From the IMG/VR virus record IMGVR_UViG_3300047557_001530, positions 1-64,000 of that record: a DNA stretch of 64,000 bases; one strand, 5' to 3'. Origin of the DNA: a virus. The translations under genes and the position numbers were made by a program. The stretch's first letter is position 1; every line of letters begins with the position of its first letter. Shown here in pieces: positions 1-64,000 of this stretch. Below the pieces are notes generated by a model. The model saw nothing but the letters and a program-made list of their open reading frames with translations. It was not told where the DNA came from and ran no database searches.

Positions 1-24
1 ACCTGGGGCACTGTGGGGGCAGAG

Positions 25-65
25 TGGACAGTGCCCCCACCCTGCCCCTATACTGATCAAGTCAA
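25..65 (+). promoter_or_regulatory. Early sigma70-type promoter cassette 1
   Basis: TGGACA (25-30), N18, TATACT (49-54), then GATCAAGTCAACC. The same block recurs before later early genes. Confidence 0.75.
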
Positions 66-79
66 CCAACGACAGAGCC

Positions 80-841
80 ATGCTCACCTTCTCCAAAGGC
101 AACGCCAAGCTGGGCACCCAGACCCTGATCTTCAACCTGCCCGCTGGCAAGACCTGCCCAGGTGCTATGTTCTGCAAGTCGTTTGCTGTTGTTGATGCAA
201 ACGGCAAGCGTAGCATTCAAGACACCGAGCACACCCAATTCCGTTGCTTCGCTGCATCTTCTGAGGTGCAATACGATGGGGCATTCTACAACCGAGCAAA
301 CAACCTGCAAACCGTTGTAGACTACCTGCAGGTGGGTGTTGATCACGCTGCCGACCAGATTAACGTTGCATTGCAACACTTTAAGACTCGCAACACCAAG
401 CTGGTTCGCATCCATGAGTCGGGCGACTTCTTCAGCCTCGCTTATCTTGAAGCATGGGTGAAGGTTGCACAGATGAACCCCAATCTCAAGTTCTATTGCT
501 ATAGCAAATCGCTTCACATCTTCACCGAGTTCGGTGTAGCTAACCTGCCTGCCAATTTCTATCTCACTGCATCCTACGGTGGCAAGTTCGACTACATGAT
601 CGACGAAGGTTTGTTCACTCGCTATAGCAAAGTGGTGATGACCGATGATGATGCAAACCGTCTCGGTCTTGAGGTTGATCACGACGACAGCCACTGTTTC
701 GGTGCTGAACCGTTCGCCCTCCTGGTGCATGGCACCCAGCCCAAGGGCAGCGACTGGGGCAAGGCGATCCGCCAGCGTCGCCAGGCTGGGCAGTTCGGAG
801 GCTACAGCAAGGCGAACGCCAGCCAGGCTGTGCCAGTCTGA
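80..841 (+). CDS. Gp88-like phage protein (radical-SAM-like, Cys motif)
   Basis: GNAKL start, FNLPAGKTCPGAMFC...RCFA Cys triad and RIHESGDF motif typical of the GP88 family. Preceded by a promoter cassette. Confidence 0.7.
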   Translation: MLTFSKGNAKLGTQTLIFNLPAGKTCPGAMFCKSFAVVDANGKRSIQDTEHTQFRCFAASSEVQYDGAFYNRANNLQTVVDYLQVGVDHAADQINVALQHFKTRNTKLVRIHESGDFFSLAYLEAWVKVAQMNPNLKFYCYSKSLHIFTEFGVANLPANFYLTASYGGKFDYMIDEGLFTRYSKVVMTDDDANRLGLEVDHDDSHCFGAEPFALLVHGTQPKGSDWGKAIRQRRQAGQFGGYSKANASQAVPV

Positions 842-903
842 CAACCTGCACACAGGGGGCAGCAATGCCCCCACCCCTGCCCCTATACTGAACAAGTCAA
901 CCA
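829..903 (+). promoter_or_regulatory. Early promoter cassette 2 (palindrome, GC hairpin and TATACT)
   Basis: TGTGCCAG..CTGCACA (829-852), hairpin GGGGGCA-GCAA-TGCCCCC (855-872), TATACT (884-889) then GAACAAGTCAACCA. Confidence 0.75.
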
Positions 904-913
904 CAGACACCCC

Positions 914-1162
914 ATGACCTACGCTTTCACCGACACCGTTCAGATCGACGAAGGCTGGGAGATCCCCACCGATCTTTACAACGAACTGGGCAAGATCGAA
1001 GACCTGTTCAACGAAACCCACCCCTACATGTTGCCGCTGGACTTCCTAACTGGTGGCACCTGGGAGTGGGCAGAAGAGATCGCCATGGAGGGCATTCTCT
1101 CACAGCGACCCCACCAGGAGATCGTTCGGGAGATCTTCGACGGGTACGACCCCACACCCTGA
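914..1162 (+). CDS. Hypothetical acidic early protein (82 aa)
   Basis: ATG about 25 nt after the TATACT cassette; GC-rich codon usage like its neighbours. Confidence 0.75.
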   Translation: MTYAFTDTVQIDEGWEIPTDLYNELGKIEDLFNETHPYMLPLDFLTGGTWEWAEEIAMEGILSQRPHQEIVREIFDGYDPTP

Positions 1163-1168
1163 ACCACC

Positions 1169-1217
1169 AGGGGGGCACACAGCCCCCCTCCCCATGCTAT
1201 ACTGAACAAGTCAACCA
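1169..1217 (+). promoter_or_regulatory. Early promoter cassette 3
   Basis: Hairpin AGGGGGGC-ACACA-GCCCCCCT (1169-1189), extended -10 TGcTATACT (1195-1203), then GAACAAGTCAACCA. Confidence 0.75.
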
Positions 1218-1226
1218 CACAGCCCC

Positions 1227-1424
1227 ATGACCGCCACCACCCGCCAACGTGTGATCGCTTCCCTGGTCGCCATGTTCAACACCGAGCACGGCAACACCGA
1301 GACCCCCGCCTGGCTGCTGGAACTGCACCACCGCTCCACCGATGCCGAGCTGCTCTCCCGCCTGGGCAACTGGCAGACCAACTATCCCCAACACTACAGC
1401 CGCCACGGTCTCTATGTGATGTGA
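1227..1424 (+). CDS. Hypothetical early protein (65 aa)
   Basis: ATG directly downstream of cassette 3. Confidence 0.75.
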   Translation: MTATTRQRVIASLVAMFNTEHGNTETPAWLLELHHRSTDAELLSRLGNWQTNYPQHYSRHGLYVM

Positions 1425-1444
1425 TAGACTGAACCACAGCAACC
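1422..1444 (+). promoter_or_regulatory. Early promoter cassette 4 (variant)
   Basis: TGaTAGACT extended -10 (1422-1430) followed by GAACCACAGCAACC, a variant of the conserved downstream block. Confidence 0.55.
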
Positions 1445-1452
1445 CCACCCCC

Positions 1453-1596
1453 ATGGCAAACGTTCTACGCCTCGCCCTGATCGCTGGCATCCTGCTCACC
1501 TTCTCTCAGACAGCAGGAGCGATCCTACAGACAGCCCAGACCCTGGACCGTGTGACAGCTGAGAAGGTGGCACAGATCAACGCCCTGAGCCACTGA
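1453..1596 (+). CDS. Small membrane or secreted early protein (47 aa, not in ORF track)
   Basis: MANVLRLALIAGILLTFSQTAGAILQTAQTLDRVTAEKVAQINALSH*. Hydrophobic N-terminus; fills the gap between two promoter cassettes. Confidence 0.7.
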   Translation: MANVLRLALIAGILLTFSQTAGAILQTAQTLDRVTAEKVAQINALSH

Positions 1597-1624
1597 GCTG
1601 CCCCTATACTGAACAAGTCAACCA
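1551..1624 (+). promoter_or_regulatory. Early promoter cassette 5
   Basis: Palindrome TGTGACAG-N8-GTGGCACA (1551-1574), TATACT (1605-1610), then GAACAAGTCAACCA. Confidence 0.75.
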
Positions 1625-1634
1625 CGAAACGACC

Positions 1635-1814
1635 ATGACCCTCGACGAAGCGAACACCATCTGGAACGCCTGCTACGGCAGCTGCCTCGCCAGCGAGACC
1701 GCCGAAGGCTGGGCAAAGTACACCTCCGCCCAACGCCTGGAGGCGATCGACACCCGAGACGCCCACGCCAATGGCGGCACCTGGGGCACCTGGAACATCT
1801 CCGACCGAGACTGA
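1635..1814 (+). CDS. Hypothetical early protein (59 aa, not in ORF track)
   Basis: MTLDEANTIWNACYGSCLASETAEGWAKY...WGTWNISDRD*, lying between cassette 5 and a terminator. Confidence 0.75.
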   Translation: MTLDEANTIWNACYGSCLASETAEGWAKYTSAQRLEAIDTRDAHANGGTWGTWNISDRD

Positions 1815-1821
1815 ATCACAC

Positions 1822-1845
1822 GGGGGCAGCAGCCCCCCTTTTTTT
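1822..1845 (+). terminator. Rho-independent terminator
   Basis: GGGGGC-AGCA-GCCCCC stem followed by a T7 tract. Confidence 0.85.
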
Positions 1846-1912
1846 GTGCCTGCCTCCCTGGCTGTAGGTTCTACCTTCAATCTAGCACGGCACCGCCCCC
1901 CACCCGAGACCG

Positions 1913-1981
1913 TGTGCCAGTCTGCGAGGTGTCCCGATTCTGGCTGCAGACCCTCGACAGCCGCCCCCGATGCTGTAGGAT
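1913..1981 (+). promoter_or_regulatory. Early promoter cassette 6
   Basis: TGTGCCAG motif (1913), TCGACA (1954-1959), TAGGAT (1976-1981). Confidence 0.5.
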
Positions 1982-2030
1982 ACGTTCAAGCGAGGGGGAC
2001 AGACCTCCACCACCCCCCGCCCCGAGAACC

Positions 2031-2327
2031 ATGATCAAGCTGATCCCCTCCACCCGCTTCGCCGCCTTCATGGGTGACGCCGAGCGTGTGGCTGCTCTCC
2101 TGATCGCCCAGCCCCGTGTGATCGGTGGCTACCGTGCCGCCCTCCTGCTGAACCTCGCCCAGACCAACCGCCAGGGGCGAGTCGCCCTCCAGCAGTGTGC
2201 CAAGGCTGCCCAGCGTCATCGGGTCATCCACGCCGATGGCTCGATCACCCAGACCGATCGGGTGTTCTCCAAGGCATCCACCAAGCGGCTGGCGATGTGG
2301 GCACAGGATCGCAACTCCGCCCTGTGA
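2031..2327 (+). CDS. Hypothetical basic early protein (98 aa; start revised from 1914)
   Basis: ATG at 2031 (MIKLIPSTRF...) follows the promoter. The upstream extension is low-complexity promoter sequence. Confidence 0.7.
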   Translation: MIKLIPSTRFAAFMGDAERVAALLIAQPRVIGGYRAALLLNLAQTNRQGRVALQQCAKAAQRHRVIHADGSITQTDRVFSKASTKRLAMWAQDRNSAL

Positions 2328-2329
2328 TG

Positions 2330-2338
2330 TGGTAGGAT
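2330..2338 (+). promoter_or_regulatory. Extended -10 promoter
   Basis: TGgTAGGAT, followed by a leader similar to the one after 1981. Confidence 0.45.
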
Positions 2339-2393
2339 AGCGAGCAACGGGGGCACCTCCAGCCCCCCTCCCATTCTCTACACTTTCCCCGAA

Positions 2394-2675
2394 ATGTCTC
2401 TCTCCTTCGTTATCACCAAGCGTCCCATCTATCGGACCTTCAGTATTGACGAATCCTCGGCAATCTACAATATCGAGATTGATGAGAATCTGGTGGAAAT
2501 CATCTTCCACAGTAATACTGAAAAAGCCTACGTTTACGAGGGCTCAGATGTAGCAATCTCCAAGCTAACTGCGATGATTAAATCACCCGATCTTCTGGGA
2601 GAATCGCTGGGCAAGGTGAGAGCCAATCTGTGCAAATCTGGCGATCTTAAGCAAATCGAATTCGTGGAGGATTGA
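2394..2675 (+). CDS. KTSC-like small protein
   Basis: SSAI..I....N.VEI.F.....Y.Y...SLGK pattern resembles KTSC domains. Confidence 0.55.
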   Translation: MSLSFVITKRPIYRTFSIDESSAIYNIEIDENLVEIIFHSNTEKAYVYEGSDVAISKLTAMIKSPDLLGESLGKVRANLCKSGDLKQIEFVED

Positions 2676-2698
2676 GGGATAGTTAGTTATACTCACGG

Positions 2699-2721
2699 GG
2701 GGCAAATCCTGCCCCTTTTTT
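2699..2721 (+). terminator. Rho-independent terminator ending the early block
   Basis: GGGGCA-AATCC-TGCCCC followed by T6. Confidence 0.85.
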
Positions 2722-2823
2722 ATTTTGTCTTTTTTTACAGTTAGCTATACTTTCCCACTAATCTGCAAATGCTCGATTATACCAATTAGCAAATCTTTCA
2801 ATTTATTAGTATTATCGAAAATC

Positions 2824-2919
2824 TAGAATTACAGGATAATAAGAATAAACAGATAATTAGAATTACAGGATAATAAGAATAAACAGATAATTACAATTAC
2901 ACGATAATAAGAATAACAG
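2824..2919. repeat. 34-bp AT-rich tandem repeat (2 perfect copies and 1 degenerate)
   Basis: TAGAATTACAGGATAATAAGAATAAACAGATAAT at 2824-2857 and 2858-2891; variant copy from 2892. Confidence 0.9.
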
Positions 2920-3035
2920 TGTATTTTGATTTGTTTGATATTATTATTAATTTGTAATTGCGATTAGTTTGTTATTCTTTATAGCAGTTAATCGTATGTG
3001 TAAGTATAAAGAATTAACAGTTAATCGTAATCGTT

Positions 3036-3053
3036 CGTTTATTATAATAAACG
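3036..3053. repeat. Perfect 18-bp palindrome
   Basis: CGTTTATTATAATAAACG is its own reverse complement; a G9 run follows at 3060-3068. Confidence 0.9.
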
Positions 3054-3225
3054 CCGAGCGGGGGGGGGTCGATCCAAAAAAGTACCGTCTTTCTAAGCTA
3101 TAAACGTTTCCCAGAGCCCTCTAAATATCCCCCCCGTTTCAAAAAATCTCCCAGGACTTGAAATCCCTCAAAGGTTTTGCTAAAATGGATCCCCGCCAAC
3201 CCAAAAAATTTTCCCAGGTAAAAAA

Positions 3226-3468
3226 ATGCCCAGAAGTCGAATGACAAAAAGACCTCAGAACATGTGCTACAATTGCTGGTACACATGGTATCCCCGAGGG
3301 CATTCAGTGTCTTACAAGTGTCCATGCTGCGGCAGCACACGCACGGGTATAGACTTGTCTGGCGTCATCGCCATTGGTCTTCTATTACTTGCAGGGATTG
3401 CCATAGCATATTGGTATATTGTAATACCATTCGGAATACTTGGCTGGGTTATGTACAAAAATAAATAA
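3226..3468 (+). CDS. Zn-ribbon and transmembrane small protein
   Basis: CYNC...CPCC followed by a hydrophobic C-terminus. Confidence 0.65.
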   Translation: MPRSRMTKRPQNMCYNCWYTWYPRGHSVSYKCPCCGSTRTGIDLSGVIAIGLLLLAGIAIAYWYIVIPFGILGWVMYKNK

Positions 3469-3488
3469 AGTATGAGTTACATAACACC

Positions 3489-3719
3489 ATGGAACACAAA
3501 ATTACATTCAAAACCAAAGATGGTACTCTAAAAGAGCAACGCTTTGATGACTTTAATCAATTCGCTGACACAATTGAAGAGGTAGCGATGGATTATTATA
3601 CTGGAGTACGCCCAGAAATTGAAGTTGAGACAATTTACCAAAACATGATCAAAAAAGAGAGGGTTACTGAAAATGGACGAGTTGAGACTGAAGCTGAGTT
3701 TCTTAGAGAGGAGAATTGA
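3489..3719 (+). CDS. Hypothetical protein (76 aa)
   Basis: ORF with phage-like composition in an operon. Confidence 0.65.
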   Translation: MEHKITFKTKDGTLKEQRFDDFNQFADTIEEVAMDYYTGVRPEIEVETIYQNMIKKERVTENGRVETEAEFLREEN

Positions 3720-3858
3720 GAGAATCGAAGAGAAACTCAATCAGATTCCCGTTCCATTCAAATTAATGTACAAACCCCCCTACGAAGAGGAACATTCAGA
3801 CATTGTTGATGTTCTTGATCGTATTATACATAAGTTAAAACAGCTTGAAGATGGCTAG
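3673..3858 (+). CDS. Hypothetical coiled-coil protein (61 aa)
   Basis: LERRIERIEEKL heptads and LMYKPP motif; overlaps both neighbours. Confidence 0.65.
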   Translation: MDELRLKLSFLERRIERIEEKLNQIPVPFKLMYKPPYEEEHSDIVDVLDRIIHKLKQLEDG

Positions 3859-4174
3859 AAAACCAGTTTCAATTTATTTCGGGGTTGATAGTGGTGGTTC
3901 TGTATGTCCATGTGTGTCACCACCAAAGACTTTAGAACCACCTGTTGGTAATGTGTTTGCAAATCGTTCTGCTGTAATGGCAAATGGAGACGTATTAACT
4001 CCTGCAATAGGTGAGACATGTTCAACTCCACCGTTTCCTTGTACAAATCCAAGAGTTGTGAAGGCAGCAAACTTCACTTTTGTCAATGGAGTCTCCATAT
4101 CAACAGTTGGTGATGTATTGAATGCTACAGCAGGCATTACGATACCTCAAGGGAGCCCTTCCGTTTTTGCGTGA
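3851..4174 (+). CDS. PAAR-like baseplate spike tip protein (T4 gp5.4-like)
   Basis: NVFAN...GD, TFVNG...GD and GSPSVFA end motifs; located upstream of gp25. ATG at 3851. Confidence 0.75.
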   Translation: MARKPVSIYFGVDSGGSVCPCVSPPKTLEPPVGNVFANRSAVMANGDVLTPAIGETCSTPPFPCTNPRVVKAANFTFVNGVSISTVGDVLNATAGITIPQGSPSVFA

Positions 4175-4178
4175 TCTA

Positions 4179-4187
4179 TGCTATAAT
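4179..4187 (+). promoter_or_regulatory. Extended -10 promoter
   Basis: TGcTATAAT about 28 nt before the ATG at 4215. Confidence 0.55.
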
Positions 4188-4214
4188 GGTCGGGTAGTTT
4201 ACGGATGATATTCC

Positions 4215-4358
4215 ATGGCAAAGCGTCCCTCGTTCACTGGTGCGAATCAGATTGAGTCCAAACCCAAGAAATCCCGTCAGGGAGCTGGGAAGCATACAAA
4301 GTATGCCGCAACCAGTCGAAACAATGCACGTAAAAAGTATCGTGGACAAGGTAACTAA
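4215..4358 (+). CDS. Small highly basic protein (47 aa, not in ORF track)
   Basis: MAKRPSFTGANQIESKPKKSRQGAGKHTKYAATSRNNARKKYRGQGN*. The KYRGQG ending is typical of a small cyanomyovirus gene found near PAAR and gp25. Confidence 0.8.
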   Translation: MAKRPSFTGANQIESKPKKSRQGAGKHTKYAATSRNNARKKYRGQGN

Positions 4359-4773
4359 AGATCTCCAAGATTGGATTATAGGTCTTACAAAACCAAAGAC
4401 TGAGCTGGGCAGGTTTGCTACTTGCCCTTATGCTCAATTTGCGAAGTATCAAATCGAAAAGCGTTCTATTAGCGACTTACAGCCTCTTGAAGGGGTTGAG
4501 GTCGCTATTTTTGTACTAGATGACTCTCATACGTTAGAAGACCTTCTAGAGGCTTGTAGAGCCCTTAACGAAGCTTACCCTGATTACGTTTTCTTAGATG
4601 ATCACAAAGATGACCACTCTTATATCAATGGCGTTCAAACAAATAACGGAAAGTATAATTTGATCCTCTGTCAGAACAAAGCAAAACTATTAAAGGCAAG
4701 AGAGGCTCTTAGAAACACTCGGTACTATTCCTATTGGGAAAAATCGTTTTATAATAAAATTGTACAGGGATAG
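4342..4773 (+). CDS. DUF1415-like protein (start probably GTG 4342 or ATG 4324, not 4240)
   Basis: WI.GL...CPYA motif. The region 4240-4341 is occupied by the basic ORF in another frame. Confidence 0.55.
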   Translation: MDKVTKDLQDWIIGLTKPKTELGRFATCPYAQFAKYQIEKRSISDLQPLEGVEVAIFVLDDSHTLEDLLEACRALNEAYPDYVFLDDHKDDHSYINGVQTNNGKYNLILCQNKAKLLKAREALRNTRYYSYWEKSFYNKIVQG

Positions 4774-4817
4774 CAACCCCTCTAAAAGTTCTGTTTAACC
4801 TTATACGGAGAAAACAG

Positions 4818-5000
4818 ATGGCTATGAGTCCAGTAGATAAAGGAGAGGATTTTTTGAAATCGGGTATGACTCTGATTTCAGAACTCTCGTCAGAAAAACA
4901 TCTTAAAAAAGTTCGTTACAAAATTCCTGAAAATCGTTTATCAAGACCATGTGGCGGTGCTGGTGGTTTTGATGATTTTGTTGAAAGATTTGAAGAGTGA
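4818..5000 (+). CDS. Hypothetical protein (60 aa)
   Basis: GGAG Shine-Dalgarno upstream; located before gp25. Confidence 0.65.
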   Translation: MAMSPVDKGEDFLKSGMTLISELSSEKHLKKVRYKIPENRLSRPCGGAGGFDDFVERFEE

Positions 5001-5004
5001 CCAA

Positions 5005-5011
5005 CTAAATA
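5005..5011 (+). promoter_or_regulatory. T4-type late promoter
   Basis: CTAAATA 20 nt before the gp25 start. Confidence 0.6.
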
Positions 5012-5030
5012 ACAATAAACTGTTATTTAA

Positions 5031-5423
5031 GTGGCCAAACTTCTTCCTTTTAAAGATTTGAAGGTTACATTCAAGCCTCATCCTATTACTGGCGATATGC
5101 AAGTAGTTAAGGATGAGGCTGCGATTAAACAATCAATTGTTAATTTACTATTGACTGTAAAAGGAGAAAGATTTTTTAATGCTGATCTAGGCTCATCAAT
5201 TTCGTCATTATTGTTTGAACCATTGGATTTTGGTACTGCATCGTTAATTAGTACTGAAATTGATAACACTCTTGAAAGGTATGAGCCTAGAATCAATGTT
5301 TTATCAGTTGATGTCACACCAAATTTTGAAGAAAATGGATTTGAAGCAAGTCTATCCTTTGAAATCATTGGTCGAGAAGATTTTCCAATCGATGTAGAAT
5401 TCTTTCTAGAGAGAACCCGATAA
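5031..5423 (+). CDS. gp25: Baseplate wedge subunit gp25
   Basis: HPITGD, AIKQSIVNLLLT..GER, YEPRI motifs. Confidence 0.93.
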   Translation: MAKLLPFKDLKVTFKPHPITGDMQVVKDEAAIKQSIVNLLLTVKGERFFNADLGSSISSLLFEPLDFGTASLISTEIDNTLERYEPRINVLSVDVTPNFEENGFEASLSFEIIGREDFPIDVEFFLERTR

Positions 5424-7223
5424 ATGCCTTACACTCAAGTATCAAATTTAGACTTTAATGAGATTAAAGTCGCCCTAAGAGATTACTTAAGGGCTCAGAC
5501 AGATTTTACTGATTTTGATTTTGAGGGCTCTGTTTGGAGTAATCTTCTCGATGTTCTTGCATATAATACTTATTATACAGCATTTAACACTAACTTAGTT
5601 GTTAATGAACTGTTTCTTGATTCAGCAACTCTTCGTGATAACGTTGTTTCATTAGCAAAGCAACTCGGTTATCGTCCTAAATCAAGAACCGCACCAAAGG
5701 CAGTTGTTAACTTTAAAGCAAATTTTGGCAATAATTCGCCCTCACACATCATTTTAAAGAAGGGAACTGGTTTCATCACAACTTTTGATGATACTTTATA
5801 TCAATATGTCACTGTAGAGGACTATAAAGTACCTGTAATCGACTCTGTAGCTAACTTTACTGAAGTTGAGTTACATGAAGGTACATTCACATCTAATTTC
5901 TTTACAGTTAATACTACACAGTCTTCTCAGCGTTTTGTATTACAGAATCCTGGAACTGATACAAATTCAATTCGTGTTAAAGTCTATCCTTCAGTAAATT
6001 CGACTTCTTACGAGATTTATAGTCTTGCCACGAACATTTTGAATGTTAATTCAGAATCAAAGACATATTTTGTAGAAGAGACTGAAGATGAGAAGTATGA
6101 GATTTTCTTTGGTGATGGTGTTCTTGGTCGAAAATTAGAAAACGGTGAGTACATTGAGATTTCTTATATTACAACCAACGGACCAGTAAGCAATGGTGCG
6201 AGAAGCTTTACATTTACTGGTGTATTAGAGGATATTAATGGCAATTCTAATTTCTCTGTATCCATCTCTGACGTAGCAACCGTCTCTGCGGCCTCTGGGG
6301 GCGAGGATATCGAGACTATCAAGAAGATCAAGTACAATGCCCCTAAGTACTTTGGAACGCAAGACAGGGCCGTTACAGCCGCCGATTACGCAGCGATTGT
6401 ACGAAACATCTATCCATCGGTCGCTGATATCATTGTATTTGGTGGCGAAGATGCAGATCCACCAGAATACGGTAAAGTCAAGATTGCTGTCAAGCCAAAT
6501 AATCTAACGAAGCTATCTTCTTTTACAAAGAAAGAAATTACGGATGCACTGAAAGATTATATGGTTGCTTCCGTCAAACCTGAAATTGTTGATCCTTCAA
6601 TCATCTATGTTGAATTAACATCAAACGTTTATTACAATAAATCTGTTACAACTCAGACACCAGAGCAAATTCGATCAAAAGTGATTGCTGCTGTGGAAAA
6701 CTATATTGATCTATCTGATACAGAAAAGTTTAATGGTAAGTTCAGATATAGTAAGTTTGTGGGTGTAATTGACGATGCAGATCGTTCGATTAATTCCAAT
6801 CAAACCACTGTGATGATGAGAAAGGATTTTTATCCTGGTATCAATTCTACATTCTATTATGAGTTATGTTTCCAGAATGAATTTGATCTAGATTGTGATC
6901 GTACTACAGTATCTTCTACTGGATTCAAAGTCGTAGAATATCCCAATTATACTGTGTATTTGGAAGATCGCAATGGCAAAATTGTCCTATATAGATTAGA
7001 TTCTCTATCTGGCGAAAAAATCGTATTAAACGATTCTATCGGTGATATTAATTACAAAAAAGGAGAGATTCAATTATATGATGTAACTATTATTCAAGGT
7101 AGTTTCTTTGATAATCGTATTGAGTTACGTGTTAGACCTGCTTCAAATGATATTATTGCAAGTCGAGAAGTATATCTAGACGTAGATATTTCAAATAGTA
7201 AGTTTACAGCATATCCAGAGTAG
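5424..7223 (+). CDS. gp6: Baseplate wedge subunit gp6
   Basis: LDFNEIK, FEGS...LLDVLAYNT, QDRAVTAADY motifs. Confidence 0.95.
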   Translation: MPYTQVSNLDFNEIKVALRDYLRAQTDFTDFDFEGSVWSNLLDVLAYNTYYTAFNTNLVVNELFLDSATLRDNVVSLAKQLGYRPKSRTAPKAVVNFKANFGNNSPSHIILKKGTGFITTFDDTLYQYVTVEDYKVPVIDSVANFTEVELHEGTFTSNFFTVNTTQSSQRFVLQNPGTDTNSIRVKVYPSVNSTSYEIYSLATNILNVNSESKTYFVEETEDEKYEIFFGDGVLGRKLENGEYIEISYITTNGPVSNGARSFTFTGVLEDINGNSNFSVSISDVATVSAASGGEDIETIKKIKYNAPKYFGTQDRAVTAADYAAIVRNIYPSVADIIVFGGEDADPPEYGKVKIAVKPNNLTKLSSFTKKEITDALKDYMVASVKPEIVDPSIIYVELTSNVYYNKSVTTQTPEQIRSKVIAAVENYIDLSDTEKFNGKFRYSKFVGVIDDADRSINSNQTTVMMRKDFYPGINSTFYYELCFQNEFDLDCDRTTVSSTGFKVVEYPNYTVYLEDRNGKIVLYRLDSLSGEKIVLNDSIGDINYKKGEIQLYDVTIIQGSFFDNRIELRVRPASNDIIASREVYLDVDISNSKFTAYPE

Positions 7224-7228
7224 ACTAA

Positions 7229-10200
7229 ATGGCGTCAAAAACGAGAAAAATTTCAGCCCTGATCGAGAATCAACTCCCAGGGTTTATCTCATCCGAATAC
7301 GAAAATTTTTCAAGATTTGTAGAGAAATACTACGAACAACTTGAGAATCAAGGACAGCCGCTGGATATTATTAACAATATCACAAAATATCGTGATATTG
7401 ACTTTTATGAGGAAAACTTACTCAAGCAATACACAACACTTGCTTTAAATTTAAATGCATCACAGACTACAATTGTTGTAGCTGATGCGACTTCATTCCC
7501 TAAGCAGAACGGTTATATTCGTATTGGGAATGAAATTTGTTTCTATCAAGAAAGAACAGACACAGAATTTAGATTTGTCTCTAGAGGAGTCAGTGGGAAT
7601 ACAACTCTAGGAGATCTTTATACCAAATCAGAATTTGTTACTACTCAAGCAGAATCTCATTTTGTAGGAGATCAAGTTTATAACGTCAGTAATTTATTCC
7701 TGTATGCTTTTGTAAAAAGCTTTGAATCCCAATACTTAGACTCTTTCCCAGAAAAATACTTAAAAGGAGAGGTTGATAAGAGAACTTTAATTAAAAATAT
7801 AAGTAAATTTTATAAGGCAAAGGGTACTGATAAGTCAATCAAATTTATTTTTAATTCGATTGTTTCTCGTACACCCAATGATATTCCAGAAGTTTTCTAT
7901 CCAAAAGATAGCACTATTCGTCCATCGACTTCAGATTGGGCAACAACCTATTCTTTAAAGGTCAAAATTCTTTCTGGATCTCCAGAGAATCTTATTGGAG
8001 AAAAATTAGAACAACTTCCTGATCCAACTAGACCAGAAGTAAAGTATGCATCTGGCTATATTGATAACATTATATTTAAAGGAAACGATACCTACGAGAT
8101 CATTCTAGATCCTGCAACAGTAAATGGATCATTTAATGTCATTTCCAGAACTAAATTAACATCAACATTAACTAGCACTAGAACTATTGGTGATAGAATT
8201 GATGTCGGCTCTACAATGGGCTGGAAATCATCTGGCAATCTTTTAATTGGCACCGAACAGTTTACATTCACAAATAAAAATGTAAACCAGTTTGTTATCG
8301 AATCTAGATCCGCTTCGCCTCAAACTCATCCAGTTGGAACAGATGTTTTTGGATTATTCCCTGTTAGAGCAAGACAAACATCATTTTTAATTCTTGGTGT
8401 TTTATACAACCTAAATTTAAAAAATGCTGCACCATATTCTGAGCTGGGCGATAAAATTCAAATTACAGAAGCTGGTGTTGAAAGTAGCAGCCCAATAATT
8501 TTCGATAGAAGAATTAGTGAAAATCGTTGGTTAATTAATGAAACTAACACAAGACCAACTGTTTACCAAAATCCTTCTGTCCAAGAAGCAATTGATGACT
8601 TAAATGCAGATGTTTCTGCAATTTATGAAGATGAACAGTATTTTTATATTTGTTCGTCAAGTTATCCTTCTCACAGAATTTTATCGGCTACTTTAGAGGA
8701 TCTACCAAAAGATCAAAAAGTTCTTCGCTTAATTAGAAAATTCCCAACTACCACTACAGAAGTATACGAAACCCCTGCTAGAGATGTTGGTATTTTTGTA
8801 AATGGAACTCCTGCTTATGGCTGCAAAGATGAAGAATACGTTTTATATGGAAATATCGTAAGTTCTGAAGTTACATACAAGGGATCTGGATACAAAAAAC
8901 CTCCTTATGTCTTAATTAATGAAACCCCAGGAAAGGCGTCAGCAAACGTCTCTGGGGAGGTTGTGGAGTCAATTGTAATTAATACTGACGAAATATACAC
9001 AACCACTCCTAAAGTTGTCATAACTGCAGGTAGAGGAGCAAAAGCAAGAGCTGTTGTGACTAATGGGGAAATTACTGATATTATTGTAGTAAATTCTGGA
9101 GAATACTATTCTTCTCCTCCTACAGTTAGAATTATAGATTTGGCAGGCAAAGGCAATTTTGCTGAATATAAAGCTAATGTATCTGAAAATGGTCAAGTAG
9201 TTGGATTTGAAGCAATTAATTTAGGTAAATTTTATACCCAAGCAAATGTTCAAGTTGAGTTAATTGAAGATGCTCAAGGAACGGAAGCAACTGCAAAAGT
9301 AGAAATCAGAAAATGGTATAAGAATAGATTTAAAAAATATCAAAACTTCTTAGACGATTCTTATGGTTATGTCTTTGCTGATTTTGCAACGAAAGATAAA
9401 TCTGAAAAAACACTAGGATACGGTTACGTTGGCAATCCAAGAAGGCTGCGTATTCAATTAAATGATAATTTAACCAGTAGTTTTACGGAACCTACTGAAA
9501 AAACACACTCTCCTATTATTGGATTTGCATATGATGGCAATCCAATATACGGTCCATTTGGATATACAAACCCACTAGATAATACGTCAGAAGTAATAAG
9601 ATTGGCCAGTGGGTACGAATTAAAAGAATCAAGATCTGGAGGTCCATCTACAAGTCAATATCCTCTAGGTACTTTTGTAGATGACTATGTATGGATTCCA
9701 AGAGCTACTTCTGATAAATCTTATCTTGATGAAAATAACGGTAGATTTTGTGTAACACCAGATTATCCAGAAGGAACGTATGCTTACTTTTTAACTATTA
9801 ATTTATTCAATCAACCAGTTTTTCCATATATTCTCGGTAAAAATTATTATTCATTGCCAGTGGATTCAAATTATAATTCTGCGATTAATCAAAATGATCT
9901 TCCATTTAATGTAAAAAGATTAAGAACTAACTCTATTGAAAATAACGGAACAAGCACCATTGTCAAAATTAATAATATTACGACAGGAAATGTTTCTGAT
10001 GTAGATATTCAAGATTCTACAGATAATTTTGAAGTTGGATCATTTGTTAGAGTTAACGACACAAATACTGGAGGTCAAGGTGCCTCAGCTCTTGTTTCTG
10101 AAGTTAATGGTATTCCAGTTAATTTAATTGATTGTATCGAAAATAAAGTGTTAGAAATTGCATTATTAGAAAATGCGTTTCTTTTTGCTGGAGATATTAT

Positions 10201-13200
10201 TACTCAAGCAAATACTAATGCTACTGGAGAATTAATTGGAGATGTAGTTAATTCAAATCAACTTATTTTACAAAATGTTTCTGGCAATTTTAATAATATT
10301 GATTTAGTATCAGCAACTATTGATGTTGCTAATATTTTAGTTGATAAAAACTCTAATTTTACAAAAGATTTTGAAATTATTCAAACTGATAATGATGGAT
10401 CTACAATTGCTAGAGGTATTATTGTTGAATCTATAACCAATCAAAATTTAGTAAAAATTCGTGTGACATCTGGCCAATTTGCTGTTAATGATAATTATGT
10501 ACTAAAAAGTTCTAATTTGAATGACACTTTTGGAGCTAAAATTGTAACAGTATCTTCATTGAGCAAAAATCTCCAAGTCAATTTTATTGATGATAAAATT
10601 GCAATTGTAAACACTGATGGAGATCATAATTTAACTCTTGGCGATAAAGTTAATGTAAACATTGTTCCAGATGACACACAAACTCAAACCACATACTATG
10701 TAAGAAAAAGAATTTATCAAAGAGTTAAATTGAATGTTCCTACATTTAATACAACAATAGATGATAGTGGCATTGGAGCTTTTGAATATTTAAACGGAGG
10801 AGCAGATTACGAAACTGGCCAATATTTCAATGTAGAATTGGTATTTAAAGATTCTTCAAAAATTAGATCTACAGTTGGTGCCCCAGGAAATCCAAATAAC
10901 GCAAAAGCAACAATCACTGTTTCTAATATAAATGGTTCTGGTTATGGTAGAGTAACTAGTGTTGTTATTACTAACAAAGGCTTTGGATATAAAAAAGGAG
11001 ATATATTAACAGTTGTAGATGAAGATTTAAATAGAGATGAGGATAGCATATCTACTCAAAGATTAATTGTATCTGTAGATCACGTTGGGTTTTCTAAATC
11101 AAATACTTTATTACGTTTAACTAGTATTACTGGGTTGTCTGTTGATGATTTTCTCAAAATTGGATCCGAAATAGTAAAAGTAACAAACATAAACACAACA
11201 ACAAAAACCGCAACTGTTTTGAGAGGGCAACATTCAACAAGTATTGTTGATCATTATAATAATCAAACTGTAGAACTTTATGATAATCAATATCGATTTA
11301 ATTTCTCATTTCAAATATTAGGACAAGGATTTACTGATCCTTATGTGTTTGATTACGATAAAGAAACACAACTATTAACTGTAGTTTATAACTATGGGTT
11401 AACTACAAATATTAATACAATTAAAAAAGGAAATGTTTTTTATGATAATAGTGTTCCCCAAAAAATTGTCACTATCTCATCTGTCGAAAATCCAGAAGCA
11501 GATTTTCAGTTTGCGTTAGAAAATACAGACATAGCATTTAAATCAAATCCAATTATTGATATAACTAAGTATTACAAATATAAATTTGATACTAGTCATT
11601 TCTCAATGAGTGGTACTTATTTAGATTTTTCTCCAAGTTTTTCTTATAATATTTCGCCAATAGAAGTTCAATCTAATGATATAGAGCCAGGTCAACAGGA
11701 TTCTGCTATTTTTGTTAAATTTGGATTTAATAATACTTCATACACTGAAAGAAATATAACTATCGATCCAATTATCGATGATTATATTGTTGAAGTTGAA
11801 TTAATTGTTGAAGATGACTTCTTCTTAACAGAAAATATCTTAGAAGATAAGAATAATAAAAAAACAGAAACTAACTATCTAAAATATTATTACTTTGATA
11901 AATCAAAATCTTTAAAAACAAGAAATGGTTATTTAAGAATTGTAAATGATCCTCTCCAAGGCGAAAAAACAGTTTATTATACAACAAATAATAAATTTGT
12001 TTATAAGATAGATCAATATCCAAAATATGATGGAAAAGGATCTATAACTTATACAACGTCTTCTAAATTTGCAATTGGTTCAATAAGTAAAATTAAATTA
12101 GAAAATTCTGGAGAAAATTATTCAAGAATTCCTATTATATCTGGTGTTGATATCGCAAAAGAAAGTGAAGCCATTGTAAAAACTACGTATAATAATATCA
12201 AAAATTGTGTAGATTTTGTTGAGGTTTTGGATGGGGGAAAAAATTATTCTAAACCAAAAGCAGTTGTTGTTGATGGAGATGGATTTGGAGCGGAATTTTC
12301 TGTATTTTCACGAGATGGCAAAGTTCTTCAAGTTAATGTTATAAATGGAGGAAAAAATTATTCATATCCACCAACAGTAAAAATTATAGAATCTGATGTA
12401 AAATTATATTTTAAATCAGAAAATATTGGTATTCCTAGAAGTGTAGAAATTGTTGATAATGGTTTTAATTATCATTTAGACCAAACACTAGTATCAAATT
12501 ATACTTCCAACTTAGTTTTATTATTGAAAAACCATATTGATGATGCTTTTATGATTGGTGAGAAAATTATTCAAACCACTGTTGTTAATGGTCAAACTGT
12601 AGAAACAGCATATGGCTTTGTATCCAAGAACGGTTGGAGACCAGGAAGTAATATTCTACGTTTAGAAAATATTAGTGGCTCTTTTGATAATAAAATTCAA
12701 ATTCTTGGCGAAGTTAAGAGAAATACTGCAGACATTATCAGTATTTTAAATGCAGATTTTGATTCCGATATTAGAGGTTATTTTGATAATCTAGGAAAAT
12801 TTAATTCCGATAAAGGATATTTGAGTAGTTATTCTCAGAGACTGACAGACTCTTATTATTATCAGGATTATTCGTATGTAATTAAATCAAAAACTCCAAC
12901 CAATGTTTGGAGAGATTTAATTAAACAAACTACTCACCCCGCTGGATTTAAACTTTTCGGAGAAGTTTTAGTGGAATCTGAGGGCACTGTTACTATGCCT
13001 TCTGGTGAGTATGCCAATGCTGAGAAAATTAAAATTATTAACCTAGAATCTAAATTAGTAGAATTAAAAAATATTAAGAGACAAGTTACACAATCCGTTT
13101 TAAAATTCAATGATTTAAATGTAGAAAAAGGTATTGGTAGTGTTGCTCTTAATATTGAGTCTAATTCCGAAACAGTAGCAAGAGAACTAATTCTTGCTGC

Positions 13201-15853
13201 TCCTTTTAATGGAGATTTTGATCCATTTAATGGTCAATTAATAGGAACAAAAACTTTCACATTATTGGAAAAGGAAACCAACTTGCCTTATGCACCATAC
13301 AATAATCAACAATTGATTATAACATTGGATGGTGTTATGCAAGAGCCAGGTGTTTCATATAAAGTTGTGGGGAATCAAATTACTTTTGCAGAACCTCCTT
13401 TTGGAGAAAGAATTGCTGAAGGACAAGTAGTTCCTGGCCAAAGATTTTATTGTAGATCTATTAAATTTAAAAACAATGACTTAAATCAAAGATATTTAAG
13501 AAAATTAAAAACATTATCAACTGAATTTGATGGTGTTACTAAAGTTTTTGATCTGTATTATGAAAATGGAGACATTGTTAAAACTGATATTAGAGAAAAT
13601 TTACTAGTTACATTAAACGGTGTTTTACAAAAGTCTAGAGAGTTTGCTAATAATCCTTTTGGAAATTCTTATCACATTATAAGAAATCCTGATCCAAACA
13701 TTACGGACAAAATAGAATTTTCACAGGCACCAATTAATCACGAAGATTTGTATGAGAATATCAATACAGAATTAAATGGTACAGAAAAATGTTTCATTTA
13801 TGGAGTAGGAAACTACAAGAGATTGTCTATTGATTCTCGTCAAATTCCAGCTAAAGCAAATGGGCCATTTTTACTGTATAATGAAGTCTCCAGAACTATC
13901 GAAAAAGTAGAAGATAGTAGATACGCACTCGTTTATATTGATGGTGTTCTCCAGATTGAAGGAGAATCATATGAAATTATTGGTTCTACTATAACATTTA
14001 GAAAGCCACTGACATACTATATTGCTGAAAGTGGAGAGACTGTATTACCTGATGTTTCAGTGATTGTATTCTATGGAAGAGACATCTTCCAAGGTCTTAC
14101 TATGTTTGATTTTGAGCCAGATGTTTATTATAACATCATCAAATTTAATCTTCAGGGAACTGATATATTTGGAACTATAAAAAATCTTGAAGTTCTCCCA
14201 AATAAAATGTTAAGTACTCAAAATATTTGGTTATACCAAAATGAGTATTTGCTTGGGGAATTAAAAGAAATAAAAGCACTTTCAAATGATGAAGTTGAGT
14301 TGACTGTAGTTAATACAAAAAATTTAATTAACGATCAATTTACAACAGATAATTTAACTTTCTTAATTAACCGAGAACAAATTAAAGAACTCACAGGTGA
14401 TTATAGTATTTCATATGTTTATTCTTACGATGAAGATGGGAATCGTCTTTTAAAAGCAAAATCAAATGCTCCTATTTGGCTATACAATACAAAATTAGGA
14501 CAAGAAATAGAAGAAACAAAGAGATACAGAAAAATTTCTAATATAGTTCCAGGAGATTTTATTAAAGTTGATGGCGAAAATGAATATAGACAAGTATTTT
14601 CCGTGCCATACGAAGCAAAAACAAGAAATTTCCTAGAAGGAGAAATTCCTTCGCAGGAAATATATGCTACAGTTTCTTGCTCAAATTATAATGGTATTAC
14701 TAGAGGCGAAGGATTAAGTATTGGTGCCGAAATTTTTGGTGGCGAGGTTGTATCGCTGAAGTGGAATAAGAGAGAATTAGAATTATATCTAAAAAATAAT
14801 ATTTTAGTTCAGCCAACTGCATATCAATATTATACAAATCCTGTAATCAAATTTATTCCAGTTGATGGTAATGGTGGTGGAGCTAGAGCCGAAGTAATTA
14901 TTTGTAATGGTCAAGTATTGGATGTAATTCTTTTAGATGGTGGATCTGGTTATACTTCAGAACCAAAAGTTGTTGTATCAAGAAGATTTAGTATTATAAA
15001 GAAAAATTCAAGAAAAATACAATCTCATCTTGCTTTACTTCAAATTATTCCCAAATTAAATCTAAACTTCTCAGTAATATCTCAGATACAAGTCAAGCAA
15101 GATGATGATAATGTAGTTTACATTTTTGATATTATATCATTTACACAAGATTTTGATATTAACACAAATATTATTAATCATATTTGGCCAGTTCCTAAAG
15201 AAGTAAGAATTACAAATCCAGATAGAACTGTATTAACTTATATTTTAGCATCTCTAGGATCATTTGAAAGTATTGTTACTAGCAAAACAAATATTACCAA
15301 TAGATTAGAAATACCCGTAAAGAATATTTCTATTGAAAGACTTGATAAACAACTTGAAAAAACTGTGTTTGTTGGTACAGTTGACAAAGTACTTGATGGA
15401 AATTATATCCCTGGATATTACAGTCAGGATATTTTAGGCAATAGACTTGCTGTATATGAAACTGCTAAATTTATTGATACAGGATATTCTGATGTATCCA
15501 AACTAACAATAGAAGAATTTAGTTTAATCTATCCAGATTCTATTATTCAAGATTTTGATATTGGAGGAACTACCAAAATTACTGCCAATCCAAAGAATAC
15601 ATTCAATCTTTATTATAGTTCTATTCAGGAATTTGGTGCTTATCTTGACATTGAATTATCAGAAGAAGATAATACTGTTTATATTGCCAATACTTCTAGA
15701 TTCCCATCCCGTGGAAAAATTCTTATCGGCAAAGAAATTATTTACTATGAAAATAAATTAGCTGATCGTTTTCTCTTTGTTTCTAGAGGATGGGATGGAA
15801 CTAAAGCAACATCTCACCCAGCTGGACAATATATTAGAACGATACCACAATAA
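7229..15853 (+). CDS. gp7: Baseplate wedge initiator gp7-like (2874 aa)
   Basis: QLPGFI..EY..F..F...YYE, FYKAKGT, DSYYYQDYSY..KS...THPAG motifs, plus a YHYH-like HSPIIGFAYDG domain; lies between gp6 and gp8. Confidence 0.85.
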   Translation: MASKTRKISALIENQLPGFISSEYENFSRFVEKYYEQLENQGQPLDIINNITKYRDIDFYEENLLKQYTTLALNLNASQTTIVVADATSFPKQNGYIRIGNEICFYQERTDTEFRFVSRGVSGNTTLGDLYTKSEFVTTQAESHFVGDQVYNVSNLFLYAFVKSFESQYLDSFPEKYLKGEVDKRTLIKNISKFYKAKGTDKSIKFIFNSIVSRTPNDIPEVFYPKDSTIRPSTSDWATTYSLKVKILSGSPENLIGEKLEQLPDPTRPEVKYASGYIDNIIFKGNDTYEIILDPATVNGSFNVISRTKLTSTLTSTRTIGDRIDVGSTMGWKSSGNLLIGTEQFTFTNKNVNQFVIESRSASPQTHPVGTDVFGLFPVRARQTSFLILGVLYNLNLKNAAPYSELGDKIQITEAGVESSSPIIFDRRISENRWLINETNTRPTVYQNPSVQEAIDDLNADVSAIYEDEQYFYICSSSYPSHRILSATLEDLPKDQKVLRLIRKFPTTTTEVYETPARDVGIFVNGTPAYGCKDEEYVLYGNIVSSEVTYKGSGYKKPPYVLINETPGKASANVSGEVVESIVINTDEIYTTTPKVVITAGRGAKARAVVTNGEITDIIVVNSGEYYSSPPTVRIIDLAGKGNFAEYKANVSENGQVVGFEAINLGKFYTQANVQVELIEDAQGTEATAKVEIRKWYKNRFKKYQNFLDDSYGYVFADFATKDKSEKTLGYGYVGNPRRLRIQLNDNLTSSFTEPTEKTHSPIIGFAYDGNPIYGPFGYTNPLDNTSEVIRLASGYELKESRSGGPSTSQYPLGTFVDDYVWIPRATSDKSYLDENNGRFCVTPDYPEGTYAYFLTINLFNQPVFPYILGKNYYSLPVDSNYNSAINQNDLPFNVKRLRTNSIENNGTSTIVKINNITTGNVSDVDIQDSTDNFEVGSFVRVNDTNTGGQGASALVSEVNGIPVNLIDCIENKVLEIALLENAFLFAGDIITQANTNATGELIGDVVNSNQLILQNVSGNFNNIDLVSATIDVANILVDKNSNFTKDFEIIQTDNDGSTIARGIIVESITNQNLVKIRVTSGQFAVNDNYVLKSSNLNDTFGAKIVTVSSLSKNLQVNFIDDKIAIVNTDGDHNLTLGDKVNVNIVPDDTQTQTTYYVRKRIYQRVKLNVPTFNTTIDDSGIGAFEYLNGGADYETGQYFNVELVFKDSSKIRSTVGAPGNPNNAKATITVSNINGSGYGRVTSVVITNKGFGYKKGDILTVVDEDLNRDEDSISTQRLIVSVDHVGFSKSNTLLRLTSITGLSVDDFLKIGSEIVKVTNINTTTKTATVLRGQHSTSIVDHYNNQTVELYDNQYRFNFSFQILGQGFTDPYVFDYDKETQLLTVVYNYGLTTNINTIKKGNVFYDNSVPQKIVTISSVENPEADFQFALENTDIAFKSNPIIDITKYYKYKFDTSHFSMSGTYLDFSPSFSYNISPIEVQSNDIEPGQQDSAIFVKFGFNNTSYTERNITIDPIIDDYIVEVELIVEDDFFLTENILEDKNNKKTETNYLKYYYFDKSKSLKTRNGYLRIVNDPLQGEKTVYYTTNNKFVYKIDQYPKYDGKGSITYTTSSKFAIGSISKIKLENSGENYSRIPIISGVDIAKESEAIVKTTYNNIKNCVDFVEVLDGGKNYSKPKAVVVDGDGFGAEFSVFSRDGKVLQVNVINGGKNYSYPPTVKIIESDVKLYFKSENIGIPRSVEIVDNGFNYHLDQTLVSNYTSNLVLLLKNHIDDAFMIGEKIIQTTVVNGQTVETAYGFVSKNGWRPGSNILRLENISGSFDNKIQILGEVKRNTADIISILNADFDSDIRGYFDNLGKFNSDKGYLSSYSQRLTDSYYYQDYSYVIKSKTPTNVWRDLIKQTTHPAGFKLFGEVLVESEGTVTMPSGEYANAEKIKIINLESKLVELKNIKRQVTQSVLKFNDLNVEKGIGSVALNIESNSETVARELILAAPFNGDFDPFNGQLIGTKTFTLLEKETNLPYAPYNNQQLIITLDGVMQEPGVSYKVVGNQITFAEPPFGERIAEGQVVPGQRFYCRSIKFKNNDLNQRYLRKLKTLSTEFDGVTKVFDLYYENGDIVKTDIRENLLVTLNGVLQKSREFANNPFGNSYHIIRNPDPNITDKIEFSQAPINHEDLYENINTELNGTEKCFIYGVGNYKRLSIDSRQIPAKANGPFLLYNEVSRTIEKVEDSRYALVYIDGVLQIEGESYEIIGSTITFRKPLTYYIAESGETVLPDVSVIVFYGRDIFQGLTMFDFEPDVYYNIIKFNLQGTDIFGTIKNLEVLPNKMLSTQNIWLYQNEYLLGELKEIKALSNDEVELTVVNTKNLINDQFTTDNLTFLINREQIKELTGDYSISYVYSYDEDGNRLLKAKSNAPIWLYNTKLGQEIEETKRYRKISNIVPGDFIKVDGENEYRQVFSVPYEAKTRNFLEGEIPSQEIYATVSCSNYNGITRGEGLSIGAEIFGGEVVSLKWNKRELELYLKNNILVQPTAYQYYTNPVIKFIPVDGNGGGARAEVIICNGQVLDVILLDGGSGYTSEPKVVVSRRFSIIKKNSRKIQSHLALLQIIPKLNLNFSVISQIQVKQDDDNVVYIFDIISFTQDFDINTNIINHIWPVPKEVRITNPDRTVLTYILASLGSFESIVTSKTNITNRLEIPVKNISIERLDKQLEKTVFVGTVDKVLDGNYIPGYYSQDILGNRLAVYETAKFIDTGYSDVSKLTIEEFSLIYPDSIIQDFDIGGTTKITANPKNTFNLYYSSIQEFGAYLDIELSEEDNTVYIANTSRFPSRGKILIGKEIIYYENKLADRFLFVSRGWDGTKATSHPAGQYIRTIPQ

Positions 15854-15854
15854 A

Positions 15855-15868
15855 TATAAATATAAATA
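15855..15868 (+). promoter_or_regulatory. Tandem T4 late promoters
   Basis: Two overlapping TATAAATA (15855-15862 and 15861-15868) before gp8. Confidence 0.8.
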
Positions 15869-15897
15869 ACTCAGAAAAATAAGAAGAGATTTTTTAA

Positions 15898-17760
15898 ATG
15901 GCTGCTATAATCTCAGATAAATTTAGAATTTTTAATGCTCAGCAATTTTTGAATTCGCTAGGCGATGACTATTATGATGATAATACTCTGGAGCTTGAAG
16001 CTGGTCCAGATGATGAACTAACTAGAATGTATTTTTTCGTTGGGAGACCCCAACGTTGGGATGCATATCTAGAAATTTATAATACAAATACAGTTGCCTT
16101 TGAAGTCAATGACTTTGTATACACAGGAACTTCATTTGCAAATGCTAATTTTAAAGCTTCCGTAAAAAGAATCAATGAAAACAGTTTAGTTTTAGCGAAC
16201 ATTGGTCCTACGTTATCTTCTGCTCCTGCTTTAGGTTCTCTTCTAAAAGGCTGGAATGGCACAGTAAATACAGGTGCAGAGGCTTTAACTGGCGTATATC
16301 GTTACGGCAATGAAGAGCTTCCACCAGTTCCATATGACAACCAGAAAGAAAAGTATGACATTTATGATGATATTGTAGCAGCCAAAAGAATCACTACAAA
16401 ATATGCAAGGTCTGTAATTAGACGTTATAACTGGAACGTAATTGCAAACCCTAAATTTGATATGTGGAAGCCTGATTATTCTCCGTCAACAGATGGATTT
16501 CAGACAGGTAAGCAAACTGCAACTGGTGCCGCATCTCTTTACGAAGGAAAGTATTACGTAATTAACTCAGAATACGAAGTCTTCAAATGTCTTTATAATG
16601 GAGAATCGCCAGCATTCCCAACTGGAAGACAAGCAACATATGAGCCAAAAACTCTCCCTGGAGCTGGTCAGGGTACTTTCTCGGCTGGTATCTTTAGAGA
16701 GCCTGCAGGAACTGGCGAGTACATCTGGAAGTACATGTACACTGTTTCTACAGATGATGTTTTAAAATTTGTTTCTACTGATTTTATTCCCATTGCAGCG
16801 AGAACAAATCCATCTAGATTAGTTACAGAAGCTGCTGCAATCGATGGAGCTATTGATGTAGTACTTATAGAAAATGCAGGATCAAATCTTCCAAATGGAG
16901 ATTTATATGCACCAATTATTGGTGATGGAACTGGAGGAATTGTAAAAATTACTGTTTCTGGTGGTTCTATTACTAAAGCTACAATTGAAGAAAGAGGACA
17001 AGGTTATACTTATGCATCAATTCCCCTCGTAAATGGCACTGGAAGCGAAGAAACTGCATATGGTCTATTTACTAATGATACTCTTTTAACACCTGTTACA
17101 ACCGTTGGTTCTAACGCTACAGGAGCACTTGAGGTTGTTATTCCTCCTCAAGGTGGTCATGGTTCCAATATGGAGCAAGAGTTAAATGGTAAGCGTGTAA
17201 TGTTAAATATTCGTCTTACCTATGACGAAGGTTCGGGTGATTTTCCAGTAGATAACGATTTCAGAAGAATTGGTATTCTAAGAGATCCTGTAATCAACGG
17301 AACTACGAATTTAGCTACTGCTAATACACTTTCAGGTTTATACGCATTGAAAATTGAAGGTGCTACGGCAGATTATCAACCAGATGAAATCATCTCTCAA
17401 ACGGTAGATGGCGGAACTGCATATGGTACTGTTGTATCTTGGACTTTAGATGCAGATAGTACTACAGATGGAGTTTTAAAGTATATTCAAAACCCAGAAA
17501 ATCATACTGATAGCGGTGTTGTTAGACCTTTTGAAGCCAACCCAGCGAATGCTATTGTTGGTGAATTGTCTGCCGCTTCTGGCACTGTAGACACTGCTTT
17601 AGCTGATGGAACAGTTATTTTAGGTTGCACATTTAATAATGGTGCATCAGTTCCAGAAATTAAAAATAACTCTGGAGAAATCATATACATAGAGAATAGA
17701 AGAACGATCACAAGGGCTCCTGACCAAATTGAAGATATCAAATTAGTTATTGAGTTCTGA
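15898..17760 (+). CDS. gp8: Baseplate wedge subunit gp8
   Basis: MAAIISDKFRIFNA, VFKCLYN, YIWKYMY and ENR..ITRA.DQ.EDIKLVIEF motifs. Confidence 0.93.
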   Translation: MAAIISDKFRIFNAQQFLNSLGDDYYDDNTLELEAGPDDELTRMYFFVGRPQRWDAYLEIYNTNTVAFEVNDFVYTGTSFANANFKASVKRINENSLVLANIGPTLSSAPALGSLLKGWNGTVNTGAEALTGVYRYGNEELPPVPYDNQKEKYDIYDDIVAAKRITTKYARSVIRRYNWNVIANPKFDMWKPDYSPSTDGFQTGKQTATGAASLYEGKYYVINSEYEVFKCLYNGESPAFPTGRQATYEPKTLPGAGQGTFSAGIFREPAGTGEYIWKYMYTVSTDDVLKFVSTDFIPIAARTNPSRLVTEAAAIDGAIDVVLIENAGSNLPNGDLYAPIIGDGTGGIVKITVSGGSITKATIEERGQGYTYASIPLVNGTGSEETAYGLFTNDTLLTPVTTVGSNATGALEVVIPPQGGHGSNMEQELNGKRVMLNIRLTYDEGSGDFPVDNDFRRIGILRDPVINGTTNLATANTLSGLYALKIEGATADYQPDEIISQTVDGGTAYGTVVSWTLDADSTTDGVLKYIQNPENHTDSGVVRPFEANPANAIVGELSAASGTVDTALADGTVILGCTFNNGASVPEIKNNSGEIIYIENRRTITRAPDQIEDIKLVIEF

Positions 17761-17793
17761 TTGTTAAAATCCAAAATTAGTTAGAAATTTACG

Positions 17794-20700
17794 ATGTCAC
17801 AAAAGACAAATCTAAACACGCCTCCATACTTTGACGATTATTCGGATAGTAAAAATTTCTACAAAATTCTTTTTAGACCTGGATATCCTATCCAGACAAG
17901 AGAATTAACAGGATTACAATCTATTCTTCAAAATCAAATTGAAAGTTTTGGCAAATTCCAATTTAAGCAAGGCGATTTGGTAGTGCCTGGCGAAGTTGGA
18001 TTGAATACTCGTTTAGATTTTGTCAAATTATCTTCTATTTCAGAAGTTCCTGTAAATCAAAATGGACAAATTGTATATAAAAAATACGACATCAAAGATT
18101 TAATTGGAACTAATTTAAGAGGAATTACTTCTGGAGTTACTGCTCTAGTAATTGAATCTGATTACGCAACAGATAATCAAGCCGATACTTTATATGTAAA
18201 ATATACAAATAGCGGCAACTCAAGCGACGAGCAAACTTTTAGACAAGGCGAAACTCTAGAAGTAATTGATGGGGTAAATACTCCATTATTGGTTGTTGGA
18301 ACAGATGGTAGTGTTTCTCCAACTTCAATTGAAGTAGTTGACCCAGAAACAAAAACTTCATTCTTTTTAGAAAGCCCAGCAATGGGTTATGCTACTGGCG
18401 TACAAGTACAGGAAGGTATTTATTTTGTAAATGGTTATTTTGTACGCAATGAGGAGCAATTAATCATTGTTGACAAATACTATGATAAACCATCTGCTAA
18501 AGTTGGTTTTAACATTGTAGAAGAAATTGTAACACCAGAACAAGACTCTTCTTTGTATGACAATTCAAGAGGTTATTCTAATTCTGCTGCACCTGGAGCA
18601 CACAGATTTAAAATATCATTGCAACTTAGAAAGTATGCATATGATGCGATTACCGATAAAAATTTCATTCAATTAATAACCATTAAATCTGGCGTAGTAC
18701 AAAAGCTCATTAAACAGGCTGATTATACTTTACTTGAAAATACTCTTGCCAGAAGAACTTATGATGAATCTGGAGATTATGTAGTAAATGATTTCCCCTT
18801 TGATGTAAGAGAATATTATCAAAAAAATGGAAATCTAGGTGTATATTCAAAAGATACCCAAACAAATCTTGTTAATGGTCTAACCGAAGAGGAAGCAAAC
18901 AATAAGTTATCTGCAACTGTTGGTCCAGGTAAAGCTTATGTTAGAGGTTTTGAAATTGTCAATAATGAAACAAAATATCTAACTTTAAATAAAGCAAAGG
19001 ATACAATTACACGAGATAATGTTGTATTAAAAACTAAAGGTGTTTCTGAATTTAAAGTCACAAATCTTTATGGCACAATTCCGTTAAATGATGAGGGTCA
19101 AGATTTAACTTCTTCTCCAACAATTTATTTGAATTCTGTATTCAATGATGGCTCTGTTGGATTTAATGGCACCGAAAACGACCTAAATTCCAAACAAACC
19201 GTAAATAGAAGAGGACAAGGTTTTGAAGTTGGCTATGGTATTAAGACCATATACATTCAAGTTACAAACACACTAACTCCTCTATCAGCATTAAATGATA
19301 ACAATTTTACTAGTTTATTAAATGATCTTTGGTTTGTAAAGACTAGAACTGAAGGAGAACCTTCATTAGTAGACTATGTAACTCCTATAGCTTATTCAAA
19401 AGTAATAAAGAAAGAAATTGACGAAAACGCAGAATTTTTAGAATTAACTGTTTATGGTGCCACAAATCTTTTAGATTTATATTTAAAAGAATATGAAGAT
19501 GAAGCTTCTTCCAAGCTTAGATCTGTTTATTTTTCACAATCTGATGCATTAAATGAAGACAATGCTATTGGAAGAATAATTGATTATAATGAAATTATTA
19601 CACCAGTAATTGGTGTAGCTAAGCCAAAAAATATTTCCTTTATTAAGTACGGCAAAGGATTCAATCAAGATACAGACATTATTCTATCTAAAGGAAAAAC
19701 TGCAGATAGTGATTCTATTTACAATAGTACTTTTGGATTTAATTATTTCAATCCAGTATTTTTTACTAGACTATTATTAGATAGTACAAATTCCCAAAAT
19801 AATTTCATTAATCAAAAGTTTGGTGCTGGTAAGTATATTACTGGTATAAAGAGCGGAGCATATGCCGTTATTGAAGGTTCTTTAACTCAATCATATTCTT
19901 ACGGCAATGTTTTATTCGTAAAAACATTATCAGGAACATTTTTACCTGGCGAAAGTATTATTGATGAAGATGGCAATATTTTAAGAATTGCAAACGAAAA
20001 TACAATTTCTCACTTTATTGTATCAAATAGAGGTTCTGGTTACACTGCACCAAAAATTAATATTGATGGTGTTGAATACGACGAATCTAAAGTACAAATT
20101 TTTGTAGAAGGAAGTTCAGTATATAAAGTAAATGTTGTAGATAGAGACAGTTTACTTACACAATATTCTCAACCTCCTGTAGTTACTATTACTTCAGAAT
20201 CGCAAATAGTTACTCCTTGTTCAGTAACACCTGTATTGTTTAGAAATACCGTATTAACATATGGCCAAGAAAATGTAAAATCTTTCTATACTTCTTACGG
20301 TTCATCAAATTCTAATAAATTTTCTGCTGATATCGAAGCTACAGAAAGCGAATTTTATCTATCAAAAACTGTAACCAATTATAATTTTAGCGGTAGCAGA
20401 GGATTAAAATATATTGAATGTACTGGTTTTGATGGAGATGCGTCAAAAGATCTAATCCAGGGAGATTTGGTTCTATTTACGGATGTCGAAGGTAATCTTT
20501 TTAGAAGTGTAGTTCAATATGCTACACAGCCAAATGGCCCAAGAAAATCTAGAATTTATTTGGATCGTTGTTTAATCAACGATGTCAATAATGCTAGTGT
20601 TATTAGAATCAGACCAAATATTGATAACGTAAATACGTCTAGTTTAATTTTCCCAACTGGCAGTAAACAAATCAGATCTTTAATTAAGAATATTGAAGAT

Positions 20701-23700
20701 TCTAAGTTTAAATATTATGCTAGAAGAGATTTTGTTACCACTGGTTCTTCAAGCGGAGGTTTAATTACTTTTGCTGCTCAACTAGATTTTGGTACTCAAA
20801 GATTTGCTATTCCTACAACAGAAAACTTTATCGTAACCGTATTAGATAAAGGAAGCTCTACTGTAGTAAATAATGGAGATATTTTATACATTGATCCAAG
20901 ATATATTAATTTACAATCTTCTCAAGAATCTACTAGTGGTTTAACCGCTGGTAGTATTACAATTAGTTTACCTAATAATTTCTTTGGAAATATTACTTCA
21001 AATTTCCCCAAATTAAAGCTTTCGGCAACAATTGAAATTACTAAAGCAAAGCCAAGAATTAAAACTGTTGTTAGAAATAAAAGAATTGTTATAGTATCTT
21101 CTGGAGATAAAATTATCCCCTTGCGTGGACAAGATTATGACACTGAAGAAGTAGATATCTTTAGTTATTCTGATGTGTTCAAAATCAGATACATTTACGA
21201 AGGCTCATCAACAAACCCTCCAGTAGTTGATAATGAAGGCATTCTAATTTCTGGTACTGATGTAACAAATAGATTTACTTTTGATGATGGTCAAAGAGAC
21301 ACACTTTATGATGTTTCTCGTATTGTTCTCAAGCCAGGCTTTGATGCTCCTGTAGGACAGTTAGTGGTTGGCTTTGATTACTTTGATCATTCTCAAGGAG
21401 ATTTCTGCACAGTAGATTCTTATCTACATGAAGCTGGTGTTCTTTCCGAAGAAATTCCTTCGTTTAATTCAACTGTTTACGGTAATGTTTCCTTAAAAGA
21501 TGTTATTGATTTTAGACCAAAAGTAGATAGCAATTCAATAATTTCTGGATTCCAAGATAAGTCAATTTTAAGTCAGCAAAATTATATTAATTTTAACGGT
21601 CCTTCTGGAATTTTTGCAAGTACTCCTGCTTCAGATAAAAACTTAGAATTTACTTTCTCATTTACAGAATCTCAATATCTCGATAGAATTGACGGAATTT
21701 TCTTAGACAAGCAAGGAAACTTTATTGTTAAAGAAGGCAATTCTTCTCTATCTCCAGCAAAACCAGAAATTATTGATGATGCAATAGCACTTTACTATAT
21801 TCATATTCCTGCATTTACAACTAGCAATAAAGATGTAAGAGTTATTCCAGTTGATAATCGTAGATATACAATGAGAGATATCGGTAAGCTAGAAAAGCGT
21901 ATCGAGCGTTTGGAATATTACACAACACTAAGCATTCTTGAACAACAAACTTTAAATATGCAGATCAAAGATGAAATTGGTCTTGATAGATTCAAGAGCG
22001 GTTTTATTGTAGATAACTTTGAATCCCATAGAGTTGGTAATATTTCTTCAATTGATTATAAGTGTTCAATTGATACCCAACAGTCTGTTTTAAGACCTCA
22101 AGTAAAAGAAGATAATTTCCGATTAAGAGAACTTTATACACGTTCTGATGAAAGAAATAATGCAGGCTATCAAAAAACAGGAGATGTAATCACACTTCCA
22201 TATTCTAAAGTTAAATTATTGGGAAATGATTTTGCTACAAAAACAATTAATCCAAATAACTTTGTAGTTCTTCAATATGTTGGAGATGTATCATTATCAC
22301 CAACCGTAGATCAATGGTTTGATACCACTGTAGTTCCTTTAATTACTGATAATAATACAAAACTATTTTCTATCTTTTTGAGCAAAGAAGATTCAAGAGA
22401 TGCTTTCTCTAGTTTCTATAATTCATTTATTGTAAATTGGATTGGATCTAACAGAACATTCTTTAATATTGGATCTTTATCGGATATTAACACAGAAGAT
22501 TCTCAATCTACTGTACAACTAGCATCTGTTTCAAGTTCTTCTAATATTAGTCCACAGAATAATGAAACTGCTAAAGGTGTTACTAACAGAAATAATAATG
22601 GCAATTCAGTAATTTCTTCTATTCAATATTTTACTCGTTCCATTCCTGTCAAATTTAATATTACTAGAATGAAACCAAAAACACAAGTTTATGTGTTTAT
22701 GGAAGGTATTAACATTGGAAGATGGGCAAACCCAGATATTAGATATACTGGCATTCCAGGAAATTCATTAACAACCTTTAATTCTCCAATTATTACTGAT
22801 GAGAACGGTAATGCTAGCGGTATTATCTTAGTTCCTTCTGGAAAGGCACCAACAGAAAATGCTTCTTGGACTGGGGATATTAAAACAGTTTCTTATGACG
22901 AGTCTTCTCAAGATGTTTACTTAACAACTGGTATAAAAACGATTCGTTTTACTTCTAGTTCTACAAATGAAGATAAAGATACTGTAGATACATATACAGA
23001 AGCAAAATATTATTCCACTGGTTCACTTCCACAAAATCCATCTAGCATTATTTCAACTCTACCAGCTTATTTTAAGGCAAACGAGGGTGTGCAAATTGTT
23101 GACAACACAACAAGTAACAAAGATAAGCCAAATCCACTAAGCCAAACATTTAAAGTTGAAAATTATGATGGCGGTGTATTTGTTACTGGATTGGATCTTT
23201 TCTTTAATAAAAAGAGTTCAAATATTCCACTCAGAGTATATCTAACAAATGTCGATGTAGGAAAGCCAGGAAAATATATTGTTCCAGGAACAGAAACTGC
23301 ACTTATTCCAGATACCTATCTAAAAGTTTATGCTAGTGCTCCACTAACAATATTTGTTGGAGAGACAGTAAAAGGAAAGACTTCTGGTGCATCTGGTCCT
23401 ATTTCAAAGGTAATTGATAAGAATGGAAATCAAGTACTACCTTCAACTGAAGGTGAAATTTCTCTCTCAAATAATCAAGTTTATTCATTAGTTCTAAGTA
23501 ATCACAATGGTTTGACATTCTTACCAAATGAAGTATTAGATATTCCATCATTGACATTGTTTAATAATACTAATGCACAAAATTTAACATTAACTATTGC
23601 AAAAGATTCTGGAAAATTAGTAGATCTAAAAATTAAAAACGTTGGTTTAAATTATGAAAGTGCTATCATCACAATCGAAAGTCCTCAACTTCCAGGCGGA

Positions 23701-25899
23701 AGTACTGCCACTGGTGTAATTGATGTCTCTAATGGCAAAATTTATAATGCAGATATTGTTCTATCAGGTAATGGTTATACAGAACCTCCTTCAGTTGTCA
23801 TTAGAGGAACTGGAACTGGTGCTAGTGGTGCAGTAATCGAATCGGTAATTGAAATTGATTCGCCTGCAGTTAGAATGGGTATTTCTACCGACCTATCTGG
23901 AGCTACTCCTTCTACTACACCAACTCATTTTAATTTTGAACATCCTGTATACCTACAAAATAATACAGAATATGCATTGTGCATCGAAACTGATTCTACA
24001 GAATATCAACTGTGGGCATCAAGGTTAACTGAGACTGAAGTTTCTACAGGATCTTCTGTAACAACACAGCCACTATTGGGATCTGTATACAAGTCACAAA
24101 ATGTAGATAATTGGACAGAAGATTTATTTGAGGATATTAAATTTACTCTGTATCGTGCAGAGTTTGATATCAGTAGATCTGCAGAATTACTATTGGTAAA
24201 TGAAAATCTTGGTTATGAGAGGATGGAATTAGATCCAATTGAAACTTATTCTTTATCTAATACTAGTGCAACTTCAACATTGTTTAGAAACAACAACTCT
24301 ATTATTAAAGTAAGACATAGAGACCATGGTTTTGAAAATTCTGGAAAGTCTTATGTATTCTTTAAAGGTTTAGAAAATGTTGGTGGATTTACAGCTAATG
24401 CTTTAAATAGCAATCTGTTTAAAGTTTCTAATATTGGTCTTGATTCATACACAATTATTGGTCCTAATAGAGCTGGTTCCAATTCAATTGGTGGTGGCAA
24501 GAATGCTTTAGTAGCTTACAATAGAAAATTTGAAAAACTTTTTGCTCATGTAAATTATATTCAAGCACCAAATACTAAGATTGATACTTTTGTTAAAACT
24601 ACTAATGTAATTCCAGTAGATTCAAATACAACTAATTACATTTCTTACGCTCAAAGTGATTACGAAAAAACTTTCTTAAATGAGGAGCACTTCTTCACAA
24701 ATCAAAAAATGATTTGTTCAAGGATTAATGAGATTATGAACGGCATATCTCATTCATTGGTTTACAAATTTAATCTTTCTTCGGAAAAGTCTTATCTATC
24801 TCCAGTTGTTGATTTAAGAGTATCTTCGATCAAAACTTCAACAAATCGTGTTGAAAATGCTTCTGGTCAAGAAGATAGATTTGGTAAGAGATATCAAATT
24901 ATTAAATTACTACCAATTTATATTCTTGATCTATCCAACTTGGGAACTAATAGTGTTTTAATTAATCAAACAGCTCAAGGATTAGCTTCTGGTGCAAGAG
25001 GAGAAATTATTAAATTTCAAAACAATAAAATCTGGATTAAACTATCAAGTCCAAGTACATTCATTCCTGGAGAGGAATTATTCTTCTCTACTCAATCTCA
25101 AGAAGGTGGCAATTTAGAATCTTTAAATATAACAATTTCTAATAATGGTATTTCGCAATTGACATTTGATTTTGAAATTGGATCTACAATTGTCGCATTT
25201 AATCCAAGCAACACAAATCAAAAGTATGATAATATTATTAGTGGAAAAATTATTAACTGGGATTCTCTATCAAAAGAATTAATTGTAGAGAATGATAAAA
25301 AACCAATTAATGATGATTATACCAGCAAGATTACGATTGGTAGTGTATTTGCCAGAAATGCAACTATTACTAGCCAAGTCCCTGATATCTTTAGAGTTGG
25401 TGATATAATTTATTATGATGATATTCCTACAGGTCAAGAAAAATTTGTGGAGATTGGAACAATGTCATTTACAAATGGCGTTGATTATTCTCCAGAAAAT
25501 TCTTCTAAGAATAGTTCTGCTATTGCAAAATATACTACAAAAGAAGTTACTATTAATTCTCCAGGAACTTCTATTGATGTTAGATTAACAGCAAATCTAA
25601 AGGATATACAGAACGTTAAAGTATTGTATAGATACAAAGAAGTTTCATCTCAAGTAAACTTTGATGATATCGAATGGAAATATTTTAACGAAAATGGAAA
25701 TCCAGATATAGATGTATTAGCAAATTATAGTAATACTGTTTCTGCTCAATTTGAATCACAAGCATCTTACCAGGAATTAAAATATAGTGTTTCAAATTTA
25801 CCAGAATTTACATCATTTGCCGTTAAATTAGTTATGCAAACTACTGATCCAGTTTATGTTCCTAAGATTCAGGATATTAGAGCAGTTGCATCTTACTAA
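17794..25899 (+). CDS. VrlC/DUF4815-like giant baseplate or tail structural protein (2701 aa)
   Basis: PYFDDY, LFRPG..IQ.RELT.LQ, APGAHRF, ARRTYDESGDY, YTMRDIGKLE.RI..LEYYT motifs. Confidence 0.85.
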   Translation: MSQKTNLNTPPYFDDYSDSKNFYKILFRPGYPIQTRELTGLQSILQNQIESFGKFQFKQGDLVVPGEVGLNTRLDFVKLSSISEVPVNQNGQIVYKKYDIKDLIGTNLRGITSGVTALVIESDYATDNQADTLYVKYTNSGNSSDEQTFRQGETLEVIDGVNTPLLVVGTDGSVSPTSIEVVDPETKTSFFLESPAMGYATGVQVQEGIYFVNGYFVRNEEQLIIVDKYYDKPSAKVGFNIVEEIVTPEQDSSLYDNSRGYSNSAAPGAHRFKISLQLRKYAYDAITDKNFIQLITIKSGVVQKLIKQADYTLLENTLARRTYDESGDYVVNDFPFDVREYYQKNGNLGVYSKDTQTNLVNGLTEEEANNKLSATVGPGKAYVRGFEIVNNETKYLTLNKAKDTITRDNVVLKTKGVSEFKVTNLYGTIPLNDEGQDLTSSPTIYLNSVFNDGSVGFNGTENDLNSKQTVNRRGQGFEVGYGIKTIYIQVTNTLTPLSALNDNNFTSLLNDLWFVKTRTEGEPSLVDYVTPIAYSKVIKKEIDENAEFLELTVYGATNLLDLYLKEYEDEASSKLRSVYFSQSDALNEDNAIGRIIDYNEIITPVIGVAKPKNISFIKYGKGFNQDTDIILSKGKTADSDSIYNSTFGFNYFNPVFFTRLLLDSTNSQNNFINQKFGAGKYITGIKSGAYAVIEGSLTQSYSYGNVLFVKTLSGTFLPGESIIDEDGNILRIANENTISHFIVSNRGSGYTAPKINIDGVEYDESKVQIFVEGSSVYKVNVVDRDSLLTQYSQPPVVTITSESQIVTPCSVTPVLFRNTVLTYGQENVKSFYTSYGSSNSNKFSADIEATESEFYLSKTVTNYNFSGSRGLKYIECTGFDGDASKDLIQGDLVLFTDVEGNLFRSVVQYATQPNGPRKSRIYLDRCLINDVNNASVIRIRPNIDNVNTSSLIFPTGSKQIRSLIKNIEDSKFKYYARRDFVTTGSSSGGLITFAAQLDFGTQRFAIPTTENFIVTVLDKGSSTVVNNGDILYIDPRYINLQSSQESTSGLTAGSITISLPNNFFGNITSNFPKLKLSATIEITKAKPRIKTVVRNKRIVIVSSGDKIIPLRGQDYDTEEVDIFSYSDVFKIRYIYEGSSTNPPVVDNEGILISGTDVTNRFTFDDGQRDTLYDVSRIVLKPGFDAPVGQLVVGFDYFDHSQGDFCTVDSYLHEAGVLSEEIPSFNSTVYGNVSLKDVIDFRPKVDSNSIISGFQDKSILSQQNYINFNGPSGIFASTPASDKNLEFTFSFTESQYLDRIDGIFLDKQGNFIVKEGNSSLSPAKPEIIDDAIALYYIHIPAFTTSNKDVRVIPVDNRRYTMRDIGKLEKRIERLEYYTTLSILEQQTLNMQIKDEIGLDRFKSGFIVDNFESHRVGNISSIDYKCSIDTQQSVLRPQVKEDNFRLRELYTRSDERNNAGYQKTGDVITLPYSKVKLLGNDFATKTINPNNFVVLQYVGDVSLSPTVDQWFDTTVVPLITDNNTKLFSIFLSKEDSRDAFSSFYNSFIVNWIGSNRTFFNIGSLSDINTEDSQSTVQLASVSSSSNISPQNNETAKGVTNRNNNGNSVISSIQYFTRSIPVKFNITRMKPKTQVYVFMEGINIGRWANPDIRYTGIPGNSLTTFNSPIITDENGNASGIILVPSGKAPTENASWTGDIKTVSYDESSQDVYLTTGIKTIRFTSSSTNEDKDTVDTYTEAKYYSTGSLPQNPSSIISTLPAYFKANEGVQIVDNTTSNKDKPNPLSQTFKVENYDGGVFVTGLDLFFNKKSSNIPLRVYLTNVDVGKPGKYIVPGTETALIPDTYLKVYASAPLTIFVGETVKGKTSGASGPISKVIDKNGNQVLPSTEGEISLSNNQVYSLVLSNHNGLTFLPNEVLDIPSLTLFNNTNAQNLTLTIAKDSGKLVDLKIKNVGLNYESAIITIESPQLPGGSTATGVIDVSNGKIYNADIVLSGNGYTEPPSVVIRGTGTGASGAVIESVIEIDSPAVRMGISTDLSGATPSTTPTHFNFEHPVYLQNNTEYALCIETDSTEYQLWASRLTETEVSTGSSVTTQPLLGSVYKSQNVDNWTEDLFEDIKFTLYRAEFDISRSAELLLVNENLGYERMELDPIETYSLSNTSATSTLFRNNNSIIKVRHRDHGFENSGKSYVFFKGLENVGGFTANALNSNLFKVSNIGLDSYTIIGPNRAGSNSIGGGKNALVAYNRKFEKLFAHVNYIQAPNTKIDTFVKTTNVIPVDSNTTNYISYAQSDYEKTFLNEEHFFTNQKMICSRINEIMNGISHSLVYKFNLSSEKSYLSPVVDLRVSSIKTSTNRVENASGQEDRFGKRYQIIKLLPIYILDLSNLGTNSVLINQTAQGLASGARGEIIKFQNNKIWIKLSSPSTFIPGEELFFSTQSQEGGNLESLNITISNNGISQLTFDFEIGSTIVAFNPSNTNQKYDNIISGKIINWDSLSKELIVENDKKPINDDYTSKITIGSVFARNATITSQVPDIFRVGDIIYYDDIPTGQEKFVEIGTMSFTNGVDYSPENSSKNSSAIAKYTTKEVTINSPGTSIDVRLTANLKDIQNVKVLYRYKEVSSQVNFDDIEWKYFNENGNPDIDVLANYSNTVSAQFESQASYQELKYSVSNLPEFTSFAVKLVMQTTDPVYVPKIQDIRAVASY

Positions 25900-25902
25900 A
25901 AT

Positions 25903-26109
25903 ATGAACAATTACATTAAAGTTGAAGGTCATGAAAATTTATATCGAGATCCTTCCACTGGTGCCATAGTTAATACAGGTGTTCCAGCCAAGAATACATT
26001 ATCAAAAACTGTTAACACTGTAGTTGATGACATAAATAATTTGAAGAATGAAATTTCTGAAATCAAATCTCTTCTAAAAAATATCGTAGAAAATGGCATT
26101 AAATCGTAG
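25903..26109 (+). CDS. Small structural protein (68 aa)
   Basis: KVEGH.NL.RD..TGAI.N plus a coiled coil; typically follows the VrlC-like gene. Confidence 0.75.
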   Translation: MNNYIKVEGHENLYRDPSTGAIVNTGVPAKNTLSKTVNTVVDDINNLKNEISEIKSLLKNIVENGIKS

Positions 26110-29100
26110 AGAAGTACTAAAAACGAATACGTTTGAAGAGCAAAGGCTTGAGATAAATCGATTAGCTCAAGACGTTTACGATGTCTTTACGGGAGAAGAG
26201 GGTGTAGAAGCTATTCAGATCGATGGTCCTATTATTGATGGGACAGATAAAACAGGAACTCAAGGTCAAGTATTATTATCAACTGGATCTGGTGTTCTAT
26301 GGAAAACATTATCAATCTCTAATGTTCTTTGGGTAACTAAAGATGGTGATGATGACAATGATGGTTTAAGTCAAGAAACAGCAAAGGCATCTATTGGATC
26401 AGCTCTTAGAGCCGCTAATTCTGGATTTCTAGGAAAACTTCAAGACGCATCAAATCAAATTTTAGCTAACAAAAAATTAATCCAACAAGAATCTATTGGC
26501 TGGCTGCTCACAGAATATCTTAAAGAAGGAAATGGAGATAAACAAATTGATGCAGCTAATTTAATAACTGCAAACAAAGATTTTATTGCTAATGAAGCTG
26601 TCGAAAGAATGCTCGGAGAGTATTCTGAATTTACAATTCCTGGAGGAAATCAGCAGTGTGTTAGTGATGTAATCAAAGTATTAGATGCTGTAATTTTTAA
26701 TTTGAGATATGACGGCAATAATAAAGTATATGAAGCAGCAAATGTATATGTAACAAATCCATCTTTATTGGCTGGAGAAAGAGAACAGTCAGTAGCTGTT
26801 TATGAATATGCAAGAGATCTAACAATTTCTGTAATGAGAAATCAACCAATCACTGTGCAAGGGTCTCATGGATATACACAATTTATTGACAACACTATCA
26901 TCGGTGATGCTTCAAATCAACCAGGAATTTATAATTTTTTAACAGATTGTGCCGATATAGCAAGTTCTATTACTTCGCTATATGCAATAATTTTACAAGC
27001 TATTGGAACAGAAGCATCTCCAGGAGATCTTGATGGAATTACAAAAACATATCCAAATAGATTTACATTTCCAAATAGTCCACCAGAATCTGGAAGATAT
27101 AAGGATGCAAGAAATTTAATTTATAGAAACATTGATGAAATTGCTGATAGAGCACTTGCAGAAATTGCAATTCAGTATGACGAATCTACCTGGGGAACTG
27201 ATTGGACTTTCCCGAGTGCTTCTCTTTCTGCAGAAACACAGCGTTATAAAGATGCTTATAGATTAATACAAAATAATAGAGCTTATATTATAGAAGAAGC
27301 ATTTAACTTTTTATTAGTAAATTATCCTTCATTTGTAAATCCTGATAGTGATAAATGCAGAAGAGATCTTGGTTATTTTATTGATGCAGTATCATTAGAT
27401 TTATTCTTGGGAAGCAACAAATATTCAAGAAAATTTGCTTCTTTCTATTATAGTGGTGCTAATGTTCAATATTTGGAAGATGAAGTTACTGAATCTGTAG
27501 CAGCTTTTGAAGCTGCAAAAGATTTAATGATTGACGCAATGAAAAATCTTTTACCATATCAAGATTTGAGCATTACTGTAGATAATGACCCAGATGGAGT
27601 TTGTTTAAACGTAGAGCAATCAATCAATACTTTATTTACTATTATTTCTGATGTGCTATTAAATGGTATAGATGAATTACAAGCATATCCAGAAACACCA
27701 AGCAATTTATTTGTAAACGAATCAAAATGTCGTAGAGATATAGAATATGTTGCCCGTAGCATTGCAGATGATTTATATAACGGAGGCAACATAAACACAA
27801 TTAGAGCAGCAAGAAAATATTTTGATATTGATGGAGAATTTATTTTAATTGATGGTGAAGGTGTTCAATCACTCATAGCTTTCCAAAAAGCTGGTGAAAT
27901 GATTAACAAAGCTTTAACCAACCAGCTTTATGAAAAGAATTTAACTTTACCAGAAGCAGCAGCAGAATATGGTGGAGAAGGTGAAGTTATTCCATATGGG
28001 GTTTCTGGAAATGAAAATACATGTATAGATGTACAAAATACCGTCAATACATTAATTCAAATTTTAACTACAGTTATAGAAGACGAAACTTTAATATCAC
28101 TAACTGGCATAGAAGAGAACGAAGGTATTTGGGCAGAATATGAAAATATTTGCTTGAGAGATATTGGGTATATTATTGATGCTGTCGCATCTGATTTAAA
28201 ACAAGGCGGAAATGTAAACTGTGTAGATGCTGGTAATGCATACTATAAAGGTAATGAACTAGTCTTTATTGATGGAGAAGAAAGACAGTCATTAGCTACT
28301 TTTGAAAAAGCTAAAGAATTGATGATTTTAGCTATGCGTAATTGGAGTCTTAATATAGATGGAGATACATATCGTCCAAAATATACCTTTATAGAACCAT
28401 ACATTGACTCATCGTTAATTATTGATACAGAGTTAAATGAAGAAAATCAATCTGTATTAGTATATCCGCCATGCAGTGATGTAGCTTCCTCAATTGAAAA
28501 CTATTTTAATATTATTGAATATATTATTAAAAATGGAGAAAACTCTGTAGCACAACAACTACCTTCATTTAAGACTACAGTATTTGTTAAGTCAGGGGTT
28601 TATGTAGAGCAAAACCCAATGACATTACCACCAAATACAGGTATTGTTGGCGACAACTTAAGAGAGGTTAGTATTTTGCCAGCTATTCCTACCGTTGATA
28701 TGTTCTATATGAACAATGGTAGTTATATTACTGGGGCTACATTTTCTGGACATTTGGCTCCATCTGCAATTGGATCATTCCCCAAAGTATTAATTGGTAG
28801 CCCAGTAAACTTACCTTCTTGCTCTGGAATATCAAATTCATATACTATTACAGTTCCAGGTACAAATAACCTTGTTCTTGGAATGACTGTTAGTGGAGAT
28901 GGTATTGGTACGGGAGCTGTAATTACTAAAATTAGAGGTTCGCAAGTAACGTTAAGTGTTGCAAATAGAGAATCATTTACAAATAGAACTATTAAATTTG
29001 AAAACTATGTTGGTCTTACTGGAGTTATTACTCGTTCTCCATATATTCAAAACTGCACCAGTTTAACAACTACTGGTGCAGGTCTTCGTGTTGATGGTAA

Positions 29101-30091
29101 TTTAGCTAGTGGAACCGCATCTTTCGTTCTTGACTCATACACTCAATACAATCAAGGTGGTGATGGTATTGTTATCGTAAACCAAGGTTATACTCAGTTG
29201 GTATCTATCTTTGAAATTTGTTGTGATCGTGCTGTTTATTTGTCTGGCGGATCTACTTGTTCGATTACAAACTCAAACACAGACTTTGGTAATTTTGGAT
29301 TGGTAGCTGATGGAACAAGTCCTTTGCAATATAAAGCAAATATTGACTTTAATCAATTAAGAGGCAGTACTTTTAAACTCAAAAATTTAAGAACAGAGCC
29401 TTATGTAGGACAGGTAATTACTTTTGGTAATAATGGGGATCCATACTATTTTATTCAGGAGATAAATATAACTAATAGTGGTTCTGGATATAATCCAAAT
29501 GATCCACCTACTATTGTCATTGATGCACCAACAGGTCCAGATGGTATTACAGCCCAAGCAATAGCTAATATTGAAGACGGCGAAATTACATCAATTACAT
29601 TGATTTCATCTGGTTCTCAGTTTATCACTGCTCCAAATATTCAAATTGTGGGTGGTGATCCTGATACTCCTGCTACAGCAATAGCTAAAATGTATCCTCA
29701 ATATTATAGTATTATTGCTACTACTGATGTTGATGGAGGAAAATCTACCATTACATTGGATGAAACAGTTCCTTTTGATTTGAATGATAATACAGAAGTT
29801 TACTTCTATCAAGTAACTAAGATTATTGCTAACTCACATTGTTTTGAATATGTTGGTGCAGGAACACAAATTAATAAGGCTATCCCAGCCAAAGGTGGTG
29901 TTCCGTCCCAAGCCTGTGAAGTTGTTGAATTGAATGGTGGTAAAGTTGCTTTTACAAGTACAGATCACCTAGGTAATTTTAGAATTGGTACAGGTATTCA
30001 AATTAACCAAAATACTGGTACATTATCTGGCGACTCCTTTGAAAGAAGTCTTTTCGTAACAGTAACCCCATTCATTCTAGCCCTATCCTAA
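26093..30091 (+). CDS. Virion fibre or tailspike-like protein: pectin-lyase-like beta-helix with four inserted phycobiliprotein-beta-like domains
   Basis: N-terminal T4-type attachment motif (TNTFEEQRLEIN), split beta-helix cap (WVTKDGDDDNDG...TVFVKSGVYVE), SPYIQNCTS beta-helix, and four CxxD..Y..DA...DL..GGN repeats. Confidence 0.75.
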   Translation: MALNRREVLKTNTFEEQRLEINRLAQDVYDVFTGEEGVEAIQIDGPIIDGTDKTGTQGQVLLSTGSGVLWKTLSISNVLWVTKDGDDDNDGLSQETAKASIGSALRAANSGFLGKLQDASNQILANKKLIQQESIGWLLTEYLKEGNGDKQIDAANLITANKDFIANEAVERMLGEYSEFTIPGGNQQCVSDVIKVLDAVIFNLRYDGNNKVYEAANVYVTNPSLLAGEREQSVAVYEYARDLTISVMRNQPITVQGSHGYTQFIDNTIIGDASNQPGIYNFLTDCADIASSITSLYAIILQAIGTEASPGDLDGITKTYPNRFTFPNSPPESGRYKDARNLIYRNIDEIADRALAEIAIQYDESTWGTDWTFPSASLSAETQRYKDAYRLIQNNRAYIIEEAFNFLLVNYPSFVNPDSDKCRRDLGYFIDAVSLDLFLGSNKYSRKFASFYYSGANVQYLEDEVTESVAAFEAAKDLMIDAMKNLLPYQDLSITVDNDPDGVCLNVEQSINTLFTIISDVLLNGIDELQAYPETPSNLFVNESKCRRDIEYVARSIADDLYNGGNINTIRAARKYFDIDGEFILIDGEGVQSLIAFQKAGEMINKALTNQLYEKNLTLPEAAAEYGGEGEVIPYGVSGNENTCIDVQNTVNTLIQILTTVIEDETLISLTGIEENEGIWAEYENICLRDIGYIIDAVASDLKQGGNVNCVDAGNAYYKGNELVFIDGEERQSLATFEKAKELMILAMRNWSLNIDGDTYRPKYTFIEPYIDSSLIIDTELNEENQSVLVYPPCSDVASSIENYFNIIEYIIKNGENSVAQQLPSFKTTVFVKSGVYVEQNPMTLPPNTGIVGDNLREVSILPAIPTVDMFYMNNGSYITGATFSGHLAPSAIGSFPKVLIGSPVNLPSCSGISNSYTITVPGTNNLVLGMTVSGDGIGTGAVITKIRGSQVTLSVANRESFTNRTIKFENYVGLTGVITRSPYIQNCTSLTTTGAGLRVDGNLASGTASFVLDSYTQYNQGGDGIVIVNQGYTQLVSIFEICCDRAVYLSGGSTCSITNSNTDFGNFGLVADGTSPLQYKANIDFNQLRGSTFKLKNLRTEPYVGQVITFGNNGDPYYFIQEINITNSGSGYNPNDPPTIVIDAPTGPDGITAQAIANIEDGEITSITLISSGSQFITAPNIQIVGGDPDTPATAIAKMYPQYYSIIATTDVDGGKSTITLDETVPFDLNDNTEVYFYQVTKIIANSHCFEYVGAGTQINKAIPAKGGVPSQACEVVELNGGKVAFTSTDHLGNFRIGTGIQINQNTGTLSGDSFERSLFVTVTPFILALS

Positions 30092-30100
30092 TTAAATAAA

Positions 30101-30433
30101 ATGGCTGCATTACCGTTAAATAATTTTAGAACAATAGTTAGTGTTGTAGACACGGATGAAACTATTGTATATACTTGTCCTTTGGGTTTTAAGGCAGTAT
30201 TTTTGATGGCTCAAGTGACTAATATTGGCACTCAAAATCATACAGTAACTTTTCTACATACCAGAGGAATCACTGATACTGAAATTGTTTATGATTATAC
30301 TGTTCCTCCAAAAGATACATTAAATTTATTGACTGGCAAATTAGTATTAGAAACTAATGAAAGTATTAAAATTGTTGGATCCAATGCATCCAATCTAAAA
30401 TTTTTGGCCAGCATTCTAGAAACATCAGCTTGA
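30101..30433 (+). CDS. Small beta-sandwich virion protein (110 aa)
   Basis: VYTCP...AQVTN, KLVLE motifs; within the fibre operon. Confidence 0.7.
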   Translation: MAALPLNNFRTIVSVVDTDETIVYTCPLGFKAVFLMAQVTNIGTQNHTVTFLHTRGITDTEIVYDYTVPPKDTLNLLTGKLVLETNESIKIVGSNASNLKFLASILETSA

Positions 30434-30439
30434 CGATAA

Positions 30440-33400
30440 ATGGCAGAATTATTAAGTCGTAGAGTACGAATTAAACCAGCAGCCGAGGTTGATCAATCTC
30501 GGTATGAATATTTGGGATTAAATCAAGCTGAGCCTAATTTAGGTACTCCGCCAGATGATGTTCAAATTTATTTTCTTGCGTCTGATATTAATGGTGTAAG
30601 AAGATGGGAATCTGGTGTACAAGGTCCACAAGGTATTCAGGGTATTCAGGGTACTAAGGGGGATCCTGGTCCCCAAGGTATTCAGGGTTTACAAGGCATT
30701 CAAGGTATTCAGGGTATTCAAGGTTTAGCTGGTACTTCTGTAAAAATTCTAGGTACAGTTCCAACACCAAACGATCTTCCTGGATATAACCCAACTGGTC
30801 CAGATACTTATACTGGTGATTACGGAGATGGTTATATTGTTTCTAGTACAGGAAAACTTTGGGTTTGGGCTGTATTAAACAATGAATGGTATGAAGTAGG
30901 AAATATTGTTGGTCCTCAAGGTGCTCAAGGTCGCCAAGGTACGCAGGGTATTGGTGGTTTTGGTGCTCAAGGCACTCAAGGTTTGCAAGGTATTTCTGGA
31001 ACAATTGGTGCCCAAGGTGTTCAGGGTCGTCAAGGAACGCAAGGTATTCAAGGTGTTTCTGGGCAAGGTGTTCAAGGTGCTCAAGGTACTGGTGGATTAC
31101 AAGGCGGACAAGGTACTCAAGGTATCCAAGGATTTCGTGGTTTGCAAGGAATTCAGGGTGTACAGGGAAGAACAGGAATTCAAGGACCTACTGGTATTCA
31201 AGGTATAAGTGGAGAATTTGGTGGCCAAGGGACTCAAGGTTTGCAAGGAACCACGGGTTCTCAGGGTCCTCAAGGAATTCAAGGACTAAGAGGATTTCAA
31301 GGAATTCAAGGAATTCAGGGAGCTATTGGTTCTCAAGGTACTCAGGGTAGGGCTATTCAAGGTACTCAGGGTGCTATTGGTCCACAAGGAATTCAAGGAA
31401 GAACTGGATTCCAAGGTGTTCAAGGTTTAGCTGGAACGTTAGGTGCTCAAGGTGCTCAAGGTATTCAAGGTTTCAGGGGCATTCAAGGAAATCAAGGTAT
31501 TCAGGGTTTAATTGGACCACAAGGAATTCAAGGTCCTCAGGGTGCTCAAGGAACTAGAGGATTTATTGGCGAACAGGGTGTTCAAGGTATTCAAGGCACA
31601 CAAGGAGTTCAAGGTACTCAGGGTATTCAAGGTCTTCTTGGATTCCAAGGTGTTCAGGGTGCTGCAATTCAAGGTACTCAGGGTATTGGTGGTACTAGTA
31701 TTAATATTCTAGGTAGTGTAAATACATTTTTGGACCTTCCTGGGTATCCAAATACTTATACTGGTGTTATTGGTGATTCTTATATTACTAGTGATAACGG
31801 AGAATTGTGGACATGGAATGGTTCTAATTGGATTAATGCTGGCACGGTAAGAGGTCCCCAAGGTTTACAAGGAGTACAAGGAACTCAAGGAATACAGGGC
31901 GTACAAGGCGTCCAGGGGCCTCAAGGAGTACAAGGACGCCAAGGTACTCAAGGTTTATCAATTCAAGGTATACAAGGCGTACAGGGGCCACAGGGAATAC
32001 AGGGAGTACAGGGTGTACAGGGCCTTCAAGGATTTTCTATTCAGGGTATTCAAGGTATTTTTGGTATTCAAGGTACTCAAGGACCTCAAGGTTTACAAGG
32101 AATTCAAGGTGTTCAAGGTCCAAGAGGACAGCAAGGTATCCAAGGAATCCAAGGAGTACAAGGACCCCAAGGTGTTCAAGGTGGTGCTGGCACATCAGTA
32201 AGAATTTTAGGAAACGTAGCAACAGAAAATGCGTTGCCAGGTTATCCAACTTCTTATAATGGAACTGTTGGCGATGCTTATATTGTAAATACAACTGGTT
32301 TCTTGTGGGTTTGGTCTGGTACTGCTTGGATTGAAGCTGGTAGAATTTTAGGTCCTCAAGGTGCTCAAGGTGTTCAAGGAACTCAAGGTATTCAAGGTCC
32401 TCAAGGATCTCAAGGTATTCAGGGTCCTCAAGGTGTTCAAGGACCTCAAGGTTTACAAGGAATTCAAGGACCTCAGGGGGTTCAGGGAGTACAAGGTGTA
32501 CAAGGAGCACAAGGTCGTCAAGGAACACAAGGATTGCAAGGTCCTCAGGGTATTCAAGGATTTAATGCAATTACAGTAGTTAATGATATCAGCACAAATG
32601 CTGATAGATATATTGTTTTTGAAGAAGCTACTTCTGGTGCTCAAACAGTAATTAATGTTTCTTCCACTAAACTAATCTTCAATCCTTCCACAGGTAATTT
32701 GACCGTTGGTGGTGACACTAGAGCAAATACATTTATTCCTTTAAGTTCTTCTGTACCTTCTTACGGAATTTATCAGCCTGTATCTGGTGCTGTCGGTATT
32801 TCAACAAATAGTCTAGAAAGATTTAGATTAGATACTTCAGGTAATGTTCTGATTGGTACTACAACAAATACTAATTCTTCCAGATTAGTTTCTGCTGGCA
32901 CTATTTCTGAAACAGTTAATGCAGAACAATTTTTAGTAGCTTCTCAATTTGACGTTGGTGTTGCACCCAACCAAATTCCACTTAATCAATATCTTGGACA
33001 ATTAGCGTTCTTGGATATATACAGTCCATACGCATTAAGAAGAGATGGCGGAGGATCTGATGATGTAACGGTAGATTCAAATGGTAATTTAATTACAATT
33101 AATGAACTTTGTCTCAGCACTGATCGTTATAGATTAGCTTCTTCGCAAGCAAATTATACTTCATCTACTATTCAAACTTTAGATTCTATATCTACAGCAA
33201 CTTATAGATCAGCTAAGTATTTTGTTCAAGTAACTGCAACAAATCAAATTGCTACATTTGGAACAATAACTGGAGGAAGTTTCTATCTAGCAGGAACTTA
33301 TGTAAATGTTCCTTTAACTGGAGGAACTGGTTCTGGAGCAGTTGCAACAATTACTGTTAATGGTTCTTTATCCAATATTACTTCAGTTGCATCTAGCGTA

Positions 33401-33946
33401 TTTACATCAAACGGTCATGGATTAACGGCAAACCAACCATTAAGATTTAATGCCACTGTTGCAGGTACTCCTGGTGTTACTTCAACGTCAGCAGTTTATT
33501 ATGCAATTGTAGTTGATGCAAATACTTTCCAAGTTGCAACATCTTCTGGAGGTACTGCTGTAACTGGATTCACTGATAACGCAGCATTGAACGTAAGTAT
33601 TACTAAGTCTGGTGGTGTTTCGAGCATTACTTTAGTTGATGCTGGTTCTGGATTTACTGTAAATGATTCAATGACTGCTTCGGTTTCTAATTTAGGTGGT
33701 GCTACTGGAGGATCTGGATTTACTGTTCCTGTTGCCACACTAACATCAAATCATATGGTTTCGGATATTATTTTAATTCATGACGGAACTACTGCAGATA
33801 TTTTAGAATTAGCTAATATGAGCACTGCAAATATAACATTAGGAACATTCTCTACAGATATTTCAAGTTCTACTATGAGACTAAGATTTACTCCAGCATA
33901 TCAATACAATACAATTAAAGTCGCAAGACATGCATTTACCGTCTAG
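30440..33946 (+). CDS. Collagen-like (Gly-X-Gln) tail fibre protein
   Basis: Long GXQ triplet runs interrupted by three globular knob repeats; C-terminal YRSAKY..Q...IHDG domain. Confidence 0.85.
30613..32562 (+). repeat. 9-bp-period collagen-coding repeat (GGN NNN CAR)n
   Basis: Many caaggt/caagga units encoding G-X-Q. Confidence 0.9.
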
Positions 33947-33954
33947 GAGTAGTC

Positions 33955-36345
33955 ATGGCAATATCTCAAAATTTTCCTAGTGAAGGTCCTAATTTATATG
34001 TCAATTTTGCTGGTTCAAAAACTTTAGATCCTAGGATTAATTTTTCTAGAGCTAGTACAGGAACTTATGTTGATGCAGATGGATTAATTAAAACTGCTGC
34101 AATTAATAGACCTAGGTTTGATCATAATATTCTTACAGGAGAATCTTTAGGACTATTGGTAGAGCCAGGAAGAACTAATTTATTAAGACAAAGTATTGTT
34201 AGACCAGATTTACCTGGAGATACTTATTCATTTTGGACTTCATTTATAGGCGGAACTACAATTAGACCATATGCTGAATTATCTCCAGATGGCACATTCA
34301 ATGCAGCATTAGTTCAGAACTCCACTGCATCAATTGGCGACATGTTGTTACGTTATGAACAATCTCTTGCTGGTGTTTCTGGGTTGGTTGACTCGATTTG
34401 GGTCAAAGCAGTTAGTGGTACTGTCACTGTTGCTATGTATGGCAGCCCAACGGCCCAAGACACAGTTACAAATGTGACATTTGGAACGCAATGGACCCGC
34501 CTTTCGATGAGAAGACCGTCTTCAGCTAACTATTTTCTCAAATTGATAAAAATAAGTGCAACTCCAGTATCTTTTTATGTATGGGGAGGACAATGTGAAA
34601 GTGGTACTTTTTCAACTAGCTTTATTCCAACTTTACCCACATTTACTTCAAGGGCTTCTTCAGCAACTTTTTACGACTCTACAGGAATCCTAAGAACTGC
34701 AGCAACTAACGTAGCAAGAAGTAATGCGTTTTTTCCAGATAGTTCTGGGGTGTTTAGAAGTGGTGGGTTGTTGCTTGAATCTGCTGCTACAAATTTGTGT
34801 ATTAGATCAGAAACATTCACTGCAGCTCCATGGACAGACTTTACTGCAAATGTAAGCATAACAGCAAATCAATTAGATCCTGCTGGTGGAACTACAGCAT
34901 CACTAGTAACTCATACCGCAGGAACAAGTCGCCACAGAGTATCAGAAAAAATTTCAACCACAAGAGTATCTAGAAGTTTTTATGTAAAAAAAACAAATCA
35001 ACGTTACATTTATGTTGGAGATCAAAATGCCAGTAATTATAGTCCAAATTATAGATTTGATTTAGATACTGGTACTGGTGCTGTAATTGCGGATTCATTT
35101 GGATATAATTATGGGTATTCTATAACTAAAGTTGCAAATGAATTTTACAGGATCTGGGTAGATTGTGTATCACAAGATATAACTCAAATAGTTGCATCAA
35201 ATACTTTATCATCATCAGGAACAAATCCATTATCAACAAATGAAACCGCAACAGGTACAGAATCTTTTATTATTTGGGGATATCAAGTTGAAACAGGAAC
35301 TTATTTCACTTCATACATTCAAACAACAGGAGCAACAGCAACAAGAGCAGCAGATGTAACAACAAGTTCTGCAGTAACTCGTAGTGCGGATATAGTAAGT
35401 TTATCAGGAACTTCGTCAATTGTAAATACTTCTGGAGGAACTTTATTATCTTTAAGTAACCAAACTTCTCCTGTAATCGATACAACATCTTTATCAATTA
35501 ATTCAACATCATTATCAACTTCCAGACCAGTTAGAGAAATTTTATATTATCCTACAGTATTAACTTCAACTACCATAAAACAAATTAAAGCTTTTCCTTC
35601 ATTTGTTACTAATGGTTTGCAATTACATTTAGATGCTGGCAATACTAGTTCTTATTCAGGATCTGGAAGTACTTGGACAGATTTAAGTGGTAACGGACGT
35701 AACTTTACTTTAGTTAATTCTTCTTATTATGCATTTGATTCTGCTAATGAAGGTTCTATAAGATTGACAAGAACATTACCCCCTACAGCAGAAACTGGAG
35801 GTTATGCAGAACATACTGGTTCTGGAGCATTAGCGGTTACTACGTATCTTTATAATAATCATACTACAGAAATTTGGGCAAGAATTAATGATAGAAATCC
35901 AACAAACCATACTGTAAATGAAACTCAAAGTGCATTATTTGTTTATCGTGGGTGGCATTCTATGTTTTACTATGGATCTAGTGCATTAACTTATACAGTT
36001 TATGATGGTGCTTCAACTGCAAGAGATGCAGTAGGGTTATCAATAGGAACATCAGGAACAGATATTATTCAAGGAACATGGTTTAATGTAGTAGTTACAA
36101 GAAATGGAAATATTTTTAGTACTTATATTAACGGAGTTTTAAAAGGATCAATCACATTAATTACTAGTTCTTCTGGTGTTAATACAACGAATAGTATTAG
36201 AATCGGAATGGCAAATCCATCAGGTGAAGATTTTAGTTGGCACGCAGATGCTAATGTTTCATGTGCAAGGATGTATAACATAGCTCTTACTGCGTCTGAA
36301 GTTGCACAAAACTTCAACGCCCTTCGTGGTCGTTATGGTATCTAA
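33955..36345 (+). CDS. Receptor-binding protein paralog A (2 CBM-like modules and C-terminal ConA/LamG lectin domain)
   Basis: GLLxE..TN ... WGxQxE..TSYI units x2; GL.LHLDAGN..SY.GSG.TWTDLSGN lectin domain ending FNALRGRYGI. Confidence 0.75.
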   Translation: MAISQNFPSEGPNLYVNFAGSKTLDPRINFSRASTGTYVDADGLIKTAAINRPRFDHNILTGESLGLLVEPGRTNLLRQSIVRPDLPGDTYSFWTSFIGGTTIRPYAELSPDGTFNAALVQNSTASIGDMLLRYEQSLAGVSGLVDSIWVKAVSGTVTVAMYGSPTAQDTVTNVTFGTQWTRLSMRRPSSANYFLKLIKISATPVSFYVWGGQCESGTFSTSFIPTLPTFTSRASSATFYDSTGILRTAATNVARSNAFFPDSSGVFRSGGLLLESAATNLCIRSETFTAAPWTDFTANVSITANQLDPAGGTTASLVTHTAGTSRHRVSEKISTTRVSRSFYVKKTNQRYIYVGDQNASNYSPNYRFDLDTGTGAVIADSFGYNYGYSITKVANEFYRIWVDCVSQDITQIVASNTLSSSGTNPLSTNETATGTESFIIWGYQVETGTYFTSYIQTTGATATRAADVTTSSAVTRSADIVSLSGTSSIVNTSGGTLLSLSNQTSPVIDTTSLSINSTSLSTSRPVREILYYPTVLTSTTIKQIKAFPSFVTNGLQLHLDAGNTSSYSGSGSTWTDLSGNGRNFTLVNSSYYAFDSANEGSIRLTRTLPPTAETGGYAEHTGSGALAVTTYLYNNHTTEIWARINDRNPTNHTVNETQSALFVYRGWHSMFYYGSSALTYTVYDGASTARDAVGLSIGTSGTDIIQGTWFNVVVTRNGNIFSTYINGVLKGSITLITSSSGVNTTNSIRIGMANPSGEDFSWHADANVSCARMYNIALTASEVAQNFNALRGRYGI

Positions 36346-36371
36346 ATAATTAATAAAATAAATTTAAGACT

Positions 36372-36626
36372 ATGTACGAAAATCGACAGTTTGCTATATT
36401 TGCAACATCAGAATTAGATAAAATTGATTTCACTCAAGTTTTAGAAACTTCTGTAGATACTGTAAGAAAATCTGTAGATGGAACTAAGACTTTTGTAAAG
36501 TGGGATTCTGAAGAAATTCCTACATGTATTCAAGAATTAACTACACTTCAAGGTTATTATACTTATGAACAAATGCTTGAGCTTTTAAATACTTCTGAAT
36601 GGTCATCTAAGGAACAGAGTGTATAA
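36372..36626 (+). CDS. Small acidic partner protein (84 aa)
   Basis: IDF.QVLETS.DT.RKSVDG.KTFVKW; follows a lectin-domain gene. Confidence 0.7.
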   Translation: MYENRQFAIFATSELDKIDFTQVLETSVDTVRKSVDGTKTFVKWDSEEIPTCIQELTTLQGYYTYEQMLELLNTSEWSSKEQSV

Positions 36627-39600
36627 ATGTCATTTACACAGAATATTCAATCCGTTGCTCCTACATTAAATATAAATTTTACTAAATCTAATCGACTAGA
36701 TTCTCGTATTAGTTTTAGTAGAAGTAGCTCTGGCACTTATTTTAATAGCCAAGGTGTTTTAACTACTGCAGCAACTAATGTACCAAGATTTCAAAATGAA
36801 TTTAATTCAACTTTAAATCGTTGGGTTCCTAAAGGATTGTTGGTTGAAGAAAGTAGAACAAATAAAGCATCAAATTCAGTAAACTTTATTTCTGGTTCTA
36901 CCATCATTCCTTATTATGAAATTGCTCCAGATGGCACTCTTACAGCTTTAGCTTATCAACCCCCAAGTGATGCTAATAGTGCAGGAACTCACGAAAAATA
37001 TGCAATATTTCCTGGGCTAACAATTAATGTAGGAGATACTGTAACTATTTTTGCAAAAAGAAAACCAGGATCAGCTTTAAAATTTTTGCACCTAAGAATA
37101 TTTACTAGTGGTTGGCTTAATTCGTATAATTTAGAAACTGGTGCAGTGAGTATTAATGACCCTGCTATGCCTGGATCTATGACAAATGTAGGTAACGGAT
37201 GGTGGAGATGTGAGTTTACTAATTTTGCTTCTGCAGGAAATACAACACTCCTAAGAATATGGGTTAGCACTAATGGTAGTATAGGAAATGCAACTAATGG
37301 AGATCCTATGTATCTTTGGGGTCTTCAATCAGAAACTGGTATCAATCCAACTTCATACATTTCAACATTTCCTTTATTTTCTTCCAGGGCTTCATCTGCA
37401 ACCTATTATGATTCTACTGGAATTATTAGGACAGCAGTAACTAACGAAGCGAGAAGTGCAGCATTTTTACCAAGTAGCACAGGAACATTTGCAAGAGTTG
37501 GAACTTTACTTGAAAGTGCTGCTACTAATTTACTTCAATATAGTGAAGACTTTAGGAATGCTATGTGGTCAAAAAGTGAGGTAACTTTAATTAGCAATAC
37601 GCCAGCAACTACTGCTCCAGACGGATCACTAAATGCAACTAAACTTGTTGAAACTAGTGCAACATCAGTACACAGACTTAGTATGTCAGTGAATCCTTCT
37701 GGTTTTCAAGACTGGGCATTAAGTGTATTCGCCAAAGCTGCTGAAAGAAGCGTACTTACATTGATGCCTGCTACCACAGGTGGCGGAGATTCCCCTGTTT
37801 ATTTTGACCTATCTGCTGGCACATTTACCATTGCTGGATCTAGTGCGGTTAATGCTTCTATGCAAAAGCTGTCTAATGGTTGGTATCGGTGCTCTGTTTA
37901 TGATGGTGCTGCTGGGTTTGGCTATCCATTTATTGGTCTTGTTGCTACATCTGGAACTCATTCATATACAGGTGATGGAACTTCAGGTGTATATATTTGG
38001 GGTGCTCAGTTAGAAGTAAATTCATTTTCTACGTCATATATTAAATCAATGCCTTCATTTACATCAAGGGCATCTTCTGCAACTTATTATGATGTCAATG
38101 GAATTTTAAGAACTGCTGCTGTTAATGAAGCAAGAAGTAATGCATATTTACCAGACAGTTCTGGGGTGTTTAGAAGTATTGGATTATTATATGAAGGTGC
38201 TGCAACAAATCTTGCTACCCATAGTGAACAACTAAGTAGTTGGGGTAACAATGGAAATGGTATAATAATTACTACAAATTCAGAAATTGCTCCAGATGGA
38301 ACTTTGACCGCAGATAGATTATCTCAATCTTCTGTCACTAATGCAAATAGAACTTTGTTTAATCCTGCTAGTACCGTAAGATCAGGACAAATACTTACAA
38401 CAAGTTTTTGGATGAAAAAAGTGAGTGGGACTAACACAGAACCATCTATTTCCGTATGTGGTATTGGTGGTGGTCCTTGTCAAACTATTACTGTTACATC
38501 TGATTGGAAAAGATATACATACACTTTTACTGCAATCAATGATGGGGGAAATTATGAAGTAGGATCTATTAACATTGGTTGGAATCTCAATGGTGCGGCA
38601 AATAATAATGTGTATGCTTTATGGGGATTCCAAGTTGAAGTTGGTTCTTTAGCAACATCATACATCTCAACGACAAATGCAACAGTAACAAGATCTGCTG
38701 ATGTAGTTTCAAGTTCAACTGTAACAAGAGCAGCAGATGTAACTACTAGTGCAACAGCAACGAGAGCTGCAGATAATGTAAGTATTAGTGGATCTAATTT
38801 TACAAATATTCATAATCCAACGGAAAATACTTTAGTTTCTATTGGAGAAGAAAATCTTTATACATTATCTTCAACTGCATTAACAATAAATTCAAATTCT
38901 AAATTAGATAGTACAGTTTCTAATCTAATATATTATCCAAAAGCACTCCAATATGCTTCATTAAAATCATCTAGTGCATATCCTGCTATTATTTCTGATG
39001 GTTTAGTATTAAATCTTGATGCAAGTAGTAGAAAATCATACAGAACTCCTGGTGCTACTTGGAGAGATTTGAGTATTAATAATATTAGTGCTACATTATC
39101 TAACGGTCCTACTTTTAATAGTTCTAATAGTGGTTCAATTGTTTTTGATGGTGTTGATGATCGAATAACCTTAGGAACTCCAACAGCACTAACTGCTTTA
39201 TTTGGAACTAATGCAGTTTCTGTAGAAGTTTGGTTGAGAAGATCAGCAAATATTACTTCGCAAAAAATTGTATTTGATTCAGGAACTAATGAATATATTC
39301 AGATGGATATAAATTCAAATCAATTATCTTTTGCTATAGGAACACCAACAAGCGTTAGATCTGCTAGAAGTGCTACTTTAGATTTAGATGTTTGGTATCA
39401 TTATGTTGGTGTGTACAATGGAACAACAATTACAACATATTTAAATTCTGTCCAAAGTTCTCAGATAGCACAAACTGGAAATATTGCAACTGACAGTGGA
39501 GGATTTTTTATAGCATCTTATACATCAGGTTTTAATTTTCCTGGAAGAATTGCTTCGGTTAAAGTTTATAACAAAGCATTATCTTCTACAGAAGTTACTC

Positions 39601-39638
39601 AAAACTTCAACGCACAACGTAGACGTTTTGGAATCTAA
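36627..39638 (+). CDS. Receptor-binding protein paralog B (3 modules and lectin domain)
   Basis: Same unit x3; C-terminal GLVLNLDA...FNAQRRRFGI. Confidence 0.75.
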   Translation: MSFTQNIQSVAPTLNINFTKSNRLDSRISFSRSSSGTYFNSQGVLTTAATNVPRFQNEFNSTLNRWVPKGLLVEESRTNKASNSVNFISGSTIIPYYEIAPDGTLTALAYQPPSDANSAGTHEKYAIFPGLTINVGDTVTIFAKRKPGSALKFLHLRIFTSGWLNSYNLETGAVSINDPAMPGSMTNVGNGWWRCEFTNFASAGNTTLLRIWVSTNGSIGNATNGDPMYLWGLQSETGINPTSYISTFPLFSSRASSATYYDSTGIIRTAVTNEARSAAFLPSSTGTFARVGTLLESAATNLLQYSEDFRNAMWSKSEVTLISNTPATTAPDGSLNATKLVETSATSVHRLSMSVNPSGFQDWALSVFAKAAERSVLTLMPATTGGGDSPVYFDLSAGTFTIAGSSAVNASMQKLSNGWYRCSVYDGAAGFGYPFIGLVATSGTHSYTGDGTSGVYIWGAQLEVNSFSTSYIKSMPSFTSRASSATYYDVNGILRTAAVNEARSNAYLPDSSGVFRSIGLLYEGAATNLATHSEQLSSWGNNGNGIIITTNSEIAPDGTLTADRLSQSSVTNANRTLFNPASTVRSGQILTTSFWMKKVSGTNTEPSISVCGIGGGPCQTITVTSDWKRYTYTFTAINDGGNYEVGSINIGWNLNGAANNNVYALWGFQVEVGSLATSYISTTNATVTRSADVVSSSTVTRAADVTTSATATRAADNVSISGSNFTNIHNPTENTLVSIGEENLYTLSSTALTINSNSKLDSTVSNLIYYPKALQYASLKSSSAYPAIISDGLVLNLDASSRKSYRTPGATWRDLSINNISATLSNGPTFNSSNSGSIVFDGVDDRITLGTPTALTALFGTNAVSVEVWLRRSANITSQKIVFDSGTNEYIQMDINSNQLSFAIGTPTSVRSARSATLDLDVWYHYVGVYNGTTITTYLNSVQSSQIAQTGNIATDSGGFFIASYTSGFNFPGRIASVKVYNKALSSTEVTQNFNAQRRRFGI

Positions 39639-39665
39639 AATAAATACTGATAAACATCAATACCC

Positions 39666-49688: not shown

Positions 49689-52236
49689 ATTAGAAGGTCT
49701 TCCATCAATTTATTATATTAGTATCGAGGAATCTACGCAAAGGCGTGAACACATGTTCAAGCAATTTGCTGAATATGGCATTACTAATTTGAATGGATTA
49801 GTGTATAAAAGATTTCACGAATATAATTTCCATCTTTACGGAAAATACGTTGATCAACTTCACCATAATAGTAAGGGACCTGTAACATCTCACCTTAATG
49901 CAGTAAGATGGTGGGTAGAGAATACAGATGAAGATTACTGTTTTATTATTGAAGATGATATTTCACTAGAGCCAGTCAAGTATTGGAATTTTACTTGGAA
50001 AGAATTTTACGAAAGACTTCCCAAGAAATGGGATGTTATTCAAATGTCTTGGATTCGTCAAGATAATTTAGAGCCTTGTTTTAGAAAAAGAGTTGAAACC
50101 GATTGGGGTGCTTGTGCATATCTGATTAAAAGAGAATATGCAAAAAAATTAATTGAAACTTATATCAAACCAGATGGATATCACTTAGAAGTTCCTAATC
50201 GAACAATTCTTCCAATCATTGAAAACATTATGTTTACTGGTATGGGAACAGTTTATAACTTCCCATTATTTACAGAAGATGTTTATAATGTTGCATCTAC
50301 TTTTGATGGAACAGATCCAACTATTATATCTGGACAAGGAGATTGTCATGTTACTTCACATGAATACATTATGTACTGGTGGAAAACAAAAGGGACTAAA
50401 TTAACAATTGATGAGATAATGACTATGAAGCACATTTACCAAGAAGAGCAGTTTGGAGAAGATTGGTTTAGTTATCCAAATTTGTATAAAAATATAGTTA
50501 ATGAATTTTCTGACGGTAGTAAATTTGTTGAAGTTGGTTCTTGGAAAGGAAAGTCTTCTGCTTATATGGCAATTGAAATTGCTAACTCAAGAAAAGATAT
50601 TGAATTTACTTGTGTTGATACTTGGGAAGGAAGCGTAGAGCATCAAGGTCAAAAAGATTTACATCAACTCTATGATGTTTTCATTGAAAACATGAAACCA
50701 GTTGAAGAATTTTATACTCCTAAAAAGATGACTTCTCAAGAAGCTGTACACCTTTTTGACGATGGTTCTCTAGACTTTGTTTTTATTGATGCTTCTCACG
50801 AATATGAAGATGTCAAAGAAGATATTAAAGCTTGGATTAAGAAAGTTAAACCTGGAGGAGTTTTAGCTGGGCATGATTATTATGTAAACACCCACGATTA
50901 TTTTCCTGGTGTTAAACAAGCTGTCAATGAATGTTTAGATAATTTTGAAACTTCCGAAAACTGTTGGATTTATCGTGTAGGTACTCCGTCAAAGAATAGC
51001 TTAAATGTATTTGCGATGGATACCGAAAACCCAGAAGCAAACTTTGAATTAGGATTATGGTATAAAAATCAGAATCATTTAGCACCAGCAATGACGTATT
51101 TTCTCAGAGCTTCTGAAAGAACTGATGATAAAGATTTGGCATACGAGTCTCTTATTAACGGATTTTTCTGCTATGACAAACAAGGTCATCGAGAAATTTC
51201 AGCACAAAGTATGTTGCATCAAGCACTACTTGTAAATCCAAAAAGACCAGAAGCATATTACTTGCTTAGCAAATATTTTGAGCGTCATCAAGATTGGATG
51301 AGATCTTATCTATTTGCTGATCTTGGTTTACAGCTTTCTGAATTTGATTGCAAACCTCTTAAATCCAACGTAGAGTATCCAGGAATTTATGCTTTAAAAT
51401 TCCAAAAGGTTACTGCTGGTTGGTGGTGGGGGAAAGCAAATGAATGCAGAGAAATTTTGCAAGATCTTATGGATAATTATTGGGATGAAATGCCAGATGA
51501 ATATAGAATTTCTGTCGAAAATAATTTTTCTAGATTAGGTCTCACTAAAGATTCTCAAGCTTACTTACGTTATAGTAGTTCGGATTACAGTAAATTAAAA
51601 TTTAAATTTACCGACTGCGAAGATATTGATTGTAATTTTTCTCAAGTATATCAAGATATGTTTGTTCTTGCTGCCTCAAATGGCAAACGTAACGGAACTT
51701 TCTTGGAAATTGGTGGTGCAGAGCCATTCCATAATAACAACACAGCACTGCTTGAAAAAAATTATAAGTGGACAGGTGTTTCTGTTGAGTTAAATCAAGA
51801 TTTTGTAAATCAATATAAAAATGCAAGACCAAAAGTAAATTTAATTCATGCGGATGCTACTAAATTAAACTACAAAAAAATATTGAAAGATAATTTTGAG
51901 GGAGATACGATTGATTATTTACAATTAGATATTGAACCTGCAAAAAATACTTTTGAAGTTCTTTTAAATATTCCTTTTGATGATTATAAATTTACAGTAA
52001 TTACATATGAACATGATTATTATGTTGATGTAACTAAATCATATCGAGATAAATCTAGAAGATACTTAGAAATGATGGGGTACAAATTAATTGTGAATGA
52101 TATTTCAACCGATGGAGTAAGTACATTTGAAGATTGGTGGGTTCATCCTGAACTTATTGATCCAGATATTATTAATAAATTAATTTGTTGTGACGACAAA
52201 ATTAAAAAAGTTACTAATTATTTCCTCAATAAATAA
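49678..52236 (+). CDS. Fusion protein: GT25-like glycosyltransferase, class I SAM methyltransferase, TPR region and FkbM-like methyltransferase
   Basis: YYIS....RR..M, SH, IIEDD, GACAYLI (GT25); VEVGSWKGKS, FIDASHEY, PGG.LAGHDY (MTase); helical repeats; FSQ..QD, FLEIGG, IDYLQLDIE, ITYEHD, EDWW (FkbM-like). Confidence 0.75.
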   Translation: MNNKLEGLPSIYYISIEESTQRREHMFKQFAEYGITNLNGLVYKRFHEYNFHLYGKYVDQLHHNSKGPVTSHLNAVRWWVENTDEDYCFIIEDDISLEPVKYWNFTWKEFYERLPKKWDVIQMSWIRQDNLEPCFRKRVETDWGACAYLIKREYAKKLIETYIKPDGYHLEVPNRTILPIIENIMFTGMGTVYNFPLFTEDVYNVASTFDGTDPTIISGQGDCHVTSHEYIMYWWKTKGTKLTIDEIMTMKHIYQEEQFGEDWFSYPNLYKNIVNEFSDGSKFVEVGSWKGKSSAYMAIEIANSRKDIEFTCVDTWEGSVEHQGQKDLHQLYDVFIENMKPVEEFYTPKKMTSQEAVHLFDDGSLDFVFIDASHEYEDVKEDIKAWIKKVKPGGVLAGHDYYVNTHDYFPGVKQAVNECLDNFETSENCWIYRVGTPSKNSLNVFAMDTENPEANFELGLWYKNQNHLAPAMTYFLRASERTDDKDLAYESLINGFFCYDKQGHREISAQSMLHQALLVNPKRPEAYYLLSKYFERHQDWMRSYLFADLGLQLSEFDCKPLKSNVEYPGIYALKFQKVTAGWWWGKANECREILQDLMDNYWDEMPDEYRISVENNFSRLGLTKDSQAYLRYSSSDYSKLKFKFTDCEDIDCNFSQVYQDMFVLAASNGKRNGTFLEIGGAEPFHNNNTALLEKNYKWTGVSVELNQDFVNQYKNARPKVNLIHADATKLNYKKILKDNFEGDTIDYLQLDIEPAKNTFEVLLNIPFDDYKFTVITYEHDYYVDVTKSYRDKSRRYLEMMGYKLIVNDISTDGVSTFEDWWVHPELIDPDIINKLICCDDKIKKVTNYFLNK

Positions 52237-52263
52237 TACAGTAGTTATGTTTTGAAAAATACT

Positions 52264-52452
52264 ATGGATCCAAATGCCCTCAAAGAAAATTTTAATAATC
52301 AACTGAAATCAGTAGAAGATCAAATTAAACAACTTGAAGCTGATCTAGAAAAAGCAAAAGAATATAAAGTTAAACTTCTCGGTGGTCTAGAAACTCTAGA
52401 GCTACTCACTAAACAAGAAGAAGAGGAACCAGAAGAAGTTCCTGCTGAGTGA
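52264..52452 (+). CDS. Small coiled-coil protein (62 aa)
   Basis: ATG at 52264; heptad pattern with KL.G.LE.L. Confidence 0.7.
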   Translation: MDPNALKENFNNQLKSVEDQIKQLEADLEKAKEYKVKLLGGLETLELLTKQEEEEPEEVPAE

Positions 52453-52456
52453 TCAC

Positions 52457-52492
52457 AAATCCCTATCTGCTAAATACAGGTAGGGATTTTTT
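52457..52492 (+). terminator. Terminator hairpin whose loop is a late promoter
   Basis: AAATCCCTATCTG-CTAAATA-CAGGTAGGGATTT followed by TTT. Confidence 0.8.
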
Positions 52493-52506
52493 GTATCTAA
52501 AAATAA

Positions 52507-53337
52507 ATGGCAAAGCCATCTACCAGACAGCAACTAATTGACTATTGCAAAAGGCAGTTAGGTGCTCCTGTGCTGCAAATTAATATTGATGATAATCAAA
52601 TTGATGATATTATTGATACAGCAATTCAATATTATCAAGAATATCATTTCGATGGTATTGAAAGGATGTATCTTAAGCATGAATTTACAGCCGAGGATGT
52701 AGAAAGATTTCAAGAAACTAATGAACTTTCAAACACAACTAATCCAGATGGTGCTGACTGGGAAAATAGAAAGAATTTTATTGAAGTTCCAGACCACGTA
52801 ATTGGTATTCAAAAAGTATTTGGTGTTACTTCAAACCTTTCTGCGAACGAAATGTGGGGCTTAAGTAACCAGTATTTCTTGCTTGATATTTTTTCATTCT
52901 CGTCAGGTTATACTTTTGGCAACTTTGATATGTCATACTACTATATGATTAAACAGTATTTTGAAACCCTTGATATGGTTGTCAATACTGGTGGTCTTGT
53001 AGAGTATCGTTATAACAAACGTCAAGATAGACTCTATATTGATATTGATAGAAAGAGAGTTATTGAAGGAAGGTATCTTATTATTGATTGCTGGAGAGCA
53101 CTAGACCCAGCAGAATGGAATCAGGTTTGGAACGATAGTTTTGTCAAGCGTTATGCCACTGCTTTAATGAAGCGTCAGTGGGGTCAGAACCTTATCAAGT
53201 ATAACAACGTTCAGTTGCCTGGTGGTATCACATTAAATGGTCGTCAGATCTGGGAGGATGGCGATGCTGAAGTTAAAGATCTGGAAGCAAGAATGCTTAC
53301 GGATTACTCCCTACCTCCAATGGATATGATCGGATAA
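52507..53337 (+). CDS. gp13: Neck protein gp13
   Basis: LIDYCKRQLGAPV..IN, KRQWGQNL.KY..VQLPGG.TLNG motifs. Confidence 0.95.
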   Translation: MAKPSTRQQLIDYCKRQLGAPVLQINIDDNQIDDIIDTAIQYYQEYHFDGIERMYLKHEFTAEDVERFQETNELSNTTNPDGADWENRKNFIEVPDHVIGIQKVFGVTSNLSANEMWGLSNQYFLLDIFSFSSGYTFGNFDMSYYYMIKQYFETLDMVVNTGGLVEYRYNKRQDRLYIDIDRKRVIEGRYLIIDCWRALDPAEWNQVWNDSFVKRYATALMKRQWGQNLIKYNNVQLPGGITLNGRQIWEDGDAEVKDLEARMLTDYSLPPMDMIG

Positions 53338-53338
53338 A

Positions 53339-54211
53339 ATGCCTACCAGTCCTTATTTTCCAAGCTATTACGATGGTTATCAAGGCGAACAAGATCTAGT
53401 TCAGGATCTTGTTGACGAACAGATCAAGCTGTTTGGATCTGATATCTATTATCTACCAAGAACTATTCTTAAGGATAATACATTAGATGATCTAATCTAT
53501 TCAAAATTTGAAGATCAGTTTCAAGTTGAGATGCTTCTGCAAAATGTAGAAGGATTTGGTCAATCAGAATTTGTTAGTAAGTTTGGTCTCAAGATAACTC
53601 AAGAAATTAAGTTTCATGTTTCTTCTAGAAGATGGAGAGAAGAAGGTGCTGCTTTTAATTTGGATGTTAGACCTTTAGAAGGAGATTTACTTTATTTCCC
53701 GCTAACTAAAGACTTATACGAAATTAAATTTGTTCAGGTGGAAGAGGTATTCTTCCAGTTTGGTCAGCTACCATTCTATTCTATCACTGCTGAAATCTAC
53801 GAGGTTGGTAGTGATAAATTTGATACTGGTGTTGGTGATATTGACACGGTAGAACTAACCACTAGTGCTGCTATCAATATTGTATTTGAGGAAGATAGCG
53901 GAGATACTGATTTTGAAATTGGCGAAACAATTACTAGCCTGTTGTCTGATGTAACTGCCACAGTATCTGCTTGGAATGCAGAAACAAGAACATTAACTGT
54001 GATTAATAGATCAGGAACATTTATTGAAAGTGAGTTTGTAACTGGTGCTGATAGTGGTGCTCAATGGACTATCGAATCATTCTCAACTATCGAAGATACA
54101 AATACTGAGTACGACGAAAATAAATATATTGAAAACGAGTCAGACGATATTCTTGATTTTTCTGAAAGAAATCCGTTTGGTGAATATGGTAATTTCATGG
54201 ATAGCTTCTAA
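53339..54211 (+). CDS. gp14: Neck protein gp14
   Basis: EQ.L..DLV.E.IK.FG.DIYYLPR, P.EGDL.YFP, DFSE.NPFG motifs. Confidence 0.93.
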   Translation: MPTSPYFPSYYDGYQGEQDLVQDLVDEQIKLFGSDIYYLPRTILKDNTLDDLIYSKFEDQFQVEMLLQNVEGFGQSEFVSKFGLKITQEIKFHVSSRRWREEGAAFNLDVRPLEGDLLYFPLTKDLYEIKFVQVEEVFFQFGQLPFYSITAEIYEVGSDKFDTGVGDIDTVELTTSAAINIVFEEDSGDTDFEIGETITSLLSDVTATVSAWNAETRTLTVINRSGTFIESEFVTGADSGAQWTIESFSTIEDTNTEYDENKYIENESDDILDFSERNPFGEYGNFMDSF

Positions 54212-55023
54212 TGTTAGGTAATCATTTTTATAACGAGGCGATACGAAAAACGGTAGTCGGCTTCGGAACACTATTCAATAATATCGAAGTTCAAAGGAAA
54301 GATCCTCAGACTAAAGAAGTCATTGAGGTTCAGAAAGTTCCTCTTGCTTACGGACCAAAGGATAAGTTTATTGCTCGTATCGAGCAAAACATAGATCCTA
54401 CTCCAGGAGCACCATATGAGAATATGAGAATTCCTCGTATGTATTTTGAAATGAAAGGAATTAATTATGATGGATCAAGAAAAGTAAGTCCTATTCAAAA
54501 ATACAAAAATGTTATTGCAGACAATGGGAATGAAATAAGGGTGCAGTATGTTCCTGTTCCTTACAATGTTGATTTTGAACTTGGCGTTCTTGTCAAATCA
54601 CAAGATGATGGGCTGCAGATTGTTGAGCAGATTCTACCATACTTTCAACCAAATTTCAACATCACTGTCAATTTTATTCCAGAAATGGATGAAAAGAAAG
54701 ATGTTGCTATCGTAATGAATAGTGTTGATCTTGATGATGCTTGGGACGGTGAGTATGCCAGCCGAAGATCTATTATTTGGACTTTTCAGTTTACTGCTAA
54801 GTCATACATTTATGGTCCCTTTAATCAGGCTGACATCATTCGTAAAGCTATTATTTACGAAACAGTTGGTGATCTTGATCAAGGAAAGCGTAATGCTAGA
54901 TTTACATATTCTCCGCAGGCATTACAAGATTATAATGAAGATGGTGTAATTAATCAAGCGGATGATCCGTTTGTAACTGCAGACGATGATTTTGGATTTA
55001 ACGGAACTATTGATCTACTATGA
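54211..55023 (+). CDS. gp15: Tail sheath terminator gp15
   Basis: FY...IRK.VV.FG.LFN.I, VPL.YGPK.KF, EQILPYF.P motifs. Confidence 0.93.
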   Translation: MLGNHFYNEAIRKTVVGFGTLFNNIEVQRKDPQTKEVIEVQKVPLAYGPKDKFIARIEQNIDPTPGAPYENMRIPRMYFEMKGINYDGSRKVSPIQKYKNVIADNGNEIRVQYVPVPYNVDFELGVLVKSQDDGLQIVEQILPYFQPNFNITVNFIPEMDEKKDVAIVMNSVDLDDAWDGEYASRRSIIWTFQFTAKSYIYGPFNQADIIRKAIIYETVGDLDQGKRNARFTYSPQALQDYNEDGVINQADDPFVTADDDFGFNGTIDLL

Positions 55024-55442
55024 ACGAGTTTGAAAAAAATATGGAACAAATATTTGATATTGAAGTTACAGCAGAAGAAACCGAGATTATTGAAGAGAAG
55101 CCAAAACCCCCAGCAAAGAAAGAAGACCCAGAAAAAGATTACGAATATACCAGGGGTCAACTATACGACCTCATAGAGAAGGGCCAGGAGGCCGTACAAG
55201 GGGCCTTAGAGGTTGCTCAGGAGTCAGGGCACCCTAGAGCGTTTGAAGTCGCTGTGAACGCTATGAAGCAGGTCTCAGACATGACTGATAAATTAATTGA
55301 TCTTCAAAAGAAAATGAAGGATCTTGATGCCCCAGTTAAAGGCAAAGGACCTACTACTGTTAATAATACAATGTTTGTTGGCAGCACTGCTGATCTTCAA
55401 AAAATGATTAAAGAAATGGGCAAGAATATGGCGGGAGAATAA
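55020..55442 (+). CDS. gp16: Terminase small subunit gp16
   Basis: DYEYTR..L..LIEKG, HPRAFEV, FVGST..LQK motifs. Confidence 0.92.
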   Translation: MNEFEKNMEQIFDIEVTAEETEIIEEKPKPPAKKEDPEKDYEYTRGQLYDLIEKGQEAVQGALEVAQESGHPRAFEVAVNAMKQVSDMTDKLIDLQKKMKDLDAPVKGKGPTTVNNTMFVGSTADLQKMIKEMGKNMAGE

Positions 55443-55465
55443 ATATAAAATAAACGGTAATTAAA

Positions 55466-55744
55466 ATGAGATTCAAAATTCTCGATGAAGCGGTAACGCT
55501 AACAACAACCCCAAATGATATTGGTAAAGCAACCGACGTTTACCTATACAATAGTCATTCAGAACTATCTGGTGAAGCTTCTACCAGAACTATTTCTTTA
55601 TATGAAGCTGATGGCACAACTGTTGTAGGAAGTTTTGCTTTGACGGTTGGTATTCCTGTCATCATTAATAAAGATGCTGAGCAAAAACTCAAAGTAGATG
55701 GCGATAACAACGTCACTGCTACAAAAGTCGCTTACCTAGGATAA
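55466..55744 (+). CDS. Small virion protein (92 aa)
   Basis: Late promoter ATAAATA at 55439-55445; beta-rich sequence. Confidence 0.65.
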   Translation: MRFKILDEAVTLTTTPNDIGKATDVYLYNSHSELSGEASTRTISLYEADGTTVVGSFALTVGIPVIINKDAEQKLKVDGDNNVTATKVAYLG

Positions 55745-57135
55745 TGGCACAGTATAGCAAACACTACGAAGATTTCCTACCACAGGAGAAAACAAACTTT
55801 GAGGTAGTCATGATTGCCGATAACTTCGGTAATCTCACTGCTGGTACAGGTGCCACTGCGGTTGATGCTTTCGGTCGTTTGAGAGTTGCTGAAACATTCA
55901 CTCTCGGTGATTACAAACATCTCTATGCTATTGATCCAAATTTTATTGATTTAAAAGAAAACGGTGGTGATATTCAATTTGCTGCCAATAAAGCAGCTGC
56001 CACGATGACTACAACATCTAATGTTGCTTCTCGTGCTTTACATCAAACAAAGTTCTATCACCATTACCAGCCAGGTAAATCTCAAGTTATCTTTAGTTCA
56101 GTATGCTTTGGTTACGCCCAGCAGAATGTAACCAAAAGAACTGGATACTTTGATGACAGAGATGGCATTTACTTTGAGCAAGTTGGAAATGGAACTTCTA
56201 ACGGTACAACCAATGGCACACTCAATTTTGTAGTTCGTTCATATGTTAGTGGTAGTGCTAGTGAAACAACGGTAGGAAACTACAAGAGAAGAGTTCCTCA
56301 ATCAGAATGGAATATCGATCCTTGTGATGGAACTGGTCCTTCCAAATTTAACATCGATACTTCAAAAACACAACTAGTTTATATTGACTTTCAATGGCTT
56401 GGAGTTGGTAGAATTCGATGTGGATTTGTACACAACGGACAAATTATTTTAGCACATGAATACTACTGCTCTAACGAACTAGCAGAAGTTTATATGTCAA
56501 ATCCTAATCTCCCAGTAAGATGCGAGATTAAAAATACTGGCACAACTACTGGTGGATCTATGAATCAGATTTGCTCTACGGTAATGTCGGAAGGTGGATA
56601 TGTTGAGAGTGGTATTGACTGGGCAGTTACTTCTCCAGCAACTAGAACGAGTATTGCTCCTGGAGGAACTAGATTTCCTTTGCTGGCAATCCGTCTCAAA
56701 AACGATTTCAAAGGTTATCCAAATAGAATTAGTGTAAGACCAAATACGATTGGAATTTTTGCTCAATCTGGCGATTGCTATTATGAATTAATCAAACTAT
56801 CAAATGCCAGTCAATTAACCACATCTTTAAATGGTGGCACTTTGACTTGGACAGATGCTGATGATGATAGTGGTGTTCAATATTGTGTAAATGCCGAAGC
56901 AATTACTGGAAGTGTTGATGTATTTGCTGCTGGTATTGTAACTGCTGGGGCATCGCCAAACTCACTTACTCCAGTAGCATCTGGTGGTCTAACGACGGCG
57001 AAGAAAAATATTATTGTTCAGAATTTAGATTCAACAAATTCTGAAGTGTTTGTTATTGCTGTAAAAACTATTAGTGCTGCTAGTAATGCTACTGCTAATG
57101 TTGCCGCTACTATTCAATGGAGGGAGATTTACTAA
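55744..57135 (+). CDS. Putative virion structural protein (DAFGRLRV family)
   Basis: DAFGRLRV, YQPGKSQ, WLGVG..R.GF, W.E end motifs. Confidence 0.65.
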   Translation: MAQYSKHYEDFLPQEKTNFEVVMIADNFGNLTAGTGATAVDAFGRLRVAETFTLGDYKHLYAIDPNFIDLKENGGDIQFAANKAAATMTTTSNVASRALHQTKFYHHYQPGKSQVIFSSVCFGYAQQNVTKRTGYFDDRDGIYFEQVGNGTSNGTTNGTLNFVVRSYVSGSASETTVGNYKRRVPQSEWNIDPCDGTGPSKFNIDTSKTQLVYIDFQWLGVGRIRCGFVHNGQIILAHEYYCSNELAEVYMSNPNLPVRCEIKNTGTTTGGSMNQICSTVMSEGGYVESGIDWAVTSPATRTSIAPGGTRFPLLAIRLKNDFKGYPNRISVRPNTIGIFAQSGDCYYELIKLSNASQLTTSLNGGTLTWTDADDDSGVQYCVNAEAITGSVDVFAAGIVTAGASPNSLTPVASGGLTTAKKNIIVQNLDSTNSEVFVIAVKTISAASNATANVAATIQWREIY

Positions 57136-57881
57136 TGAAAAAGAAAGTTCCCACCGAAAAAGAAATTGCTCGTAAGCATGGTGTGCCTGTTGAAAAAATT
57201 ATCAAACAGGCAGAAGTTGGTTCGACCGTAGAGCGAGAGCATGTTACTACACATGAAGAAGCATATGGTATTGCCCTTCAACATTTAGATGAATTTCCAG
57301 ACTACTACACTCATTTACTCAAAATGGAAAAAGAATTAAAAGCAAAACACAAAAAGAAAAAATCATACAAAGAAATCAAAGAATCTCTTGGTATGGTAGA
57401 GAACCATATCGATGTTGCTATGGGCAGAGAACTTGATGATGAAGGAGCAATGATTCTCAATCAACTTGATGAAATTGAAATGTGTTGTCAACACTTAAGA
57501 AAAACAATCACAGGAATGAATATGCAAGTTCCTGGCTGGGTACAAGCAAAGGTCACTCTTGCTGCTGATTATATTGATACTGCTGCTTCTTACATGGACA
57601 ACAAGAATGAAGAAACCGAAAAAAAGTCGATAGGCGAGTCTACATGGACTCGCAAAGCAGGACAAAATAAAAATGGTGGTCTAAACGAAAAGGGACGCAA
57701 ATCTTACGAAAGGGAAAATCCTGGCAGTGATTTGAAAGCTCCATCAAAAGAAGTTGGAAATCCTCGTAGAGCATCTTTCTGTGCCAGAATGCGGGGGTTA
57801 AAGAAAAAATTAACTTCAAAGAAAACTGCCAACGATCCAGATAGCAGAATCAATAAATCTCTTCGTGCTTGGAATTGCTAA
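57135..57881 (+). CDS. Three-domain fusion protein (DUF5661-like, helical domain, DUF6321-like)
   Basis: VE.EH...A..IAL.HL.E.PDYY; PGWVQAK.TLA.DY; WTRK.G.N..GGLN.KGR...SFCARM...LRAWNC. The ATG overlaps the previous stop codon. Confidence 0.6.
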   Translation: MKKKVPTEKEIARKHGVPVEKIIKQAEVGSTVEREHVTTHEEAYGIALQHLDEFPDYYTHLLKMEKELKAKHKKKKSYKEIKESLGMVENHIDVAMGRELDDEGAMILNQLDEIEMCCQHLRKTITGMNMQVPGWVQAKVTLAADYIDTAASYMDNKNEETEKKSIGESTWTRKAGQNKNGGLNEKGRKSYERENPGSDLKAPSKEVGNPRRASFCARMRGLKKKLTSKKTANDPDSRINKSLRAWNC

Positions 57882-57891
57882 CATAATATTG

Positions 57892-57933
57892 GTAATATTT
57901 GTTACACCGTAAACACTGTATTCTAAATATAAT
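57892..57933 (+). promoter_or_regulatory. NtcA-type promoter GTA-N8-TAC-N22-TATAAT overlapping a late promoter
   Basis: GTA at 57892, TAC 57903-57905, TATAAT 57928-57933; CTAAATA at 57923-57929. Confidence 0.5.
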
Positions 57934-57957
57934 ATTAACAGTCTAAAGGTGAGAATT

Positions 57958-58194
57958 ATGGATACTAAAACCTGTCCCAAGTGTGGGGCACAGTGGATCG
58001 GCGGGCAGCATTTCTGGACTGGTACAAACAAGAAAGGTGATGAAACAGAGTTAGCATCTCTTGTTTGTGATAAGTTCGGGAATGATACATGTATTAATCC
58101 TTGCAAAGGAACTACCGATGGTAAAGGGTGGGAAAATAGATTAAATAATATGGATGCTATTGATAAAGATATACAGAGGACTTTGAATGAGTAG
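57958..58194 (+). CDS. Small Cys-rich protein (CPKC...LVC...CINP)
   Basis: ATG at 57958 with AGGTG upstream (GTG 57949 is an alternative start); overlaps the gp17 start. Confidence 0.75.
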   Translation: MDTKTCPKCGAQWIGGQHFWTGTNKKGDETELASLVCDKFGNDTCINPCKGTTDGKGWENRLNNMDAIDKDIQRTLNE

Positions 58195-59833
58195 TGATCA
58201 GATTTATTTGGGCAACCCGCTGCTAAAAAAAGCGAACGTTGCCCACAATTGGACAAAGGATGAAATTAAAGAATATATTAAGTGTAAGGAAGATCCTGTA
58301 TACTTTGCGGTAAACTACGTCAAAATTGTTTCGGTTGACGAAGGTTTGATTCCTTTCAGAATGTATGACTTCCAGAAAGAATTAGTTAATCGATTCCACA
58401 ACAATAGATTTAATATTGCCAAGCTTCCAAGACAGACAGGGAAATCAACCGTTGTGGTTTCCTATCTGCTTCACTATGCTTTGTTCAATGATAGTTCTAA
58501 TATTGGTATTCTAGCAAACAAAGCGTCTACTGCTAGAGACCTATTGGGAAGATTGCAGACAGCATACGAGAATCTTCCTAAGTGGTTGCAACAGGGTGTT
58601 ATCTCCTGGAACAAAGGTTCTATGGAACTAGAGAATGGTTCCAAGATCATGGCGGCGTCAACCTCAGCATCTGCCGTCCGAGGAATGTCATTCAACATTA
58701 TCTTCTTGGACGAATTTGCGTTCGTTCCAAATCACATTGCTGACGACTTCTTCTCGTCTGTATATCCTACCATTTCATCTGGTAAGAGCACGAAGGTTAT
58801 CATCATCTCTACCCCGTATGGTATGAACCACTTCTACAAGTTGTGGGTAGATGCTCAAAACAAACGAAACAATTATATTTGGACAGAGGTTCACTGGTCT
58901 GAAGTTCCTGGTCGTGATGCTAAGTGGAAAGAAGAAACAATCAAGAACACTTCAGAACGTCAATTCACTCAGGAATTTGAGTGCGAATTCTTAGGATCGG
59001 TTGACACTCTTATTTCTGCATCTAAACTTAGATCACTTGTTTTTGATACTCCAATCAGTTCAAACAAAGGTTTAGATGTTTATGAAAAACCAAACGAAAA
59101 ATCAGAATACATTATTACTGCCGACGTTAGTAGAGGTATAGGCGGTGATTATTCAGCGTTTATTGTTTTCGATATCACAACTGTTCCTTATAAGATCGTA
59201 GCAAAATATAGGAACAACGAGATCAAACCGATGCTTTTCCCCAACGTTATTAATGACGTTGCTAGGGCATACAATAATGCTTATGTATTGTGTGAAGTGA
59301 ACGACGTTGGTGATCAGGTAGCATCTATTCTTAACTACGATCTAGAGTATCCGAACGTATTGATGTGTTCTATGCGAGGTAGGGCAGGTCAAATTGTTGG
59401 ACAAGGATTCTCTGGAAATAAAACTCAGCTTGGATTGAAGATGTCCATTACTGTGAAGAAGGTTGGATGTGCCAATTTAAAACAGATGATCGAGGACGAC
59501 AAGCTGTTGTTTAGAGATTACGAAATCATCTCTGAGCTTACCACATTTATTCAGAAAAAGCAATCTTTTGAGGCTGATGATGGATTTCATGATGACCTTG
59601 TAATGTGTCTCGTTATCTTTGCCTGGCTTGCTGTTCAGGATTACTTTAAGGAAATGACGGACAATGATGTTCGTAAAAGAATCTACGAAGAGCAGAAAAA
59701 TCAAATCGAACAAGACATGGCTCCATTTGGTTTTATCACAACAGGGTTAGAGGGTGATGAAGGTTTTGTTGAAGATGGAGTTCTTTGGTATGGGGATACA
59801 CAAGAAGACATATCATATATGTGGAACCTTTAA
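58187..59833 (+). CDS. gp17: Terminase large subunit gp17
   Basis: Walker A PRQTGKST, Walker B IIFLDEFA, nuclease motifs ADVSRG and HDDLVM. Confidence 0.97.
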   Translation: MSSDQIYLGNPLLKKANVAHNWTKDEIKEYIKCKEDPVYFAVNYVKIVSVDEGLIPFRMYDFQKELVNRFHNNRFNIAKLPRQTGKSTVVVSYLLHYALFNDSSNIGILANKASTARDLLGRLQTAYENLPKWLQQGVISWNKGSMELENGSKIMAASTSASAVRGMSFNIIFLDEFAFVPNHIADDFFSSVYPTISSGKSTKVIIISTPYGMNHFYKLWVDAQNKRNNYIWTEVHWSEVPGRDAKWKEETIKNTSERQFTQEFECEFLGSVDTLISASKLRSLVFDTPISSNKGLDVYEKPNEKSEYIITADVSRGIGGDYSAFIVFDITTVPYKIVAKYRNNEIKPMLFPNVINDVARAYNNAYVLCEVNDVGDQVASILNYDLEYPNVLMCSMRGRAGQIVGQGFSGNKTQLGLKMSITVKKVGCANLKQMIEDDKLLFRDYEIISELTTFIQKKQSFEADDGFHDDLVMCLVIFAWLAVQDYFKEMTDNDVRKRIYEEQKNQIEQDMAPFGFITTGLEGDEGFVEDGVLWYGDTQEDISYMWNL

Positions 59834-60063
59834 TGGATATAGAAGATCAATTTTTGCTGGACCATCTTTTGTTTAGAGAAAGACGTTGTAGGTCTTGTGG
59901 AAAAGTAAAGGATCTTTTATCTGAATTTTATTTGACTAGAAAAGATAGAGCAACTGCAGCTTCTGCATATTCATATGAGTGTAAAAGTTGCACAATGCAA
60001 AGAATAAAAAAATCTAGAGGCAAAAAAAATTTGAAATCATTGTGGGAATATCCTGACTGGTAG
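59833..60063 (+). CDS. Small Zn-finger protein between gp17 and gp18
   Basis: CRSC...SYECKSC and WEYPDW end; ATG 59833 overlaps the gp17 stop. Confidence 0.75.
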   Translation: MDIEDQFLLDHLLFRERRCRSCGKVKDLLSEFYLTRKDRATAASAYSYECKSCTMQRIKKSRGKKNLKSLWEYPDW

Positions 60064-60104
60064 ACTGTTCACGCATTGTTTCCCCATTCAAAAGATACGA
60101 AATC

Positions 60105-60111
60105 ATAAATA
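60105..60111 (+). promoter_or_regulatory. T4-type late promoter
   Basis: ATAAATA before gp18. The same heptamer, or CTAAATA, also occurs at 26032, 36342, 39640, 43423, 44678, 45054, 48676, 52229, 55439 and 62807. Confidence 0.75.
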
Positions 60112-60149
60112 ATTTTAGATTTAATCTGGATCACCAAGAGGATATTAAA

Positions 60150-62117
60150 ATGTCAAGTCAAGTCTCTCCTGGAATTGTTCTCAAAGAGCGTGACCTATCT
60201 AATGTTGTGGTAACTAATGCATTGCAAATTACCGCTGCCTTTGCTTCTACATTTAAGAAAGGACCTATCAATCAAATTGTAAACATCAGCACTCAGAAAG
60301 AATTTGTTGATGTTTTTGGAAAGCCATCTGATGCTAATGCAGATGATTGGTTTGTTGCATCAGAATTTTTAAACTACGGTGGTAGACTAGCCGTTGTTCG
60401 TGCATCTTCTGGCGTTCTTAATGCTACTGCTGATGGCTCTGCCGTGCTAGTTAAAAACCAATTAGATTGGGAAGCTGGCACTGGATCATCAGAAAGATTT
60501 GTAGCTCGTACTGCTGGAACCTGGGGCAACTCACTCAAAGTAGTTGTTGTTGACAGAGGTGCTGATCAAATTATTACTTTAGCTGAAGTTCCTGATACTG
60601 TTCCTTCGGCTGGTTCCAATGTCACTTTCAATGTTGGTGCTGGAACCAAAACCGCTGAGGTTGTATCTTGGGATGGCACCACTAAGAAGCTTGTTGTTGT
60701 ATTAGATGATCCTACCACTTTAATTACTACAGCAAACACTCTTGAAGATGGTGCAAGTGATGTTGCTATTACTGCTGTAACTGATTGGTATCTAAACACA
60801 GAAATCGGCACCACTGGTATCGCTCTTTCTGCAGTTGGTCCTCGTCCTGGCACTTCTGAGTTTGCTGCTGCAAGAGGAATCAAGTATGACGAAGTACACG
60901 TTGCAGTAATTGATACGACTGGAGAAATCTCTGGTTCACCTAACACAATTCTAGAAAGACTAACTTATCTTTCAAAATTATCTGATGCAAGAAGTTCTGA
61001 AGGTGCAGTATCTTACTATAAGGATGTAGTTAATCTACAGTCTTCATACATCTATTCGGGAACTGCTCCAACCGCATCAATCAATCCTAGCACAACTGGT
61101 GCAGGTGAAGCTTGGGGTCAAGTATCCACAGCTTTAACTTCTGGTGATCTATTTGCTCTTTGTGCATTATCAGAATCTTCGCTCAGCGGTGGAACTGATG
61201 ACTATGCTTACTCAGAAGCAGAAATTGGTGATGCATACGATCTATTCTTAGATACCGAAGAGGCTTCAATTGACTTCGTACTCATGGGTGGTTCACTCTC
61301 AACTGAGAATGCTACTCTATCGAAGGCAAACAAAGTTATTCAAATTGCAACTTCAAGAAAGGATTGCCTAGCATTTGTTTCTCCTCACAAAGGAAATCAA
61401 ATCGGTACTAGCGGTGCTTACACTGCTACTCAACAAAGAGATAACACGGTTGCATTCTTCCGTGGTTTAACTTCAACTTCTTATGCTGTATTTGATAGCG
61501 GTTATAAGTATTACTACGACCGCTTCAATGATAAGTATCGTTACTTAGCTTGCAACGGAGACGTAGCAGGTTTATGTGTTGCTACTTCAGCATCTCTAGA
61601 TGACTGGTTCTCGCCTGCTGGTGTCAACCGTGGTTCTCTAAGAAATGCTATCAAACTAGCATACAATCCAAACAAAGCTGATAGAGACCTTCTATATCAA
61701 AACAGAATCAATCCTATTGTTTCTTTCCCTGGATCTGGTATTACTCTATTCGGTGACAAAACTGCCCTTGCTTCTCCAAGTGCATTCGACAGAATTAACG
61801 TTCGTCGTTTATTCCTCAATATCGAGAAGCGTGTAGAGCAACTAGCCAAGCAAGTTCTGTTTGAGCAGAACGATGAAGTTACCAGAGCTTCATTTGCTGG
61901 TGCAGTGAATTCATACCTCAACGAAGTTCAAGCTCGTAGAGGTCTTACTGATTACCTTGTGGTATGTGATGTATCAAATAACACTCCAGATGTTATTGAC
62001 AGAAATGAATTTGTAGCTGAACTATTCATTAAACCAACCCGCTCAATTAACTATGTTACCGTAACATTTACTGCAACGAAGACTGGAGTTTCGTTCAGTG
62101 AAGTAGTGGGACGATAA
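60150..62117 (+). CDS. gp18: Tail sheath protein gp18
   Basis: SPG....ERD, WFSPAG.NRG, FDRINVRRLF, IKP.RSIN motifs. Confidence 0.97.
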   Translation: MSSQVSPGIVLKERDLSNVVVTNALQITAAFASTFKKGPINQIVNISTQKEFVDVFGKPSDANADDWFVASEFLNYGGRLAVVRASSGVLNATADGSAVLVKNQLDWEAGTGSSERFVARTAGTWGNSLKVVVVDRGADQIITLAEVPDTVPSAGSNVTFNVGAGTKTAEVVSWDGTTKKLVVVLDDPTTLITTANTLEDGASDVAITAVTDWYLNTEIGTTGIALSAVGPRPGTSEFAAARGIKYDEVHVAVIDTTGEISGSPNTILERLTYLSKLSDARSSEGAVSYYKDVVNLQSSYIYSGTAPTASINPSTTGAGEAWGQVSTALTSGDLFALCALSESSLSGGTDDYAYSEAEIGDAYDLFLDTEEASIDFVLMGGSLSTENATLSKANKVIQIATSRKDCLAFVSPHKGNQIGTSGAYTATQQRDNTVAFFRGLTSTSYAVFDSGYKYYYDRFNDKYRYLACNGDVAGLCVATSASLDDWFSPAGVNRGSLRNAIKLAYNPNKADRDLLYQNRINPIVSFPGSGITLFGDKTALASPSAFDRINVRRLFLNIEKRVEQLAKQVLFEQNDEVTRASFAGAVNSYLNEVQARRGLTDYLVVCDVSNNTPDVIDRNEFVAELFIKPTRSINYVTVTFTATKTGVSFSEVVGR

Positions 62118-62149
62118 TTATATACCAAAAATCATCGAGGTAAACAACA

Positions 62150-62803
62150 ATGGCGTATACAAGTAAACTCAGCGATTTCATTAGTAAGGTAGGACAAGGC
62201 GTAAAGCCTAACATGTTCCTAGTTGATCTTCAGTTTCCATCAGGATCTATCGGTGCTGGTGGAACTGGAACTGGTACTGTAACTGCAGACGAAAAAGAAC
62301 TTACCAATTTAATGTGTAAGTCTGCTGCACTTCCAGCATCAAACCTAGGAGTTATCGAAGTTCCTTTCCGTGGTCGTACAGTAAAAATTGCTGGCGACAG
62401 AACTTTCGATACCTGGAGCCCAACATTCATCAATGATAAGGACTTCAAGGTTCGTGCAATCATGGAGCAGTGGTCAGAAGCGATCAATGGTCATGCTGGT
62501 AACACGGCTGATCTTCTTACTCCTTCTGCTGCAGATGCAAATGGTTACACAGCACACCTTCTAGTTCACCAACTAGAGAAAGCTCCAACTCCAGATGCAA
62601 ATGGCATTGGTGGTAATATTCTCAGAACTTACAAGCTCTGGTATGCATTCCCAACCAATATTTCTCAGATTGATCTTGCTTATGATAGCAATGACCAAAT
62701 TGAAGAGTTCTCAGTTGAGTTCCAGTATTCATACTGGACTACAGAAACTCCAAGCAACGCAAGACAAAACGCATCAAATCGTCAAATTAACGCTGACGTT
62801 TGA
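62150..62803 (+). CDS. gp19: Tail tube protein gp19
   Basis: CKSA.LP, VPFRGR..KIAGDRTF..W, IEEF.VEF.Y.YW motifs. Confidence 0.96.
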   Translation: MAYTSKLSDFISKVGQGVKPNMFLVDLQFPSGSIGAGGTGTGTVTADEKELTNLMCKSAALPASNLGVIEVPFRGRTVKIAGDRTFDTWSPTFINDKDFKVRAIMEQWSEAINGHAGNTADLLTPSAADANGYTAHLLVHQLEKAPTPDANGIGGNILRTYKLWYAFPTNISQIDLAYDSNDQIEEFSVEFQYSYWTTETPSNARQNASNRQINADV

Positions 62804-62837
62804 TAACTAAATAGAGTATCGAATTAAATAATTTAAT

Positions 62838-64000
62838 ATGAGTCAACTGTTTGGTTTTAAAATCAACAAAAAGGAGGGATTGAAAGGTCAGTCCCCAATC
62901 CCTCCTAATCAAGAAGATGCGGTAGCCACTGTAGCAGGTGGCTATTTTGGCACGTATGTTGACGTTGAAGGCATATCAAGAAACGAATACGAACTCATTC
63001 AACGATATCGTAGCATGGCACTTCACCCTGAGTGTGATACTGCTATTGACGAGATCGTGAATGAGTTTGTTGTTTCTGACGCCGACGATGCTCCAGTAGA
63101 AATTGAGTTATCTAATTTAGACTTAGCTGATAATATCAAAGCAAAAATTAGAAAAGAATTTTCTACAATTCTTAGAATGCTTAAGTTTGATAAGCACTGT
63201 CATCAAATTATTCGCAATTGGTACATTGATGGTAGATTACATTACCATAAAGTGGTTGATTTAGATAATCCAAAAAAAGGCATCTTAGAGTTAAGATATA
63301 TTGATGCCTTAAAGATTAAAAAAGTTAGACAAAAATTTCCTAAGACAGAAGCAGATAGACATATTGAAAGAGGATCTGCTTTAGAGTTTGACTGGGGGGA
63401 TTACATTGAGTATTATCTTTACAACCCACAGGGATTTGGTGTAGCAAATGTTCCTACCACAACAGGTTCATTTAACTATGCTAATACACAAGGAATTAAA
63501 ATTGCAGCAGACTCAATTGCTTATTGCGATTCTGGTTTGAAGGATACTAATAAAAAGATGACTATTAGTTTTCTTCATAAAGCAATTAAGTCTCTCAACC
63601 AACTTAGAATGATTGAGGATTCTCTGGTTATCTATAGATTATCAAGAGCACCAGAAAGAAGAATCTTCTATATTGATGTTGGCAATCTCCCTAAAGTAAA
63701 AGCTGAACAATATCTCCGTGACGTAATGACACGTTACAGAAATAAACTTGTTTATGATTCTGCTACTGGAGAAATTCGTGATGATAAAAAGCATATGAGT
63801 ATGCTTGAAGACTTCTGGCTACCTCGTCGTGAAGGTGGTAGAGGAACTGAAATTTCTACACTTCCTGGTGGACAGAATCTAGGAGAACTCAAAGACGTAG
63901 AATATTTCAAAAAGAAACTTTACAATTCACTTAACCTTCCTCCATCAAGATTAACTGACGATAACAAAGCTTTCAATCTTGGCAAGACAACTGAAATTCT
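62838..64000 (+). CDS. gp20: Portal protein gp20 (truncated by the window end; not in ORF track)
   Basis: MSQLFGF..., IYRLSRAPERRIFYIDVGNLPK.KAEQY, EDFWLPRREGGRGTEISTLPGGQNLGE. Confidence 0.96.
   Translation, partial: MSQLFGFKINKKEGLKGQSPIPPNQEDAVATVAGGYFGTYVDVEGISRNEYELIQRYRSMALHPECDTAIDEIVNEFVVSDADDAPVEIELSNLDLADNIKAKIRKEFSTILRMLKFDKHCHQIIRNWYIDGRLHYHKVVDLDNPKKGILELRYIDALKIKKVRQKFPKTEADRHIERGSALEFDWGDYIEYYLYNPQGFGVANVPTTTGSFNYANTQGIKIAADSIAYCDSGLKDTNKKMTISFLHKAIKSLNQLRMIEDSLVIYRLSRAPERRIFYIDVGNLPKVKAEQYLRDVMTRYRNKLVYDSATGEIRDDKKHMSMLEDFWLPRREGGRGTEISTLPGGQNLGELKDVEYFKKKLYNSLNLPPSRLTDDNKAFNLGKTTEI

Follow-up and report, generated by a model that had tools for sequence, protein, structure and literature searches.

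The four repeat units of a tail-fibre- or baseplate-like protein of a T4-like cyanophage resemble phycobiliprotein beta subunits and carry, in addition to a cysteine at a Cys-84-type site, a second conserved cysteine whose predicted position corresponds to the beta-153/155 bilin site. In beta subunits, Cys-153/155 is the site on which T-type lyases act (PMC10452541), and the genome that encodes the fibre protein also encodes a T-type lyase, CpeT. The explanation preferred here, which is held tentatively, is that the second cysteine is a second covalent bilin site on beta-type units and that it would be loaded by a T-type lyase, namely CpeT where the phage encodes it and otherwise a lyase of the host. 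The attachment of bilin to the units, with CpeT as its enzyme, is what we infer from the fold, the positions of the cysteines, their conservation, the presence of cpeT, and the distribution patterns.

A virion protein with four phycobiliprotein-like units

The window (the whole stretch of DNA that was analysed, 64,000 nucleotides) makes up the opening 64 kb of an IMG/VR record of 171,368 bp that is rated 88% complete. The record derives from a T4-like cyanophage, the capsid protein of which is up to 78% identical to the capsid proteins of Synechococcus myoviruses. Within a run of giant structural genes lies an ORF whose product has four phycobiliprotein-like units ahead of a beta-helix C-terminal part and is, judging by its matches, a tail-fibre- or baseplate-like virion protein. 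The PHROG families matched by this ORF are tail fibre, short tail fibre, baseplate wedge, and virion structural, with E values from 1e-126 to 1e-49 against the tail fibre and virion structural families; matches in the C-terminal part extend over residues 971-1331, and a weak match to Pfam Beta_helix was also obtained there. Pfam Phycobilisome (PF00502) matched the ORF with 38.9 bits and E 1.1e-9 (gathering threshold 22.2), its best stretch covering profile positions 27-68 only. The ORF and its parts are as follows.

26093..30091, + strand: fibre ORF, 1332 aa (ORF list and translation)
26444..27046, + strand: unit 1, residues 118-318; complete globin-type unit with helices X/Y-A-B and E-H
26948..26950, + strand: second-Cys codon of unit 1, Cys286 (model residue 169; 188-169=19; 172-19 = beta-153)
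27131..27685, + strand: unit 2, residues 347-531; complete unit, in the second AlphaFold (AF2) model
27602..27604, + strand: second-Cys codon of unit 2, Cys504 (residue 183 of the second model; 202-183=19; 172-19 = beta-153)
27692..28108, + strand: unit 3, residues 534-672; helices E-H only, helix B missing
28022..28024, + strand: second-Cys codon of unit 3, Cys644 (HMM column shared with units 1 and 2)
28112..28558, + strand: unit 4, residues 674-822; helices E-H only
28472..28474, + strand: second-Cys codon of unit 4, Cys794 (HMM column shared with units 1 and 2)
28673..30091, + strand: C-terminal beta-rich part, residues ~861-1332; tail-fibre/baseplate-wedge PHROG families

A reading of this DNA made from its sequence alone had reported a second Cys in each repeat, and the codons were indeed found exactly at 26948, 27602, 28022, and 28472, in contexts identical to those that it quoted. 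The codons of the first Cys (CxxD) begin at 26657, 27356, 27728, and 28151. Unit 1 combines Asp153 (Asp-39-like) with a first Cys189, set in QCVSD and thereby without Arg, and the second Cys286, while unit 2 has its Asp in YKDAY, its first Cys422 in KCRRD, and its second Cys504. Unit 3, whose helices span model residues 220-343, matches the repeat HMM with E 5e-51 and carries Cys546 (KCRRD) and Cys644. Unit 4 (E 1e-54) carries Cys687 (ICLRD), an extra Cys710, and Cys794 (PCSDVASSIENYF), and in the secondary structure of the second model a small beta insertion precedes its last helix. All four units align with one another, and one HMM matches every one of them (E 1e-46 to 1e-61) and places all four second Cys in a single column. 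Residues 1-860 contain nine Cys (the four of the CxxD motifs, the four second Cys, and Cys710), eight of which fall in two columns of the four-fold internal repeat. The sole other repeat-bearing gene of the genome is a 3445-aa ORF (139700..150037) with three units, each of which has both Cys.

Fold of the units and position of the second cysteine

For unit 1, an AF2 model based on an alignment of 60 diverse units reached a pLDDT of 89.3, and a second AlphaFold model covered residues 322-845 with units 2-4. When unit 1 was compared with known structures by Foldseek and VIA-align, the top matches were all phycobiliprotein beta chains, with Z 16-18 and an rmsd of 2.0 A over 133 residues (VIA-align), model residues 29..188 being aligned with phycocyanin (PC) beta 32..172. 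Unit 2 gave Z 17 and an rmsd of 1.8-2.0 A against beta chains, with model residues 59..202 aligned to the same PC beta 32..172 (VIA-align). Taken over PC and phycoerythrin (PE) beta chains, the rmsd was 1.8-2.2 A over 130-138 residues in both models, this superposition covering units 1 and 2, and the Z-scores are to be read against a background that runs high for helical folds. In both models, the second Cys precedes the aligned C-terminal end by 19 residues and the last helix by one. Such an offset falls on Cys-153 of the 172-residue PC beta and on Cys-158 of the 177-residue PE beta, an equivalence that is arithmetic on aligned ranges across an uninterrupted, high-confidence last helix. We take beta-153 (PC) and beta-158 (PE) to be the beta-155 site in consensus numbering. 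In the unit 1 model, pLDDT is 95-97 in the last helix and 64-68 at residues 150-170, the loop before it. That the second Cys occupies the beta-153/155 position, as had been proposed from the sequence, is well supported by modelling, two independent models having predicted the same 19-residue offset.

In alignments of the unit sequence with phycocyanin and phycoerythrin chains, helix B (DAxxxIxxNxxxI) and KCxRD are matched to helix B and the Cys-84 site, and the HMMER alignments of unit 1 with PC beta take in helix B. The first-Cys site aligns to KCARD/ACLRD of CpcA and CpeB, and the CxRD motif is present in units 2, 3, and 4, with unit 1 as the unit that lacks its Arg. Units 1 and 2 each have an Asp aligned to beta Asp-39, as do at least 90% of full units; alpha phycobiliprotein subunits often carry an Asp of this type too. 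In beta subunits, the beta-155 bilin has Asp-39 as its partner (PMC8421246). A profile of the C-terminal half alone found no phycobiliprotein and returned chance matches to Csn2 only (E ~1), and sequence-level proof of the beta-153 match was rejected on that account. The likeness to the phycocyanin beta C-terminus on which the sequence-only reading had drawn exists in unit 4 (PCSDVASSIENYF) but is not a family feature; because the C-terminal-half profile finds no phycobiliprotein, the CSDVASSIENYF likeness is regarded as peculiar to unit 4 and not as a family signature. An intradomain disulfide between the second Cys and the CxxD Cys, which had been raised as an outcome contrary to a bilin site, was considered and rejected: it is unlikely, since the modelled fold would put the two Cys at the beta-84 and beta-155 sites, the bilins of which are 34 A apart in C-phycocyanin (PMC8421246).

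Conservation and the wider family

In 121 homologues, which contribute 528 distinct units, 433 of 441 covered cells retain the second Cys (98%), a conservation that is far above chance. The first Cys of CxRD was kept in 503 of 507 cells, together with Arg in 467 and Asp in 505 (99%, 92%, and 99.6%). Around the second Cys the family consensus reads [SA]-C-x-[DN]-V-x-x-x-I-[DN]-[TN]-L. The helix-B motif does not lie directly upstream in approximately two thirds of the units of these relatives, and the second Cys was kept in 269 of 277 units without that motif versus 151 of 151 units with it. Because helix B and the Asp-39 equivalent are missing from them, the canonical beta-155 pocket is incomplete in units 3 and 4 and in similar relatives.

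When 1.84 billion representative proteins were searched with the unit profile, 1615 were matched at E <=1e-3, many of which have 10-36 units. Within the best 140 of these 1615, 107 of 134 proteins lack the second Cys in every unit (the one-Cys class) and 21 carry it in 75% or more of their units; the second Cys is thus bimodal per protein, being present in nearly all units or in none. Proteins of the one-Cys class are giant, virion-type proteins with 12-30 units that come from large uncultured phages, and their CxRD motif is conserved (Cys 98%, Arg 95%, and Asp 99% in 1498 units). No cpeT was found in any of 22 IMG/VR records of the one-Cys class, two of which are rated 100% complete (400 kb and 253 kb). 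Both of these complete genomes encode a ferredoxin-dependent bilin reductase and lack psbA, which supports bilin use by the domain family generally. On the two-Cys side, a 71.5-kb record outside the isolate set, in which 11 of 13 units show the motif, has cpeT at a distance of 11 kb from its repeat gene, and two smaller fragments of that class yielded no cpeT. This distribution is what would be expected if T-type lyases serve the second Cys, and it rests on few independent events and is confounded with host type.

The CpeT lyase and its co-occurrence with the repeat

The earlier statement that no lyase gene is visible holds for the 64-kb window but not for the genome. A genome search for cpeT/cpcT, ho1, pcyA, and pebS, which the sequence-only reading had suggested, did find cpeT, whereas ho1, pcyA, pebS, and bilin reductases were not found in the 88%-complete record.

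Genome positions 137136-137660: cpeT (PF06206), 174 aa, full-length CpcT-like, 134.7 bits

The encoded CpeT matches Nostoc CpcT (PDB 4O4O) with E 4e-24 over residues 7-172 and is distant from the compact PhiCpeT of P-HM1 (PDB 5HI8; E 1e-6). A search of genome contigs with the CpeT alignment returned one contig, labelled Acidimicrobiaceae. The gene lies 2 kb upstream of the 3445-aa repeat-bearing gene, with short ORFs between them, and a cpeT is likewise found 2-5 kb upstream of a repeat-bearing gene in S-CAM4, ACG-2014e/i/j, S-RSM4, and Sf-FR1. Since gene order is conserved in general among T4-like phages, this proximity is given little weight. Prediction of a complex of unit 1 with the phage CpeT returned 'weak support', with a median score of 0.60 versus 0.00 for the best of three controls, agreement between runs in at least 56% of contacts, a partner pLDDT of at least 84, and no interface given. 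In calibration, 58 of 80 solved complexes attained this mark, as did 2 of 110 mismatches, and scores of at most 0.60 comprised 7 of the 80 solved complexes and both mismatches; the result is not counted as evidence.

T4-like phages of clusters A and B have T-type lyases only, and cpeT occurs in >60% of T4-like cyanophages (PMC10665884), where its role has been called unresolved (PMC3037559). Co-occurrence of cpeT and the repeat was examined in 29 isolate genomes and the present record with PF06206 and the unit profile, and the genomes were distributed as follows.

cpeT present, repeat present: 19 genomes
cpeT present, repeat absent: 0 genomes
cpeT absent, repeat present: 4 genomes (ACG-2014f, S-SKS1, S-BM3, and B23)
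cpeT absent, repeat absent: 7 genomes (P-SSM2, P-SSM5, S-SM2, S-SSM7, S-SRM01, S-8S55, and S-CAM9)

All 19 of the 19 cpeT genomes among these 30 cyanomyovirus genomes carry the repeat, and a Fisher test on the raw counts gives approximately 1.6e-4 (calculated by hand, 30 genomes). On an MCP tree, the cpeT-less genomes apart from S-BM3 form one well-supported clade, cpeT requires only two changes, and an independent-pairs test has no power. Because nearly all cpeT-less genomes fall in that one clade, the Fisher result was rejected as evidence, and the genome-level association is largely a clade effect. The co-occurrence anticipated by the sequence-only reading is therefore borne out in that cpeT never occurs without the repeat in the 30 genomes, but the association is largely phylogenetic.

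Several genomes depart from a simple pairing of CpeT with the second Cys. Both Cys are kept in the cpeT-less phages B23 (5 of 5 units), S-BM3 (1 of 1), and S-SKS1 (1 of 1), which indicates that conservation of the site is independent of a phage-encoded lyase; in ACG-2014f, also cpeT-less, only separate unit fragments were aligned. P-SSM4 encodes cpeT, and its detected units lack both Cys with the exception of one fragment. In many isolates, the last unit has no second Cys. The proposed loading of the second Cys by CpeT is consistent with the distribution patterns tested, and the second site could be served by host T-type lyases; the exceptions (B23, S-BM3, S-SKS1, ACG-2014f, and P-SSM4) fit host lyases or another CpeT target equally well. 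The proposal that the second Cys is a substrate of a phage lyase is thus favored by its beta-153/155 position, by cpeT in the genome, and by the one-Cys genomes without cpeT, but is weakened by Cys that are kept equally well without cpeT and by the Cys-poor units of P-SSM4, which has cpeT.

Potential roles of the second cysteine

Each unit is probably a diverged phycobiliprotein beta-type globin domain that was built into a virion fibre protein and that keeps a Cys-84-type site (CxRD) as well as a second Cys, the predicted structural counterpart of beta-153/155, before the last helix. The second Cys would then be a second covalent bilin-attachment site, and its loading would take place in the infected cell by a T-type lyase, either the phage CpeT where present or the CpcT/CpeT of the host. 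A T-type lyase is available there in the form of the phage cpeT and, as is assumed from general knowledge, of host enzymes. Since the phage was found to have no bilin synthesis genes, the bilin would be supplied by the host. A broader version of this explanation, in which virions carry bilins at two sites per unit, CpeT serves the second site, and bilin reductases serve the same domain family, is more doubtful.

The foremost alternative, although we regard it as unlikely, is that the second Cys is kept for a role unrelated to pigment and that the units are pigment-free spacers descended from a beta-type phycobiliprotein. Such a role could be an inter-unit or inter-subunit disulfide formed after release to oxic seawater, metal binding, or N-cap packing of the last helix. 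Consistent with this, units without helix B and the Asp-39 equivalent retain the Cys just as well, as do phages without cpeT, the C-terminal half does not resemble phycobiliproteins in sequence, and most proteins of the wider family do without the second Cys. In addition, no study of coloured cyanophage particles was found in the incomplete literature collection that was consulted. Several observations nevertheless argue for pigment. First, an intradomain pair is excluded if the fold holds, given the distance between the bilins of the two sites. Second, the CxRD and Asp-39-like residues, which contact bilin in phycobiliproteins, are conserved at 92-99%. Third, non-photosynthetic phages that have the units carry bilin reductases, and the all-or-none pattern of the second Cys per protein fits a trans-acting factor.

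Less probable still is that the second Cys is a bilin site loaded by host T-type lyases or by autocatalysis and not by the phage CpeT, which would act on host phycoerythrin or phycocyanin or would only hold PEB, as in the usual auxiliary-gene view. PhiCpeT, in work by Gasper and colleagues from 2017, reportedly bound PEB tightly and made no direct transfer to host CpeB. Synechococcus hosts possess T-type lyases of their own. Four cpeT-less cyanomyovirus lineages have repeat units, with both Cys together in three of them, P-SSM4 retains cpeT alongside Cys-poor units, and the association of cpeT with the repeat is phylogenetically clumped, all of which would be accommodated by host enzymes. Against this stand the observations that none of the genomes tested had cpeT without units of the two-Cys type and that cpeT lies close upstream of a repeat gene in the present genome and in the phages named above. 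Finally, it is very improbable that the beta-153/155 match is a modelling artefact of a helical repeat, with the Cys elsewhere in the true structure, since the low pLDDT of the loop before the last helix, the derivation of the equivalence from aligned ranges, and the high background Z-scores of helical folds are outweighed by two separate models that give the same offset from different alignments, by Z-scores that span the whole domain with beta chains as all top matches and a confidently modelled last helix, and by Pfam and PDB sequence searches that independently call the N-terminal half phycobiliprotein.

Implications

If the second Cys is a substrate of CpeT, a widespread 'photosynthesis' gene would become a gene of virion maturation instead of an auxiliary gene for the host antenna, and the unexplained phage cpeT would gain a testable candidate target in the modelled four-unit fibre protein. 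Cyanomyovirus particles would then be pigmented, with bilins on fibre and baseplate proteins, and the virion pigment would perhaps serve in sensing or using light at adsorption. The adsorption of some cyanophages is light-dependent, and this dependence would gain a candidate receptor. Likewise, the bilin reductases of large phages that lack photosystem genes would serve the same domain family. The all-or-none pattern of the second Cys, together with the bilin reductases of one-Cys phages, makes the idea testable with existing isolates.

Comparison with known systems

In the incomplete literature collection, no publication on phycobiliprotein-like domains in phage virions was found. The units described here belong to one phage repeat family with those of the one-Cys class, with which they share the unit, its CxRD motif, and their occurrence in giant virion-type proteins; that class differs in that the second Cys is missing and that no cpeT was found in its 22 records, and both complete genomes encode a bilin reductase without psbA. 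With respect to the lyase, the present genome encodes a CpeT of 174 aa that matches PF06206 over its full length; it is of the long type, like host enzymes and Nostoc CpcT (PDB 4O4O/4O4S), and only distantly resembles the compact PhiCpeT of P-HM1 (PDB 5HI8). Compared with phycobiliprotein beta subunits (CpcB, CpeB/MpeB, and cryptophyte beta; PF00502), which are free antenna subunits of 170 aa, the units are tandem modules in a 1332-aa virion fibre chain. Helices X-B are absent from units 3 and 4, and the units differ further in a G-H loop extended by 10-35 residues, in a shorter loop ahead of the first Cys, and in a C-terminal half with no detectable sequence similarity to the antenna proteins. 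An Asp aligned to the beta-39 position occurs in units 1 and 2. Shared with beta subunits are the globin-type fold, the Cys-84 site with its Arg and Asp, and, according to the models, a Cys at the beta-153/155 position, one residue ahead of helix H.

Window start and repeat units

The first 2000 nucleotides of the window (1-2000) have a G+C content of 58%, versus about 30-38% over the remaining window, and they include the following feature.

2..841, open-ended ORF, match to Pfam PF17338 (GP88; E 7.6e-42)

This segment, which opens the contig, may be foreign or chimeric. Within the four-unit virion protein (26093..30091, + strand), unit 4 carries an additional Cys (Cys710; window 28220-28222), and in its predicted model helix G is followed by a short inserted piece of beta-strand before the last helix begins (window 28380-28500). 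In the giant proteins of cyanophage isolates (L170-L187), NCEDD or RCKTD, both lacking the Arg, frequently stands at the first-Cys site. The first unit (NCEDD) is split in many of these marine isolates, with the helix bearing the second Cys located 100-500 residues further downstream, and this displacement suggests that other domains have been inserted into the G-H loop.

Genomic context of cpeT

A giant repeat-bearing gene of the 'short tail fibre' kind lies 2-5 kb downstream of a long-type cpeT in the source genome (137136-150037, beyond the window), S-CAM4, ACG-2014e/i/j, S-RSM4, and Sf-FR1; tRNA genes adjoin cpeT according to the annotation of the isolate records. The cpeT of S-MbCM100 may be split or broken, because an in-frame TAA separates the two halves of the match (NC_023584.1 13426-13854). 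The sole match to phage-type CpeT among genome contigs was a 9.7-kb contig (CAYVOK010000067.1) from a MAG labelled Acidimicrobiaceae, and one of the repeat proteins, P0033, carries the label Nanopelagicaceae. Mis-binning of phage contigs is the probable origin of both.

Two classes of repeat protein

Among the best 140 of 1615 family proteins (P0205-P0344), the second Cys was all-or-none when tallied per protein: 107 proteins had none and 21 had it in at least 75% of their units. The repeat family therefore comprises two classes. Giant one-Cys-class proteins are encoded by two phage genomes rated 100% complete, the IMG/VR records that hold loci L193 (399,796 bp) and L212 (252,603 bp), in which neither psbA nor cpeT was found; a gene for a ferredoxin-dependent bilin reductase is present in both (PF05996; E 2e-16 and 3e-23). 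The two repeat classes resemble the one-bilin and two-bilin phycobiliproteins.

Follow-up and report, generated by a model that had tools for sequence, protein, structure and literature searches.

Phycobiliprotein-like domains, probably nested within one another, in a tail-fibre/spike-type protein of a T4-like cyanophage

Described systems and the cyanophage gene

Recursive nesting of a domain within copies of itself is rare, and the documented example that we found is Si3 of the cyanobacterial RNA polymerase, the part of the beta' subunit RpoC2 that consists of recursively nested hybrid-motif domains and that in Prochlorococcus comprises eight domains in a six-level architecture (PMC13114784). 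A system that is close in another respect is ApcE (LCM), whose alpha-allophycocyanin-like domain carries a PB loop of 50-70 residues at positions 78-143 (PMC11789067, PMC7787483). Here we describe a cyanophage gene at 26093..30091 of the window (i.e., the whole 64,000-nt stretch of DNA that was analysed), the product of which can be compared with both. As in Si3, copies of one fold are predicted to lie inside their own copies at a fixed loop with recursion over several levels, and the whole array is itself inserted in a host element. It differs from Si3 in its fold, which is all-alpha and globin-type rather than a beta sandwich-barrel hybrid, and in its host element, which is a virion spike rather than the polymerase trigger loop; compared with Si3, close orthologues of the phage protein have 1 to 8 domains, and the wider phage family reaches depth 10 and also includes plain tandem arrays. 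With ApcE, the phage array shares the fold (4xxi) and, when compared by region, an insertion just ahead of the E helix, whereas the PB loop is flexible and basic instead of being a folded domain copy, and ApcE, a component of the phycobilisome, has one such domain. The likeness extends to the alpha and beta subunits of phycobiliproteins (CpcA, CpcB and CpeB), with PF00502 above threshold and fold matches of Z 16-17.6, but the phage unit appears to have no X-Y hairpin of its own and occurs repeatedly within a virion protein. In its N-terminal cap motif and first rung, the phage protein is like family members that match models of right-handed beta-helix tailspikes, DUF1565 (PF07602) and pectate-lyase-like proteins; it differs from the latter in that a 715-residue domain array separates the cap helix from the first rung. 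A literature search found no published description of phycobilisome, PF00502 or globin-like domains in cyanophage fibres and nothing relevant on nested insertion.

The product of the gene is matched by PHROG tail-fibre families with E values from 1e-126 to 1e-108. Homologues of the gene were found by tblastn in 394 Synechococcus and Prochlorococcus phage records, where their annotation reads short tail fibre, tail fibre or structural protein; cultured relatives with homologues include S-PM2, S-RSM4 and S-WAM2. Megablast found no near-identical record in the phage collection. The adjoining genes are gp25-, gp6- and gp8-like baseplate genes, and the gene sits in a T4-like cyanophage module that encodes baseplate and fibre proteins. 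No phycobiliprotein-like domain was found in the neighbouring large ORFs of the window.

Half-domain layout and phycobiliprotein fold

HMMs for the half-domains, derived from the four N- and four C-halves with one refinement round on homologues, place the halves within residues 113-813 in the order N1 N2 C2 N3 N4 C4 C3 C1 (Table 1), with CxxD sites at residues 189, 422, 546 and 687. The same order had been given by an earlier, sequence-only reading of the window, each of whose coordinates lies within about 6 nt of the HMM placement. A second profile, A2, is independent of the half-domain HMMs; 45 diverse homologues supplied the units for it, all of them contiguous. When the phage genome was searched in six frames, A2 detected each split half by itself (C1, E 8e-35; C3, E 1e-27; N3, E 3e-6; N1, E 4e-6), with profile positions 35-158 matched by C3 and 44-158 by C1; the E values for the contiguous domains 2 and 4 are 1e-46 and 1e-56, respectively. 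The order could in principle be an artefact of detection, if the protein were a degenerate tandem array of N-C units, some halves of which are no longer recognizable after decay; indeed, the short N-half model overlooked many N-halves in distant giant relatives that the full-unit profile finds to be present. However, the gaps between neighbouring halves are just 3 (N1-N2), 16 (N3-N4), 18 (C4-C3) and 19 (C3-C1) residues, with junction linkers of 3-27 residues overall, while a lost C-half would need ~120 residues and a lost N-half ~33. Hidden degenerate partner halves therefore have no room, and we consider the chance of a decayed tandem array to be negligible. The one DNA-level repeat found within the array is a 53-nt stretch of 75% identity; thus, the copies are old and bear no sign of recent duplication.

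Table 1. Positions of the gene and of the parts of its product in the window
Feature	Position	Strand	Remarks
Whole gene	26093..30091	+	1332 aa, one ORF; tail-fibre/spike-type virion protein of T4-like cyanophage
5' half of beta-helix cap motif	26330..26422	+	Residues 80-110, 'WVTKDGDDDNDG...' plus cap helix (regex)
N1, N-half of outermost domain 1	26429..26524	+	Residues 113-144; equivalent of helices A-B
Domain 2 (N2+C2, contiguous)	26534..27007	+	Residues 148-305 (N2 148-180, C2 185-305)
N3, N-half of domain 3	27089..27187	+	Residues 333-365
Domain 4 (N4+C4, contiguous, innermost)	27236..27661	+	Residues 382-523 (N4 382-414, C4 418-523)
C3, C-half of domain 3	27716..28081	+	Residues 542-663; equivalent of helices E-H
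C1, C-half of domain 1	28139..28531	+	Residues 683-813
3' half of cap motif / first beta rung	28568..28612	+	'FKTTVFVKSGVYVEQ', residues 826-840
Beta-rich spike body and C-terminal region	28613..30088	+	Residues 841-1332; PHROG tail-fibre families cover 971-1331

The whole protein scores 38.9 bits with PF00502, for which the Pfam gathering cut-off is 22.2; on the units alone, the scores are 24.0 bits for residues 145-312 and 20.1 bits for residues 378-532 against the same cut-off, and both contiguous units match profile positions 28-102. In the AF2 model of residues 75-840 (pLDDT 79.5, pTM 0.72), domain 4 (model residues 304-449) aligns with phycobiliprotein beta chains at Z 17.6 and an rmsd of 2.0 Å over 135 residues, covering chain residues 30-176. 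Domain 2 (model residues 73-240) matches phycobiliproteins and globins, with a Z of 12.5 and an rmsd of 2.5 Å over 123 residues for 1b8d_A (VIA), and the ApcE bilin domain, 4xxi_A, aligns with the model at Z 14.4 and 2.2 Å over 117 residues. As modelled, the contiguous units 2 and 4 of the array have the globin-type phycobiliprotein fold. A shape search of the ESM Atlas with the same model was uninformative (best TM 0.24).

The A2 profile aligns with CpcA (8iml_A) at E 3e-6, such that the family cysteine falls on Cys84, the counterpart in CpcA is 'KCARDIGYY' and the junction between N- and C-halves lies in the B-E loop. Equivalents of Cys84, Arg86 and Asp87 are present in 98, 94 and 99%, respectively, of 1974 distinct domain copies; in the protein described here, the motif is C-x-R-D in three domains and C-V-S-D in domain 2. 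This profile alignment and the structural alignments from chain residue ~30 bear out the earlier suggestion that the break falls just before the CxxD helix, in the B-E loop, and the further suggestion that this is where ApcE carries its PB loop, reported at 78-143 (PMC7787483), agrees with a comparison by region. Most alignments, as well as the repeat unit, start at phycobiliprotein chain residue 27-33; some structural rows reach chain residue 3-7 via the preceding N3 helices (model residues 273-300), the meaning of which is uncertain. Because the repeat unit begins at about residue 30 of a phycobiliprotein, it appears to be without its own X-Y hairpin. In phycobiliproteins, this helical hairpin makes the alpha-beta monomer or dimer.

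Balanced units and the pairing of split halves

Orthologues that are ~70-80% identical to the protein differ from it solely by clean, balanced indels. P0084 (792 aa) has one contiguous domain; its residues 1-141 correspond to residues 1-141 of the query with 78% identity, and its residues 149-792 are collinear with query residues 684-1332 with 72% identity. As P0084 aligns to both ends of the query, N1 and C1 are one domain, which is here split by 542 residues. Similarly, residues 1-141 of P0014 (1140 aa) align with query residues 1-141 (83% identity) and its residues 142-1140 with query residues 321-1332 (81%), so that domain 2 is a clean indel relative to the 3-domain orthologues, while the 341 additional residues of P0008 (1670 aa) are one nested pair. 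The domain number among close orthologues is 1, 3, 4, 5, 6 or 8, 4 being that of the protein described here.

Each N-half was then written as an opening and each C-half as a closing bracket for 121 close homologues and 142 family representatives (263 proteins). The resulting strings are balanced in 99 of the 121 close homologues and 82 of the 142 representatives and, among the nested ones, in 89 of 101 and 24 of 30, respectively, with depth up to 10. At the thresholds used, about one-fifth of the close homologues and two-fifths of the distant representatives are unbalanced, and those unbalanced cases that were looked at individually seem to be cut proteins or to contain half-domains that were matched partially or not at all. 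For distant relatives, the halves were classed by their coordinates on a full-unit profile, which replaced the short N-half HMM; the appearance of distant tandem arrays as runs of C-halves was an artefact of that HMM, which overlooked most N-halves. The family, with 1565 clusters at 50% identity, extends from plain tandem arrays of ~30 units up to depth 10 (P0123).

An arrangement in which the order carries no nesting meaning, with N-halves stacked on their sequence neighbours in a linear fashion and C-halves as autonomous four-helix bundles, would be in keeping with N-halves that are short (~33 residues) and directly consecutive in deep nests. Against such an arrangement, helices A-B of the globin-type core come from the N-half in the contiguous units, and this core can be superposed on phycobiliproteins from chain residue ~30 onward; most complete proteins have as many N- as C-halves, with brackets that balance; the units removed by orthologue indels are balanced in every case; N1 is joined directly to C1 in the 1-domain orthologue; and a pTM of 0.72 across 766 residues favours an interlocked body over beads on a string. 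A linear arrangement is thus very improbable in our judgement.

The nested parse 1(2,3(4)), which the sequence-only reading had put forward, is supported by the orthologue indels and the balanced strings, copy number in homologues varying by whole balanced units, and also by a pairing test that is based on similarity profiles. The contiguous units nearest to N1 and those nearest to C1 are the same six, all from 1-domain orthologues. Within the query, the similarity profiles correlate at 0.24 for N1-C1 and 0.34 for N3-C3, compared with -0.08 for N1-C3 and 0.17 for N3-C1, and, of 19 sequence clusters in the family, 17 have the bracket pairing as their best assignment, where 6.2 would be expected (P ~4e-10); these figures were obtained at a tighter clustering threshold than the initial ones, which gave one single cluster. 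This test reads shared history rather than contact, and the inner levels are not separable from each other by it. Judged by their sequences, the split halves that are matched by brackets share a subfamily history.

On the structural side, the aligners returned just the contiguous domains 2 and 4 (VIA-align, with the Foldseek top 1000 chains and 48,161 representatives). Beta-helix spikes are usually trimers, and in the presumed trimer a split N-half might be complemented by a C-half from an adjacent chain (3D domain swapping). Isolated N3 (residues 325-378) can be docked in trans, albeit weakly, on a C3+C1 fragment (residues 536-830), with a score of 0.36, which is in the low range and was obtained with our own alignments, compared with 0.02 for the best control; contact agreement was at least 51% and partner pLDDT at least 52 in these runs. 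Among 80 solved complexes, 58 came up to the mark, as did 2 of 110 mismatched pairs; with a score of 0.60 or lower, just seven of those 80 and both of the passing mismatches did so. These counts apply only roughly here, since our own alignments were used. The result for N3, which lends weak support to the nested pairing as well as to swapping, may stem from likeness to solved phycobiliproteins and, with C3 and C1 used together, does not distinguish N3 on C3 from N3 on C1. Pairing between chains is, however, not required by a monomer model that already has a pTM of 0.72 or by indels of balanced units, and the 3-27-residue junction linkers fit insertion in cis; we consider such swapping to be unlikely. 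Under the nested parse, we infer that N1 folds together with C1 and N3 with C3 within the same protein.

The beta-helix cap and the proposed appendage

In P0027, P0037, P0061, P0069 and P0046, the cap motif is contiguous, its 3' half directly following the cap helix. The region P0069:300-620 matches positions 3-60 of the DUF1565 profile (E 2e-7) and positions 3-54 of a Pel9A-like beta-helix, and the cap motif also matches N-terminal positions of pectate-lyase-like models. These contiguous counterparts confirm that the array splits a beta-helix cap motif, as had been read from the sequence. The Pfam Beta_helix model matches the query at E 0.76, which is below the Pfam threshold, and no Pfam or PDB sequence match was found for residues 820-1332. 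An AF2 model of P0084, intended to show cap, domain and beta-helix jointly, is of low confidence (pLDDT 50.9, pTM 0.34), probably because of the fragment-based alignment or the need for a trimer; its body region is all short strands, and the best Foldseek matches of this low-confidence model, which are suggestive only, are beta-helix tailspikes and depolymerases (E 6.6e-7, TM at most 0.16).

Based on these results, we propose that the protein very probably contains a 1(2,3(4)) nest of four phycobiliprotein-like domains that is an excursion from a beta-helix cap and evolves by balanced units. Residues ~110-826 would leave the right-handed beta-helix at the loop that joins the cap helix to the first rung and form four phycobiliprotein-like globin-type domains (helices A and B followed by E-H, without the X-Y hairpin), of which domains 2 and 4 are contiguous and domains 1 and 3 would be discontinuous, the latter two each accommodating same-domain copies in the B-E loop before the Cys-x-Arg-Asp helix. 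Given the topology 1(2,3(4)), the chain would run outward via the N-halves and back via the C-halves, and the two ends of the array would re-enter the beta-helix at one point. The array may form a branched side arm, which would be rigid, fork once and sit on a trimeric spike. At the B-E loop, single domains or complete nests would be gained or lost as balanced units, and such events would alter the domain number and leave the host domain and the spike undisturbed. The function of the array is most likely contact with the host surface or binding of a ligand, possibly bilin.

It is conceivable, though doubtful, that bilins are covalently attached to the array, which would then serve as their scaffold and be a pigmented, possibly light-responsive appendage of the baseplate. 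With the Cys-x-Arg-Asp triad kept, a trimeric spike could hold as many as 12 chromophores within a body that is rigid and interlocked. If so, indels of balanced units would tune the number of domains and hence the number of chromophores and the reach of the appendage, and phage-encoded genes for bilin synthesis and lyases would gain a substrate on the virion. What makes the gene particularly useful is that its close orthologues are a natural series of 1, 3, 4, 5, 6 and 8 domains with one insertion site in a beta-helix cap. This series displays growth of the array by balanced units, offers ready constructs for structural and folding studies and sharpens the question of bilin binding on the virion. 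The principle of recursion found in Si3 would also build these virion proteins, a family that is widespread in cyanophages, with the use of the fold of the host's light-harvesting pigment-proteins.

Setting of the gene and insertion of the array into the cap

In this T4-like cyanophage (virus record of 171 kb, ~33% G+C), the window corresponds to the structural region; there the spike/fibre gene lies between a collagen-like fibre gene on its downstream side and, upstream, two giant ORFs together with gp25-, gp6- and gp8-like baseplate genes. Its product matches PHROG tail-fibre families (E 1e-126 to 1e-108), and tblastn found relatives, all at <60% identity, in 394 records of Synechococcus and Prochlorococcus phages, where the annotation reads short tail fibre, tail fibre or structural protein. 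At the window start, positions 1-2000 have a G+C content of 58.5%, versus 28-41% in the remainder, and ORF 2..841, which runs off that end, matches Pfam GP88 (PF17338, E 8e-42); possible explanations are foreign or mobile DNA and an assembly join.

The N-terminal beta-helix cap motif is uninterrupted in six relatives (P0027, P0037, P0061, P0069, P0093 and P0046), where 'YVTKDG.D.N.G' is followed by the cap helix and 'GTV.KV..G.Y.E.NP'. P0069:300-620 matches N-terminal positions 3-60 of DUF1565 (E 2e-7) and the N-terminal positions of pectate-lyase-like and Pel9A-like beta-helix models. In the 1332-residue protein the motif breaks off after the cap helix (~residue 110) and restarts at 826. Because it is contiguous in the relatives and split here, the array is inserted where the cap helix otherwise leads into the first rung, in agreement with the sequence-only reading that the domain block splits the cap. 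A beta-helix body for the 1332-residue protein is suggested tentatively.

Four N-halves (~33 residues) and four C-halves (~110-130 residues), with clear homology among copies, make up the array, and half-domain HMMs reproduced the order first read from the sequence, with positions within a few bases. Profile A2, based solely on the contiguous units found in 45 diverse homologues, recovers the split halves as hits in their own right in a six-frame genome search (C1, E 8e-35; C3, E 1e-27; N3, E 3e-6; N1, E 4e-6). Neighbouring halves are only 3-19 residues apart, which excludes hidden partner halves.

Positions of the spike/fibre gene and of the half-domains and triad cysteines in its product
Feature	Position	Strand	Remark
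Spike/fibre gene	26093..30091	+	encodes 1332 residues
N-halves, starts	residues 113, 148, 333, 382		half-domain HMMs
C-halves, starts	residues 185, 418, 542, 683		half-domain HMMs
Cys of Cys-x-Arg-Asp triad	window 26657, 27356, 27728, 28151 (residues 189, 422, 546, 687)

Phycobiliprotein-like identity of the repeat unit

The repeat unit is a phycobiliprotein-like domain. The protein scores 38.9 bits with Pfam PF00502 (Phycobilisome protein), above the cut-off of 22.2, each contiguous unit matching profile positions 28-102, and A2 finds CpcA (8iml_A) with E 3e-6. In the A2-CpcA alignment, which extends from helix A/B through the conserved Cys of the family, that Cys corresponds to Cys84 of 'KCARDIGYY', and the N/C-half junction falls in the B-E loop, where the phage unit is shorter than CpcA by seven residues; the break was thus rightly located in this loop, before the CxxD helix. 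By its reported residue range (78-143), the PB loop of ApcE, a 50-70-residue insertion in the alpha-allophycocyanin domain (PMC11789067, PMC7787483), lies in that region too, ahead of the E helix.

AlphaFold2 modelling of residues 75-840 from 29 orthologue rows gave a pLDDT of 79.5 and a pTM of 0.72. Within the resulting model, N4C4 (model 304-449, protein 378-523) superposes on residues 30-176 of phycobiliprotein beta chains (Z 17.6, rmsd 2.0 Å over 135 residues). A structure search independent of Foldseek again ranked phycobiliproteins first (Z 16.2); the ApcE bilin domain 4xxi_A scored Z 14.4, and domain 2 (model 73-240) also matches phycobiliproteins and globins. From the profile and structural alignments, the unit is a globin-type core, A, B | E-H, that lacks its own X-Y hairpin. 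In several structural alignments, helices just before domain 4 align with the X-Y hairpin region (beta chain residues 3-30), model 273-300 (protein 347-374) being the second helix of N3 and the following turn; the enclosing domain's N-half may therefore pack on the inserted domain as the hairpin does.

The Cys-x-Arg-Asp triad aligns with the bilin-binding phycobiliprotein residues Cys84, Arg86 and Asp87, and its Cys, Arg and Asp are conserved in 98%, 94% and 99% of 1974 distinct domain copies, respectively; in domain 2 here the Arg is gone, leaving C-V-S-D. All four domains also have a second Cys where the last helix begins, as do 47% of family copies with a residue at that column.

Nesting of the split domains

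The half-domain order had been parsed as 1(2,3(4)), with contiguous domains 2 and 4 inside split domains 1 and 3. The orthologue P0084 (792 residues) has a single contiguous unit between the two cap halves; its residues 1-141 align with 1-141 of the 1332-residue protein (78% identity) and 149-792 with 684-1332 (72%). N1 and C1, here 542 residues apart, are thus the two halves of P0084's single domain. P0014 (1140 residues) aligns over 1-141 with 1-141 (83%) and over 142-1140 with 321-1332 (81%), leaving out residues 142-320, so that domain 2 is a clean single-unit indel. P0008 (1670 residues) has 341 extra residues, equal to one nested pair. The strings of the orthologous group, NC, NNNCCC, NNCNNCCC, NNNNCCNCCC, NNCNNNCCNCCC and NNCNNNCCNNCCNCCC, are all balanced.

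A profile search of 1.84 billion representatives yielded 1565 clusters of the domain family. Parsed with the full-unit profile, its members are mostly plain tandem arrays of up to ~30 units. The comparison of repeat number and nesting in homologues, proposed earlier as a check, bore the parse out: copy number varies, and 89 of 101 nested close homologues and 24 of 30 nested representatives are balanced, the deepest nest reaching depth 10 (P0123). Those unbalanced cases that were inspected seem to stem from cut proteins or from half-domain matches that were missed or partial.

Many relatives (P0027, P0030, P0037, P0061) have an intact cap motif near residue 65 and nests ~300 residues further on, up to six deep in P0030; the same type of array therefore occurs at two or more sites in spike proteins. 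A second domain-bearing gene of this phage, outside the window (G000:C1:139961-143023, open frame of 3447 aa), has an N-half, a contiguous unit and a C-half, a two-level nest, with a further unit ~2 kb downstream.

Since domains 2 and 4 are contiguous, only two pairings are left for the split halves. Profiles of similarity to 1506 contiguous units, compared between N- and C-halves, correlate at 0.24 for N1-C1 and 0.34 for N3-C3, versus -0.08 for N1-C3 and 0.17 for N3-C1, and N1 and C1 have the same six contiguous units of the data set as their nearest. Family-wide, 17 of 19 sequence clusters have the bracket pairing as their optimal assignment, where 6.2 would be expected (P about 4e-10). This shows common descent of bracket partners, as expected if whole units were inserted; contact is a separate matter. 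Indirectly, the pTM over 766 residues would fit an interlocked body and is untypical of beads on a string. In a trans-complementation fold using our own alignments, N3 (325-378) and the C3-C1 fragment (536-830) gave a weak pass (score 0.36, best control 0.02; agreement between runs in at least 51% of contacts, partner pLDDT at least 52). Of the solved complexes, 58 of 80 reached the mark, as did 2 of 110 mismatches; scores of 0.60 or less include just 7 of the 80 complexes and both passing mismatches. Since structures are solved for relatives of the domain to which the halves belong, likeness to solved phycobiliproteins may account for the pass. All five lines (indels, balance, shared history, pTM and trans fold) favour N1-C1 with N3-C3, and the claimed nesting is upheld by the balanced orthologue indels, the joining of N1 and C1 in P0084, the family balance and the shared history.

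Proposed working and place among known architectures

We propose that the chain would exit the spike at the cap, pass outward via the N-halves and come back via the C-halves, so that the array's two ends would meet at a single point and two chain crossings would clamp every level. The loop of domain 1 would hold two inserts (2 and 3) and that of domain 3 one (4), giving one fork. Each loop could gain or lose units with the host fold untouched, which would account for the orthologue series. The shape of the array is inferred, as is its function, which may lie in reach or in binding the host surface or a ligand.

In our literature search, no paper described PF00502-like domains in virion proteins of phages, or the nesting of such domains. 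Among documented architectures, the Si3 region of cyanobacterial RpoC2 comes closest, with eight domains and six-level recursion (PMC13114784). To this the spike/fibre gene adds a small, well-resolved nested member, set in a beta-helix cap and accompanied by a graded orthologue series.
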